A stretch of DNA of 59,875 nt, counting the filler. It is 3 parts of 3 records of this genome, joined end to end, with 100 filler letters (N's around TTAATTAATTAA, not from the genome) between each part and the next. Parts side by side here need not be neighbours in the genome. Positions count along the whole stretch, not along the records: positions 1 to 29,391 come from SRR20825019_181; 2 more parts are not named here. One strand, 5' to 3'. The notes under the pieces were generated by a model. The model ran no database searches, was not told the DNA's origin, and saw only the letters and a program-made list of their open reading frames with translations. The number at the start of each line of letters is the position of its first letter. Within the stretch, counting starts at the first letter, position 1. The position numbers were made by a program, and so were the translations under genes. Below are positions 1 through 59,875 of this stretch, piece after piece.

Positions 1-27
1 CTCCTCCTCCTCCTCCTCCTCCTCCTC
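1..27. repeat. (CTC)n microsatellite encoding poly-Glu on the minus strand
   Basis: CTCCTCCTC... run at the start of the window. Confidence 0.9.
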
Positions 28-1095
28 GTCTTCTTCAATAATTGTCCCACTCACTCCCTCTGCACAACGTTCAGTATAGAGGTACTTACAATGAGAAGGC
101 ATACTTACCAGTGATCGGATCACGAGTCGATGACTCTAGTGTGAAGTGTGGTTCTGCTTCAGGAGTTTCATCTTCACTTTTCTCTTCTTTCTTAGGTTCA
201 GGTGCCATTATAATCGGCAGGGCCTTGTGCAAGTCTTCCATACCGGCGCTGATACCAGCAGCCGGAGTGCTTTCCTCGCTTTCTATATGTGTAGACGAGT
301 CCTCAGCTACTTCAGTCGCCTCATCACTCTTGCTTGCAGCATATTCCGCCATCTGTTTCGCATGCTCCTCAGCGAGCTCTTGATCTCCAACAGACACCAT
401 TTCTGTCACTCCTCGAATAGCCGCGGCATATTGTTGCGCGGCTTCCATGTTTGAGCTCGTAGTCTCCTCCGAATTCTGGTTTGCGGGGGCACTGTCTTTG
501 TAATCAAACTCGTCGTCATCGTCCTCGTCGTCTACTCTACGCGCTGTTGCCTGTTCTGCCTTCTTCTCAGGCTTGTAGTGAAATACATTGTCCGTGAGCT
601 GCCAGATAGTAAGTTACTCTGCAGTATAAATAATGCAACTACAGACACTCACAGTAAGAGGGTCAATCATGCGGCTCTTATCAACAGAGGGCTTATGTAT
701 GGGCTGCTGGGAGTTGGCCCCTCCAAATACACTCACACTTACTGGTTGTAGTCCATATCAACAAGAGCGCCCAGCTCGGAATGCACACCACCTACCATCA
801 CTTCGAATGTTATTAAGTTTGTCCAATCCGTCAAACGACTCAAAAAACGACAGATGCTGCCCTGACGACCTGAATGGGAGTTTAGTTTATAGTATTAGTG
901 ACCAACCGGGCGCTAGTACTCTGAAGCTTCTTCCGGGGTAACTTCAGGTGTGGAAATAGGAAGGTCACTGAAGGTTTTGTCCAGACCTGAAACTTCAGTT
1001 CCGTCAAGTTCTCTCTGCTTGATCTCCTCCTCGGTATCGCGAACAGCGGCCTCCATCGCGGCGGCCAGTGGGTTGAGCTCAGCCATGGCAGGCAT
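1..1095 (-). CDS. Acidic low-complexity hypothetical protein, multi-exon, 3' end truncated by the window edge
   Basis: ATG at 1095 (or 1086). GT-AG introns at about 870-919, 742-796, 599-652 and 60-108 join ORFs 913..1134 and 86..448 into one frame that ends in poly-Glu (CTC repeats at 1-27). Confidence 0.6.
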
Positions 1096-1269
1096 GCCAC
1101 AAGCAACAACCACCTTACCCGTCTTGGGACGCAAATGTCAGAGATGGTATACTTGTATTCCTCTCACCGTTGTGCTGCCGCGGTTTTTCCGGGCCACTCT
1201 GGGTGACACCATAACGGAATCGCTCAGAAATCACCAACGGAATGTAGACACCCCGTCAGAATGCTCAGG

Positions 1270-1740
1270 GGTCGTGGCGAGAGACATGCCGGCCCGGCCA
1301 GCACAGCACCACTGTAGTCATGCCGGCCACCAGGGCCCACGTCGACTGGTAGTGACGGCACTGAGCAGAAGGCTGAGGTCCGCGGAGTGCCGGCAATGCC
1401 GGTCACGTGCCTCGAAGTGCTGGGGGCCAGAGTGCACTCCTCACGACTGATTGCCAGTGGGCCCGGCCAGACTGAGTGAGCCAGGGCCGGTGCGCCGGGA
1501 CGGCCGACCCGAGTCAAACCGCCGCGGGCCAGGTCGGGCGAGGTCGGGAGTCCGGGACCGCGGGCGGCCCGGCGGTGCGAGGCCGTGGCCCCGCGTGCCT
1601 CGGGGGGAATCAACTAGCGATGCCTGCCGAGCGGAGTGATCGGACTGGCGGCCGCCCGACGCCGAGTCCCGTCCGGCCCGCTCAAAATTTCAAAGACTTG
1701 GAACCAGCCGGTCTCCGGCAATGGTCCACGTCCGACTTAA
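1270..1740. promoter_or_regulatory. GC-rich promoter island upstream of the gene starting at 1095
   Basis: Dense CCGG/GGCC, non-coding, immediately 5' of a minus-strand ATG. Confidence 0.55.
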
Positions 1741-1803
1741 TTTAAGAAAACTCTTCGAATCAAGGTTTCCATAGGGAGTTTATTTTTACATCACTCTAGT
1801 CAG

Positions 1804-4204
1804 TCATCGCCGAGCCTTCTTCCCCATTAAGTTTTGGGGATTTGTCAGCAGAGGGCGCGACCAGTGACTGCTTACTCGAGTACCACAGTTGGGGGCGTTC
1901 GACGGAACACCTCCGTCAAACCCAGCACCATTTGTCTCACTGACCGCGGCCTCCGACGCCGTCGCCAGTGAGGTCTCGAACACCACAGGGCCCGGGCTTG
2001 GTCTTGAAGAATAATTGCCCCCTCAATGTGCCTTACTGGACCTGTCGAGTCACTGGCCGCAACCGTTGACCATTGGTCCCTGATGAAGAGATTGCGGAGT
2101 TTTCTCCAATACTGAAGAGGCCGGATTCAACGAACTGCGTGGTGGTCGATGTTTGTTGAGTAGTACTTGAAGGTGATTTGCTGGGAGTTGGTGTGTTCCT
2201 GGCACTAGAAACCTCTCGTCTTATCAATGCCGCCGTAGCCGCCTCCGCCTTAGCCTTTTGTACATCCACTTCCTTTCTAAGGGCCTCCAGCTCGTCACTA
2301 TGCTCCTTTTGGAGCTTCTTTACCTCTTGAGTCATCATCAACGCGAAAGCTTCTGGACCCTGAACCTCCCTTCTTGATTTTTGGAATCTGCTGAGAATAG
2401 ATTCCATTCTATCCAGGTGTTCTTCCTTCTTGGAAATCCTTTCAGCGTCGTCCTCTGCCTTCTTCTTCAAATGACGCGCTTCCTCAACTTCCTTCTCAAC
2501 GTCTTCCCGCTCTTGCTGCAGTTTATCTTTCAAATTGTCCCGCTCCTTACGCAAGATCCTGATATCGGCCGCATGGGTAGCTGTCGTTGCCGCGCTTTCC
2601 GCTCGCAGAGTCTCAACCTCGCCTTTAACTCTAGTGAGCTCCAATTGCAAGTGTCGGCACTGCACACGCTCCTGAGCCAATTCGTCGGCAAGGGCTTCGT
2701 GGCCAATCTTGTCTTCGTTCTGCATCGAGCGTACGATTTTCTCCAATTCATTGGACTTAGCCAAGGTGGCTCGCAACTTCTCTTCATATTCTGCACAGCG
2801 CTGTTGACTGACCTCTAATTTGCGCTCCAACTGCTCAACAGCAAGGCTGTGGGATGTCTCCAATTCAGCTGTCTTTCTTGCATATTTCAATTCCGTATCG
2901 TCTATTGTCTTGTTGAAAACAGTCTTCAATGATTCCTTGATCTCATCTATCTCTCTGGTGTGCCGAGATGTCCATATCTCGGCAACTTCCTTCTCAATTT
3001 CCTTTCTCAAACTTGCAGCATCCGATTTCTCAGACCTCACCTCACTCCGGAATTTACTGTAATCGGCGTGCAATTTCACGAGTTCATTGTTTGCCTTTGT
3101 CATCTCATTCCTTACATTCTCAACTTCCACTACTTTTGCGTCAATCTGCTGAATCAGCGAAGCAATGTGCTCCTCCTGGCCTGCATTAACTGCCTTCTGC
3201 GCCTCGACCTCCTTCTGCGCCTGTTGCAAGTCCTCAGCGGCTTTCTTTGCCGACTCGACCGCGGTGTGGGCCTCCTTTTGGTATTCCGTGACTTGATTCC
3301 ACACCTTCATCAGGCGAAGCCCTAATTCTTCCTTCATGAGCCTCTCCTCTTCTAGACAGCGCCGGAGCTCCGCGACCTCAACAGTATCATTGGGATTTGT
3401 CTCTGCCACTATCTTTCCTATACTCCTATCACTCTCACCTTGACCCCCGATCACGCTGCGCCTGCGCTTGCTCAAGTCCGGCGGTAAAGGAGAGCCATGT
3501 GATGCTTCGATCCCAATGACGCTGCTACGCCTTTTCTCTGGTGACGGTGGGGCCACAGGATCCTGTTGTTGGCCATACCCATTCAGAAGGGCAAGACCAT
3601 ACGGAGTGATATTAGGTGCGCTGTCTTTAACCTGCTCAATCTTCCGGCTCGGCAAAGCGGCTAGAAACTTACGCGCCCCCTCGACTACTTTGCTTACTCT
3701 GGAGTCCCCAGTCGGGGATAACATCCCGCTCTCAACCGCTTTCTGCTTCAGTTCGGCGTTTTCCCTCTCGAAGTCGTCGACTTGGGCCTCAAGGAAGGTG
3801 ACCCTCTCTGTCTCATGCTCAAGCTCTTTACGGAATTTTTCCTTCTCAAGTAGCGCAAACTCCTTCTCCTTGTGTTGTTCCGAGAGAAGATCCCTAACTT
3901 TGTGCAAGTCACTCAGAAGCCCATGCTTCTCCGCAAAACTTGTGAGGGCTTTCGGAATCAACTTTTCGGCCCATAGTTTCACGCTGTCTGATTCCTTCAA
4001 GTTTTCTTTGCCCCGTGGTTTCGGCTTTGGAGGGATATTGGCACCTGATGCTTTTCGCTTCCGCAGTATGTCCGGGTCGCGGGTCAGCGTCAGCGAGTCC
4101 CGACGCCTGTGGCCTCCACCCTCAGATATCTTTGGAAGTTTCTCGGTGTCAGCGACTGCGTGACCACCCTTCAGTGGCACGCTCGCTGGCCGAGGTTGCA
4201 CCAT
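1804..4204 (-). CDS. Long coiled-coil protein of unknown function
   Basis: ORF 2033..4216 with E/K/Q/L heptads. Probable short intron near 2003-2036 leads to a last exon ending at 1804. Extra 5' exons between 4250 and 4515 are possible. Confidence 0.7.
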
Positions 4205-5181
4205 AACAGACACCAAATGAAAACTATCTGCCCTCGCACAGCTAGTGTATCGTTAGGAAACATATATGTAAGCCCAAGTTCCGCGCCCCTTTGCACATTA
4301 GAAGTTGTAAACTCTCGCTGGCTAACTCGCAGTCGCGTAGAATGCCAAGTTTACTCGTGGCGTGCGCCTTTGCCCTGCGCTCTTCATGTCATCATTGGTT
4401 AGAGATAGACCCTGAAACCCAAACATCACTCCGGTCTCTGCTGTAAGCCGCTCTACATCTCGTCAAGAAGGTGCCACCACCAGCAGGCCGTGGCTTGACA
4501 CTCGGTCAGCCATGTTTTTCGGCGCGCTGACTGGGAAATGAACTCCGGATGATTCACCAGAAGTCTGAGGAGGAACGTCAGCAGCCACCCTGGAATGATG
4601 ATGGTCGATCGGGCCTGATTTCACTCGTGGCTCCCGTTTTGTGAGCACGCCGGCCTGCGCGCGAATCGTGCAGCAGACTGCCTGGCTAGCAGTTCAACCG
4701 GAGGACTCCATGTGGGAACTTTCATGACGAGATTCAGTTTCTATTTTGTAGTCCAAAACACCAAAGAAAGTCATACGTTTAATCGAGATAATTCGTTACG
4801 TATGTTTTTTCGTATTAGGTGGATATTCGTTATTTTAACGAGTGGGTGTACGATAATGCTGGTCGTCCAATGCCCGATGACCGAAAAGACCACCCGAATT
4901 CGGGTCAACCTGCTGTTCGCATGGCGAGTTAGTCCCCTCTCTGTCAAGGCTGGTGCCGGTGCTCGGCCCCAACACCTAACCCCTTCTCAGCAAGCCATGT
5001 TGGCTCGATGCCTCTCTAGTCGCACACCAGACACGCCATGGCCGCCGGAGTCTCCGAGCTCAGGAAGTTATCCAGCAGTATGTCGCAGCACCGCACCGCC
5101 GGGCTCCCCGCGCGTGTCCTCACGGTGTAAATATATGCGCTTGCCTCCTCTCATAGGAAGTACGCCACAAGTCAAGCCAAA

Positions 5182-5975
5182 ATGGTCAAGTTGTAAGTAA
5201 CCTGTCTTGTGCGCTGGGTGTAGGGAGCGTGGTGGACAAATTGTTTGGGGTCAGGATGCGGGTTCATGGCGTTCGCCGTGTGGGCAGTTTGATCATGCAA
5301 GAGGGGGTGATTTACTTTTGCTTGCGGGGTCATGTTGTCTGGTGGCGTCAGGCATTTCATCCATTTAGACCACTTGGTGCCCTTGCTCCTTGTTGGTTAA
5401 GTCGGGTGGGGCGGGAAGGGGTGCGAGACTAGATGGGTGTATGCAGTGGAGTAAGTTGCGAATAGTTTCTAAGAGTGGTGTTACAGTTTGAAGCCTGGCA
5501 AGGTTGTGATCCTTCTCAACGGTCGCTTCGCTGGTCGCAAGGCCGTGATTGTAAAGAACTACGACGAGGGTCGCAAGGAGGGACCCCACTACGGTCATGC
5601 CGTCGTGGCTGGTATCAAGCGTTACCCGCTTAAGGTGACTGGGGACATGAGCAAGAAGAAGGTTGCCAAGCGCACCCGCGTGAAGCCCTTCCTCAAGGTC
5701 GCCAACTACACCCACCTCATGCCCACCCGTTACACTCTTGATGCCGACCTCAAGGGTGTCGTGACTGCTGACGCCGTCGCCAACACCACCTCCCGTAAGA
5801 ATGCTAAGACTGAGCTTTCCAAGTTCTTCGCCGAGAGGTAATATACTTGTCAGAATTATGTTGTGTAGAGAAATCTGGTTTTGGTGTGAATATCGGTTTG
5901 AATGGTGGCTGATTTCGTAATGTTAGGTACAAGCAGGGCAAGAACAAGTGGTTCTTCACCAAGCTCCGTTTCTAA
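5182..5975 (+). CDS. RPL27: 60S ribosomal protein L27 (eL27)
   Basis: Exons 5182-5192, 5487-5837 and 5927-5975 give [26 protein letters not shown]...RYKQGKNKWFFTKLRF*, with GT-AG introns of 294 and 89 nt. Confidence 0.97.
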
Positions 5976-6095
5976 ACGCCTTGTCAATCGAAGAAAACGA
6001 CCATTTTCATTAAATTCGGCTTGTCTAGGTATCACCCCAAAAGATGGAGTTAGGTTTACATAGGTCTATGAGTTCTTGGAGGGAAGGTTTGGCTG

Positions 6096-7752
6096 CTATT
6101 TGGGGTGCTCTCCTGTAATAATGTCACGCAAGTAGTTCTTGTTTTCATCCTCTGCACGTCTTAATGCCTTGTCAAAGGCTGACATTTCCTTAATAGTGTC
6201 CTGCAAAAGTACATCCAGTTGTGAAGTCCTTGAGGATTGGGATGTCTGAACTGACTCTTCCTTGTTGCCGCTACTGCTCCTCCGTGCACTCAGTTCTGGT
6301 GATGCACCCGAAGCGTGTGAAGTCTCGAGCGAAGATGCCCTATCTCTCCTGGGAATGTTCGATTCCTTGCCTGCTTCAGGAGTCATATTCATCTGTTCCC
6401 CAGGCACGGATGTACCGCTGGTAGCTCGTATTGGACTACGTACTCGAGTCCCTGATATCGGAGATACCACACCTCCCAATTCCCCAGAGATAACTTTTGC
6501 CCATGCAGCACAAAGTCTACCATTATTCTCGCGAAGGGTTAGTACTTCACTCATCAATGATTCCATTTCGTTTTGGTGGTCGGACTTCAATTCTTCCATT
6601 CGCAGCACCAAATCTTTCAGAGTGGAGTGAGTGCCCTCCACTGCTAGGCGTATGTTCGTATTCTCCATTTCAGACTTGCGCAGACGATTGGCCAGTGATT
6701 GTCGATCCTCCACTTCGTCCTGCAACTTCTCCAGGGTCGACATTAAGCGCCGATTCTCTTCGCGGAGCAAGTCATTCTCTTCCTTGAGCTTGGATGCGCT
6801 AGCATTGCCATGTTCCGGTGATGTTTGAGTCGACAATGACTCCATCATCAAAGCACTAGGAGCTTTCGTCGCCCGATTCTCAGATGCATCCAATACATTC
6901 TGTGAACTCTGGCCAGATACATTCTCACTTCGTAACATTACCTGTCGTGGAGGGGAAGGGCTCGCAGACATTAAGCGGGAAGCATCAAGGCGACTAACAC
7001 GAGTTAAGAATTCCTTTGACGACAATGATTTCCCACTCTCGCTCTCGTCTGTTCTAGTGTTGCTGACCTCCTCAATACTCTCAACTTCTTCCGTCTGTAT
7101 ATCAACTGTCCTTTGCCCGAGTTTTTTGCTCCCTCTTTCCACCACCTCCTTTTCGTAGTGTGCGGCGAGAGACATTGGGGCGAGAGGCATTGGACTCCGG
7201 TTTAACGGCACGTGCATTGCCGCAGATACTTCAGCCGATCGGTACTTCTCAACTAGTCTGTTCAATACATCCTCGCGGCCTCTTGCCTGATCTAGTTGGG
7301 ATTGTAGGCCCCTCACCGCTACATCTCGGCTTGTAACATATCCAGCGAACAACCCGTCTACTGATGACGAATCTTCTTTCTTTCCACCATGGAAAGTCAT
7401 TTCACTCGCTGGAACAGTCAAATCAGGTATAGAGCCACTTAACCTTGGCTTGTCATCTGGGTTCGTAGTGCCATGCTCCTGAGGCCTGCTGGCAAGTCCT
7501 CGCTTCGAGGCTTTCGCGGCGTGAGCAAGAGCTTGATAAGATGATTTTGAGCTTCTAGCAGAGGTTCGAGACGTGGTCGGCGACCGAGAAACTTCACGTG
7601 GAGAGGTTTTCCACGCATAAGTCTTTCGTAATTCATTTGCCCTTGATAAGTCTACTATCGGAACAGATGAGGGAGGGGGTCCGCTCTGGGAGACTTTCAG
7701 CAAATGTTAACGACACAAAGTCACCTGCCGTACCCTCAGTTCGCGAAGACAT
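6096..7752 (-). CDS. Ser-rich coiled-coil hypothetical protein
   Basis: 535-aa ORF 6096..7703. A small first exon ATG TCT TCG CGA ACT GAG G at 7752 splices in frame (GTACGG...GAAAG). Confidence 0.7.
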
Positions 7753-7959
7753 GCAGCGCACTCAGGTTGGAGAACTGGTCGACGAATATGTCAGGCCACC
7801 TCTAGCAAATGAGAAACAGGGCCATACCTGTGGAGCGGACCACTGCCTTACACCTTGGGCACCGTTGCAGTAAGGTAAATGGCATTGATGACCCCTCCGC
7901 CTTCATGGACTCTTTTGAATAGAAATGCTATCTATAGATGGAGCGATGTGAGGGTGATA

Positions 7960-8330
7960 TATGTTTCGTGGCGACCGCGTGCGCCGAACCCGGAGTTCCG
8001 GCGAGTGTCCACTGGCTCGGCCCGGCGGGTGGGGATGGGGGCGGCCGACTTCGACTGACTGACTGACGTCCGGCTCCCCCGGGACTATGACGGGCACCCC
8101 ACGCGGCCGCGCAGCCCGCCCGGACCGGTCGGGCTAAGCTGACCGGACCGGACGGCAGTGGGCGGGACCCTCGCGCGGCCAAGCGGAGCCGGGCCCCGGG
8201 GCCCGCGGCCGGCCGCCCGGCGGCCGCCGGGCCCCCCGGGCGCGCGACAGGCTGCCTGAGTCACCCGCCGCGGCCGCCCGGGCCGCCTACGGGGCCGTCC
8301 GGCTCATCAACTGATACTGACTGAGTGATC
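7960..8330. promoter_or_regulatory. GC-rich promoter island with (GACT)n and TGAGTCA motifs
   Basis: Near-pure G/C stretches, GACTGACTGACTGAC at 8053-8067, TGAGTCA at 8257-8263. Confidence 0.55.
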
Positions 8331-8663
8331 GGCGGTTTCACTCCTTGAAGCGAAGCGAATGACGGAGCCTGCCGGGGGAAGGCTCACCACGGTTGAGCCG
8401 GGTTGGAGGTGATCGAACGGGAAACAGTCGCGGACCGGCCACTGGTGACTGATGAACATATGATCACAGTACGGTATTCAAGTCAGTGCTTTTTATATCC
8501 GTTTGCCTGCGGACACCAACTTGGCTCCATCGGACATCTGGACTATCCCTGACTGCACTGATCAACATCACGACAAAGTCCCCGACTCGTGAAGGCAGGC
8601 AGAAGCTGCAACCGAAACGATGCAATAACCTCAAATTCTAGTAGCTGACAGACAGTGGAAGTA

Positions 8664-10475
8664 TCAGTCCATTTCACCACTGAAACGTTGCAACCGTCTC
8701 TTCCTCAATTCCTCTTCTTCGGGTGTCTCAACCCGCTGGCTCACAGTTTGGGGTGTTAGTGTACTCGCGGCTGGTGTATTTGATAAGGGGGAGGACTCCT
8801 GTGCGTTCGTGGTCTTGGCATCACTCGTCTGCTGTTGCATCGGAGATGGGGCCATGCCTTGCGCATTTGCAGCATACATCTGTTGCATTTGCAAAACCTG
8901 CAACTGCACCATCTCCATCTGCAGCTGATTCTGCGCCTTCACCATATCCAAGTATGAGCGCATGCTGGCATCAACCTCATCCTCTGTCATTCCAGGCAGC
9001 GGGGTCGGAATGGGCGCCATCATTGGTCCCCATCCACCCATCATTGGCATACCCATCCCTGGCATTCCTCCCATCTGCAATATTTCAGTTTCACAACAAG
9101 CAGTATCCCGCATTGTACATACCTGCATGGGCATAGGGCTTGTCGGGCTGAGCGCAAACATAGAGCCACCGGCTGTGGACGCAGGTGTGGCCACGTCAGG
9201 GGTACTCGGCATGGCAGGATGCAAAGGGGTGTTGTAGGGTTGTGGTGTCTGCAGGGTGCTGGTGCCTTGCAGCGGTGTATTGTACGCTTGGGTAGAGGGC
9301 ATATTGGCTGCTACAGGAGTCGCCGGGGCCTGCTCAGAGGTAGGCACCCGTGGCTGTTCACCCGAATCGGAGTTAGTATTGCTCCCTTGTACATTTGGTC
9401 TCGCTGAGCCACCACCATTCGAAGCACCTGCGCTAGGTGTAGGGGCCGGAGCAGGCCGAGAGGGTGTCCTTGGAGGGGCACGAATATCTGTTCTGCATGT
9501 TGGACAACTTTTTTGTCTCTCCATCCACGAACGTAAACACGTAAAGTGGAATAGGTGATTGCAAGCCAGCTTCTTCGCAACAGTCATCTCTTCCCTGCAA
9601 ATAACACACTCGTTCCCATATTGCTCAATCTCCTCAGGTGTGGCATCAGGAAACCGCTCATTCATGTTCCTTGTTGTCCGCCGATACCTCACGAAAACAG
9701 CGACCCGCTCGCGGAATGTCCTAAATGTCATCCAGATATCCCGCACAATATGCAAAGGCAGACCGTAATTTGTGTAAATCATCACAAAGAACACCATGTA
9801 AACAAGTAACTGGAACAAATCCGTCACAAGCTCCAGGTAGAAAGTCCACATTCCCTTATTCTCCCAGCCATCCATGGTATGGTCTATCATGTGCAATGCA
9901 TACTTCACGTAAAGCGAAAGAATGGTTGACGCCAAGATCAAGTACTCAAACGCAAACAACGTCAGTACCGAAGTCCCTCTCGTAATTGTGTCGAGCCCAG
10001 CGATATACAGGAAGGTGCAGTCTCCAGCTAACAGTAGCAGCATGAGGAAGAGTATCCGGAAGTGAACGCACTTGTTCACTTGAGGAGACTGTTCAATAAA
10101 ATCAATCCGGTCGCTGCAAAGCCAATGGAATACTTTCAAGCACAAGAAGGAGGCGAACATAGCCACAAATTGAGTATTGAACTCCTCCCGAAAAATTGTC
10201 ATGGCCAGACAGATTTCTGTAATAGCATACCACGCGCGGTCATAAAGATTATCAACTTCAACATCGCGCAGACGACCCAAGAATAGAGCCCGGACCATTC
10301 GACAAAAAATGAGCAAAAGCGCGAGACCTTGGTTCCACATAGTCATCACACCAATTTTTGAGTTAACCAAATACACAATGGCTGGGTAATAGTGCTTTCT
10401 AGTGTAGAAGGCATGAACAACGACCGTTGCTGTCAGGGCAACCGTGAGGCTGACGTACCCTACAAAGGATACCAT
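8664..10475 (-). CDS. HRD1: ERAD E3 ubiquitin ligase HRD1/synoviolin
   Basis: N-terminal TM region (W..ITE.CLAMTIFREEF, LKVFHWL..DR), RING-H2 CVICREEM...C.HLFH..CLRSWMERQKSCPTCR, Pro-rich tail, C-terminal LRKRRLQRF VCP-binding-like motif. In-frame 48-nt intron at 9075-9122. Confidence 0.95.
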   Translation of the reverse strand: MVSFVGYVSLTVALTATVVVHAFYTRKHYYPAIVYLVNSKIGVMTMWNQGLALLLIFCRMVRALFLGRLRDVEVDNLYDRAWYAITEICLAMTIFREEFNTQFVAMFASFLCLKVFHWLCSDRIDFIEQSPQVNKCVHFRILFLMLLLLAGDCTFLYIAGLDTITRGTSVLTLFAFEYLILASTILSLYVKYALHMIDHTMDGWENKGMWTFYLELVTDLFQLLVYMVFFVMIYTNYGLPLHIVRDIWMTFRTFRERVAVFVRYRRTTRNMNERFPDATPEEIEQYGNECVICREEMTVAKKLACNHLFHFTCLRSWMERQKSCPTCRTDIRAPPRTPSRPAPAPTPSAGASNGGGSARPNVQGSNTNSDSGEQPRVPTSEQAPATPVAANMPSTQAYNTPLQGTSTLQTPQPYNTPLHPAMPSTPDVATPASTAGGSMFALSPTSPMPMQVCTMRDTACCETEILQMGGMPGMGMPMMGGWGPMMAPIPTPLPGMTEDEVDASMRSYLDMVKAQNQLQMEMVQLQVLQMQQMYAANAQGMAPSPMQQQTSDAKTTNAQESSPLSNTPAASTLTPQTVSQRVETPEEEELRKRRLQRFSGEMD

Positions 10476-10599
10476 GGTTTCCGACAGCGCGCCTCCCTGT
10501 TCCTTTGAGTGAGATGTGTTGTGTGGCCATATATATACTGTGTGAAAAGAGGTGTTTTGGCAGAAAGGAGTAGCCACGATTTGAGACAGCTTGGGCGGG

Positions 10600-11230
10600 G
10601 CAGTTGGAATGGGCGGGTGCCCCACCGCCCAGGGTTACGCTGGGTGCTGCACACTCCCCCGCGATGCGGCTCAGTGCCCGGCGCGCGGCGGTCAGTGCTG
10701 GCCGGATAAGTAGCGGGCGGGGGCGCGGCTCTCGGCCGCGGCCGCGCTCGCCCGGTGGGAGCCTTGGCGGGGCTCAGTCCAACGGCCGCCGCCGTACGCG
10801 TCTGGCCCTGGACGGTGGGGGCAGAGGCCCCTGGATCAACTGAGTCGATGAGTGAAGGCCCGAGGGCCATGGTTCGGCCATACCAAAACTTAGTCTTTTG
10901 TTGACAGATGTAACAATTGTTATATTGAGATAATGCGTTGTAAAGGCGATTGGTCCCCAACATCGGCGTGCCTAAAAAAAACACGCCCGCCGCGGGCCGG
11001 GCGTGGTGACGAGCCCTTAGCCGCAGGCTACGGCGGGCTCACTGACGTTGACGGGGGCGGCCCGGCCAGGCGACACCCGCGCCGGCGCCCGGCCTCGCGC
11101 CGGCGCCGCCGACCGGGACGAGGACGCCCGGCAGGGCGCCGAGCCTGAATCACACTTGCGGCCCCGCCATTGGCAGTCAGTCATGCCGGCGGCAGCAGGG
11201 CGGATCATATCGTCGCCACAGGCTGGACCC
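10600..11230. promoter_or_regulatory. Bidirectional GC-rich promoter island between HRD1 and AsnRS
   Basis: Two GC blocks flank an AT-rich core (10880-10980) between divergent ATGs. CAGTCAGTCA at 11174-11183. Confidence 0.6.
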
Positions 11231-11473
11231 ATGCAGTCAGCAACTTACGAGAGAGCATACGAGACCAAGACGCTGTATTCTCCCAGTCGTCGTCCCGATC
11301 TGACTGGAGTGTCAACGCCGCTTGCAAACAGTCATCATGCCTTTTCCAAGAGCTTATCGTCCCTCTTGATTCTGGGAATCCTCCTGTTCGAACTGTCGGC
11401 TGACACGAGGTTTCTAGGATTTGCTAATTATAATTAGTGCCAATACCGAAGGAATTCTTTTTGTATTAAAAAC

Positions 11474-13764
11474 ATGGTGGGTCAACTTAGCCTGCACACG
11501 CACGGCTTTGAGGGAAACTTCCGCAAGCACAAAGTCTTGGTAGCCGCAGAGTATGCCAACGTTGATGTGGGTGTAAAAGTTTTGTCTATGGGTCTTGACA
11601 ACAAGACCGAGAGCTTCTTGGCCAAGTTCAACCCTGTTGGCAAGGTCCCAGTTTTGGAGACTGCTGACGGCTACTTGTGGGAGTCCAACGCTATTATGCG
11701 CTATCTTGCACGCCTTTCCCCTGACGCGGAGCTTCTGGGCGGTGGCGATAGCGGTTTCTTTGATGGTGCTTTGGTCGAGCAGTTTTTGGAGTTGAACCTT
11801 AACGAGATTGAGAAGGCGTCCATTGTTTGGCTGGGCCCAGTTCTAGGGTACTTTCCGTTTGACGCCAAGACCACCGAGCAGGCCAAGGGCTCTATAGCCA
11901 AGACCCTGGCTTACTTGGACAAATACTTGTTGAGCCGCACATTCCTTGTTGGCGAGCGCGTGACCCTTGCGGATATTGCTCTTGTTTGTACTCTGGACCC
12001 GCTCTTCCGCGTTGTGGCCGACGAGGCTTTCAGAAAGCCGTATAGCAACGTCGTGCGCTGGTTCCTTACTTGCGTAAACCAGCCGGAGTTTGTCAAGGTG
12101 CTTGGCGAAGTGGCCCTATGCAAGGTCGCAAAGAAGCCCGCTGTGGCCAAGCCTGCGGAGAAGCCCGCCGCCGCCGGATCTGATAACAAGGCACAGAAGC
12201 CTGCTGGCCAGGAGGGTGAGGGTGAGCTTAGCAAGTCCCAGCTCAAGAAGTTGCAGCGTGCCCAGGCCGAGGCTGACAAAAAGGCCAAGAAGGCTGCCGA
12301 AATGGAAGCGAAAAAGGAGGCGGAGATGAAGAAGAAGCGCGAGGAGGCATCCAAGATTGTCATTAAGGAGGATCCTTCCCTCCCGAAGGCAACACAGATT
12401 AAGATTCGCGATGCCTCTAAGCACGTTGACACACGTGTGAAGGTCTTTGGCTGGGTGCATCGCATGCGTTCTCAGGGAAAGAACTTGTTGTTCTTGGTTC
12501 TCCGTGATGGTACTGGTTACTTGCAGGTTGTGCTGAACGATGCTCTGGCACAGTGCCTTAACGCGGTTGAATTGTATCTCGAGGCTTCCGTGTGTGTTTA
12601 CGGAAAGCTCATCTTCGATCCCCGTGCTGATGGCAAGAAGGGCGGTTATGAGCTTCAGGGAGACTTCTGGGAGGTTGTCGGAAAGTCCACTCAGGAGGCC
12701 ACTCAGGTATGAGATTGGTGAAATGTATCTTTGATGCTTAGGTTGCTTGGGCTAACATTTTTTTCCAGCTTGTGAACGAGGATTCGAACCCCGAAGTTCT
12801 CCTCAACAACCGTCATTTGGTAGTCCGAGGTACCCAAATGAGTGCTGTGTTGAAGATGCGCTCCAAGATTTTGTTCTGCTTCCGCGAGTGGTTCATGGAG
12901 CAGGGATTCACAGAAGTGACCCCACCCACGCTTGTGCAGACCCAGGTGGAGGGTGGCTCTACTCTCTTCAAGCTCAATTACTTCGGTGAGGAAGCTTACT
13001 TGACACAATCATCCCAACTTTATCTGGAGACCGTCATCCCCGCAGTCGGTGATGCCTTCTGCATCATGCCTTCCTACCGTGCCGAGAAGAGCCGCACTCG
13101 TCGCCATCTTGCCGAGTACACTCACTTGGAGGCCGAGATGCCCTTCATCACATTCGATGATCTCCTTTCTCATTTGGAGGAGCTCATTTGTGGTGTTGCT
13201 GAGCGCATTATTGCCCGTGGTGGTGATGGTCTGAAGGAACTTAACCCGGACTTTAAGGTTCCCAAGAGGCCGTTCAGGCGCATGCACTATCGCGAGGCCG
13301 TAGAGTATTGCCGCACCCACAACATCTACAAGGATCCTGAAACGAAGGAACACTTTGAGTATGGTGATGACATCCCGGAGGCTCCGGAGCGTCGTATGAC
13401 AGATATGATCGGCGAGCCGATCTTGTTGACGCGTTTCCCTCGTTCCATGAAGTCCTTCTATATGCAGCCGTGTGAGGACAACATGGAGGAAACCGAGTCT
13501 GTCGATGTCTTGATGCCTGGCGTCGGAGAAATTGTTGGCGGCTCTATGCGTATGTGGGATCCTGATATGCTTAAGAAGGGCTACGAGATGGAGGGCATCT
13601 CTCCTGAACCTTACTACTGGTACACCGATCAGCGCAAGTTCGGTTCCCAGCCTCATGGTGGTTATGGTCTTGGCGTCGAGCGCCTTATCATGTGGATCTG
13701 CAACCGTGACCACATTCGTGACACCTGCCTGTATCCCAGGTACTTGGAGCGCTGCAAGCCATAA
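11474..13764 (+). CDS. NARS1: Cytosolic asparaginyl-tRNA synthetase with an N-terminal GST-like (EF1B-gamma-type) domain
   Basis: Exons 11474-12706 and 12769-13764 (62-nt intron with GCTAAC branch point). OB-fold GWVHRMRSQGK..FLVLRDGTG, AYLTQSSQLYLE, motif 2 YRAEKSRTRRHLAEY, motif 3 PHGGYGLGVER. N-terminal GKVPVLET...ESNAI...TLADI. Confidence 0.96.
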
Positions 13765-13925
13765 AGTACAGACGTTTGTTTACTGCCAATTTGTCTTTGC
13801 GCAGAGCTACAGGATACAGCTTACAGCAGCAGCAGACTTCTGTCATAGTTGTACCTCTCCGGCAAAAGTCGTGCCTGGTAGATGTCCTTTCTAGGAGAGT
13901 TGGAGCCGTCCTATCTTTCCACAGC

Positions 13926-15504
13926 TCAACTTTTCCCAAATATCACAATAATCCCTACACCAACGACCATCATGAACACAGGCGGGAGCCTGCGCGACAA
14001 ATTCTTTTCCCCGAATAGCAAGGCACCAAGAATCACCGTCACCAGAACCCCCCCACCACGCTTGATGGCAATAACATATGACACATGCATCGCTTTGATT
14101 GCGAGCAAAAACGTCAATAAGGTGCACGTCTGGAAGGCAGTGTTGAATATACAGCAGGTCATTGGCGATTGGCCTCTTACCTCTCCGAGTGCCCCAATTG
14201 CAAGCAAACCAGGGGCGCTGCTCATATTGAACAAGCCATAAGGGTTAGTCAACATGAGAATTGTAGTGCCGCTTGCCGCCATAACACCGCTAACCACAAA
14301 CCATTAGTAGCGGTCGCAAAATAGACCATGCAAACTTACCGTTGCATTGCAAGGTATATCAAGGCGCTACTTTTGCCAGCGGATGTCGCAGATACCAGCC
14401 CCAATGCTTGGGCGTCGAAGCTAGCCCCGACACTCCAAAGCACGCACACTATCAGCATATATATTCCACCCAAAGGAGGTAGGTATGGTTTGATATTAGA
14501 AAATATACCCGGCACCTCCTCGGCATCGTCATCCATGGCATGCTCCATCTCCATGTCTCGATGGATCGCTGCAGGTTCAGTGTCATCCTTAGCGCCCTTC
14601 CTAGTTTGTACAAGAGGCCTCTGGGTCTTCATGACAACATCCATTTCAGTATTGTGATCCTCAGTCGAGGAAAAGGGAGCCACGACGAGTCCACTACCCT
14701 TCAGTGCGGCAGCCATACTTGGAGCAGAGTTCTTATTTCCTTCCTCCATGCCCAGCCCCCCTCGACTGGGGTTCTCCACACCTAGTCTACCATGCTTAAG
14801 TTCCTTGGCCGGTGTTTTTGCCTCCTTCATCAAGGTCGGCAGCTCTTTTCCGTTCCTATTGCGTGGACTACTCCCTCCATGGTCTTTTTGACGCACTAGG
14901 TCCAGGTCTGTTTCTTCCTCGGCCTTCAGGGCTCTTTCCACTGCTCCAAGAGTAAAGGCCCCAAGAGTGACTACAACTATGCCGACCAAGCCGGGAGAGG
15001 TGGGCACCTCACCAAGAAGCATCCACGACACTGGTACTTGAACGACAGGATTGAAGGAGAGAAACGGGATCGAAACAGACATAGGCGAAACCTGCATAGA
15101 CTTGACATACAGTACATTGGCTGAGACGTTAATGACACCTGATCCTATAACATAGAACCAGAACTTGCTCGATATCTCCGTCATGATCGTTGGAATCCTG
15201 TCTTACTGTCAATTCCACAACATTAAAGTTACCCGGATTGGTCTTACCTGTCCATGTGCAGAGCCAGAATAAATAGTGCTTGTATAGAGGAAAATCCAAC
15301 CACCGCTTCCAAGGCTGCCATGCGAGAACCAACACCTTTCTTAATAATATCGCAACTCGAGTTGCCCAAAGCTGACAGTACCGCCAGGGAAATTCCTGAC
15401 AACTGCGATAGGGTCTCAACAAACGCCTCCATTCTGATGGCGTATCTGTTACGACATAAATTATTGGGAGAAAACTCTATTCACGGAAACTTGAGCTTCG
15501 GCAT
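13926..15504 (-). CDS. DMT/EamA-family transporter, multi-exon
   Basis: Two EamA-like hydrophobic halves (SPMSVSIPFLSFNPV; VSYVIAIKRGG.VL..VILG.LLFGEK) in ORFs 15244..15432, 14336..15184 and 13926..14297, linked by short introns. Start at 15504 or 15432. Confidence 0.85.
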
Positions 15505-15569
15505 CTGCTCATTCGTCGTTCTTATATTAGCGAGCGTCCTGGAGAGGCGTAAGCCTTAGGTAAGGTGCT

Positions 15570-16000
15570 AAAGGATGCCAGGACTGGGCCAGACAATCAC
15601 TACGACCTGGCGCGGCCGCCAGTCCAGGGCCCCGCCTGGCAGCCGGGCGGCCGGGGCGTCCGATCAGGGACGACTCGGCCGGTGCAGTTCCTGGAGGGGA
15701 ACCGGCCGGCTCGGAGCCCGCCCCGGCCGTCAGAGGGCCGACCCCGGGGCCGACCGGCCCGGGCTGGCGCACCCCCGGCGGCGGGCCCCCCGCGCCCCCT
15801 GCCCCGGCCCGGGCGGCCCGAGGGCCGGCCCGGGGGGCAGCGGCCGCATCTGCGGTCGCGGTCCCCAAGGCGTGGGATGGGCCGGGGCTCCGGCGGGCTC
15901 CTACACGTACAGGTCCGGCCGGCCGACGAGCCGGACCGGTTTCAGTTTCTGAGTTGCTCCCGGAGTCGTGCTGGGCGCTCCGCACCTCGAGCCGCCATTA
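15570..16000. promoter_or_regulatory. GC-rich promoter island upstream of the DMT gene
   Basis: Very high GC and CCGG/GGCC density, 5' of a minus-strand start. Confidence 0.55.
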
Positions 16001-16270
16001 GTTTGCGGCAAACCTGGACTGTCAACGATTGATCGCTGTATTCAAGGGGATCAAATCGTATTTATTATATCCGAATCAGTAACATAAAAACTATGCCATT
16101 GATTTTTGACTGTCAATGTACCGGGCTTGCTTAGCTGGCCTCTATCACTGCCCACAATGGCGCTTCCGCTGCAACTGCTTGCGACCCCTAGAGGAAACAC
16201 CTGTATCGTGATGCTATCTCGACCCGCTGCATGGCTTAGCCCAAGGTGCGCGGATTTTGGAGGAGTTCAG

Positions 16271-18933
16271 TTAGAACGACACTGGCAGAGAGTTAGTCAA
16301 CATCGCACAAAACAAAGAAGACAACTCACAAAAACTGAATCTGTTGCGCTGTTTTTGGGACGAAGTCGGCATAAACGTGGTCTTGCAGGATAGCATTGCG
16401 CGCCCCTTCCTCATTTCCTCTTCACTAACATGGTCTTTCCTTACGGCTGCACGATCCTTCTTGAATCCACATCGAAACGCCATCAAATCTATATGATCAA
16501 ATTGCTTCCCTTCTGTCATCTTCATGAGATTCTTGATATCTTCGGATTGGGTAATATTTTCAAATGAAGGTCTTCGCATAAACTCAGGCATTTTCACACT
16601 ACAGACGAATGATCAAAATCAGGACAAAGATAAACGAAAAAATTCGGAGGCATCAATACCTGCTCGCAGAAGAGCGCATCGAACTTCTGCTCTTTGATCC
16701 CCGTCGCTTCTTCGTTGACCCCGACTTCGCCGGCGTCTGAGCCTTTGCAGGTTCCGGGGTTTCTGCAACGCTTTGAACCTCAATAACTGGATCTTCATCA
16801 TTTTCGGTTGGGGCATCGCTCATGCGGGATTGAGCGCCCAACGATGACCTGGTTCGGATTCTGTTACCCTGTGCTGGCGGGGGTATGTCAATGACCTCAG
16901 GTGTGTCCATGGTAGCGGCATCCACGCAGAATCCACTGTCTTCTGCTTCATTTGCTGCGTGCACACAATTGTGAGAGATTTTCCTTTTCAAGTGCAAGCA
17001 CGTACTTGAATTTTCGTCATACGGGCTCTTGTGAAGGGGTTGCATAGTAGGATCCGCTGTGGACGGCCTGCCCATATACTGTTTCTTCTGGCGTTCCTTT
17101 TCACGTTCGTATAAGCGCATATTCGTATATCTGTCTGGGTCAAGTTCCATTCGACCTAGGAGTAGCTTGCCACTAGGTGCAGCCATATGGAACCCACCAA
17201 AAAGCTCTTTCATGGGAACTCGTTTTCGGAAATAATTCTCATGCCGAAAATCTTCATAGCGGTCCCCAGTATGGACATACGGTGTGCCAATCTGTTTCTC
17301 TATACCAGTCCTAAGAAGCGAACCTGTTAGACCGAAAAACTAAAATCTGATTACGACTCACTTGATTGTTTCAGAGCCGCGTTCTAGAGCACGGTTTCTT
17401 TCCCTGCGCTGGACTTTCTATAATTTCCAGAAGTGTTAGCGCAGCAAGGAGTGAGAGGATGAAATAGGTCACATACCCCAGGGTCAATCCATGGATTCCA
17501 CCACGCACTCTCTGGAAGGCGGTCTAGAATCTGTTGAATCTCATATAAGCCATTGTAGTTACAGCAGTGCCCGCTCCTTACCAGAGCTGTTGGAAGCCCT
17601 CTGGGAGACTCCTCGGCAGGACTATGGGCTGGGTAACCGTTGGGATGGTATTGCAGCGGTGCGTCGTCAATCTTTTTTCCTCTCTCTTTCCTCGAAACAT
17701 CGAGAGATTCGCTCCATTTAGCGAGGCGGCATGCAACCTGCAACATCACGTACTGCAGGAGAAAGGGAATCTTAGCAAAATTTCAAAGTAATTATAACCC
17801 GTCATTCTCACCCAGTTCCCAGCACGGATAGTCTGTCGTCGTCGAATTACATCTCTGAAAATGGGATTGTTTTCGTCATTCTCCGCAGGTACAAATTTTC
17901 TCGCCAATTCATTGAGCCTCTCTTCTTCGAGGGCAACTCTCCTCCCCTGGAGATCCACCTTCTTTTCTTCGCGCGCCTTCCGCTGCGACCGCATAGCCTT
18001 TGCGGCGGTGCTAGGGCGAGCATAGGTAACATCAAGGTTCTTGATGGGGGCGTACGAAGTACTTTCTCTCCATTCTTTGTTTGCAGAGTGCCACAAGTCA
18101 CCATAACCCATAATTTTCTTTTGGAACGCCTCCACTGTTTTTTCATTTTTCTGAATATCGTTCAATTTTTTTCTCAATCTAAACTTCCCTTGGCACAATG
18201 CACGCTCCGCAATACGCTTGTCACGCTCTTTCTTCAATCTTCTTTGTTCCCTTGCAACATACTCGGGATCCATATCTTCATCGGCATCAATATCAACCTT
18301 CTTTTTTTCTTTCGCCTTTTGCATTTGAGTTATTTCTTCTTCTCGAGACTTGTTTCTTAGTTCTCGTAGGCGATGCTGTATTTGCACCTTTTCTGCAGTG
18401 ATAGAGTAAGTTCAACAATAATGATATGACAAGAAAGAAACGTACGAAGGAGCTGCAGTAGCGCTTCGGTAAACAAAAGTTTGATTCTATCGATGCGCCG
18501 CCTGCTAACCATCCGCTTTACCGCACGTTTAAACCTAATTATGGGAGTATAGCCTTCGGGGCAAGGCTCTTCGTACTACTCTCACTAGATTAGAAATCGA
18601 AATAATAACAAGCTGTGAGGCTTCTCACCTTGGCAGTGACGGAGCCCTTTAGGATTTCATCATAATATTTGTACTTTGAGTTAGCGATCTGAGACAGATC
18701 AGAAAGCTGTTCCAGTTCTTCTCTACGAGCTTTCAGAGTTCTGAAAACAGCCACACATTAGGAAAAATGCGAGGAAACTCTCATGTGCCTACGGATGCTC
18801 TCCCACGCGTCCAAGCCCGGCTGAGATTTGGTTCCGAATGGACCTCTCCTGCTCTATGAAGTCTTTTCGGCCTGTTATACCATCTTAGACAGGGGCACGG
18901 AACCAACACAAAGTACGTACGGAGGCCTTCCAT
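16271..18933 (-). CDS. Basic, charged coiled-coil hypothetical protein, multi-exon
   Basis: ATG at 18933 (MEGLHGITGRKDFIEQERSIR...). Consistent GT-AG introns link ORFs 17746..18387, 17384..17749, 16653..17213 and 16271..16597. No family recognised. Confidence 0.65.
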
Positions 18934-19019
18934 GGTTCAACTACCCGTCGAGGGCTCTCAGCTATTGTGTCTCTGAACAACCGATATTTGTAAAACAGGC
19001 AAGGTGGCCAGGCTCGTGA

Positions 19020-19860
19020 GTAGTCATAGCCGTCCCGTCGGAGTCGGTGAGTGGCCGCCCCAGCGCCGCCGGGGCCGGTTGCCGCAAAGTTGCCGCGGGG
19101 CGGACCGGACCCTGTACGCGGACCGGAAGACCACCAACCAGCCCCGGGGGGAGGAGCCGAAGAGCGGGAGTCGCGGCCGCTCCCCGGCCGGCCAGGCTGA
19201 CCGACGACCCGGCCACGCGACCCGCCGCTCCGTGCCCGCACCGACCGGGGTGCCCGCTGACCGAGTAGCAGTTCAAAAGGTTATCATCCCATCTGGGATT
19301 ATTAATAATATCGAGAATGTCTGTTAAATAGAGAGAAACTTCGAGGTCTTTTCTCTCGATCGGGACCTGTGACAGCCTGAGAGCGGCGCCCCCCGCCGCA
19401 CGTGTGGACGTCGGACTCACGTGTCGTGGATCAAAGCCGCGCGGTCGTCCACCGTCACCGTGCATGGGCCGTCGCGGGTCGCGGCACCCATCCGAATGGT
19501 ACCAGCCGCTGCAATGGCACGCTGCCTAGTGTCAACACATGTGCCGGGTAGCCCGTCCGGCCGGCCCGGCGCTCAGCTGGGGCGGCCGCGGGCACTCCCA
19601 GCTGCTCAGTGACGTCGTCCGGCAGGGCTCCGTGTCGCTGGCCGGCTCCGCGGGCCAGCCGCCGCGCCGGGGGGCCGGCCGGCCGGGCGTGGTCGCAGGT
19701 CGCCGGCGACCGGACGGGGGGCCGCCGGAAACCGGTAACGGTAAGGGCCTGCACCGAGTCTACGCCCATCCTGAAGACCCTTCCGGCCGGGCTGCGCTTC
19801 CTTCCCTGGCGGTTTTTGCGCCGTTCACGACAGCTGGCCCAGTGGAGCCGTTGCGCATGT
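19020..19860. promoter_or_regulatory. Bidirectional GC-rich promoter island
   Basis: Two GC blocks around an AT-rich core (19270-19355) between divergent starts at 18933 and 20012. Confidence 0.6.
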
Positions 19861-20011
19861 GACCAATGATGCGATTTCGAGAGCATAGTCGCAGCACCGC
19901 ACAGCTGTCTGGATAACCCTTCACCGACACGGTTTCCATGCATTGACTCCATGTTGACTACAAGTATCAGCGCCGTCGACGTCTGTAGAAATCCAGTTCG
20001 AGAGGTTCAGC

Positions 20012-20247
20012 ATGTCCTTTGTATATAATGCTTTCATGAAGAGCAACAGCGTCTATGTTGGCGCTATTTTGGTTGCTGCTTTTGTTGGCGAGTCGGCTTT
20101 CCACAAGGTCGGAGATGGGGTTTTCAGCTCAATGAACAAGGGGGTATGTAGAATTGTTTAAGTAGCGAGTAGTTCTAATGGTCTTGTGAGCAGAAGTCCT
20201 TTGATGACATGATGGCTAAGAGGGAGAAGATGGAGAGCCAAGAATAA
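20012..20247 (+). CDS. QCR9: Cytochrome b-c1 complex subunit 9 (UQCR10/QCR9)
   Basis: Exons 20012-20143 and 20194-20247 give MSFVYNAFMKSNSVYVGAILVAAFVGESAFHKVGDGVFSSMNKGKSFDDM..., a typical QCR9 pattern. Not in the ORF track. Confidence 0.9.
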
Positions 20248-20304
20248 GTTAAGGGAGTAAATTAAGCATCGTTTTGCAGTGTGCAGACTAGGAAGGAATA
20301 ATCT

Positions 20305-21813
20305 TTACTTCTTGTTCTTGTTTCTCTTGGAGGTTGAGGATGCTACAGATTTTTTGTCCTCTGGTTTGGCCTTCTTTTCTTCTCCTGGGGCTGGAGGGGA
20401 ATTCTTGTAGAAGTCAATCTGGCCGACTGGCTCCTTCATAGGTTCAGGAACCTTTCCGTGAAGTTCGGGATACGTCTCGGTCATGCTGTACGGGGTTTTC
20501 ATTTCATACACGGACTTTCCACCGAATTCGGTCATGAGCGAGTCTTCATCGATGTACTTCAGAAGCGTCTGCTTCATGTTGGCTTCACCAGTGGTGATGT
20601 GAATCTGCGGGTGTTCACCTTAGTTGTGCATAGAACAAACTTGTTTCTTTTTGTACCTTCTCAAGGGTATCGGCTTCGATGAAGGGCTTGACCATGCTCC
20701 AGGCATAGGTTAGGACCTGTCGTAGAGTTGGAAAATCATCATGTCGGAGCATGCGGCATCTTTACCTTAGGGGCCTTCACAATGAAGAACTGTGACAGAG
20801 TGGAAGGGAAATTAGCTTGCATGATGCCCACCATCTGCTTGCAGTCTCCCATCTTCACTTGTGTGAATTTGACATGGGAAGCATCCATGATGCAAGTATA
20901 GCTGTCCTTGCCATATTGAACAACGTGTTGGCGGGCAAACATCATGAAATAAGCGATAGCCTTCATCGAGTCCTACAAAGTGCCCTCGATGAGTCCCAGA
21001 AGAACCACTTTGTCCAAAATCACTTTCACAAACCGTGAGGTTATGCTTATGGAAATCATGCTTACGGAGGTACAGAATCATCACGGGCCTTCCTGCCTTA
21101 TCACGCTATCAGACAGAAAGTCAGTCTACTGAAACACTTGAGTCACGGACACATTTACCTTGTGTAGGACAATCTTTCCTGTGTCAAGGCCCTTCAGTGC
21201 AACTTCCCTAGTAATCTGGTCCGGTTTGAACGACTTCACCCATGCCTACAGCAATACCATTAGATAGCACTGGTAGTTAGCGGCCACACTCCTACCAAGT
21301 GCTCGGAAAGGTACTCATATGCCTTATCGAACTCAAAAGTAGTTTTCGTGGTTCTGGCTTCAATAAAACGAAGATGATGCCAGTAGTCGAAGTGGTCAAT
21401 GCCCTTCACAGCACGATCATCGAGAATCTTTCGCCACACAAGGTACGCCTCATGTATAGGATGCTTGAAACAGCTTGAGTACACCATCTTGAGTCACCAA
21501 ACAAATCAAAAATACCTCAGGAGGATAGCTCTCGGAGACATGAAGACGCGACGAAGGAAGGACGTAAGGCTTCACCGACTTTCCATCCTGCATTGGCGTC
21601 ATTTTCCGCTGGAAACCCAACCTTTCCTACCAATACCTTCTTTGGCTTGCCGCGGGAGGCCACGTAAAGAGGATGCTTCTCCACCACAATGTCCTTCCAA
21701 CTTGTTGGATCGTAGACTCCAGTCCCCCGGGTGGTTGGTGTAGTGCTTTCACCAAGACCAGTGTCGTTGGAATCATCCTCTCGGGGCTTAGGTCCTGCGC
21801 ACAAGCATGCCAT
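20305..21813 (-). CDS. CRAL-TRIO (Sec14-like) lipid-binding protein, multi-exon
   Basis: HLRFIEAR (CRAL-N), DKAGRPVMILYLRKH, MQANFPSTLSQFFIVKAP, VKPFIEADT..KI, LLKYIDEDSLMTEFGG. Confidence 0.9.
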
Positions 21814-21939
21814 GACTGTGAGTACTTAGTGGACCAGCCCAACAAGAGTAGATAAAAGTAGTTTGGTGAAATGACTCTCAAATTAACAGAAGTGCTTCAT
21901 CCACTCTATGTTCCTCTGCTGGCATATGGAATGAGCACA

Positions 21940-23040
21940 GGCCGCCTGCATCGTCGCTGGATCGCCTCTCGGACTTGCGCATACAGCGTGGGCGTCGGAC
22001 GGCCGGCGCGCGTGGTGCAACACGGACATGGACGCGGCTGGTCGTGGACTCGGATCGAGCCCGCAACGCGGCCGTGATCATCAGGCAATGATCGCCGGGT
22101 TCCGTTCGGGATGCCGGGCTCGGTCGTCAGGCTCATCAGGGTCCCTCATCAGCACCTCACGGGTGCAGTTGGCCACGGAGGCTGGCCCGGCGGATGGCGG
22201 CGTGCGAGCCGGAGAGTCAACGAGTTACACTGAGAACTGTGCTGGCCGGAGGCAACGGAGGCCCGCCGATCCGAGTCAGCCCCCCCGGCAGGCCTGGAGT
22301 GCCGGTGCTGCTGTCGAGAACAACGCCGGCGCCGGCGGACCGCCCGGCAGCAAATCCGATCAGCATTGATTCGTTCTTATCAACAAGAAGCCATACACAC
22401 TGACACTCTACACCATGCGGGTGAGGGCGGCCGGCCCAGTCATGCAGACAGTTTGGAGTCTCTTCCGGACTACTAACTCTCCGAATGAGGGCTCCGGCCA
22501 CCGTCCCGCACTCCGGGACCGGGCCTGGCCGCCCCGCCGGCCGGCTGTCACTTGAAGCACACGCTCACTGCAACGCAAAGAGGCGGCCGCCGGCGCTCCC
22601 GCCCACCCCCTATCGCGCGTGCTCCGCGCCGGCTGCCGGTGGGCAGGATCCGCGCCGGTGGGCCGTACGTCGTCGGGACCCCCGCTGAGAGTGACAGCCG
22701 CGGGGCCGCGGCTCCGCCGCTGACCCTCCGGATCGGAACGTACGCCCACCGCATGTGCCACTGACTGCACTCAGACTGCACTCGGAGGACGTCACCGCCG
22801 GGGCAGTGCCGGGGCTCAGGCCACTGGCATTCCTTTCGTCTGTCAGTGTGAGTCATGATGGCGCACAGTGCTAACGTTCATGGCCACTGACTGACTGCCG
22901 GGTCCGCAGGCCAGCCGGCAGTCGGCCACCACTGATGAGCACCCCGGAGTTGCGCGCCCGATCGCCGCCGCGGAGTGGCCATTGCTTGAACTCTCTGCGG
23001 CAGTGCAACTCCTGGGCCTGGGCGTTGGCTCAGGCTCCGC
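21940..23040. promoter_or_regulatory. Bidirectional GC-rich promoter island between the CRAL-TRIO gene and copine
   Basis: GC-rich, with TGAGTCA at 22849-22855 and ACTGACTGACTG at 22886-22897. Confidence 0.6.
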
Positions 23041-23115
23041 TCACAGTTAGTAGTATCGGCCAGCTCACTGTTGAAGTAAACGTTGACATAGTTGTAGTGG
23101 ACTAGCAAAGCCATC

Positions 23116-25434
23116 ATGGGGTCTCTCAATAGTCCATCGAGCACCCGGGTAGAGGTGCGGCTCTCTGCGAAGAATCTGCTGGACAAGGACTTGCTGTCCA
23201 AGTCTGACCCCTTATGTGTGGTGAAAACACGAAACCGCAGAAACCAGTTTGTGGAAGTTGGGAGGACTGAGCAGATCAAGAACAACCTCAATCCGACGTG
23301 GGCTACGTCAGTAGTCATGACGTTTGAGTTTCATAGGTATGCTTTTCATCATGTGATATGCAAGTACATGCTGAAAACGTGTGTTCAGGCAACAAGAACT
23401 GCGGTTCCAGATATATGACGTTGATAACAGCACGCATACTCTCGTCGATGATGACTACTTGGGAGACTGCACTGTGTATTTTTCTCAGATAATGGGGGCA
23501 AGAGGCCAGAAGTTAGCTGTGCCGTTAAGGTGCAATGGGGCGCCTGCTGGGACTCTGACTATCACTGCTCAAGAAGTCGTGGCATGCAAGCTCTCACTAG
23601 AGATGGAGTTGTGCGGGCGTGGTCTCGACCGTAAGGACGCGTGGTACAAAGGAGGGAAGAGCGATCCCTATGTTGAAATAAGCAAATACACTGACGACGG
23701 GAAATGGATCGTTGTGCATCGCAGTGAAGTCCGCAAGCGTGATCTCAATCCGCGTTGGAAGCCGATGTCGTTGAACTGCGGAGTCCTCGCGAATGGGGAT
23801 TTTGACTGGCCTCTGTTGGTTGCAGTGTGGGATTGGGATTCAGACGGCGGACACGACTTCATCGGGTCTGTACAGACGAGCGTCAACGGGCTACTAGATC
23901 CTCTGCCAGGGGGATTCCCTTTAATCAATGAAAAGAAGAAAAAGAAAAAAGGAAAGTCATATAACCACTCAGGCTTGCTGATTGTCTCCAAGGCACACGC
24001 GCTGGAAGTCCCTTCCTTTGTGGATTTCGTACGGGGCGGCATGGAAGTGAGCTTGATGGTGCGTGGAATATGAATGTGAAATTCTGACTGCAGAAACTGA
24101 CGATGCTGTGCTGTAGGTGGGCATCGATTTCACTGCCAGCAACGGGAATCCGCAGTTTCCATCGTCACTTCACCATTTGAATCCACATGGAATGAATCAA
24201 TACGAGTCAAGCATTAATGCGGTCGGATCAATCCTTTCTGCTTATGACCATGACCAATTATTCCCCGTGTGGGGTTTCGGTGCTCATTTCCCGACGGTCA
24301 ATAAGACCTATCATTGCTTCAACGCAAATGGGCAGCCGGATCCCCAAGTGAATGGTATGTTCGGTAGAGGCCTAAGTCTAGTTATGTTCTCATTTTGTGG
24401 CAGGCGTTCAGGGGATTTTGCAAGCCTACAGAACCTGTCTGCAAAATGTCAAACTCTCAGGCCCAACATACTTTTCTCATATAATCAATTCGGCATGTAG
24501 ACTAGTGCAATCGGAGCCAAGTGCCGGAGCACAGAAATATAGGTCCGTACTTGTAGTTATTGATATGGCCTTTGCTGACTGAAGATATAGTGTCCTTTTG
24601 ATGCTGACGGATGGTTGTGTCACGGATATGCAGCAGACAATTGACACCATTGTCGCAGCAGCGAATCTGCCTTTATCTATAGTAATTGTGGGAGTAGGGG
24701 TAGGTTAAGTGTGGCATGCTTTGATGTGGTGGCAATGTTCCATTGATAAGAATCTCCAGGATGCCGACTTTTCTCTAATGAATTGTCTGGATGGAGACAA
24801 TGTGGCCATTCGGGCATCGAATGGAAAGGTCTGCCCAAGGGATATTGTTCAGGTATTGTTCGCTGTTCTGGTTGAGAGCACGCGGATGACCATTGCTTGT
24901 AGTTTGTTGAGTTTAACAAAGTTGCCAACAACATTGACACACTAACAGAGGAGACATTGGCCGAAATAGTAAGTCAGTATCACACACATTGTATGCCTAG
25001 CGTAACTTGCGACTATTCGGCAGCCTGGCCAAGTGCTTTCCTACTTCAAATCCAGAGGGATTGTTCCACACGCGCCAACTGCTGCCCCCCCCCTAAATCA
25101 TCAAGCATCAGCCCCCATACTGCAAATGGCGAGTATTAATCAGCTACCAACAATGCCTCCCAGTGGTACTTCAAACACACTTTCCATTCCAGCACATCCA
25201 CCGGCAACGGCTCCACCTGTCAGTGCACCCACGGCCGCAACTGCACCACCGGCCGCAGCATCGTCTTCGAACATTTTTGACGTGCCGAGTGCCCCGCCAT
25301 CCGGGCCTTGGCCGGTCGCTGGTCCTCCTCCACCAATTGGGTCAAGTGCCAATCTTCCTGTGAACCCGCCGCTACAAGCCTTTCCGACGAATTCAGCGCT
25401 TCCAGTGATGGGTGCAAATATGTTGAACCAGTAA
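23116..25434 (+). CDS. Copine (C2-C2-vWA) with a Pro/Ala-rich tail, multi-exon
   Basis: DKDLLSKSDP..GRTEQIKNNLNP.W, second C2 KSDPY..WDWDSDGGHDFIG, vWA GIDFTASNG..YDHDQLFPVWGFGA, LSGPTYF, LTDG, LPLSIVIVGVG, RDIVQFV. Confidence 0.95.
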
Positions 25435-25458
25435 AGACATTTCCCTCAGATCTAGAAT

Positions 25459-27938
25459 CTATTGCGGAACTAAAGACGTGTACTCACGCAGGGTCCAAAC
25501 CGATGCGACAGTTACAAGCATGAGCACAACTTGCATGGGAACACCCATGAATACATAATCCAAGAAGCGATAGCCACCAGGTCCATACACCATTAGATTT
25601 GTTTGGTAGCTTATGGGGGTTGCAAAACTGGCAGATGCGGCGTAAATCAAAACGTACATCAGTGGCTTGTACGTCAGTCCATCTCCGTACTCCCTCGCCA
25701 TTTCGAAAACAACAGGAAACAACAAGACAACAGTTGCATTGTTGGATATCACGGTCCCGAGGACTACAGTAGCAATGTAAACACCGGCCATGAGCCCTGG
25801 AATCCCTAGGTGCTTGAACACTGCAGGCTGCGATTAGATATTGTGCTTGTCCCTTGCGGCTCCTTACCCTCCACAATTGTCTTCGCAACATAAGATGCCA
25901 CTCCTGTATTCTGCATAGCCGCGCCCAATCCGAATGACGAGGCTATTGTGATCAGGATTGTCCACTTGATGGACCCAATGGCCTGCTCCACCGTAGAACA
26001 CTTCATTCTAAATTAGCATATCGTCCCCAAGGGTTGTTCACGACAATTACCTGCGTCATGATAAGAAGAATCGCGGCAAAGGTTGCCCACACGAGGAGAG
26101 GGATTTTTGTCTTAGCGGAGCAAGTAATCATCACAACGAGAATTACAATGGCGAACACCATCCTAGCCTTGTCCTTGACTTCGTTTACCCGTGGCGGCGC
26201 ACTAAACAATAGCTCAGAAAAAGCATGCGAAAACCGATAATAAATCTGACCTGTCTCCCACCGTACTGATTAAAGCGAAGGTTCGGCTCATTGAATACTG
26301 TTCTGGAAAAGTATCAAATGCCTCCAGAAGAAGCGTGTCGCCGGCCACGAATCGATGGTCCCCGATGTCTACTAGGTCTGCAGACAAATTGTTCTCCAGG
26401 ACGCCAAGTACTACTGCCGAGAAACGGCCGCGGAAGTTACACTCGCGAGCATTCCTCCCTAGCAGGTCACAATGCTGACTCAACACAACCTTTTGGTGAA
26501 GAACAATACCATGAGAACACCAGACGAATGCGAATATCACAATCCCGATTTCCCTACCTCGATCAGCAATCGGTGGCGGCGGCGAGGACCCAGCTTCTTG
26601 AGTTGGGAAGTGGAGGGAACCACACCGCGAATCTTCCGCAGATCACGAACCCCGCTTGTTATACACCTAAAAAGAAGCAGATCCCCTAAAACATGAAAGT
26701 CTTAGACGGGGCCCGAGATCACTGGATGGACTCATCTCGCACCTGCTTGAAGCACTAGACCGTCGAATATTTCTACTTCGCTACCATCTGCCCTAAAGTA
26801 CCGGAGCAACGATGCCCCGGAGAGGCCACGCAGCCCGGAAGATTGAAGGCTCTGCGAGCATATTTCACTGTAGTCTTCAATCCGAAACATCATCATATAG
26901 GAACGAGTTTTGCGGAGGCTAAGGATTTCCTTTTTGTTGTCAGGCAGGATAAATGGGGACACTATAAGCATATACACCAAACCAACAAGGCAAATGAGAT
27001 ATCCCGTCGGGGCAAGATCGAACATGGACATAGATAAGTCTTCGTCCGTCTCACGCGCGATAGAAATTGCAGTGATGTTGGTCGAGCTTCCAATGAGCGT
27101 ACAGACCCCACCAAGCATAGCAGCATACGAAAGAGGGAGGAGCAATTTCGATTTTGCGATCCCAATACGCTCTGACCATTGGTCCGCAATCGGCACCATC
27201 ATAGCCACGACCGGAGAATCATTGAGGAATCCCGATATCAGAATCGCAGGGGTCAAGAATCGCAACTGGGCCATGAATGTGGACTTGGGAGATCCAAGAA
27301 TCCGACTCATGACTATCGATAGGCACCCGGTGTTGTGCACAGAGCTCGCAACCATGAATAGCACCCCAACAGTTAGCACACCCTCTGAACATTGGTGAGC
27401 CACCACAGCATCACAATTGCAAACGTTTCGTGGACTCACCAGAAGAGAAACCCTTCAGCGCGTCTTGTTCATCAATGATTCCTAGAGAAAAGAGGAGCAT
27501 GTCTGCAAGGAAGAGCACCACCTCTGAAGGCTGCCCGTCAATCATCAGGAGAATTGCAAGTACTGTGACCATGACGGCAGTTACAGCTTTCCAGTTCTGC
27601 GTCCACCACGGCACCCATAACATCAGTGCCAATAGAACAAAAAGGCCTATGACGACCAAACCAATACAGATATATCTCAACATCTTCGTCAGCTTAGAAA
27701 ACCCGTTTGCATTGCAGGCACTAACAGTGGGATTTCCTGTTGAATATTCAGACATAGCATCTGCATCCGATGGGGCCGCGGAATCAAATCGATCACCATC
27801 TGCCATTGATAGCGCGCGTTTTCGGTTCACTTCTACTAGTTCTCCCGGGTAAGGAACAGCCATACCAAGCTCAGGTTCACTGTCAACTAGTCGCTGGGTA
27901 AGTTTGGATGGAAGATTGAGATATGGTGAGTCTTCCAT
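25459..27938 (-). CDS. SLC13/CitMHS-type sodium:sulfate-like symporter with TrkA-C domains, multi-exon
   Basis: SGFLNDSPVVAMMVP, PLSYAAMLGGVCTLIGSSTN, TrkA-C GDTLLLEA, ISNNATVVLLFP, ASASFATPISYQTNLMVYGPGGYRFLDY. Confidence 0.9.
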
Positions 27939-28339
27939 GGTGCTCCTTCGGTTAAATTTAATTGAAATTCTTCTTTCCTTTTTTTATCATATGGGGTGCT
28001 GGAGGTAAAAGTGGCATTCCTTCTTCTCCAGGTCGATTGAGCCACCCCTTGTCAACAAGAATCATGCCCAGGTGCCAGCCTCCGACTTACTCGGAGTCAG
28101 GGTGTAGGCGTGTGTCTGGGTGCAGGCGTGTGCCCGGGCCCCGATCACACTGATGAGACCCACCGGAGCCCCTTGACGGCCTTATCGGACAGCCACTCAG
28201 ATTCAATCTCGTGATTCCGCATCATTCACGTTTTTGCCCAGACCGGCCCGAACCCGAGGCTGGTATATTTTAGGTACGGCCGCATTGCCAAGGAATCGGC
28301 ATCTCATGAGTGGTCGTAGTCGTCAATCCCGTTTCGGTT

Positions 28340-28580
28340 AACCCTTTTGCGGCCGATGGTCCCCAGTTGGGGGGTCCATCCGTTCCCGGCCGCCGCGCGC
28401 CCGTACTGGCCCGGCGATGTCACTGAGTTTGATTCCGGTCACCGGCCGGGGCCGGCCGGGCGGAGGCCTGCCCCGCCGGCCCGGCCCGCCGCCGGGCTCA
28501 CAGGGTCCGGACTGGTTGCTCTTGCCCCGGGCATCCCAAGGCCGTGGCGTTCCCGCGACCTCGATGCCCCGTCGGGCTAA
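28340..28580. promoter_or_regulatory. GC-rich island upstream of the SLC13-like gene
   Basis: CCGG/GGCC-dense non-coding block. Confidence 0.5.
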
Positions 28581-29035
28581 ACACTGGCAAAATGCTGCAT
28601 TCCTCTCGCGTGGGCCTACTGAAGACGGCCATCACTCTTAACTGGGAGTCACTTGTCTCCCAGACGTAGAGACACTTGCGCTCGCAAGTTTCTTCTACAA
28701 ATCTCGGGACTGCTCGCGGTTCGAGCCTCTGGACCGCAAAAGCGAAACTCGGACAGAAGCTCCAGCTCCGACATGCTCGCGGCGTCAGCCAACCTGAGCC
28801 TGCCTTCAAGTTGCGGCGGGGTTCGGCCTGGTCTCCACACTGATTCCATGAAGGGCCGCAAGCTAGAACTTGTGCACCGGTACATAGTCATAGCGATGTC
28901 GTGCCGGGGCTCGTCAAAAAACTCCACGCAGGCTTCTGGAGCCAGTGACTGCTTCCACGCCTAGATGAAGATCTTGACGACGGGTGAGTCGCCGCCGGTT
29001 TACACTGTGCGCTTTGGAGAAGAAGGCCTCGCATA

Positions 29036-29115
29036 TGCCACTGCCCCTGCCCCTGCCACTACCACCGCCCCTGCCACTGCCCCTGCCACTGCCCCTTCCA
29101 CTGCCCCTGCCACTG
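29036..29115. repeat. Imperfect tandem 12-mer (GCCCCTGCCACT)n
   Basis: About six degenerate copies, with a related copy at 29218-29235. Confidence 0.85.
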
Positions 29116-29391
29116 TCATTGCTATTGCCGTTAAAAGTGCTACTGCCACTAATTCTCCATCGCTTCGATCATTGCGGCTCCGCCAGTAAAAAATTACAGG
29201 AATGCTTAAGAAATAGACTGCCACTGCCACTGTCATGGCCATTATCGCTAAACCTGGAATTATGAACGCTACTCCGTTTGAGTGACCACCGTGGGGCCCC
29301 ATACTGAATAGTCTTATTATGATAACTAGAATGAATGAGAAATAGACCAACAAAATTATCGCCCAGCGAGGCATGTCTGTGTGATAGTCTG

Positions 29392-29491
29392 NNNNNNNNN
29401 NNNNNNNNNNNNNNNNNNNNNNNNNNNNNNNNNNNTTAATTAATTAANNNNNNNNNNNNNNNNNNNNNNNNNNNNNNNNNNNNNNNNNNNN
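29392..29491. other. Artificial contig-joining spacer
   Basis: 44 N + TTAATTAATTAA (stops in all six frames) + 44 N. Confidence 0.99.
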
Positions 29492-30398
29492 GTCCGTTTC
29501 TCGTATTAATCAACACAAAGTGCTTCCCACCGTCCATATCGCTATCCGATGCGGCTGCCTGAAGATGGTCCTTTTCTGACGAACTGGAATCATCCACTGT
29601 AGTCAACTTTTCTTCAGCATGTGCTTCCATACAAGATAACAACTTCGCATCTTCAGAGTCTCGCTTATAGTCGCCTCCGCAATCAAAGACCTTTCCGCTA
29701 CTTCCAACTCCAACCCACTTCCACTCTTCCCCTTTCTTCTTCTCATTCACTCTTTCTTCAGTCTCCTTTTCGCCAGCAGTAGCCTGGGCTGCCTTGATCT
29801 GGGGCGTGCTTGATGTCGAATCTTTGCCTCCAAATTTGTATGTATTGTCGGCTGAATTGTATTGCGCTAGCTTATACTTGCCCTGTGACTTTACCATGCA
29901 AAAGTACACATCTCTTGAGGCGGGTTTAACATCACTTCCAGCAGACTCTGACGAATCTGTGTCCGACTTCACCCCATTCTTAGTCATATCATAGCAGCTC
30001 CGCACCTTGGACTCGTTCGAGTCACCCTTAAACTTCTCTGTCTCCGATCCCGCCAGGGCTGTTGAGCATATATAAGAGACACTATGATCATCATGTCTGA
30101 GCCAATTGCCAGATCTCGAGTTGTCAGGATCTACCAATACCGGTTGGGGCGTGGCATCGCCAATAGGTGGCAAAATTACTTCTTCCAACACAGGGGGGCT
30201 ATCCGTTCGTTTAGATCCAACCTGGAACTTTCCATCACCAGAGGTGTAACCAAGCCGAAACTTCCCATCCTCTCGGGTCAATACATAAAACCCCTTGGCC
30301 AAGTTCTCAGCCTTGTCGTCTGAAGACAGACTCGGCGTGACAAACAGAGTGAGGGCCAGCACAACGCCAACACAGACCCAAATTTGGCGCACTTGCAT
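29492..30398 (-). CDS. Secreted or surface protein with tandem ~130-aa repeats, truncated at the contig end
   Basis: Signal peptide MQVRQIWVCVGVVLALTLFVTPSLS. Open frame runs into the spacer and has internal repeats. Confidence 0.75.
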
Positions 30399-30499
30399 AC
30401 TTTTGTTCGCCAAAGGGCGCGCCGGTGTAAATGCGGTCTGTAGTCCACTTGGGGGTCTCCACACTTCTATTTGTCCGCATCGCGAGCGCTTGGGAAATG

Positions 30500-30720
30500 A
30501 CGGGCAACCTGCTGGGCTTCAGCGGGGCAAGCTTGCCGGCTGGCCCGGCCCGCCGGCCACGGCAACGGCCGGGGCCAACCACCTGGCGGGCGGGCGGCAC
30601 CGGCACTGACCGGCGACCAACCGCGAACCGAACGGCCCCGCCCCGGAGCGCCGGGTCTTGGGCCACGACATCATCCGGCGGCGCCGGCAGGCCTACGCCC
30701 ATGGGTGCCCACCCACGAGT
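30500..30720. promoter_or_regulatory. GC-rich promoter island
   Basis: GC block between divergent genes starting at 30398 (-) and 31231 (+). Confidence 0.5.
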
Positions 30721-31230
30721 GTGATGGAGGTCGCGGTTAGGACAGCAACCAGAGTAACCGCGATACTGATGTGTATCTCCCGCGCCTGGCACGCAGATGG
30801 TGGAAACGGAAGGTGCGATCTCGAAAGTATTGCCCTGGTACAATACAAATACAAAGAATACAATGACCAAGTCAGGGCAAGATTTAATTATGGGGAAAAA
30901 TCGAGGTGGCATCAACGTCCCCCTCACTCGTGCTGTTGATCCGTCCTCACTGACCCAAAGTGGCAATAGCGAGGTTCATCGAGGGCAGTGCCTCTCAGTT
31001 AGACAGTCAGTCAACTGGGATCACCAAGACAGGGTGAAGGAAGCAGTGGCTTAGCTTTCTGGACCTGAAGTGGTGCGTGCGTGAGTAAACAGGTGCCCTC
31101 ACAATCACTATTGCAGTCCACATATCGAGTTGCGGGACGTCAACACTCCGAGGGAACGTTGTGACCTAGACCTACGACTAAGCATATGTGTGGGACCTCC
31201 CATCTTTAGAAATTTCTAATCACTGATAAA

Positions 31231-32046
31231 ATGAGCAAGGAGGCCGAGATTGCCGCAAAGTTCAACGAAATTGAGCGTTCTGTTCAGGAGGAGGACCTCG
31301 CCGACAAGCGCCGCGAATTCGATCGTCAAGTAGAGGATCAGCAGCGTTCCGCTCGCCGCCGTTCGATAGAGAACATGATTGAGGCCGAGCAGCAAAACCT
31401 TGCTGACGAAATTGCTCACGGTCACTCAGCTCTGGCTCGCCGACGCAGTGTAGAGAGACTGATGCGCCTGGACAACATGAAGGCAGAGGAGGAAGAGCGT
31501 GACCGTAAGATTGGTGTGCAGCGCATGGTTGAGGACAACGAGTCCATGGCCCGCCGCCGTAGCCTCGAGCGCATGATCGAGGATACTGAACGCCATGCAC
31601 GCCGTTTGGCCATGGAGAAGGAGATTGAGGAAAAGGCTCGTCTGGCCCGCTACGAAGAGATTGCTCGCCAGGCAGTACTTGAGCGCGAAAGGCTTGCCCG
31701 CCGCAAGTCCATTGAGGCTCTTGTGGAAGAGCGCAAGGCCCTCGCCCGCCGTTTGTCGGTAGAGCGCCTCATGCAGGAACACGCTCGCCTCGAGCGCCGC
31801 GCAAGTATTGATAAGCTTGTAGACGACCAGGTTGAGCTTGCCCGCGCTCGTGCCGCCGAAGCTCAGCTTGAGGACGAGGAGTCTCGCGCATGGGCCATGG
31901 CAAAGGGCTCCTCCTCTCCTCTTGTCCGTCGCAAGTCCATTGAGAAGATTGTCGAATTGCAAGGTGAAAAGTGGGAGGCCTCGGAGAAGCGTGCCTCACT
32001 TGAGCGCGCAGTTGCCACCGATCAGGCGCGCCTTTCCCACTCTTAG
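31231..32046 (+). CDS. Charged alpha-helical protein built of 16-aa RRxS repeats
   Basis: Intronless 271-aa ORF with AAAATG context and strong GAG/AAG/CGC codon bias like RPL27. Repeated ARRxS[IVL]E. Confidence 0.85.
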   Translation: MSKEAEIAAKFNEIERSVQEEDLADKRREFDRQVEDQQRSARRRSIENMIEAEQQNLADEIAHGHSALARRRSVERLMRLDNMKAEEEERDRKIGVQRMVEDNESMARRRSLERMIEDTERHARRLAMEKEIEEKARLARYEEIARQAVLERERLARRKSIEALVEERKALARRLSVERLMQEHARLERRASIDKLVDDQVELARARAAEAQLEDEESRAWAMAKGSSSPLVRRKSIEKIVELQGEKWEASEKRASLERAVATDQARLSHS

Positions 32047-33690
32047 TTGACTGCGACTCCATAAGTACTGCTTTCGCGCTGCTGGAGACTGCTGTTTCTG
32101 CGCACTTGTAGTTTTTTTAATAAATAGATCATTGTAAAGTTTTCGTCGTCGACTTTTGCTGAGAAATCAATGTTGTCTCGTCGAGCGTACATACTTGATG
32201 AAACTGTCACGAAGTGGTCGTCTCCAGGACAATCACAGCGAGTTGGAATCCACCAGAATACCTCAGAGCTATCGCGACACATTTTCTTTCTGAAGGAGTT
32301 GAATAACCGACTTGTATCCCTCACTGCACAACTCTGGCTGGTCGCGCCTCAGCCAGCATTTTACCCTACCAACACCAAGCAGTCGAACCAGTGAGAATGT
32401 TGAATCTGGCTCCCCGTCGGTGAGCAGGGCCTCCTGAATTACGTTGGTCAAGATGGCCCATGCTTCAACATCTGTATTCCATGTATAGTCTAGACGGTTC
32501 GCAATAACTGCGACTATTTCTTCTGCATCGAGAGCACTCCACATGCGCCGGATTCCGGGTATAGTCAAGTCACACGAAGGATCCAATCTCACCATTCTCC
32601 GAAAGGTCTCTAAAAGGGAGAGCTTATCAGACGGAAACAGATCTATGAACGGCCCGGTGTTGAGCTCCTCTCCGTCCACCTCTACGGCAAGACTGGGGAG
32701 CGACTCCTTTCCAACCGCAGCAACAGGACTATCGGTCTCTGAACCTTCGTGTGAAGTTGAGCTGGAGTCATCAGTGCTGTTTGCGGTCTTATCGTCTTCC
32801 GATTCACTTGTAGACCCCTCGTTATCTGAGCTCACAGGTCGACCTCCATTGGAGCCATAGTCTATCATATGGCCCCTGGTGCTCATGGTGCTGGTAGTAA
32901 GCTCCTCAAATTGTACCAAGAACAGGAATAGCAGCCTGTATACCGAGGGGAGGTCCGGTTGCAGCTTCACCACTCGATAAATCGCGTGAAGTGCCTTGAG
33001 AAGCAAACACCGTTCTCCTCCCCAGACCACCAATGAAACGAAGTTTGTTAAGTATTGGTCACCTGTAGTATTCATTTGGGTTGCTGCCCACAGGTGGTGT
33101 AGGGCATCCTCATATAGCAACTTGATCTCTGCTTCATCATTACCCAAGGAAGTCTTTTGGCTAGTGCGTATCCGACCGAGGGCTAGCTTCTTACCAATGC
33201 GTTCCTCATATTCTTTGACTCGCTTTCGCAATAACTCCACACAAGTCACCCCAAATATCCCCTGAAGGGTAGAGTCGCGCCCATACTCCCCAGTTTTAAC
33301 ACGGTCTTTCAACTCACGGTACGCCTCCGAATACTCCTCGCGCGACATATAGTGAAGGACAAGTTCCTTTAGAATTGAGTTATGATTACCATAGTCCAGA
33401 ACTAAAAGCTTCCGCATGAAGCGTAGCAGCATCTTTTCGTGCGTCACAGTGTTATGGGCCTGGCCGCCGCCAAGAATTTCCATCCCCACCCTAAATATAA
33501 CGTCCGGGACCATATCGTACGAGTGGATCATCACCGATAAAGCGTTCCCAGCACCGGAGAAGTTGCGTTCCAACAGCAACGACCTGATTTGTAGCAGCAT
33601 ATAGGCAGTGTGCTTCTTTCTGAGAATAAAATATGGCCGGGTAGGCGTCACTTGACGCCCATGGAACCTAAGGGAGTGGAACTGGGACAT
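32043..33690 (-). CDS. TAF1A/Rrn11-like RNA polymerase I initiation factor subunit (putative)
   Basis: LLLERNFSGAG..L...PDVIFRVGMEIL, ELVLHYM..EY.EAY..L, TPR-like helices and a late WW.P motif resemble TAF1A. Last exon lies in ORF 32043..32324 after an intron near 32330-32390. Confidence 0.6.
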
Positions 33691-33769
33691 GCCCACCCCG
33701 GCCGCGCGGTCTCTAAACAAACATGAGCGCCCCCCCCTTATCTTTGTTGACACTCTCTCGCTATAACGC

Positions 33770-34170
33770 CAAAGTTGGCGGCCCGACCGTTCCCGAATGA
33801 GGCCCGGTCACCTCGCGCTGGGACGCCCTAGGGTAGTGCCGGCGGGCGCCGTGGGGGCCTTCGGCGTGCTGACCGGCTGGAAGACACCGCCGATGCCGAG
33901 GACCCGGCCGGTTGGGCACTGGGCGGTCCCGTGGGGCGGCCGGCCCAGTGGCCGGCCCGGCGGGCCCCCGGCCGGGGCGGCCGCCGGCCGGGCCGGTCGA
34001 GTCACGGCCGGCCCGCCCGGCCCGCCGGCCCGGTGCCGGCGTCACGTGCCGACGAGGCGGCCAGAGTACGCGCCCCGGGCCGGCCGGGGCCCGCCGGGGC
34101 CCCGGGCCGGCCGGGGCCGGCGAGCCGAGCCGCCCGCCCGCGCGCCCGGGGCGCCTGCCACGGCGGCCAC
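33770..34170. promoter_or_regulatory. GC-rich promoter island with a 20-nt direct repeat
   Basis: No A/T in 34069-34122. GCCCCGGGCCGGCCGGGGCC occurs at 34072-34091 and 34099-34118. Confidence 0.6.
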
Positions 34171-34751
34171 TGGCACAATGCAAAACTGATGAAAAGCTGC
34201 TATTTTTGGACCTAGTTGCAGCAGCCTGAGTGCTGTGTGCCGTCCGGACCAGTACTTTTGAGTATGCACTGATGCCAGTGACACCGCGTGCCGCACTCAT
34301 GCCGGATTTGGGGCAGGCTTCGTAAACACATATGCCAGAGCAGTAGGCCAAAACCTCTGGTGCGCGGTTCTGGTCACAGCCCAACGTTCAGGGTCAAGTC
34401 GGGAGACTAGGAGAGTGTATTCAAGATATTTTGTGTCCCAGTTGAGGTTGACTGAAAGAGTCTAGGAACTTCGTGAAGGCCGGCGCCCGGACTGTTAAGA
34501 TGAGAGCCCCTATATAATACTCACGCGAGTCGTTTCCCAAACACTCCGGCACCCTCGAGAGATTGATCAAACCACGGCGCAGTCTATCAGCATAACAAAC
34601 ACAACAGAAACTACAATCAAGATGCTCCACGGCAGCTTTAAAATCTGACTGAAACAGCTCAATGCTCACCCCGTATAACGGGTCTTCTCTCACAAGTACA
34701 AACAGCTTGGCCTGTTCACGTTGATGGGAATATATGAAAGGCGAAATTGGC

Positions 34752-35147
34752 TTAAGTCCTCGATTTCTTTCCTAGCTCTCCCGCATCCGCAGCATCTCCC
34801 CTCACTACGGCCAAGTGCCCCATGTTCTTCTTTACCCTCCCAGCCATTTCAGTCTCGATTCTCTTTGTGATTTCTGCTGTCATTTCCTGTGCACACAAAA
34901 CACATCAGCACTGGCAACACAGAGCACCATTTGCGCACTTACCTTTTGGAGGGGCTCCATAGGATTATTTCTAGTCTTTTTATCAAACGCATGCCTTAAA
35001 GGAGCTGTGCACTCTTGTTAGGTTCGGGCTACAGGTAAATACAAAGTGCCTACCTCCCACTTTCTTCTGAGATTTCTTGATTTGTTTTCTGTAAGTTTCC
35101 TGTTTCTTCTTATCTTTACCCTTGTATAACTTCCCGCCTTGTGCCAT
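34752..35147 (-). CDS. UPF0390 / Leydig cell tumor 10 kDa (C19orf53-like) small basic protein
   Basis: Exons 35147-35054, 35004-34943 and 34886-34752 give MAQGGKLYKG...LQKEMTAEITKRIETEMAGRVKKNMGHLAVV...KKSRT*. Not in the ORF track. Confidence 0.75.
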
Positions 35148-35249
35148 GTCGAAAAAATAAACACAAGCTTTCTTACGCCAAGAGAATAATACTTATATCA
35201 CGGACAGGTCCCTGACTGGTGAGATTGACGGTGTGAGCAAGTGTGACCA

Positions 35250-36030
35250 GGGTGACCGGCGGCTCAGGATCAGGGGCTGGACCGGACCGGCTCCCGATGT
35301 TGGACTGGTGCCTCGTGGATTCCGCGACGGCCCGGCAAGGATAAGGGGGTGGTGGGCCGGGGCTTGGCAACAGTGCGATCTAAGGCCACGGCCGGACACA
35401 CCAGATACGGATCTCCCAAGCAAGGCGGGGGTGCCCGTCTCCCGCACCGGCCGGGCTGCAGGCCGGCCGGGCCCCGCGGCCTGATCAGGCGCGCAAGCTT
35501 CGCGTGGGCGGCGTCCCGCCGGGCGCGGGGCCGGAGCCACGGCGCCCGGCGGCTGACGTCCCACGGACGCCGCCGAGTCTCAATTTGCCCAAAAATGTTT
35601 CAACCGTTTATTTTAGGACATGTATGAATGAAACATATGAAAAGATGACAGGAAGCAACTCAAACCACTGATCATGGTTCAAGCAGCTAATAAGTCATCA
35701 GTCCTCTGCTCACCAGTGACCGTGGCGATCAGAGCTCTCTGGAATGATCGAATCACTGGAACTGCACCAGAAGTTTCCATAGGCACCATGAGCCTGTCAG
35801 TCTACCGACTCATGACTGTGTGGTGCGCTGGCAGTGCCGACTCAAGTCGGTCGTCCGCCTTCAGGCTCAGGTTGTTCTTCGCGGCCCTGGGGCATGGGTG
35901 CTGGCCGCCAGCCTTGACCTCTCGCCACAGCGCCCGGCCGGCCCGGCGCGGATCCGGCCTGGTCCCCGCCGCGAAGGCTGGCAAGCTATCGGCCGGCGCC
36001 CAGGTTCGCCTCGGCGCGGCCTACTTTGCC
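35250..36030. promoter_or_regulatory. Bidirectional GC-rich promoter island
   Basis: Two GC blocks flank an AT-rich core (35585-35700) between divergent genes. Confidence 0.55.
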
Positions 36031-36122
36031 GGGACAGTACCAGAAACTTCTTCTAAAAGTATTTGTGTGCACACCGTCGAACGTTGTGTGACTGGTCCCG
36101 GTAACACAGGCCTTGTGCCACG

Positions 36123-36797
36123 ATGCCGACGGAGAGGCAGGCGTTGATGAGAGGCTTTCTTAAGCGGAGCCACAGCCGTACTGGTTCACGAGCGGTTGGA
36201 CATAAGAGATGCAAGGTCTCAGTATCTATACCACAAGAGAGAACCAATATGGCTGAGGTTTGGCAACAGTGCACAGAAGTTGGTGTGGACAAGGACTTCG
36301 GGCCAATTGCTATTGGGTATAAGCGCAACGTGCCGGGTGGTTGTGATAGCATCCGAGCCTCTAAGAGGTATGTGCGGCGAGATATCGTACAGCACTACCT
36401 CCCACTAACGTGTGTTTGCAGGCCAGCCACCGACGCTGTCGTAGAGGATCTGCAGAAGCTAAGGCTTTCACCCCCTAAATCCCGTCGAAGATTCACCACG
36501 AGAACTGAGGGTGAAAAAAGTTATTCTCCGACTAAGAGCAGTGGGCGTGGAACAACAGAGAACAAGAGGATTGAGGTGTCAGTAGATGTGTCGAGATCTT
36601 CATACGAAGAAATGAAGGAACTGGCGCGTCGTAGTCATCGCGAGAATCTGAGAACAGCTGCCCCGACGCCTTGGGAATCCAACTATAATCCCTGGGCTAT
36701 TGTTGTGTATGAAGATCCTGCAGAGGTTCTGTGGGGCAAGAAGAATAGGAACAAACCAAACAAGGAGCAGCAGTGTGACACAATGGAATGCAGTTGA
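36123..36797 (+). CDS. Hypothetical protein
   Basis: 224-aa ORF with an in-frame GTATGT...CTAAC...TGCAG intron at 36368-36421. Start could be 36249. Confidence 0.55.
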   Translation: MPTERQALMRGFLKRSHSRTGSRAVGHKRCKVSVSIPQERTNMAEVWQQCTEVGVDKDFGPIAIGYKRNVPGGCDSIRASKRYVRRDIVQHYLPLTCVCRPATDAVVEDLQKLRLSPPKSRRRFTTRTEGEKSYSPTKSSGRGTTENKRIEVSVDVSRSSYEEMKELARRSHRENLRTAAPTPWESNYNPWAIVVYEDPAEVLWGKKNRNKPNKEQQCDTMECS

Positions 36798-36858
36798 CGT
36801 GTTTATGGTACCAATGCTACGGTAGGCAGGACGGGTTTGCATTATAATCGCAACGCTT

Positions 36859-38251
36859 CTATGCGGCATTGAACCTTGCAGCTTGGTTTGCCACAAACTT
36901 GTTCTCGTACAAACTGGGCACTGCTGTTGCAGATGCGCGGGCTGGAGCCTGATATGTTGAGTCTCCTCCTGACGGAGATGCCAGCCTATTCTCCATCTTT
37001 GTAGTTTTCTTTGTTGTTTTGTTGGGCAATAGCTTCTCGTCCCGTTGAGGACTAGAGCCAACGAAAGGGGCGCCCCCCTTTAACACAGAATAAATGAACA
37101 AGAATCCTAGTACTCCAAATACCGGGATGGCTAGGCACCCGATCATGGTATACGAGAATATCATGAACGCACCGAAGGTGGTGGATGCAAAACCGGGTGC
37201 TGAGGACGATGAAGTCGTGTCCCCCTCTGATGCGCTATACCCATAGTCTACTGTGCAGTACTGTTCCCCACTAGTGTAGAAATGTCCCAACCCGGGGTAT
37301 CTTGCCACGGTACCATCCGCAGCCGTTGCAGTAAAATAATACTTTCGGCACCCTGTATCCGTGGCTTCCGCGAATGTATATGTATAAGTCCCTTGGTTGT
37401 TGAATGTGTATTGCGCCTCTAGATTCATCGTGTAAGCCTTGTCGTCAAACACCACCTCCACAGCTGCTGGCGAGGCCCCCGTCCCGTCATAGTACGTCGC
37501 GTAAAGCTGAAGATTACCCCCGGTAATGTAGTGTGCCCCACTGTAAATGTTTTCGTTATACGAACTTGCAGAACCCCCAAAATTCTGGGTATAAACCCTT
37601 TCCATGTTGCTCCCCGAAGCGTACCCAGCCCCCATCTCTACGTAAGACGAACGCATGATGTTGGACCTATGTCCATCAGAATTCATCCACCCATCCAAAA
37701 CTGTTTTGGCATCGCTATATCCCTGTGCGATCTGGCATAGCAAGGTCATGGTCAGTAGAGCCAACACGCATTGTGCCCCAATGCTTACGTTTTCTCCTGC
37801 AGCACCGGAGTAGTATTTGCTAATGCGGTCAGCGAAACTGGTACCGTCACACGAGGTATGTGAGAAACTGCAACTGGCCGTGTTGGCTAAGTCACTGGAG
37901 TGCCCACGTGCGGCCTCATTAAGCTTCAGGTTATAGTACAACGGGGGAACCGCGGTCAAGCCAGTGCCCTGCGGGCATGAGCTGGGAGACATACGACACA
38001 ACTGTTGCACAGCATGAGGACATGTTTTTGCAAACTCTACAGAGACAACATACGTTGGTAAAAGTCAGCACCTGGCGCTCGATGAGGCTAGGGTATGCCT
38101 CACTACTATAGGGCACCCCATAGCTGCTGGAGCTTTGTATCGAAACCTCGCTGGTGTATCCCTTTAGGTGCGGCGCCCTAGCGTCGGCGCCTATCCAAAA
38201 TAGCAATCCAAGAAATAAACTCAGACCAGCTGGCCTGAACGCCTTCATCAT
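36859..38251 (-). CDS. CAP/SCP-domain type I membrane protein
   Basis: Signal peptide, CAP motifs LNEAARGHSSDL..FSH, GEN|IAQG, GWMNSDGHRSNIM, YTQNFG, then a beta-rich domain and a TM helix. Introns at about 38002-38053 and 37732-37788. Confidence 0.9.
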
Positions 38252-38354
38252 GAAATGACCCTTGGGACGACCCAAGTCTGGGGTTGTGTACAGAGTGTAG
38301 GTGAATAACCTCTATATGACTCCACTAATTGGTCAAAGTTCGACCAACAGCCAA

Positions 38355-38970
38355 AGGCGGCCCGGTGGCCGGTGGCAACCGACCCACCAGCACTCGGCCC
38401 GGGGCCGCGCCCGGCGCCGGGCGCCGGCCGCCCCGGCGCCCGCCCGGCCCGGCCTGGCCGGTAAAATATCTATATATAGTATCAAAAAGTATTCTTAAAG
38501 TCTGATAGGTGTTTAAATCTGGGTGAAAACGACCGTTGCCGCGGCCAGCTCCTCCGGGCGCGCGCTGGGCCTCGCGGGGGGCCCGCCACGCGGACTGACG
38601 AGCCAGCGGCCGGGCGGGCGGCCCGCGCCGCGAGGCCCCCCGGGCCGGGCCCGGACTGGAGCCGGGTGCTTGGGTCGGGCGCGGGCCCCTCACGCCCCGG
38701 ACGGACCGGCCCGCGGGCCGCCGGTGACGCCCGCCGGCGCGGGTGCGCGACGGCCCGCCGAGTCCCGCAGCTGCGCCCCAGCGGGCCGGGCCGCTCGCCG
38801 CCGGAGTGCAGCGCACGCCCGGACGGCCAGGCGCCCGGCCGGGCCGCCCGCCCCCCGGCACGCCGACGAAGACGGACGCTGGGTGGGCTGGCCGCGGCGC
38901 CGCGGCGGCCCCGCACCACCGAGCTGTGATGGTCACGGCAGCAAGGATCCACCCCGACCGGCCTCCCCAA
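38355..38970. promoter_or_regulatory. Bidirectional GC-rich promoter island between the CAP gene and RasGAP
   Basis: GC blocks around a TATA-like AT core (38462-38520, TAAAATATCTATATATAG). TGAGTCA at 39021-39027. Confidence 0.6.
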
Positions 38971-39045
38971 CGCTCAGTGCCATCCCGATTGTGACCTCCG
39001 CTCGAGAATTTAGTGTAGCGTGAGTCAAATAAGAGGGATCCACGC

Positions 39046-42000
39046 ATGGCGAATTTAGTGTCCCCGCAGGAAGGTGGTTGGCGCAATATGTAGGCTGCTG
39101 TGTGGCTGCAGGTATTTGTTTTAACACATGCACGCAGGTCCCGTGTCACTCCGACCAGAGGTGGGAGCGTTGAGGACATCGTGACAGTGACGGTGGAGCG
39201 TGCACGAGCTCTTCGAGCCGCACTTGGAGGGGTTCCTCCACCAACTGTCGCCGCTCAACCTGGAGAAAGGCACTTTATGAAGTCAACTATCAGCAGCTCA
39301 AAGAAGACTCCCACTGACACCAGGGATGGAGCAGGGAAGCCAAGTCCGAAAAGGAACAAGCCTAGCCGTGTAGGCGGTATCGTGAAGGATGTGGACACGA
39401 TGATTCGGCAGATTCTTGTTGGGAACCACGACACGACCTCAGTTGTCCTGGCCACGCTTTGTGACGCCGTCACAACCGAGATGTCTCGTGATATATGCGC
39501 CGGGGTGGTGGAGATATATATATCTCAAAAGCGCTCTCAAGCTCTGCATAAGTTGATTCGTAAAGAGCTGCAGCGGAATCTCGAAGCCACCAGCAACGAA
39601 GGTCTGATATTGCGTGGTGACTCCGTGGCGACACAGCTGGCTCAACACTACGCATTGAAGGTGGGGCGAAAGTACCTTTATGACCTCCTGCGGGATACAG
39701 TCTTGACCATTTGCGCGTGTTCTGAGGCTTATGAGGTGGACCCTTCTGTCGCCACCTCGCGAGGCCTCGACTGCCACAAGAATGCCATTGTAGTGCGAAA
39801 CACAAGCAATAAGTTCCTCCAGCACGTGTATGATTCTATGTCCTCGTGTCCAGTGGAGATTCGTCGTCTGTGTCAAACGGTAAAGAATGTGACGGAAGAG
39901 AGGTTTCCTGGGAGTGGCTCGGCAGCAGTGGCGACGTTTTTCTTCTTTCGGCTCCTGCTCCCCATCGCGGTGGCCCCTCCAACGGAGATTGTTCACCCGA
40001 GGCAACTGACGGTCATGGCACGGCGGGCTCTGGTGATATTCGCCAAAACAGTGCAACAGATAGTGCATGGGGTAGAGTTCTCTCGAGCGACGATGGCAGG
40101 TGAATTTGCACATATGGAAGTCATCAGCGAGTACGTCCGCCAACAGGCTCCGGTCGTCAACCAATTTGCCGTGCGCCTTGCTGCCTTTTATAGCGAGTCT
40201 GCGGCAACGAATTACCTTGGAGTTCTTCCTGACCCGAAGGTTGTCCAGGCTGAAAAGGAGCACGTGGATCGCATGGTCGCCGCGGTTAGGGCAGGTTGCA
40301 GTCTTGAAAATGGAAATGTGTGGAAAAAGCTTAAGACTGCCTTGGGACCGCTTATTGGCGTTGGAGTGTCTGGTGGGCCGGTGGCGGTTACTAGCTCCTT
40401 AAGGGAGATTGTTTCTGACAATATCCAGATGGCCATGAATAGCAGAGGAAGGTCAAGGTCTCCAAAGCAGCAGAAGTTTGTGCCCGCATCATCTAGGGGC
40501 AACAGTCGAGGGCGGTCGAGTAGCCGAGGCCGAAGTAACAGGCCGTCTCCGTCCCCACACCGATTCGAAGATCATCAACACTCCCACGATCACCCGAAGC
40601 AAAAGGAGGCTGCTCGGGATTATCATACTGCGAACATCACCTCCATGTCGCATGCTCCGGTAGTACGACACACCTCCCGCCCTGAGATAGAAAAGGCGGA
40701 CATTTATGATACAACTGCAGAGGCGCAGGAGCTACGCAGACTTGTTAAGCCCACGAAATCTAGTGTGGCCAGCGCCAACAGCAACAGCAGCATCGGAAGG
40801 AGAAAGCCGGCTAGTAAGGCTAGTGGCCCAGACCCTCTCGACAGGTGCCTCTCTCCCACCCCGCATCTGTTTCCTGGGGCGCGGAAGATGAAGATCAGCG
40901 ACATGAGGGCCGGACGACCTGCCAAGATTGATGGATACCACAAAGCCCCCGAGTCACGCCCAAAGTCGCGCCCCCAAACTGCGCGGGCTGCGTCGGCACC
41001 AAAGCACTCTCCGGTCCCTCGGCCCCAAACAGCCCGGTCCGAACCGCTGAAACAGCCGTCGGTTGATCTTGACGCGGAGGCCAATGATGCCGCCGAGTTT
41101 TTGGTGAATAATGCCCGCGAGAAGGCGCAGCTTCTCAAGGATAGTAATGACCGCATGGTTGCGCAGTCCCTTGCTTGTGAGAATGCGATCAGTGACATTG
41201 TCCAGAAGAACTCGATTCGTAAGACCACCAGCAGTGGGGCGGTTACAAAGAGCATGTCATCGGGTGGCATTGGCCTTGGAGCCGTCCCAGGTGGAGGTAA
41301 GGCCGCTATCCGCTCATCATCATTGGAGAGGGCTCCGCAGCGCCGAGTAGAGTACGATTTGCACGGTCGTCGCGTCCTTACTGGCGTGACAAATGCTCGT
41401 AAGACGATAGGCAAGAGGCCAGCAACAGACCGAGGCCGCACTCCGGCCCGGGGCCGTACCTCCGGACCATCGTCCTCTACTGAAAGGCCTGTTCTCGAAG
41501 GCGGCAGTGTGTTCGATGACATGCTGCAGGATGCACTTGAGCAGAAGGAGCAGCTTATTTCTGACCTTGAGAACCGGGATGCCCTTCGTAAAGAGATAGA
41601 GAACGTCCTCAAAACGAACAAAGGGATCAACGAGGAGCTAAAGGATTACTACAATCAACGGGTGGTCAAGCCCAAAGGTGAATCTAAGTCGAAGACTGCG
41701 CCAGCGCGCAAGATGCCTCATCAGGGGGCGGGCCAGAGGCCTGCGGTTACCAAGAGCACTCAAGAGGAAGTTGGGCGGCAGCGCATGGCCATGATTAAGG
41801 AGCTCATTGCTGCCGCCGTGCGAAGCTGCCCTGCTCATCGTCGCCAAGATATGATCGAGAAGCTGAATCAGGTAGTACGCCAGAATGCGAGTTCAGAGCC
41901 CGCAGGTGCTGTAGCGGGTGCGCCGTCACATGTTGTTCAGGCACTGGTTGATACTATGCTGAACGATCCCGACATTAGGACGGCCGGCCTGGTGCATGAG

Positions 42001-45000
42001 GTGATCAAGAAGTCGGACGAGGCCAAGACTGCGGCGGCCTTGATGCTCGAGGACCCTGACAAGCGGTACATGGACCAAGTGGCTCCTAAGCGCCACTGGG
42101 CAGCGTATAACAAGCCCACACCCTATACGGAGAAGTCGGCTCGAGTTACAAACCCGGGTCCTGGCATGTATACATTGTCACGCCCTGAGGAAAAGAGTGG
42201 TAAGAAGGCGAAGGATACAGCACCAGTGGACGAGGTGCACCAGGATCCATCCCTAGTCGGCAGAGAGGCCGATGAATACGTGGCTGCCTGTTTGGAGGTT
42301 GCGAACGAGCTGCCAGATGAAGAGCGCAAGGCCTTTGAGAAAGAGCGGAAAGCCATGCTCTCCAATGCGGCGACCAGCTTTGGAGAAGAGACCAAACCAA
42401 AGGCTATCTCTCCTTCAAGCCAGAAGGTCGAGGAAGCTCTACTTGAGGCCGCAAGACTGATTGAAGAGTCGAAACGAAACGATACGAAGCACTCTCCAAA
42501 GGCGAAGGTGGGTTCGAGTCATGTACGCGCGTTGGACAAGGCGCTTGCCGCCATGGAAATGGCGGAACGTGGTCTTGGAAAGGCAGCAGTAGCCGCCAAG
42601 ACTGGCAAGGCGCCACTGAAGACGGCGGAACCCGTGAAAAAGATGCCGGCAAACACGATGAGAAGACAAGAGTCTCCGGTCAAGGACCCGGTCTCTCCCG
42701 CCAGCCAGAGGGTAGAAGAAGCACTGAGAGAAGCAAATCGGGTGATGGACGCTGCACGGCGACAAGAGTCCAAGCGAAGACAATTGGACGAAAACACATC
42801 ACGTCCCAGAAATGCTTCTGATGAAAGGGATGAGGCGTCTGGTGCCGCAGCTGCCTTCTCCCAGGATGTTGGAAGGGGGCTCCGTCATGCGGCTGAAACT
42901 GTTGCCGCATCGGCAGAAAAGCGGAAAAAAGGCAAGGCTGCTACTGTGCCATCCTCTGTGCCCACCCCGCCTTCGAAACCGAAGGATGGATCGCGCCCAA
43001 CGTACTTTGCCACTGTGGATCGTAAGCGACCTTCCTCTCTGCCGGATGCCAAGATGGACGCCTTTTCGTTGACTGAAGAGGAGGAAAAGCATCTTCTTGA
43101 CTCCGAGAAGGATCACAAGCGAATGATGGACACGTTGCTTCCTTCAGGTAATCTCGCAGAGCGTCCTGATACGAACGAAAAGAAGCGAGATCCCCGAGAT
43201 GGAGTTTCCCTCCACAACTATGATTCCCGGGGCCGCACGTCCCACAGAATGGGCGCCACTCAGACAAATGAGGCCAGGGGAAGATCCCTTGGTCGGGTAT
43301 CCGCTGAAGCACTGCGTGAGGTGTCTATTGAGCGCAGCATCAAGGATGTTCAACGTTTGAAAGAGCTTGAACGCTTGGAAAAGCTAGCCGAGGAGAAGAA
43401 GGTTCAAGTTCTCTGGTCTCCTCAACACTCGGGCCCTCCAGCCATTGCACCAATGGAGCACGAATCACCTCGTGGAGTCCAAGGCGAAAAGCGGAAGATG
43501 AACACAATTTCTCGAAAGGTTGATGCCGTTAGCAAGGCATTCGGGAAGTACATAGATGAGGACGATGACATGGAGGATGGCCTTGGGAGGCTCGATCAGT
43601 TTGACGGTGGCGCTGTCAAGCAGCCTGTAATGAAGGTCCACCAGGATGCTGCCATTACCATTTCGGAGGCTGATGTCCTAACTCCAAACTCTTCCGCAAT
43701 TCAGAAACAGCTCCACGCTGCTCAGAGACGTCTGGATCAAGCAAACGCGGCTCTTGCTCAGGTGCGTGCCGAGAAAAGCCAAGCCAAGCCTGACAAGGAG
43801 AGAATAAGCAAAGATGACGATAAAGGCCTCATGAAGGCCTCTGGGGCAAATAGCGTCGTCAGTGGAGGTTATGCAGCTCCTTCTGGCAGTGGAGTTGACG
43901 CAAAGCCTTGCAAGAGTGGTACTATCGCCCTCGATGGACGAGTGATGATCCATGATTCTGGTTTCTACGAATCTGTGAAAACGATGCACACTCCAAGTGA
44001 GCTGCAGGCAATCCCTTCGGGTGTTGGGGCGCGGGAAGTGACGCCGCCACCACGACAGGCCAGCCCGGCCGTGGAGGAGCAGGCATCGAAGACATTGCCC
44101 TTGTTGACACGTAGTGATCTGACGGCGATCTCACGTAAACCAGACCCAGCTTCCCCAGACGCACTGGACGCTGAGTTAACGCTTTCGGATTTGACTGATT
44201 CGAAGGGCTCTAACCGGGTGTTAGATGGAGGAAAGAAGCAGTCTGACATGGATCTCAGCAAGAGTGGGGGGTCTAAGTTCAGCGGTCTTTCTGCTGACCC
44301 GTGGGAAAGCGGGTTGAGCAGCAATGTGAATGCAACGTTCGGTGTTGAGATGAGTCGCGTTGCGGAAACTTCAGGAGATGCACCTACAATGACACCACCG
44401 AGCACAACTGCCAAAAAGCTTCAAGATGGTCTGCGGAATCTGCTGGACAACCTGGAAGACTGGGAAGACGCCCTCGACAGCCCGGCGCCACCCCCGGACC
44501 TAGCGGGCAACGCAACCCGCGTTCAGGTGGAAGGTCATCAAAAGCCAAGCAATCCGAGTACCCAAGAGAATATTGAAGACTTTGTAATCGAGGATGGGCA
44601 GTTGGAGGTTGCCGCGATGTTGGAAAAGGCGGGAGCGCTGCGCATTAATCCTATCGATGATACAGATGATGTCCTTGAAGACTTTGAAGATTCCAGGGAG
44701 CACTTTGATGATGTATCTGCGCCCGGTAATTCCGTATCAATTGTTGACAAGCTGGCACCGATGGAGGATTCAGAAGTCGATGGTCGTGATCCGTCTCGAG
44801 GTGCAGTGCCATCAGTTGATGTTCCTTCCTTGAGCATCGGATCGGTACAGAAACGGACTCAGGCGGCGCTGGAGAAGGCGATGGAGGACGATGAAGACGT
44901 CTTTGGTGAAGATACACTCGATCTAGATTCGGAGGCATTGGGCGAGCCTGTGAAGGCGATCAAGCCCTCCGTGACACATAAGGTGAGTTGTGTACTGATG

Positions 45001-45216
45001 GCCGGTCGGATCATTGAACATCTAATGTTTTTGGCGTAGAAACCCACCATGGGATTCATCGGCCTCGAGGATCTCGACAGCGCAGTAGCGGCCACTATCG
45101 GGAAGGGCACCTCGGCCCTGCTCAACCCTTCCTCTTCGGGATCTCAACTGCAGATGAAACCCCTTACCGAGACTTACGATGCTCCGGAAGATGATGATTG
45201 GGATGCCTCTGACTAA
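39046..45216 (+). CDS. Large RasGAP-domain protein (~2000 aa) with a long disordered C-terminal region
   Basis: Arg finger ILRGDSVAT, YEVDP, CPVEIR, FFFFRLLLPIAVAP, AKTVQ. Introns at 39090-39137 and 44983-45039. Ends ...EDDDWDASD*. Confidence 0.9.
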
Positions 45217-45274
45217 ACCGTGGAGATCCGCTGTGATTAAGCCCAGATGGCAATCTCGATTTACTCGCACTCAG

Positions 45275-45530
45275 GACGTGACCCCGGGATGGCGGGCCGC
45301 GACGCCCGGCACTCATGGCGAGTCGGAGCCGGCGCGCCGGCCCGCCGCCCGCCGGACCGTGGCAACACTCGTCAGTGTGGCCTTGTAAACCTAGTCGGGT
45401 CACTGATGAGTTAGCGTTCACTCGGGCCGCCGGCAGGCGCACGCAGGCTCAGTGGCCAGTGGATGACCTGCGCTCCCGGACACTAGGCCCGACTCGGCGA
45501 GGTGTTCAACTGCGGAGGTTCAGCGCCGAC
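45275..45530. promoter_or_regulatory. GC-rich promoter island upstream of the BART gene
   Basis: GC block between the RasGAP stop and the ATG at 45635. Confidence 0.5.
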
Positions 45531-45634
45531 TAGTGTTGGAGTCTTGTGCGGCTTGTGAGCTTGAGAGATTTCAAGCTGCATTGTTATATTAAATGAAGTC
45601 TGGTTGTGTGTACTTTGAGGCCTTAGGAGAAGCC

Positions 45635-46205
45635 ATGGTTGACTTGGTGGAGAGACTAGCCGAGTTCCTGTCAGATAGCTCGTTTTTCAGTGAAGTGGAA
45701 GCGTTTATTGAGGATGCAGGCAAGGTGAGAGTCACCAGAAGGCTCCATGCTTGGAGCGACTGACGACGCTATGAAGAGGATGGAACTACTTTCGAACCAG
45801 GTGGACCCTAAATGCGCAGTTGTAGAAAATAGTCATGAGTGGGTGCATTACCGTTCTTTAGCCTATACCCTAACTCTGAAGCCTCTTGCCAGGAACTACG
45901 AGGTGTACGGGGAGTACCAGGAACTAGTAGAGGACAAACTAGGAGGTAAGTAGTATTAGTCTTGTTCCATTCACACTGCTCAACCCGTGAAAGGATTCTT
46001 GGAACAAGAAAATCTGACCAATGAAGAGTTCTACGCTTTAGTGAGAGAGCTGATAGCGGCCGAGGATTCCGAAGTGGGGGCCATCCAGGCTCTGATGAAT
46101 TTTGTGGCGGGGATCACTGAATATGAAACGTTTCTCGGCTTGGTCAAGTCCTCATCAGCACACGCATATGACTTGCCGCCAGATGACTGGGGAGCAGAAC
46201 TATGA
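45635..46205 (+). CDS. BART-domain (ARL2BP/CFAP36-like) protein, 4 exons
   Basis: FFSEVEAFIE...ENSHE.YEVYGEYQELVEDKLGGFLEQ..LT.EEF...ITEYETFLGLV. Introns at 45725-45776, about 45839-45893 and 45946-45993. Confidence 0.85.
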
Positions 46206-46378
46206 GGAACTGTGCTGGTGCAAAATAGATTTATTGCGGCGTGTATGCCTGCTGGCACGGATTCAGTACACTAGCCCTTCAAGAGCTAGAAATACAAGCC
46301 AGCCTCAGAGCAGAACCCACACGCGCTCCAACTTCGAATAAATCCACGACGAAACCAAGGTCGCCCATAGCATGGACC

Positions 46379-47941
46379 TTAGACATTGTCGGTGTTCTGA
46401 ATAGCATAGTATTCGGGGCTGGGGCGGGGGGGTCCGCCCTGAGTAATGCCCAAACGACCCAAATAAGTGCTGCGGACCTGATGGACTGTACGCTGGAGCT
46501 TGTCCTCCTGGTGCTGGCGGTTGTATTGGAAGACAGGGCCGGCGACCTCGAGCCCGTTAATGCCAATGAACTTAGCAGCGCGCCACTGCTTCTCCGACTC
46601 CTTAAGGGAATCAACGCCCGAAACCTTCTTCTTACGAATCAGGTCTTCAATGGCACCACCAAACCGGTAAGTGACAAGACCAAGCATCACAACCACAAGA
46701 CCAATGACGTCCTTGTACTGGAACGGCTTGCCCTTGGGAATATGGGGAATCGCGAAGGTCAAATTGCTGAGCGGCACCATGACAGTCATTGCAACCCACA
46801 ACACGTTGGCAGAACCGTGTTTCAGGATCATAATAATCAGAATGTTGTACAAAATATTGAAAACGAGGTACACATTCACAAAGACAGGCGCCATCAAGCA
46901 CTTGTCGTCCTTAGCAGGATCCTCGGATCCAGTTTTTGAGTTGAGGGAAACGTAGCACTTCAAACCCCTCCACAGCTCCCCGGGAATATTCTTCACAGGG
47001 TCAATACTAATGAAGGTATTAAAATTACTAGTATCGGCAAATGCTTGTGCATAAGCGGCAGGAATGGTCAGAGGAAGAGAAGTAATGAACTGGAAAACAG
47101 CAATCCAGCCATTAAGGTAAACTACGTCGATTTCAGTCTCTCCTAGAGCAATCTCCTTAAACACAGACGAAAGGGTCATAGGCAGGCACGACAACACCAT
47201 AATCGCAGCCCAGATATACTGAAGATATTTTGGAGGAGGCTTTGGCTTGTTTGGATCGTCTTCACTCTTTGCTGCCTCCTCGGGGTAGAAGACCACGAAA
47301 ATCAGACCAATAAGCACAACAGCAGCTCCAAGATATTGCCAGATCCTGTACTTCACACGCAAGAGAACCTTCGTAATAATCATCGACATGGGAATGGCTG
47401 ACTGTTGAAGCAGGATTGTGACGCCACCGTCGGGAATGAATGTCGTCGCAAAGACCTGCATAATCCCGGCAAACGAGTCCAATATGCCCATAACAGCGAA
47501 CTTGTACTTAGGGATTTCAGTTTCCTTCTTTGAGATGGCACTTCCGCACATCTGCATAGGGATGATGTATGCAAAACTAACAAAAGTTTAGTTATTGAAT
47601 ACAAATGAACACAGGAACACACAGAAAAAAGCTTACCTCGCAGGAATATAAATAAAGGTTGTCCACATGTTCATAAAGTTAGGGTAGTTCTTCATTGGCA
47701 GCGTCGCGAACACGTTGAAAAGCTTGTTGCCGAGACCGACAAAAATCATAGCAACAAACGAGAAGATTAGCATATTAGTTTTGGCCTGAGGTTTGCCAAC
47801 AGACTCGTCCTCCGCAACCACTGGCTTTTCAATATCATTGTAGACTTCTGCATCTTCACCGTCTGCCACAGGCAACAGAGGCTTGTGCAACTCGTCTCCC
47901 CCTTGCCCTTTACTCGACGACATCTTGCTCCACATCTTCAT
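46379..47941 (-). CDS. CRT-like (chloroquine resistance transporter family) protein
   Basis: GNKLFN...PMKNYPNF, KFAVMGILDS, LLQQSAIPMSM, SSVFKE, WIAVFQ, GLKC...DDC, FNILYNIL.....LKHGSA. One intron near 47577-47636. Confidence 0.9.
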
Positions 47942-48784
47942 ACGTACAGGAGACCTATATCTAGCTGTTGTGACTCGTGAAGTACCACTCACTCGCTTGT
48001 CACCTCGGAAGGTTGTCGGTTTGAGCACGAACGGCGGCATTCCGGAAAAAATAGGTGCTGAGGGGCTCCAGGACTGTTGGCCACGAGGACAGATTGATGG
48101 GGTTGGGGGGGGCGGGGAGGGTGTCATCACTTCTTCACTTCCTCGAGATCTCCTTGGTTCGTGACGAGGGCGGCGAGGCTGATCTCCGGCTCAGGCGGCC
48201 AAAAACCCGCGCGCAACCCGCATGACACCGGTCAGGTTTTTTCCACCTGGGGGTGCCGAGGCCGCCGGCTCCACCCGACCCAGCTCCGTCGTAAGCAGTG
48301 TCGTCTGGGCACCACTTAGGGCTTGTTTACAGTTTGGGCTTGATGCCGGACGCGAACAGGTGGAGTCCCCTTCAGTGCTGCTGGGCCGATCATTTTGGCG
48401 CGCTCCGATCAGCCTCTCTCCCTGATCGTATGCCAATTTCGGAGCGGCAATCTGGCTATTGAAAGGGCTCATCTCTGCGTGTCGCTTGCAATACGACGAA
48501 AACTCAACTGGAACCACACATCTCAACCGCATTTTATACTAAAACTTCTCATGACAATTATAATTGAATCAAATATAATGGTTATGTGTATATCAGAAGT
48601 AGCGGTTTTACGTGGTTGTCGTTCTCCTTGCCGCCGTGTCTCCGGCTTGGCCTGCAGCAGGAGGCCGCCGCCGCACGGTAGCCCAAAAGCCACCCCCGGC
48701 CCGGCGTTGCCGGTCCGCCGCCGCCGGTCCCGGCCGTCACTCCTACGTGCGGCCACGCCAGTGGGCGCGGCCGCCGACGGGCCT

Positions 48785-48807
48785 CCCCCCCCCCCCCCCC
48801 CCCCCCC
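48785..48807. repeat. Poly-C homopolymer at the contig end, inside a GC island
   Basis: Run of C immediately before the spacer, probably where the assembly broke. Confidence 0.8.
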
Positions 48808-48907
48808 NNNNNNNNNNNNNNNNNNNNNNNNNNNNNNNNNNNNNNNNNNNNTTAATTAATTAANNNNNNNNNNNNNNNNNNNNNNNNNNNNNNNNNNNNN
48901 NNNNNNN
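48808..48907. other. Artificial contig-joining spacer
   Basis: 44 N + TTAATTAATTAA + 44 N. Confidence 0.99.
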
Positions 48908-49111
48908 ACATTAAAATAGTATACTTTTTTTATATTGATAACATTGATATGTGGAAAATGGAGGTAATTTCAACACAAATACGCATCTATCTCTTGTCAC
49001 ACGGGATTGGATGTGCGATATTGGATGTGCTTGTGTTGATCTTCACACTGTTACTATTTAGCTATTTTGTTCATCTTTCTTTCGTCCTTCTTTCATTACT
49101 TAGTAGTCACC

Positions 49112-50050
49112 ATGGCCAAGGAGTCATCGGCACCCGATACCCCCACAATGTCCACTCAGGAAGATACGGGACTAGCCCGCTATCGCATCCCCTTCTACCT
49201 AGCTCTCAACGCTACCTCCAGTATTGGTATCGTCGCTATGAACAAGTACGTCTTCGAGGCGGGCTTCAAATACGGCACCCTTCTCACTATGATCCACTTT
49301 ATCGTCACCTTCATCGGACTTGAAATTTGCCGTAACTTTGGCGTATTTGAAATGAAGAAGGTCAGCATAATGAAGGTGCTTCCCCTCAGTGCCAGCTTCT
49401 GCGGTTTCGTTGTCCTCACCAATCTTTCTCTTGTCTACAACACGATTGGTTTCTACCAGGTTATGAAGGTACTTACTACTCCCCTCCTCGTCGTCATCCA
49501 AACCCTTTTCTACGGCGAGACCTTCTCCGCTAAGATCAAGATGTCATTGGGTATTACATGCCTGGGCGTAATCATCACCACCATCACCGATACCAGTGCT
49601 AACCTCCCCGGCACCCTTATAGCCCTTAGCGCCCTCCTTGTCACCTGTATGTATCAGATTTGGGTGGGCACCAAGCAGAAGGAGCTTGAGTGCAGCGGCT
49701 TCCAGCTACTGTACTGGCAAGCCCCACTCTCCGCAGCCATGCTCATCCCCGTCGTCCCCATCTTCGATCAGAACATTGGTAACCTTGTCGAGCTACCACC
49801 TAACCACATCCTTATCGGCGTTCTCATGTCTTCCCTCTTGGCATTCCTGGTTAACCTCAGCATTTTCCTAGTAATCGGAAAGACCAGCCCCGTCACATAC
49901 AACGTACTTGGACACTTCAAGCTCAGCGTCATTATGACCCTTGGATTCGTGTTCTTTGGAGCCCCCCTCGACCCCAAGAACTTATTCGGCATCTTTGTCA
50001 CATTGGCCGGTGTGTTCTGGTACACCCACATCAAGGCGAACGGTCAATAG
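49112..50050 (+). CDS. Nucleotide-sugar transporter (SLC35E3/UXT-like, TPT family)
   Basis: SIGIVAMNK, FVVLTNLSLVYNTIGFYQVMKVLTTP, IGKTSPVTYNVLGHFK. ATG at 49112 follows a polypyrimidine-AG. Confidence 0.93.
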   Translation: MAKESSAPDTPTMSTQEDTGLARYRIPFYLALNATSSIGIVAMNKYVFEAGFKYGTLLTMIHFIVTFIGLEICRNFGVFEMKKVSIMKVLPLSASFCGFVVLTNLSLVYNTIGFYQVMKVLTTPLLVVIQTLFYGETFSAKIKMSLGITCLGVIITTITDTSANLPGTLIALSALLVTCMYQIWVGTKQKELECSGFQLLYWQAPLSAAMLIPVVPIFDQNIGNLVELPPNHILIGVLMSSLLAFLVNLSIFLVIGKTSPVTYNVLGHFKLSVIMTLGFVFFGAPLDPKNLFGIFVTLAGVFWYTHIKANGQ

Positions 50051-50277
50051 CCCAAGGGTACAGGGGTACCTACGTGGGTGAGGAGGTCAGACTGCTGCTG
50101 CTGGCAACTTCCCACTGTTTGGGGTGGTAAAAATAATATGTAATGTCCCCACTGCGTTGGGTATCGTTAACATGTCCTGATCTTTCGTTTTCTTTAATTT
50201 GTCATATTTATATATTATTTATATTTGAACTACCTCCTCCTTATTAACAATATACAAAGTGATTCCCACACCCTGCC

Positions 50278-51051
50278 ATGTCCGTTGCCCCCAAAGTCAC
50301 CGAGTCTGCCCCCCAGTACTATATTCTGGATCCCGTCAACGAGCCACTGAGCAAGAAGATCTCTGAGACCCTTACCTGGTTCTCCCCAGCCTTCTCCCCC
50401 AAGGACGTCCCCCGTTTCTACGACATCTCATCTATCACCGAGAATCCTGCCCTATTCACAGAGGTCATCGATGCTATGGCCCGTCGCTACACCGCCCTCC
50501 CCGTTGATGAGCGTCCCACCCACGTTCTCGGCTTTGATGCCCGTGGGTTCCTCCTCGGCGTCCCCCTTGCCCTCAAGCTGATGATCCCCTTCGTGATGAT
50601 GAGGAAGGCAGGTAAGAGCCCCGGTCTTCTCTATGAGAGCACCCCCTACCACAAGGAATACGCTGAGGCTAAGGCCGATACCATGGCCATCCGCATGGAC
50701 TCCATCAACCAGGGAAGCCGTGTCGTACTTGTTGATGACCTCATCGCTACCGGAGGTACCGCCGTGTCTGGCTTCGAACTTGTCGAGGCTTGCGGGGCTA
50801 ATGTGGTCGAGTTTGCTGCCGTCATCGGTATCCCCTTCCTCGACGGCGTGAGCAAGATCCGTGAGTTCTCTAACGGCAAGTACAAGGATGTCTCCGTTTT
50901 TACTCTAGTCCACGACAGTACTATCACCGAGGCTACCTGCGGAGATCCAAAGAATGAGGGCCTCCTAAATGACGCCACCCCCCGCATCACCCCCTGCGCA
51001 GCTAGCCCCAACGTTGCCCCTCTGTCTTTAACAAAGAGCTCCTCCGAGTAG
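50278..51051 (+). CDS. APRT: Adenine phosphoribosyltransferase, kinetoplastid long form
   Basis: WFSPAFSPKDVPRF.DISSITE, GFDARGF, RKAGK, Y.KEY, PRPP loop VVLVDDLIATGGT, C-terminal CGD extension as in Leishmania APRT. Confidence 0.96.
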   Translation: MSVAPKVTESAPQYYILDPVNEPLSKKISETLTWFSPAFSPKDVPRFYDISSITENPALFTEVIDAMARRYTALPVDERPTHVLGFDARGFLLGVPLALKLMIPFVMMRKAGKSPGLLYESTPYHKEYAEAKADTMAIRMDSINQGSRVVLVDDLIATGGTAVSGFELVEACGANVVEFAAVIGIPFLDGVSKIREFSNGKYKDVSVFTLVHDSTITEATCGDPKNEGLLNDATPRITPCAASPNVAPLSLTKSSSE

Positions 51052-51660
51052 GTGCATACCTATCGAAAGGGCATCCAGACATGTTCTATACCTCTATGGT
51101 TAAGATAGGTTTGCTGTCCGCACATGTGCATAATTTACTCGTTGAAGCTCCCAAAGGTCCTGATGGGGGATGATGACACCTACTACACACACCTATCTCT
51201 GCCTTCTTCATTCCTCCCCATTCCTGCTAGCCGGAGGGGGGGGGGTTGCCTTTGTGGGATGGTGTGGATGGGGAGGCTCTATCCCCTACAGAGTAGCCTA
51301 CATGTCACATAATAACATCCTTCCAATTTATAACATTTTACAACTCTGTCGTCGTCGTCACACCTCCCCTCTCATATCTCACGCACATGCCGCCACCCCA
51401 CCTTACCCATTCCTAGCGCCTGTAGAGAGCTTTCACTATATAGCCCAGTAGGACTCACCTGTTAGACATGAGAGGGGTTTACAGCCGACCAACCGTTTGG
51501 AAACAACTCTGAACGGATGATTTGACTTCACAATAAAACTATATAAATGGGCGTGCGTGTGGGTTGGTTAGCGAACACTGTTTTGTTGTATTCGAACATT
51601 TATGACTAAATTCTCCTCTTTTCTTCCTGCTTCTCAAAGTATTCTCAATCAAAAACATAT

Positions 51661-52512
51661 ATGCCCCCCAAGAAGGTACAGGTAACACTAACTGGTGCCA
51701 AAGTGGGTCGGCCCGGCCACCAAGGGGCTGTGTCCATCAAGGCAATGTTGGAGAGGGCCAGCCCAGAGTGGGCCAAGGCCATGTGGGCATCAGGTCCCCC
51801 TCCCTATGAAGATCATATCAATGGGTTTCTTGAAGATGAGGTCAACGTTCAAGGTAGAGAGGTGTTCCCTCCATTGGAAGAGTGTTTTACCGCCTTCTCT
51901 GCAACCCCCCTGAGCAAAGTTAGGGTGGTACTCATCGGTCAGGACCCCTACCATGACAACAACCAGGCCCACGGTCTATGCTTCTCTGTAAGGCCCGGGA
52001 TTAAGGCACCCCCTAGCCTGGTTAATATGTATAAAGAGCTTGCGACTGATGGCCCCGACGCCTTCAAGGTTCTCAAGGACTACAAGGAAGCCCACAGCAT
52101 CACCACTCCCACCCCCACTGCGTTCGAGCGTCCTACTGACGGGCACGGCTTCTTGGCACGGTGGGCTGAGGAGGAGGGTGTTTTACTACTCAATGCTACT
52201 CTGACCGTCAGGGCCCACCAGGCCAACAGTCATGCAAAAGACAGCAAGTGGGCTCTCTTTACTGATGATGTGATACGCACTGTTAACCGCTGTTGCGATC
52301 CTGGTGTTGTATTCTTGCTGTGGGGTGGGTTCGCACAGAAGAAGGGTAAATTGGTGGACACTACAAAACATACCGCCGTCAGTGTCGCTCATCCCTCTCC
52401 TCTGTCCATAAAACACTGGGTTGGCTGTAAGACATTCTCGAAGTGTAATGCCGCACTGGCTGCAGCAGGACGCCTTCCAGTCGATTGGTCCCTCCCCGCC
52501 ACTGCTAAGTAG
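51661..52512 (+). CDS. UNG: Uracil-DNA glycosylase (family 1)
   Basis: GQDPYH, AHGLCFSV, PPSL.N, GVLLLN, FLLWG, HPSPLS. Confidence 0.97.
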   Translation: MPPKKVQVTLTGAKVGRPGHQGAVSIKAMLERASPEWAKAMWASGPPPYEDHINGFLEDEVNVQGREVFPPLEECFTAFSATPLSKVRVVLIGQDPYHDNNQAHGLCFSVRPGIKAPPSLVNMYKELATDGPDAFKVLKDYKEAHSITTPTPTAFERPTDGHGFLARWAEEEGVLLLNATLTVRAHQANSHAKDSKWALFTDDVIRTVNRCCDPGVVFLLWGGFAQKKGKLVDTTKHTAVSVAHPSPLSIKHWVGCKTFSKCNAALAAAGRLPVDWSLPATAK

Positions 52513-52705
52513 TGCTACATCTTTCAAATACAACGGCCCTACAATACATTATACCGCATCTCACACCCTACGACATACACTCATCATCACTACCGTTGAA
52601 ATGTATCTCTAATTCCCCCTATTCATATACATTTAACGTTTTGAGCTTGTGGCTACTTTTGAATAACTTTCCCTTCGTCTTTGAAGTCTCATCCTCTTAA
52701 CTACA

Positions 52706-53695
52706 ATGAAGGCCCCTGTTCGTGTTGCCATCACTGGAGCTGCCGGCCAGATCGGCTATGCTATCGCTTTCCGTATCGCTGCAGGCGAGATGCTTGGAGC
52801 TGACCAACCTGTCATCCTCCAACTACTCGAGGTTCCCTTTGACGGTCCACAGAAGGCACTCAAGGGAGTTATCATGGAGCTTGAGGACTGTGCCTTCCCC
52901 CTTGTGGCAGGCATCGAAGGACACGGTGATCCCAACACTGCCTTCGCCAATACCGACTACGCCCTCCTAATCGGTGCTCGTCCTCGCGGTCCCGGGATGG
53001 AGCGTGCTGACCTTCTCCAGGCCAATGCCGACATCTTCACCGTCCAGGGCAAGGCCCTAAATGCCGTCGCCTCACGTAACGTTAAGGTGCTTGTTGTGGG
53101 TAACCCCGCCAACACCAACGCCTACATCGCTATGAAGTCTGCACCATCTATTCCTGCTGAGAACTTCACAGCTATGCTCCGCCTCGACCACAACCGTGCC
53201 CTCCACCAGCTGTCCGCCAAGCTTAACGTGCCCGTTACTAACATCAACAAGATGTGCGTATGGGGTAACCACAGCCCCACTATGTATGCCGACTACAGCT
53301 ACGCCACCACCACCGAGGGCGCATCTGTAAAGGACGCCATCAACGATGCTACTTGGTTTGAGAACGACTTCCTCCCTACTGTCGGAAAGCGTGGTGCTGC
53401 CATCATCGAGGCCCGTGGACTCTCCTCTGCCGCATCTGCGGCCAACGCTGCGATCGGCCACATGCGCGACTGGGCGATCGGCACCAACGGCTCATGGGTT
53501 ACTATGGGTGTTCCATCTAAGGGATGGTATGGTATCCCCGAGGGCGTTGTGTTCGGATTCCCTGTGACTTGCAAGGATGGTGTTTACACTGTGGTCGAGG
53601 GCCTCGAGGTCAGCCAGTTCAGCAAGGACCGTATCAAGGTCACCCTCGACGAGCTTCTCGCCGAGCAGAAGGATGTGGCATCAAAGCTCCAGTAA
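52706..53695 (+). CDS. mdh: Malate dehydrogenase, MDH1/dimeric type, betaproteobacteria-like
   Basis: [57 protein letters not shown]. Confidence 0.97.
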
Positions 53696-53821
53696 ATAAC
53701 CTATCGCTGCCTATTTAATACTTGCGCTTTGAAATATTCGAGTTTGAAAATAAATAATACATTGAATATTATTTGAGTTATTTTATGTTCTGCTCCCCTC
53801 TTACAAAGTGTTTTAAGTAGA

Positions 53822-56800
53822 ATGCAAGCAGCTGCCGCCACACGCCCCAAGAAACCTATGAGCAGTAGTGGTGTAGGTACTGGCTCATCGCCTCTGACCA
53901 AGCGTCTCGCACAGGAGCACGGATTCCCTAAGCGTCTATCGGCGACCGCGGGATCTCGTGCTGCCCGCAGTATTAGGTCAGCACCAACGGATGGTGCCCG
54001 TACCCGTAATGGTAGCGCGAATACTGTTGATGAGCCGATACAGGCCAGTAGGGGGGCAACCCTTAAAATGGAATTGGCAGGTGTCCAGCGGCTTCAGCAA
54101 CTCGTCGAGCTTACTAACGACCCCGCCACTGCTACCCAATATAGACAGCAGGCTGCTGGATTGGCTGAGTGTCTAGCCTGCTTTCCCAACGGATTCACAC
54201 CTGCTGTTGCTCAGGATGGTGTGGGTCAACTCCTCCTATCCCTATCCGCCGCAGTTGCAACGGGGGCCGAAGGGACCGAGAAGCTAGTACCTGCTCTAAC
54301 CTCCCTCATTCAGCGAGCATCCCAGCCTCTATTATGCGCTACCCTTGAGGACCAGCGACTGGCTGAAGCAGCCGTCGCTTCCATCTGCCGCTCCCTTTCT
54401 GCTCCCCTCTCGATCCCAAACCACCCTGAAGTACGTATTGCGGCCGCAATTGGATTGGGGGATGTGTTCGCCTTGGTTCGCAGTATGGCCGGGGATGACG
54501 TTGGGAGGAGTAGGGATGGAAGGGGGCTCGGTGAGACGGCAGCCTCATGGCGGCTCAACCTTCGCAGATCAATTACCTTAGATGTGTTGCAGGTACTAGT
54601 ATCTACCTGGCACCGGTGTGTGGAGGAGGAGATGTCAGCCATCACTACCGCCGCCAATGACGCCTCCGCCAACCAACGAGCCGCCCTTTCGGATAGTAGT
54701 GACGAAGATGTGGAGGATAAATCATCCGCTGCAAACTCCTCAGCAACAGGAGCTGGAGGTACTGCGTCCTCAGCCGAGAGATTTGCCATCACTGCAAGCT
54801 CCCGAAGGACCCAGAGTGCCATTGTACCTACCGAACTCATTGCCCTACTACGGGCTGTCCGTGAGGCCTCCTTCCTTGCTCCCCAGGCGAACCATCTTGC
54901 CCTTGACTGTGATGCATGCGACGAGTGCTTCCGCACTCTGGCGGTCTGCGATCGGGGTGATTACCGCGTTGGTCTCATAGTCGATGTTCTCCTTAATCTG
55001 TTAGAGCTTTGCCCTGAGGCGGCTCAGAGCTGCACGAGCCCAATCGCAATCCAAGCCTTGTATGGCGCATTTGTAGAGTGCCTTGCGTTGGGATACCAAC
55101 AGCGCCAACGGGAGATCCGTAACGACTTCATCGTAATTCTTACACATATCCTCCAGGCCGATGGGGATGCCTTCATTCCCCTCCTAGGCCCTCTCAGCGA
55201 GGTTCTTTTGGACTTGGCGTGTGGCAGTGAGATGAGCCAGAGGGTGGCGTTAGCAGGAGACGATAACTCATCCTATGCCCTCAGCCCACACATCAACCCA
55301 ACACACCACTATACAACCCGACACGAAGACCAGCAGGCTAAGCTCCTTTCATGGGCCTTCTTATCCGCTCTAGCCTGTAGGGATGAGGCTATTGCCGGAG
55401 CTACACTAGCTTGGGGGTTTCTCCAGGTGCTGCTGTCTTACATTGATGTTCACTGTGACCTACCGGCTGTCGTACGTTGGTCCACAGCCCAGCTGCTTGA
55501 GATCCAAGAACATGCCCTCTTGGTACTGTCGGAGATGGCACCGTTGGCATGGGAGCGGTTTGTGGAGTACAATGCCGCACATGTCCTCCAAAGCTACATT
55601 GTCGAATGCCCCGACGCCCGTCTCCGCAACCTAGCTGTGACAGTTCTTGCCCGACTCGCGGTCACAGATGCCCGCACACAGGTCGCCGAAGCTGGTACCA
55701 CCCCAATGGCCCTCCAGCTGCTCTCATCATTGGACAGTGACTCGTTGTGTGTTGAGTGTTTGAATATGCTTGCCGATTTGGTGAGCCTCAGCGACGATCA
55801 GAGGAAGCTATTCTTTGACTGCGGAGGTGTCGAGATCGCCACCCCCTTCCTTGCCTTCGCGCCCAACTATCATACGGAGTTGAGGGAGAGCGTCGTACTG
55901 AGTGCAGTCGACTGTGTATGGAGTTGCATATTCGGCCGACCAGATAGCGAGGCGGCCTTCATTGCTGCGGATGGTGTTCATCTCTTCCTCTCGGCCCTAG
56001 AGACCGTCTCCCCTAAGCACGCACCTTACATGGTATCGGCCCTCGCCGACCTGCTTAACAATGCTGATAGTGTCAAGTTCGTAAGGGTGTGGAGGAGTCC
56101 CACAACTGGCCGCTCAGCAGTGCAGCTCTTCACAGCCCTTTGGCTGCGAGTTGCACAATCAGGAGATCCTGTTCAGGCGGTTGGGGGTGGAAGGCTTCGT
56201 GATGGCCAGTCGGCTGTATCTCCAAGTGTACTGACACTAATTGAAGGCCAACAAACATTCCTCAAGGTGTACGCTTGTATGTGTAGGGTTGGTTTTGCCG
56301 ACCACCGTGAGCTTACCCCGAACCAACGGGCCACACTGGCCCACATTGAGCTATATGAGCAGCTGTGCAACGACGCCGCTTGGCTAAGGGTTGATGAGGA
56401 CCTAAATGAGCACAGTATCCAGGCCATTCCCACCGACCGTCGTAAGTTAGATGCCATCCTCGCTGCGGGTAGAGATCGGAAGAACACCCTGGACGAGGTG
56501 CAAGGGCATTTCCTTGCAGAGGGAGCCGACAGGGAGGCAGCAACTGACCTAGCGTACTACAAGTCCCTCATCAAAAAGACAGAGGAGGCCCTTCCCGACG
56601 GAGTGGGGGTAATGTGTGGCATGACGATAACCCAGGCTAAGATCCGCAAGGCTCAAATGTTAAAGCAGTCGTTCCAGAGCGCACAGGCACAGCAACAGGC
56701 ACGTACCTACGAGCAGGCCGCCCTCCATAACACAGGTAGTGCGGGTAGCAGCCCCGCCACTCAGCAGCTTTCATGGACCGCTCCATCTCCACTGCTGCCC

Positions 56801-57475
56801 CAACGCGGTGGAAATGGTCCTGACGGACCATTGCAAATGGGTGCCGGTAAGACTGAGGTGGGTCGATGGGGTGATGCCCAGCAGGCTATGGCCGAGGAGG
56901 AGTTTGCCGTCCTGCAGTGCATCAATGCAATCCGCACCCACCCCAAATCCTTCATTCCCAGACTGGAAGACTACCTCCAGCGGTCCGAGGCCTTGGTTCA
57001 CACCGTTGAGGGGCCCGCAGCCGTCAAGGAGGCCATTGAGGTGCTTCAGACTGCACGGCCCGTTGTTGCCTTCCTCGAGGTTCCCATGGGTATGCTGTAT
57101 GCGGTGCGAGATCACATGGCGGACCTCTCTGGCAGGTTGGATGTGAGCGCACAGGGATCGGACGGATCTAGTCCATACCAACGTCTACTCCGATACGGGC
57201 AGGTCCCCCAGCGTGCCTCCCACCTTCAGAGTCTAGGACACTTAGCAGCCGAGGAGATCGTATTGCAGCTTATCATTGATGATGGTGTCAAGAACCGTAT
57301 TGACAGGCGCACCATCCTGGACCCCGAGATGAGGTACTGTGCCGTGTCGGTAGGAGTGCATCCCGTTCATGCCCAAGTTGCCATCGTTTCTATGGCCTAT
57401 GAGTTTGTAGACAAGCCAAGGGAGCTCCAGAACGACATCAACCGCAAGGTCCACAGAAGCCGACAGAGGCTATAG
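53822..57475 (+). CDS. CFAP69: CFAP69-like ARM-repeat flagellar protein with a C-terminal CAP-like domain
   Basis: REIRND, RWSTAQLLEIQ, SAVDCVWSCI....SEAAFI..DGV, W.S...G.SA.QL...LW resemble CFAP69. C-terminal INAIRTHP..EGPAAVKEAI..IVLQLIIDDGV..R..R..I is CAP-like. Confidence 0.8.
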   Translation: MQAAAATRPKKPMSSSGVGTGSSPLTKRLAQEHGFPKRLSATAGSRAARSIRSAPTDGARTRNGSANTVDEPIQASRGATLKMELAGVQRLQQLVELTNDPATATQYRQQAAGLAECLACFPNGFTPAVAQDGVGQLLLSLSAAVATGAEGTEKLVPALTSLIQRASQPLLCATLEDQRLAEAAVASICRSLSAPLSIPNHPEVRIAAAIGLGDVFALVRSMAGDDVGRSRDGRGLGETAASWRLNLRRSITLDVLQVLVSTWHRCVEEEMSAITTAANDASANQRAALSDSSDEDVEDKSSAANSSATGAGGTASSAERFAITASSRRTQSAIVPTELIALLRAVREASFLAPQANHLALDCDACDECFRTLAVCDRGDYRVGLIVDVLLNLLELCPEAAQSCTSPIAIQALYGAFVECLALGYQQRQREIRNDFIVILTHILQADGDAFIPLLGPLSEVLLDLACGSEMSQRVALAGDDNSSYALSPHINPTHHYTTRHEDQQAKLLSWAFLSALACRDEAIAGATLAWGFLQVLLSYIDVHCDLPAVVRWSTAQLLEIQEHALLVLSEMAPLAWERFVEYNAAHVLQSYIVECPDARLRNLAVTVLARLAVTDARTQVAEAGTTPMALQLLSSLDSDSLCVECLNMLADLVSLSDDQRKLFFDCGGVEIATPFLAFAPNYHTELRESVVLSAVDCVWSCIFGRPDSEAAFIAADGVHLFLSALETVSPKHAPYMVSALADLLNNADSVKFVRVWRSPTTGRSAVQLFTALWLRVAQSGDPVQAVGGGRLRDGQSAVSPSVLTLIEGQQTFLKVYACMCRVGFADHRELTPNQRATLAHIELYEQLCNDAAWLRVDEDLNEHSIQAIPTDRRKLDAILAAGRDRKNTLDEVQGHFLAEGADREAATDLAYYKSLIKKTEEALPDGVGVMCGMTITQAKIRKAQMLKQSFQSAQAQQQARTYEQAALHNTGSAGSSPATQQLSWTAPSPLLPQRGGNGPDGPLQMGAGKTEVGRWGDAQQAMAEEEFAVLQCINAIRTHPKSFIPRLEDYLQRSEALVHTVEGPAAVKEAIEVLQTARPVVAFLEVPMGMLYAVRDHMADLSGRLDVSAQGSDGSSPYQRLLRYGQVPQRASHLQSLGHLAAEEIVLQLIIDDGVKNRIDRRTILDPEMRYCAVSVGVHPVHAQVAIVSMAYEFVDKPRELQNDINRKVHRSRQRL

Positions 57476-57670
57476 CCCATTCCAACAACAACATTTTATG
57501 TATGTGTATTGCCGTATTGATGTACTCTCTCTTATGTTTCAATGTGTGTCAAGTTGTGTCATCACCCCTTCAAGGGTGTGCGCAATTCTTCCATTGTCAA
57601 TGTTGAAGTGTTTTATTATTGTTTATGCCTTATATCCCCTCTCTCCGTATTATAGGCCGCTCGTTTTCAA

Positions 57671-58741
57671 ATGTTCGGCGGAAACCACTATAAGAAGAAG
57701 ATCGACAAGAAGGAGAAGAAGAAGAGATCCTCTTCCTCGGCTCCCGCCGCACCGGTCATCCACAGCCACAACAAGAGTAAGTTGTCCGGCCCCATCGTGT
57801 CTCACACAGAGGTAAGGTATGCCCCTGACGATGCCAACAACGGGTACCAGCCAGGGCCTATCGGAGGCAAGCGTGGGCGCGCCACGACAGACGGCTTCAC
57901 TAGTGAGGGTACAAAGGGTCGGTCCGGCCCCGTCGTCGCACCCACAGCCCTGTCATCAGCCAGCAGCAAGGCTCAAAAGAAGCGCTTCTCGAGGGCGTCG
58001 GGTGACGACCTCCTGTCGCAGTTCAAGGCCAAGCTATCCGGTAGCACCTTCCGACTACTTAATGAACAGCTGTACAACAGCACCAGCGACACTGCCCAGG
58101 GGCTCCTAGCCGACCCCAGTGTATTCGAGGACTATCATTCAGGATATCGCCAACAACTGCAGCAGTGGCCAGTCGACCCCAACACCCTCATCATCGACAC
58201 CATTTCCAAGCACAGAGACGGTATGTTCAACGCCAACCCCAAGGAGAAGTCGGGATTCCACAAACACTCTATTATTGCCGATATGGGATGTGGTGATGCC
58301 AAGGTGAGCGCTGCCCTCTTGGCACAAGGGTACACCAGGGTACATGCCTTTGACCTGTGTGCCAACGACCTCAACAAGGCCTTCATTACCGTATGCAGTA
58401 CCACCAACACCCCCCTCAAAAACAACCAGGCTGATGTGTGCTTCTTCTCCTTGTCACTGATGGGTACCGACTGGTTCAACAGTATTATCGAGGCCCACCG
58501 TATTCTTAAGAATGGAGGCTCTTTGATTGTTCTTGAGGTGCGCTCTCGTATTCCCGATGCCCAGCAGTTTGCCGATGTTGTTTGCAGTGCGGACTTTAAG
58601 TGTCAGTGGTATGGCGTCGTGGGAAGCTACTTCGTGGCGTACAACTTCACCCGTGGTAATTACAGAAGTGGTAGCCTCGAACCCAAACCTAGCGTGCACC
58701 CCGGAGATGTCCTCCTACCCTCCGCCTATAAGAAGCGCTAA
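57671..58741 (+). CDS. RRP8: 25S rRNA m1A methyltransferase RRP8/nucleomethylin
   Basis: KLSGSTFRLLNEQLY, F.DYH.GY.QQ..QWP.DP, IADMGCGDA, FSLSLMGTD, EVRSR, terminal YKKR. Confidence 0.95.
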   Translation: MFGGNHYKKKIDKKEKKKRSSSSAPAAPVIHSHNKSKLSGPIVSHTEVRYAPDDANNGYQPGPIGGKRGRATTDGFTSEGTKGRSGPVVAPTALSSASSKAQKKRFSRASGDDLLSQFKAKLSGSTFRLLNEQLYNSTSDTAQGLLADPSVFEDYHSGYRQQLQQWPVDPNTLIIDTISKHRDGMFNANPKEKSGFHKHSIIADMGCGDAKVSAALLAQGYTRVHAFDLCANDLNKAFITVCSTTNTPLKNNQADVCFFSLSLMGTDWFNSIIEAHRILKNGGSLIVLEVRSRIPDAQQFADVVCSADFKCQWYGVVGSYFVAYNFTRGNYRSGSLEPKPSVHPGDVLLPSAYKKR

Positions 58742-58929
58742 TACCACCCCATTCCCATAACAGACACATAACCCCAACACAACCAACCCGACTAAAACCA
58801 CTTAAACACATATTTAATGTATGCCCCATGCTATTTTTTAAAATGTCTATCAGTGTCCCTTGTTTTGATTTTCCTCATACCATTTTCACCCCCTCCTCTA
58901 GTGCCCCATTCCTCATACTATCTACCACA

Positions 58930-59802
58930 ATGGCCAACCGTCCTACAGGAGGTTCACTCATCGACGAAATTAGTCCCGTACCCACCCTACAGCAGCTACA
59001 CAAGGTGCAGCTGATGCGAACTACCCTTGTCACCCTCCTTGAGAGTGATGACTTTGAACGTGCTGTACGGGGGTATTTTGTTAGGGTACTGCTCGAGATG
59101 CGCAACGAAGGAGAGCAGCAGCCTGTGCCCGGATCTCCTGATGACTACTACCTAGCCCCCATTACCGGTGCCACTACCGGCCCCGAGTATAGCGGGTTTA
59201 GCTGCAGCGGTGACACCACCAACAAGTACCTCATCATTGAGCTGCCACCCGTATTCCGGAACACCCCCCGCGGCAACGAACTGCAACTCAACTCTATTTC
59301 AAACACAGCTCTCAAGCCACAAGAGTATGAGAAGTGGAAGGTGTTGAGCCGTACGAACAACATTGCCACAATCACCAACGCCCAGCTAGAGCTGCTCGCC
59401 GACAGCCTCCGCAAGGAGATTGCTGCTGTCAAGCGGCGGAGGAAGGAGGGCCTGGTGCTGGCCGGTCTGGGTGAGGTGGAGGCCCAGCGTCGTCGGGAGG
59501 TGCTAGAGGTGGAGTTGGCCAAGAAGTACCTGCGCATCCCCACCACGTCCGACCTCTCCAAATGCGACGTGGCTGCTCTTCACAAGTTGGAGTACGACGT
59601 CCTCGACATGGTGACCTCGTTACGTAATGCTATCAGTGAGAAGACCAAGTGCCGTGTGTGTAAGGAGCGCAAAGCCAACACGGTGTTCCTCCCATGTAAG
59701 CACGAAGCCGTATGCAGCGAGTGCAGTAAGGAGTGCACACACTGTCCTGTGGCCGAGTGCAACAAACTAATCGATGTGCGTATCGACCCATACGACAGCT
59801 AG
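58930..59802 (+). CDS. Plus3-like domain plus C-terminal C3HC4 RING finger protein
   Basis: QL.R..L..LL....FE.AVRG.FVRV and LNSISN.....EY.KW are Plus3-like. RING CRVC...FLPCKHEAVCSEC....HCP...C. ATG at 58930 follows a polypyrimidine-AG. Confidence 0.8.
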   Translation: MANRPTGGSLIDEISPVPTLQQLHKVQLMRTTLVTLLESDDFERAVRGYFVRVLLEMRNEGEQQPVPGSPDDYYLAPITGATTGPEYSGFSCSGDTTNKYLIIELPPVFRNTPRGNELQLNSISNTALKPQEYEKWKVLSRTNNIATITNAQLELLADSLRKEIAAVKRRRKEGLVLAGLGEVEAQRRREVLEVELAKKYLRIPTTSDLSKCDVAALHKLEYDVLDMVTSLRNAISEKTKCRVCKERKANTVFLPCKHEAVCSECSKECTHCPVAECNKLIDVRIDPYDS

Positions 59803-59875
59803 TCGTCTCTTCACCACCACCACCACACACCAACGAAACACTAGATCAATTACCACTTACCTCACCCTTCAAACA

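What the first reader, a model, noticed from the sequence alone, without database searches (positions are those of the whole stretch)
11474..12400. Asparaginyl-tRNA synthetase fused to an EF1B-gamma-type GST domain
Seen: one exon with no stop encodes about 215 aa of GST fold (NFRKHKVLVAAEY, FNPVGKVPVLET, ESNAIMRYLA, FLVGERVTLADI, NVVRWFLTCVNQPEF), a K/A/P linker, only the last helix of the usual eukaryotic AsnRS N-extension (LSKSQLKK), and then the OB-fold. Established: GST-like domains dock MetRS/EPRS/AIMP2-3 or Arc1p into multisynthetase complexes and ValRS onto the eEF1B complex, while animal and yeast AsnRS lack one. Inference: this lineage recruits AsnRS into an eEF1B-linked or new multisynthetase complex. 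I cannot exclude that the fusion is already recorded in other protists.
Basis: partly seen in the sequence, partly recalled or inferred. Interest (0 to 1): 0.72.

Follow-up and report, generated by a model that had tools for sequence, protein, structure and literature searches.

The report
AsnRS fused to eEF1B-gamma GST domain
A marine protist makes its asparagine-charging enzyme as one protein with the docking domain of a translation elongation factor subunit on its front end, a combination that reviews of these enzymes do not list.

Summary
A two-exon gene on the + strand (11474-12706 and 12769-13764, with a 62-nt GT..AG intron) encodes 742 aa. Reading from the N-terminus it has a complete GST_N+GST_C domain, a disordered K/A/P linker, only the lysine-rich helix of the eukaryotic AsnRS N-extension, an OB fold and a full class II AsnRS core.

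Intron-less contigs from two public runs of one sample cover 11465-13774 in one piece, so the fusion is one mRNA.

The GST domain is eEF1B-gamma-type. Its best solved match is the human eEF1B-gamma GST domain (E 1.8e-41, TM 0.9). It keeps 54 of 60 eEF1B-gamma-conserved positions, as many as real eEF1B-gamma proteins do.

Docking to eEF1B is inferred and was not tested, because no genome of the organism is held.

The architecture is not unique. An arthropod-affiliated clade of unnamed transcripts has its own GST-AsnRS, and one MMETSP transcript joins a GST to a bacterial-type AsnRS. Tree tests indicate these are independent fusions. Some crustacean AsnRS isoforms carry an eEF1B-alpha N-domain-like insert instead.

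None of seven literature searches found a description of GST-AsnRS.

Verdict: real and expressed; a new variant of the known kind "GST-appended synthetase"; moderately interesting.

The parts
11465..11473 (+). Shortest 5' UTR supported by cDNA. The contig's 5' end at 11465 is preceded by non-genomic adapter-like letters.
   Evidence: tables 7 and 8. That the loose end is a template-switch oligo is my recollection, not a tool result.
11474..12706 (+). Exon 1, 411 codons starting at the first ATG after an in-frame stop. It encodes the GST domain, linker, lysine-rich helix and OB fold.
11474..12139 (+). eEF1B-gamma-type GST-like domain, residues 1-222 (Pfam GST_N 11-80, GST_C 122-204).
   Evidence: human eEF1B-gamma 5dqs, E 1.8e-41, residues 11-217; pLDDT above 90. 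TMt 0.89-0.91 to 5jpo/5dqs; 54 of 60 eEF1B-gamma-conserved positions kept.
12140..12223 (+). K/A/P/G-rich linker, about residues 223-250, predicted disordered.
   Evidence: pLDDT under 50 for residues 233-248; composition; eEF1B-gamma hits align on into this region, which fits an origin from the eEF1B-gamma inter-domain linker (inference).
12221..12385 (+). Lysine-rich helix, the C-terminal part of the eukaryotic AsnRS N-extension (residues 250-304). The folded head of that extension is absent.
   Evidence: AsnRS_N profile positions 35-91 of 91 only; aligns to human AsnRS from residue 56; helix at 254-293.
12437..12676 (+). OB-fold anticodon-binding domain, residues 322-401.
12707..12768 (+). 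Intron of 62 nt, GT..AG, phase 0, with a ctaac branch-like motif at 12752-12756.
   Evidence: sequence. table 5: the joint that skips 62 bases is seen in the contigs of X1 and X2.
12769..13764 (+). Exon 2, the class II AsnRS catalytic core (331 codons) plus the TAA stop.
   Evidence: tRNA-synt_2, E 4.3e-77; human AsnRS, E 1e-148. TIGR00457 asnS, 343.3 bits against a cut-off of 342.6.

Best explanation
The locus is one expressed gene for a 742-aa cytosolic-type asparaginyl-tRNA synthetase. [quoted passage not shown]

Shown: the architecture, its continuity in one exon and one mRNA, the eEF1B-gamma affinity of the GST domain, and an intact AsnRS core.

Inferred:
- The GST domain is a docking module, not a detoxifying enzyme.
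- It holds the AsnRS dimer on the eEF1B nucleotide-exchange complex. It would do so either by binding the N-terminal domains or helices of eEF1B-alpha/beta, as the eEF1B-gamma GST domain does in PDB 5DQS and 5JPO, or by pairing with eEF1B-gamma's own GST domain.
- Asn-tRNA(Asn) would then be handed directly to eEF1A-GTP, as described for vertebrate ValRS in the eEF1H complex.
- The domain keeps the glutathione-site cis-proline (P59) and the Glu-Ser pair (E70/S71), so this docking may respond to glutathione.
For: One gene, one mRNA:
- GST and OB fold lie in a single stop-free exon.
- One 2290-nt contig in X1 and one 2270-nt contig in X2 (same sample) cover 11465-12703 and 12766-13774, with the 62-nt GT..AG intron removed.
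- Four differences from the genome: three synonymous and one Q246K in the linker.

eEF1B-gamma type:
- The best PDB sequence hit is the human eEF1B-gamma GST domain, E 1.8e-41. Human MetRS GST scores only 8.9e-8, and Arc1p_N_like falls below its Pfam cut-off at 24.9 against 27 bits.
- I sent 60 of the 150 listed hits of the exhaustive representative search to Pfam; 32 of those 60 carry the EF1G C-terminal domain.
- The AF2 model (pLDDT 91.3) superposes on 5jpo/5dqs at TMt 0.89-0.91 and 41-42% identity.
- 54 of the 60 positions that are at least 75% conserved in 24 EF1G-bearing proteins are kept. Those proteins themselves keep a mean of 53.4, ValRS GST 42.4, and the other GST-AsnRS clade 40.4.
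- P59, V159, G160 and R195 are invariant across 51 aligned sequences.

Functional core: human AsnRS E 1e-148 against AspRS about 1e-43; the asnS equivalog cut-off is reached on exon 2 alone.

Mechanistic precedent (passages read):
- The ValRS N-terminal GST-like domain is required for the ValRS-eEF1B complex and for channeling (PMC9458455, PMC4394549).
- The eEF1B-gamma GST domain binds the eEF1B-alpha N-domain and the eEF1B-beta/delta N-helix (PMC9458455).
- A preprint reports that the EEF1G GST-N domain binds glutathione and that GSSG displaces EEF1D, with P59 essential (PMC12632765).

Convergent hint: lobster AsnRS isoform P0177, residues 80-148, matches the human eEF1B-alpha N-domain, the partner of eEF1B-gamma in 5DQS, at E 5e-6.
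Against: - No binding was tested. The organism's genome is not held, so I could not obtain eEF1B-alpha, beta or gamma from it, nor learn whether a separate eEF1B-gamma gene or a second AsnRS exists.
- High retention of eEF1B-gamma positions could reflect a recent fusion rather than a retained function.
- X1 and X2 are not on record as RNA. I read them as cDNA from the missing intron and the adapter-like ends (the adapter identity is recalled).
- Contigs cannot exclude a second, shorter transcript that starts inside the gene.
- GST domains also drive multisynthetase assemblies, and the GST tree is unresolved around the window's sequence.
Confidence: 0.55

Rival explanations
1. The GST domain places AsnRS in a multisynthetase complex built from GST-GST contacts, as in Arc1p-MetRS-GluRS or the human MetRS-AIMP3-EPRS-AIMP2 GST tetramer, rather than on eEF1B.
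For: - GST-like domains are the standard assembly modules of such complexes (PMC4394549 and PMC9136112, passages).
- eEF1B-gamma-like GST domains are fused to AlaRS, ProRS, CysRS, a class II (tRNA-synt_2b) core and WHEP-bearing fragments in protist and environmental data. Lineages with many GST-tagged synthetases therefore exist.
Against: - The domain is much closer to eEF1B-gamma than to the MSC-type GSTs: E 1.8e-41 against 8.9e-8 for human MetRS, and Arc1p_N_like is under its cut-off.
- It keeps the eEF1B-gamma-conserved positions as fully as eEF1B-gamma itself does.
Confidence: 0.15
2. The GST domain acts on its own, either as a glutathione-binding or redox-sensing regulator of AsnRS, or as an extra dimerisation or solubility module, with no stable partner complex.
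For: - G-site residues are kept: P59, E70 and S71.
- Human EEF1G binds glutathione through this site (PMC12632765).
- EEF1G GST domains form classic GST homodimers in crystals (PMC10452860).
- AsnRS is itself a dimer (established for class IIb synthetases).
Against: - Reported GST activity of eEF1B-gamma orthologues is weak or absent (passages in PMC12632765 and PMC10452860).
- Retention of 54 of 60 eEF1B-gamma-conserved positions, not only the G-site ones, suggests that the partner-binding surfaces are kept too (inference).
Confidence: 0.2
3. The fusion is an artefact: a mis-assembly joining an eEF1B-gamma gene to an AsnRS gene, or a read-through that is not translated as one protein.
For: None found. 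The window's own protein is not in the 5.8-billion-protein collection, so no independent gene call exists.
Against: - Independent contigs from two runs of another data set reproduce the junction and the splice at 99% or higher identity.
- A 232-nt contig from a marine metagenome matches 11921-12152 with one mismatch.
- The frame is open throughout.
- Three of the four differences between cDNA and genome are synonymous.
Confidence: 0.02

Closest known systems
Vertebrate valyl-tRNA synthetase (VARS1) in the eEF1H complex
   Same: An eEF1B-gamma-related GST-like domain at the N-terminus of a synthetase, followed by a lysine-rich segment. The domain is needed for stable association with eEF1B and for channeling of the charged tRNA to eEF1A (PMC9458455 and PMC4394549, passages).
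   Different: - A class I enzyme for valine, against a class IIb dimer for asparagine here.
- The ValRS GST keeps fewer eEF1B-gamma-conserved positions: mean 42.4 of 60 against 54 here.
- One preprint says ValRS retains only the GST-C part (PMC12632765). Here both GST_N and GST_C are complete.
eEF1B-gamma (EEF1G) N-terminal GST-like domain
   Same: 44-51% identity. It gives the best sequence and fold matches. The cis-proline P59 and the Glu-Ser pair are kept, and the domain is followed by a K/A/P-rich linker.
   Different: The EF1G C-terminal domain (PF00647) is absent, with AsnRS in its place. The window's protein is therefore not an eEF1B-gamma.
Unnamed GST-AsnRS clade (P0141, P0143, P0115, P0138 and others; JGI and Logan transcript-sized contigs)
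   Same: GST domain at the N-terminus of a eukaryotic-type AsnRS; 12 of 120 listed long relatives.
   Different: - Their GST is only 31-35% identical to the window's (38.9% over the partial domain of P0149) and keeps 38-44 of the 60 positions.
- They retain the complete AsnRS_N head.
- Their cores nest with pancrustacean arthropods at SH-aLRT 97.
- Holding them together with the window's core is rejected, AU p = 0.0025.
- Near-identical short forms without GST also exist, for example P0140 beside P0141 and P0136 beside P0138.
P0008, an MMETSP transcript (752 aa)
   Same: An eEF1B-gamma-like GST domain (44% identity over residues 49-215) in front of an AsnRS.
   Different: The linker is glycine-rich. 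The AsnRS is the other type, bacterial/plant-like by my reading of its sequence, and is only 30% identical in the core.
AsnRS carrying the GlnRS N-terminal domain (trypanosomatids, Amoebozoa)
   Same: Another lineage-specific replacement of the AsnRS N-extension by a domain borrowed from the translation apparatus. PF04558 occurs in 33 of the 120 listed relatives, and the case is described for trypanosomatids in PMC8319005.
   Different: A different appended domain. The trypanosome AsnRS was not found in that organism's synthetase complex (PMC8319005, passage).

Membership tests
Eukaryotic cytosolic-type asparaginyl-tRNA synthetase (class IIb) | Complete class II (D/K/N) catalytic core | tested here: met
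   tRNA-synt_2, E 4.3e-77, profile positions 2-306 of 308.
Eukaryotic cytosolic-type asparaginyl-tRNA synthetase (class IIb) | Asn-specific rather than Asp- or Lys-specific | tested here: met
   Human AsnRS E 1e-148 against cytoplasmic AspRS about 1e-43. TIGR00457 asnS scores 343.3 bits against a cut-off of 342.6 on exon 2 alone.
Eukaryotic cytosolic-type asparaginyl-tRNA synthetase (class IIb) | N-terminal OB-fold anticodon-binding domain | tested here: met
   PF01336 at residues 322-401. The model has strands at 321-403 with pLDDT above 90.
Eukaryotic cytosolic-type asparaginyl-tRNA synthetase (class IIb) | Complete eukaryote-specific N-extension (Pfam AsnRS_N) | tested here: not met
   Only profile positions 35-91 of 91 match, and the alignment to human AsnRS starts at its residue 56. 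Several protist AsnRS of 512-530 aa also lack a full AsnRS_N hit, so this is not peculiar to the fusion.
Eukaryotic cytosolic-type asparaginyl-tRNA synthetase (class IIb) | Charges tRNA(Asn) with asparagine | not testable with these tools
   Needs an aminoacylation assay.
eEF1B-gamma-type GST-like domain | Thioredoxin-like GST_N plus helical GST_C fold | tested here: met
   Pfam. AF2 model with pLDDT above 90 over residues 11-220. Foldseek TMt 0.89-0.91 to 5jpo/5dqs.
eEF1B-gamma-type GST-like domain | Closer to eEF1B-gamma than to other GST classes | tested here: met
   E 1.8e-41 against 1.8e-14 for the next GST class. Keeps 54 of 60 conserved positions. The tree places it in the unresolved eEF1B-gamma polytomy.
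eEF1B-gamma (the protein) | EF1G C-terminal domain (PF00647) | tested here: not met
   Absent from both exons. tblastn with four EF1G proteins finds only the GST part in the window.
eEF1B-gamma-type GST-like domain | Binds the N-terminal domains of eEF1B-alpha and eEF1B-beta/delta | not testable with these tools
   No partner sequences from this organism.
eEF1B-gamma-type GST-like domain | Glutathione-site cis-proline and Glu-Ser pair | tested here: met
   P59 is invariant. E70 and S71 match columns conserved in 24/24 and 23/24 EF1G rows. Their roles are taken from PMC12632765 (passage) and from recollection for Glu-Ser.
GST-appended aminoacyl-tRNA synthetases | GST-like domain and synthetase in one polypeptide and one mRNA | tested here: met
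   Single exon. One intron-less contig covers the whole ORF.
GST-appended aminoacyl-tRNA synthetases | The synthetase is one of the catalogued GST-bearing types | tested here: not met
   The AARS Online superfamily table lists GST for CysRS, GluRS-E, MetRS and ValRS only (PMC11580382, passage). PMC8319005 names GluRS, ValRS, CysRS and MetRS.
MSC/Arc1p-type GST assembly domains | Sequence affinity to the MetRS, EPRS, AIMP or Arc1p GST domains | tested here: not met
   Arc1p_N_like scores 24.9 bits, under its cut-off of 27. Human MetRS GST scores E 8.9e-8, 33 orders of magnitude weaker than eEF1B-gamma.

The most novel reading that the evidence does not exclude
Coupling of AsnRS to the eEF1B exchange complex may be a recurrent, convergent solution. 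It would have arisen at least three or four times:
- this protist, with a near-pristine eEF1B-gamma GST domain;
- an arthropod-affiliated GST-AsnRS clade;
- crustacean AsnRS isoforms carrying the complementary eEF1B-alpha N-domain-like insert;
- an alga-like MMETSP organism, on a bacterial-type AsnRS.

In the window's protein the intact glutathione site would make the docking redox-sensitive, with GSSG releasing AsnRS from eEF1B as reported for EEF1D and EEF1G. In the boldest form, this protein supplies part or all of the eEF1B-gamma N-domain function in its lineage.
Probability: 0.2. Interest if true: 0.75.

Novelty: new variant of a known kind. Interest (0 to 1): 0.5.

Why it matters
Why ValRS alone among the synthetases is wired to the elongation-factor recycling complex is posed as an open question in the passage of PMC9458455 that I read. 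A second synthetase of the other class carries a domain that cannot be told from eEF1B-gamma's at the conserved positions. With independent look-alike solutions in arthropod-affiliated and algal data, it would give comparative material for that question, and a simple recombinant system (a 222-residue domain plus eEF1B N-domains) to test channeling and glutathione control.

It also corrects the working assumption that GST appendages are confined to MetRS, GluRS/EPRS, ValRS and CysRS. AsnRS, AlaRS and ProRS versions are present in public data without a description that I could find.

Tried and rejected
The protein Atlas was closed for both the window's protein and a stored homologue. No genome is held for the window. 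I therefore could not ask whether the organism has a separate eEF1B-gamma, eEF1B-alpha/beta, a second AsnRS or other GST-tagged synthetases.
- Sequencing runs: no RNA holder is listed. The two holders, X1 and X2, are of unrecorded kind. I laid them anyway, and the intron-less contigs are what I use.
- Complex prediction on two copies of the GST domain (residues 1-225): no verdict, score 0.17 against a mark of 0.32, and the controls were not run. This is no evidence either way.
- Exhaustive representative search with exon 1: none of the 150 listed hits covers both the GST and the AsnRS halves. Representatives stand for 50%-identity clusters, and eukaryotic AsnRS cores are 55-68% alike, so N-terminal variants may be hidden behind GST-less representatives. 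This is weak evidence of rarity.
- Metagenome scan with exon 1: 0 of the 80 kept loci match beyond residue 255. All are GST-only, eEF1B-gamma-like matches, and no kin with the same fusion was found.
- Word-indexed searches: the best core identity to anything is 68% (P0354, listed under Cyanoptyche). The next best belong to a breviate, an ancyromonad, Diphylleia, Rhodelphis and a red alga, each with a 513-530-aa AsnRS without GST. No close relative could be found, so the age of the fusion could not be bracketed. Only 120 of 737 hits and 120 of 6557 hits were listed.
- GST-domain tree (63 rows that I chose from the 353 proteins then stored; multi-GST proteins were left out): unresolved around the window. 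The AU test does not reject a common origin of the window's GST and the arthropod-affiliated clade's GST (p = 0.193). The case for independent fusions therefore rests on the AsnRS moiety (p = 0.0025). That clade's membership, including its short forms, was fixed after I had seen the tree.
- Literature: seven searches found no paper describing a GST-AsnRS. Only CC-licensed PMC and bioRxiv texts are covered. Laporte et al. 2014 (FEBS Lett), cited in PMC9136112, was not read, and supplements were closed.
Full report
**The observation**

The first ATG is at 11474. A GT at 12707 and an AG ending at 12768 bound a 62-nt phase-0 intron with a ctaac motif. The frame resumes at 12769 and ends with TAA at 13762-13764. 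The product is 411 + 331 = 742 residues.

Pfam finds these domains:

| Domain | Residues | Note |
|---|---|---|
| GST_N | 11-80 | exon 1 |
| GST_C | 122-204 | exon 1 |
| AsnRS_N | 250-304 | only profile positions 35-91 of 91 |
| OB fold (tRNA_anti-codon) | 322-401 | exon 1 |
| tRNA-synt_2 | 8-324 of exon 2 | almost full length, E 4.3e-77 |

GST and OB fold share one exon, so the fusion does not rest on a splice prediction.

**Expression as one molecule**

Two public runs of one sample (X1, X2; kind not on record) each hold a single contig (2290 nt in X1, 2270 nt in X2). Each contig lies on 11465-12703 and 12766-13774 and skips exactly the 62-nt GT..AG intron. The X1 contig's 5' end at 11465 is preceded by non-genomic letters, and both contigs are followed at the 3' end by non-genomic letters. 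I recall these as a template-switch oligo and a tagmentation adapter, which is my reading and not a tool result.

The contigs differ from the genome at four places. Three changes are synonymous (codons 73, 124, 248) and one is Q246K in the linker. A 232-nt contig from a marine metagenome (X3) matches 11921-12152 with one mismatch.

**What the two halves are**

The C-terminal part is an AsnRS. Exon 2 matches human AsnRS at E 1e-148, against about 1e-43 for cytoplasmic AspRS. It reaches the curated asnS equivalog cut-off on its own, 343.3 against 342.6 bits.

The N-terminal part is an eEF1B-gamma-type GST-like domain:
- The best solved sequence match is the human eEF1B-gamma GST domain (5dqs, E 1.8e-41, residues 11-217). 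The next GST class scores 1.8e-14 and human MetRS GST 8.9e-8. Arc1p_N_like stays under its cut-off.
- In an exhaustive scan of 1.84 billion representatives, the best hits are mostly 400-450-aa proteins. I sent 60 of the 150 listed hits to Pfam, and 32 of those 60 carry the EF1G C-terminal domain.
- An AlphaFold2 model of exon 1 (pLDDT 91.3) shows a confident GST fold, a disordered stretch at 233-248, one long helix at 254-293 and the OB barrel. Foldseek ranks the human eEF1B-gamma GST domain first, with TMt 0.89-0.91 and 41-42% identity.
- Sixty alignment columns are at least 75% conserved in 24 EF1G-bearing proteins. The window keeps 54 of them. Those proteins themselves keep 53.4 on average (range 47-59), ValRS GST 42.4, the other GST-AsnRS clade 40.4 and AlaRS GST 35.7.
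- P59, the cis-proline of the glutathione site, is invariant in a 51-sequence alignment.

The EF1G C-terminal domain is absent. Many eEF1B-gamma hits align on into the K/A/P linker. This fits a gene made from the 5' half of an eEF1B-gamma gene (GST plus linker) joined to an AsnRS that had only the lysine-rich helix. That last point is inference.

**Relatives and distribution**

Nothing close exists in the collections I could search.
- The best core identity is 68% (P0354). The next hits belong to a breviate, an ancyromonad, Diphylleia, Rhodelphis and a red alga, all with 513-530-aa GST-less AsnRS.
- A metagenome scan found 0 of 80 loci spanning both halves.

The architecture as such is not unique.
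- Among the 120 listed long AsnRS relatives, 12 carry GST_C plus a complete AsnRS_N, OB fold and core. All are unnamed transcript-sized contigs.
- Their cores form a clade (SH-aLRT 99-100) that groups with pancrustacean arthropods at 97.
- Near-identical GST-less short forms sit beside the long ones.
- Their GST domains are only 31-35% identical to the window's over the full domain, and 38.9% over the partial domain of P0149.
- Holding the window's AsnRS together with that clade is rejected (AU p = 0.0025). The same test on the short GST domain is not decisive (p = 0.193).
- One MMETSP transcript, P0008, joins an eEF1B-gamma-like GST through a glycine-rich linker to the other AsnRS type, 30% identical in the core.

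I therefore read at least three independent GST-AsnRS fusions.

Lobster, barnacle and brine-shrimp AsnRS isoforms carry an insert inside the N-extension. In the lobster protein the insert matches the human eEF1B-alpha N-domain, the very partner of the eEF1B-gamma GST domain in 5DQS, at E 5e-6. The barnacle and brine-shrimp inserts look alike by eye and were not tested. In 33 of the 120 listed relatives, Amoebozoa among them, the AsnRS N-terminus is instead the GlnRS N-terminal domain, as published for trypanosomatids (PMC8319005).

**Mechanism**

Shown: the architecture, the expression, the domain type and the conserved glutathione-site residues.

Inferred: the GST domain tethers the AsnRS dimer to eEF1B. 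The precedents come from passages I read:
- The eEF1B-gamma GST domain binds the eEF1B-alpha N-domain and the eEF1B-beta/delta N-helix (PMC9458455).
- The homologous ValRS domain is indispensable for the ValRS-eEF1B complex, which channels Val-tRNA to eEF1A (PMC9458455 and PMC4394549).
- A 2025 preprint reports that EEF1G binds glutathione through GST-N, that GSSG disassembles the heavy complex by competing with the EEF1D helix, and that P59 is essential (PMC12632765).

The window's domain keeps this site, so glutathione-sensitive docking is possible. I give the eEF1B docking model about 0.55, a GST-driven multisynthetase complex 0.15, an autonomous glutathione-binding or dimerisation role 0.2, and an artefact 0.02. 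The single complex job (a GST homodimer) returned no verdict and counts for nothing.

**Comparison with what is known, and novelty**

GST-appended synthetases are a known kind.
- The AARS Online table lists GST for CysRS, GluRS-E, MetRS and ValRS only (PMC11580382), and PMC8319005 gives the same four.
- The review PMC4394549 does not mention AsnRS at all (0 occurrences).
- Seven full-text searches found no description of a GST-AsnRS. Subscription papers and supplements were not covered.

The window's protein is therefore a new variant of a known kind: a different, class II synthetase carrying an unusually pristine eEF1B-gamma domain. The architecture is already present, undescribed, in other public sequences.

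**Context**

The window comes from a eukaryote with short introns and about 53% G+C. It encodes a CFAP69-like protein, so the organism is presumably flagellated. Its AsnRS lies outside the animal-plus-fungal group in the core trees, at SH-aLRT 97-99. I did not try to identify it further.

Noticed in passing
P0177 (Homarus americanus AsnRS isoform X1) residues 80-148; also P0097 (Amphibalanus) and P0116 (Artemia): Crustacean AsnRS isoforms carry an insert inside the N-extension. The lobster insert matches the human eEF1B-alpha N-terminal domain (5dqs chain D, E 5e-6), which is the partner of the eEF1B-gamma GST domain. The barnacle and brine-shrimp inserts look similar by eye only.
   Followed up: partly
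P0141/P0140 and P0138/P0136 (unnamed JGI and Logan transcripts): Within the arthropod-affiliated GST-AsnRS clade, long forms (800-813 aa, with GST) and short forms (581-634 aa) have almost identical cores. P0136 simply begins inside the GST domain of P0138, whereas P0140 has its own different N-terminus. These may be alternative isoforms, truncated ORFs or sister species.
   Followed up: partly
P0038, P0052, P0063 (AlaRS); P0039 (ProRS); P0041 (CysRS-like); P0262 (tRNA-synt_2b core); P0227, P0230 (GST+WHEP): eEF1B-gamma-like GST domains are also fused to AlaRS, ProRS and other synthetase parts in MMETSP, JGI and ENA data. AlaRS and ProRS are not in the published list of GST-bearing synthetases that I saw.
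   Followed up: no
window 11465: The X1 contig's 5' end lies only 9 nt upstream of the ATG, directly after adapter-like letters. This is either a very short 5' UTR or a truncated cDNA.
   Followed up: no
window 8664-10634 (-): Divergently placed upstream neighbour: an Hrd1/synoviolin-like ER ubiquitin ligase (TPR_SYVN1_N at E 1.9e-99, plus a RING-H2 finger) with a long low-complexity Pro/Met/Gln-rich tail.
   Followed up: no
window 46379-47587 (-), 53777-57475 (+), 39094-45039 (+): A CRT-like (chloroquine-resistance-transporter-like) gene, a CFAP69-like ARM-repeat gene (which implies cilia or flagella), and a 1981-codon open frame with a RasGAP domain.
   Followed up: no
P0181 (1852 aa) and P0182 (2930 aa): Among the best representative hits are giant proteins with four EF1G domains (P0181) or 29 matched GST stretches (P0182). 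They may be tandem eEF1B-gamma arrays or mis-joined gene models.
   Followed up: no
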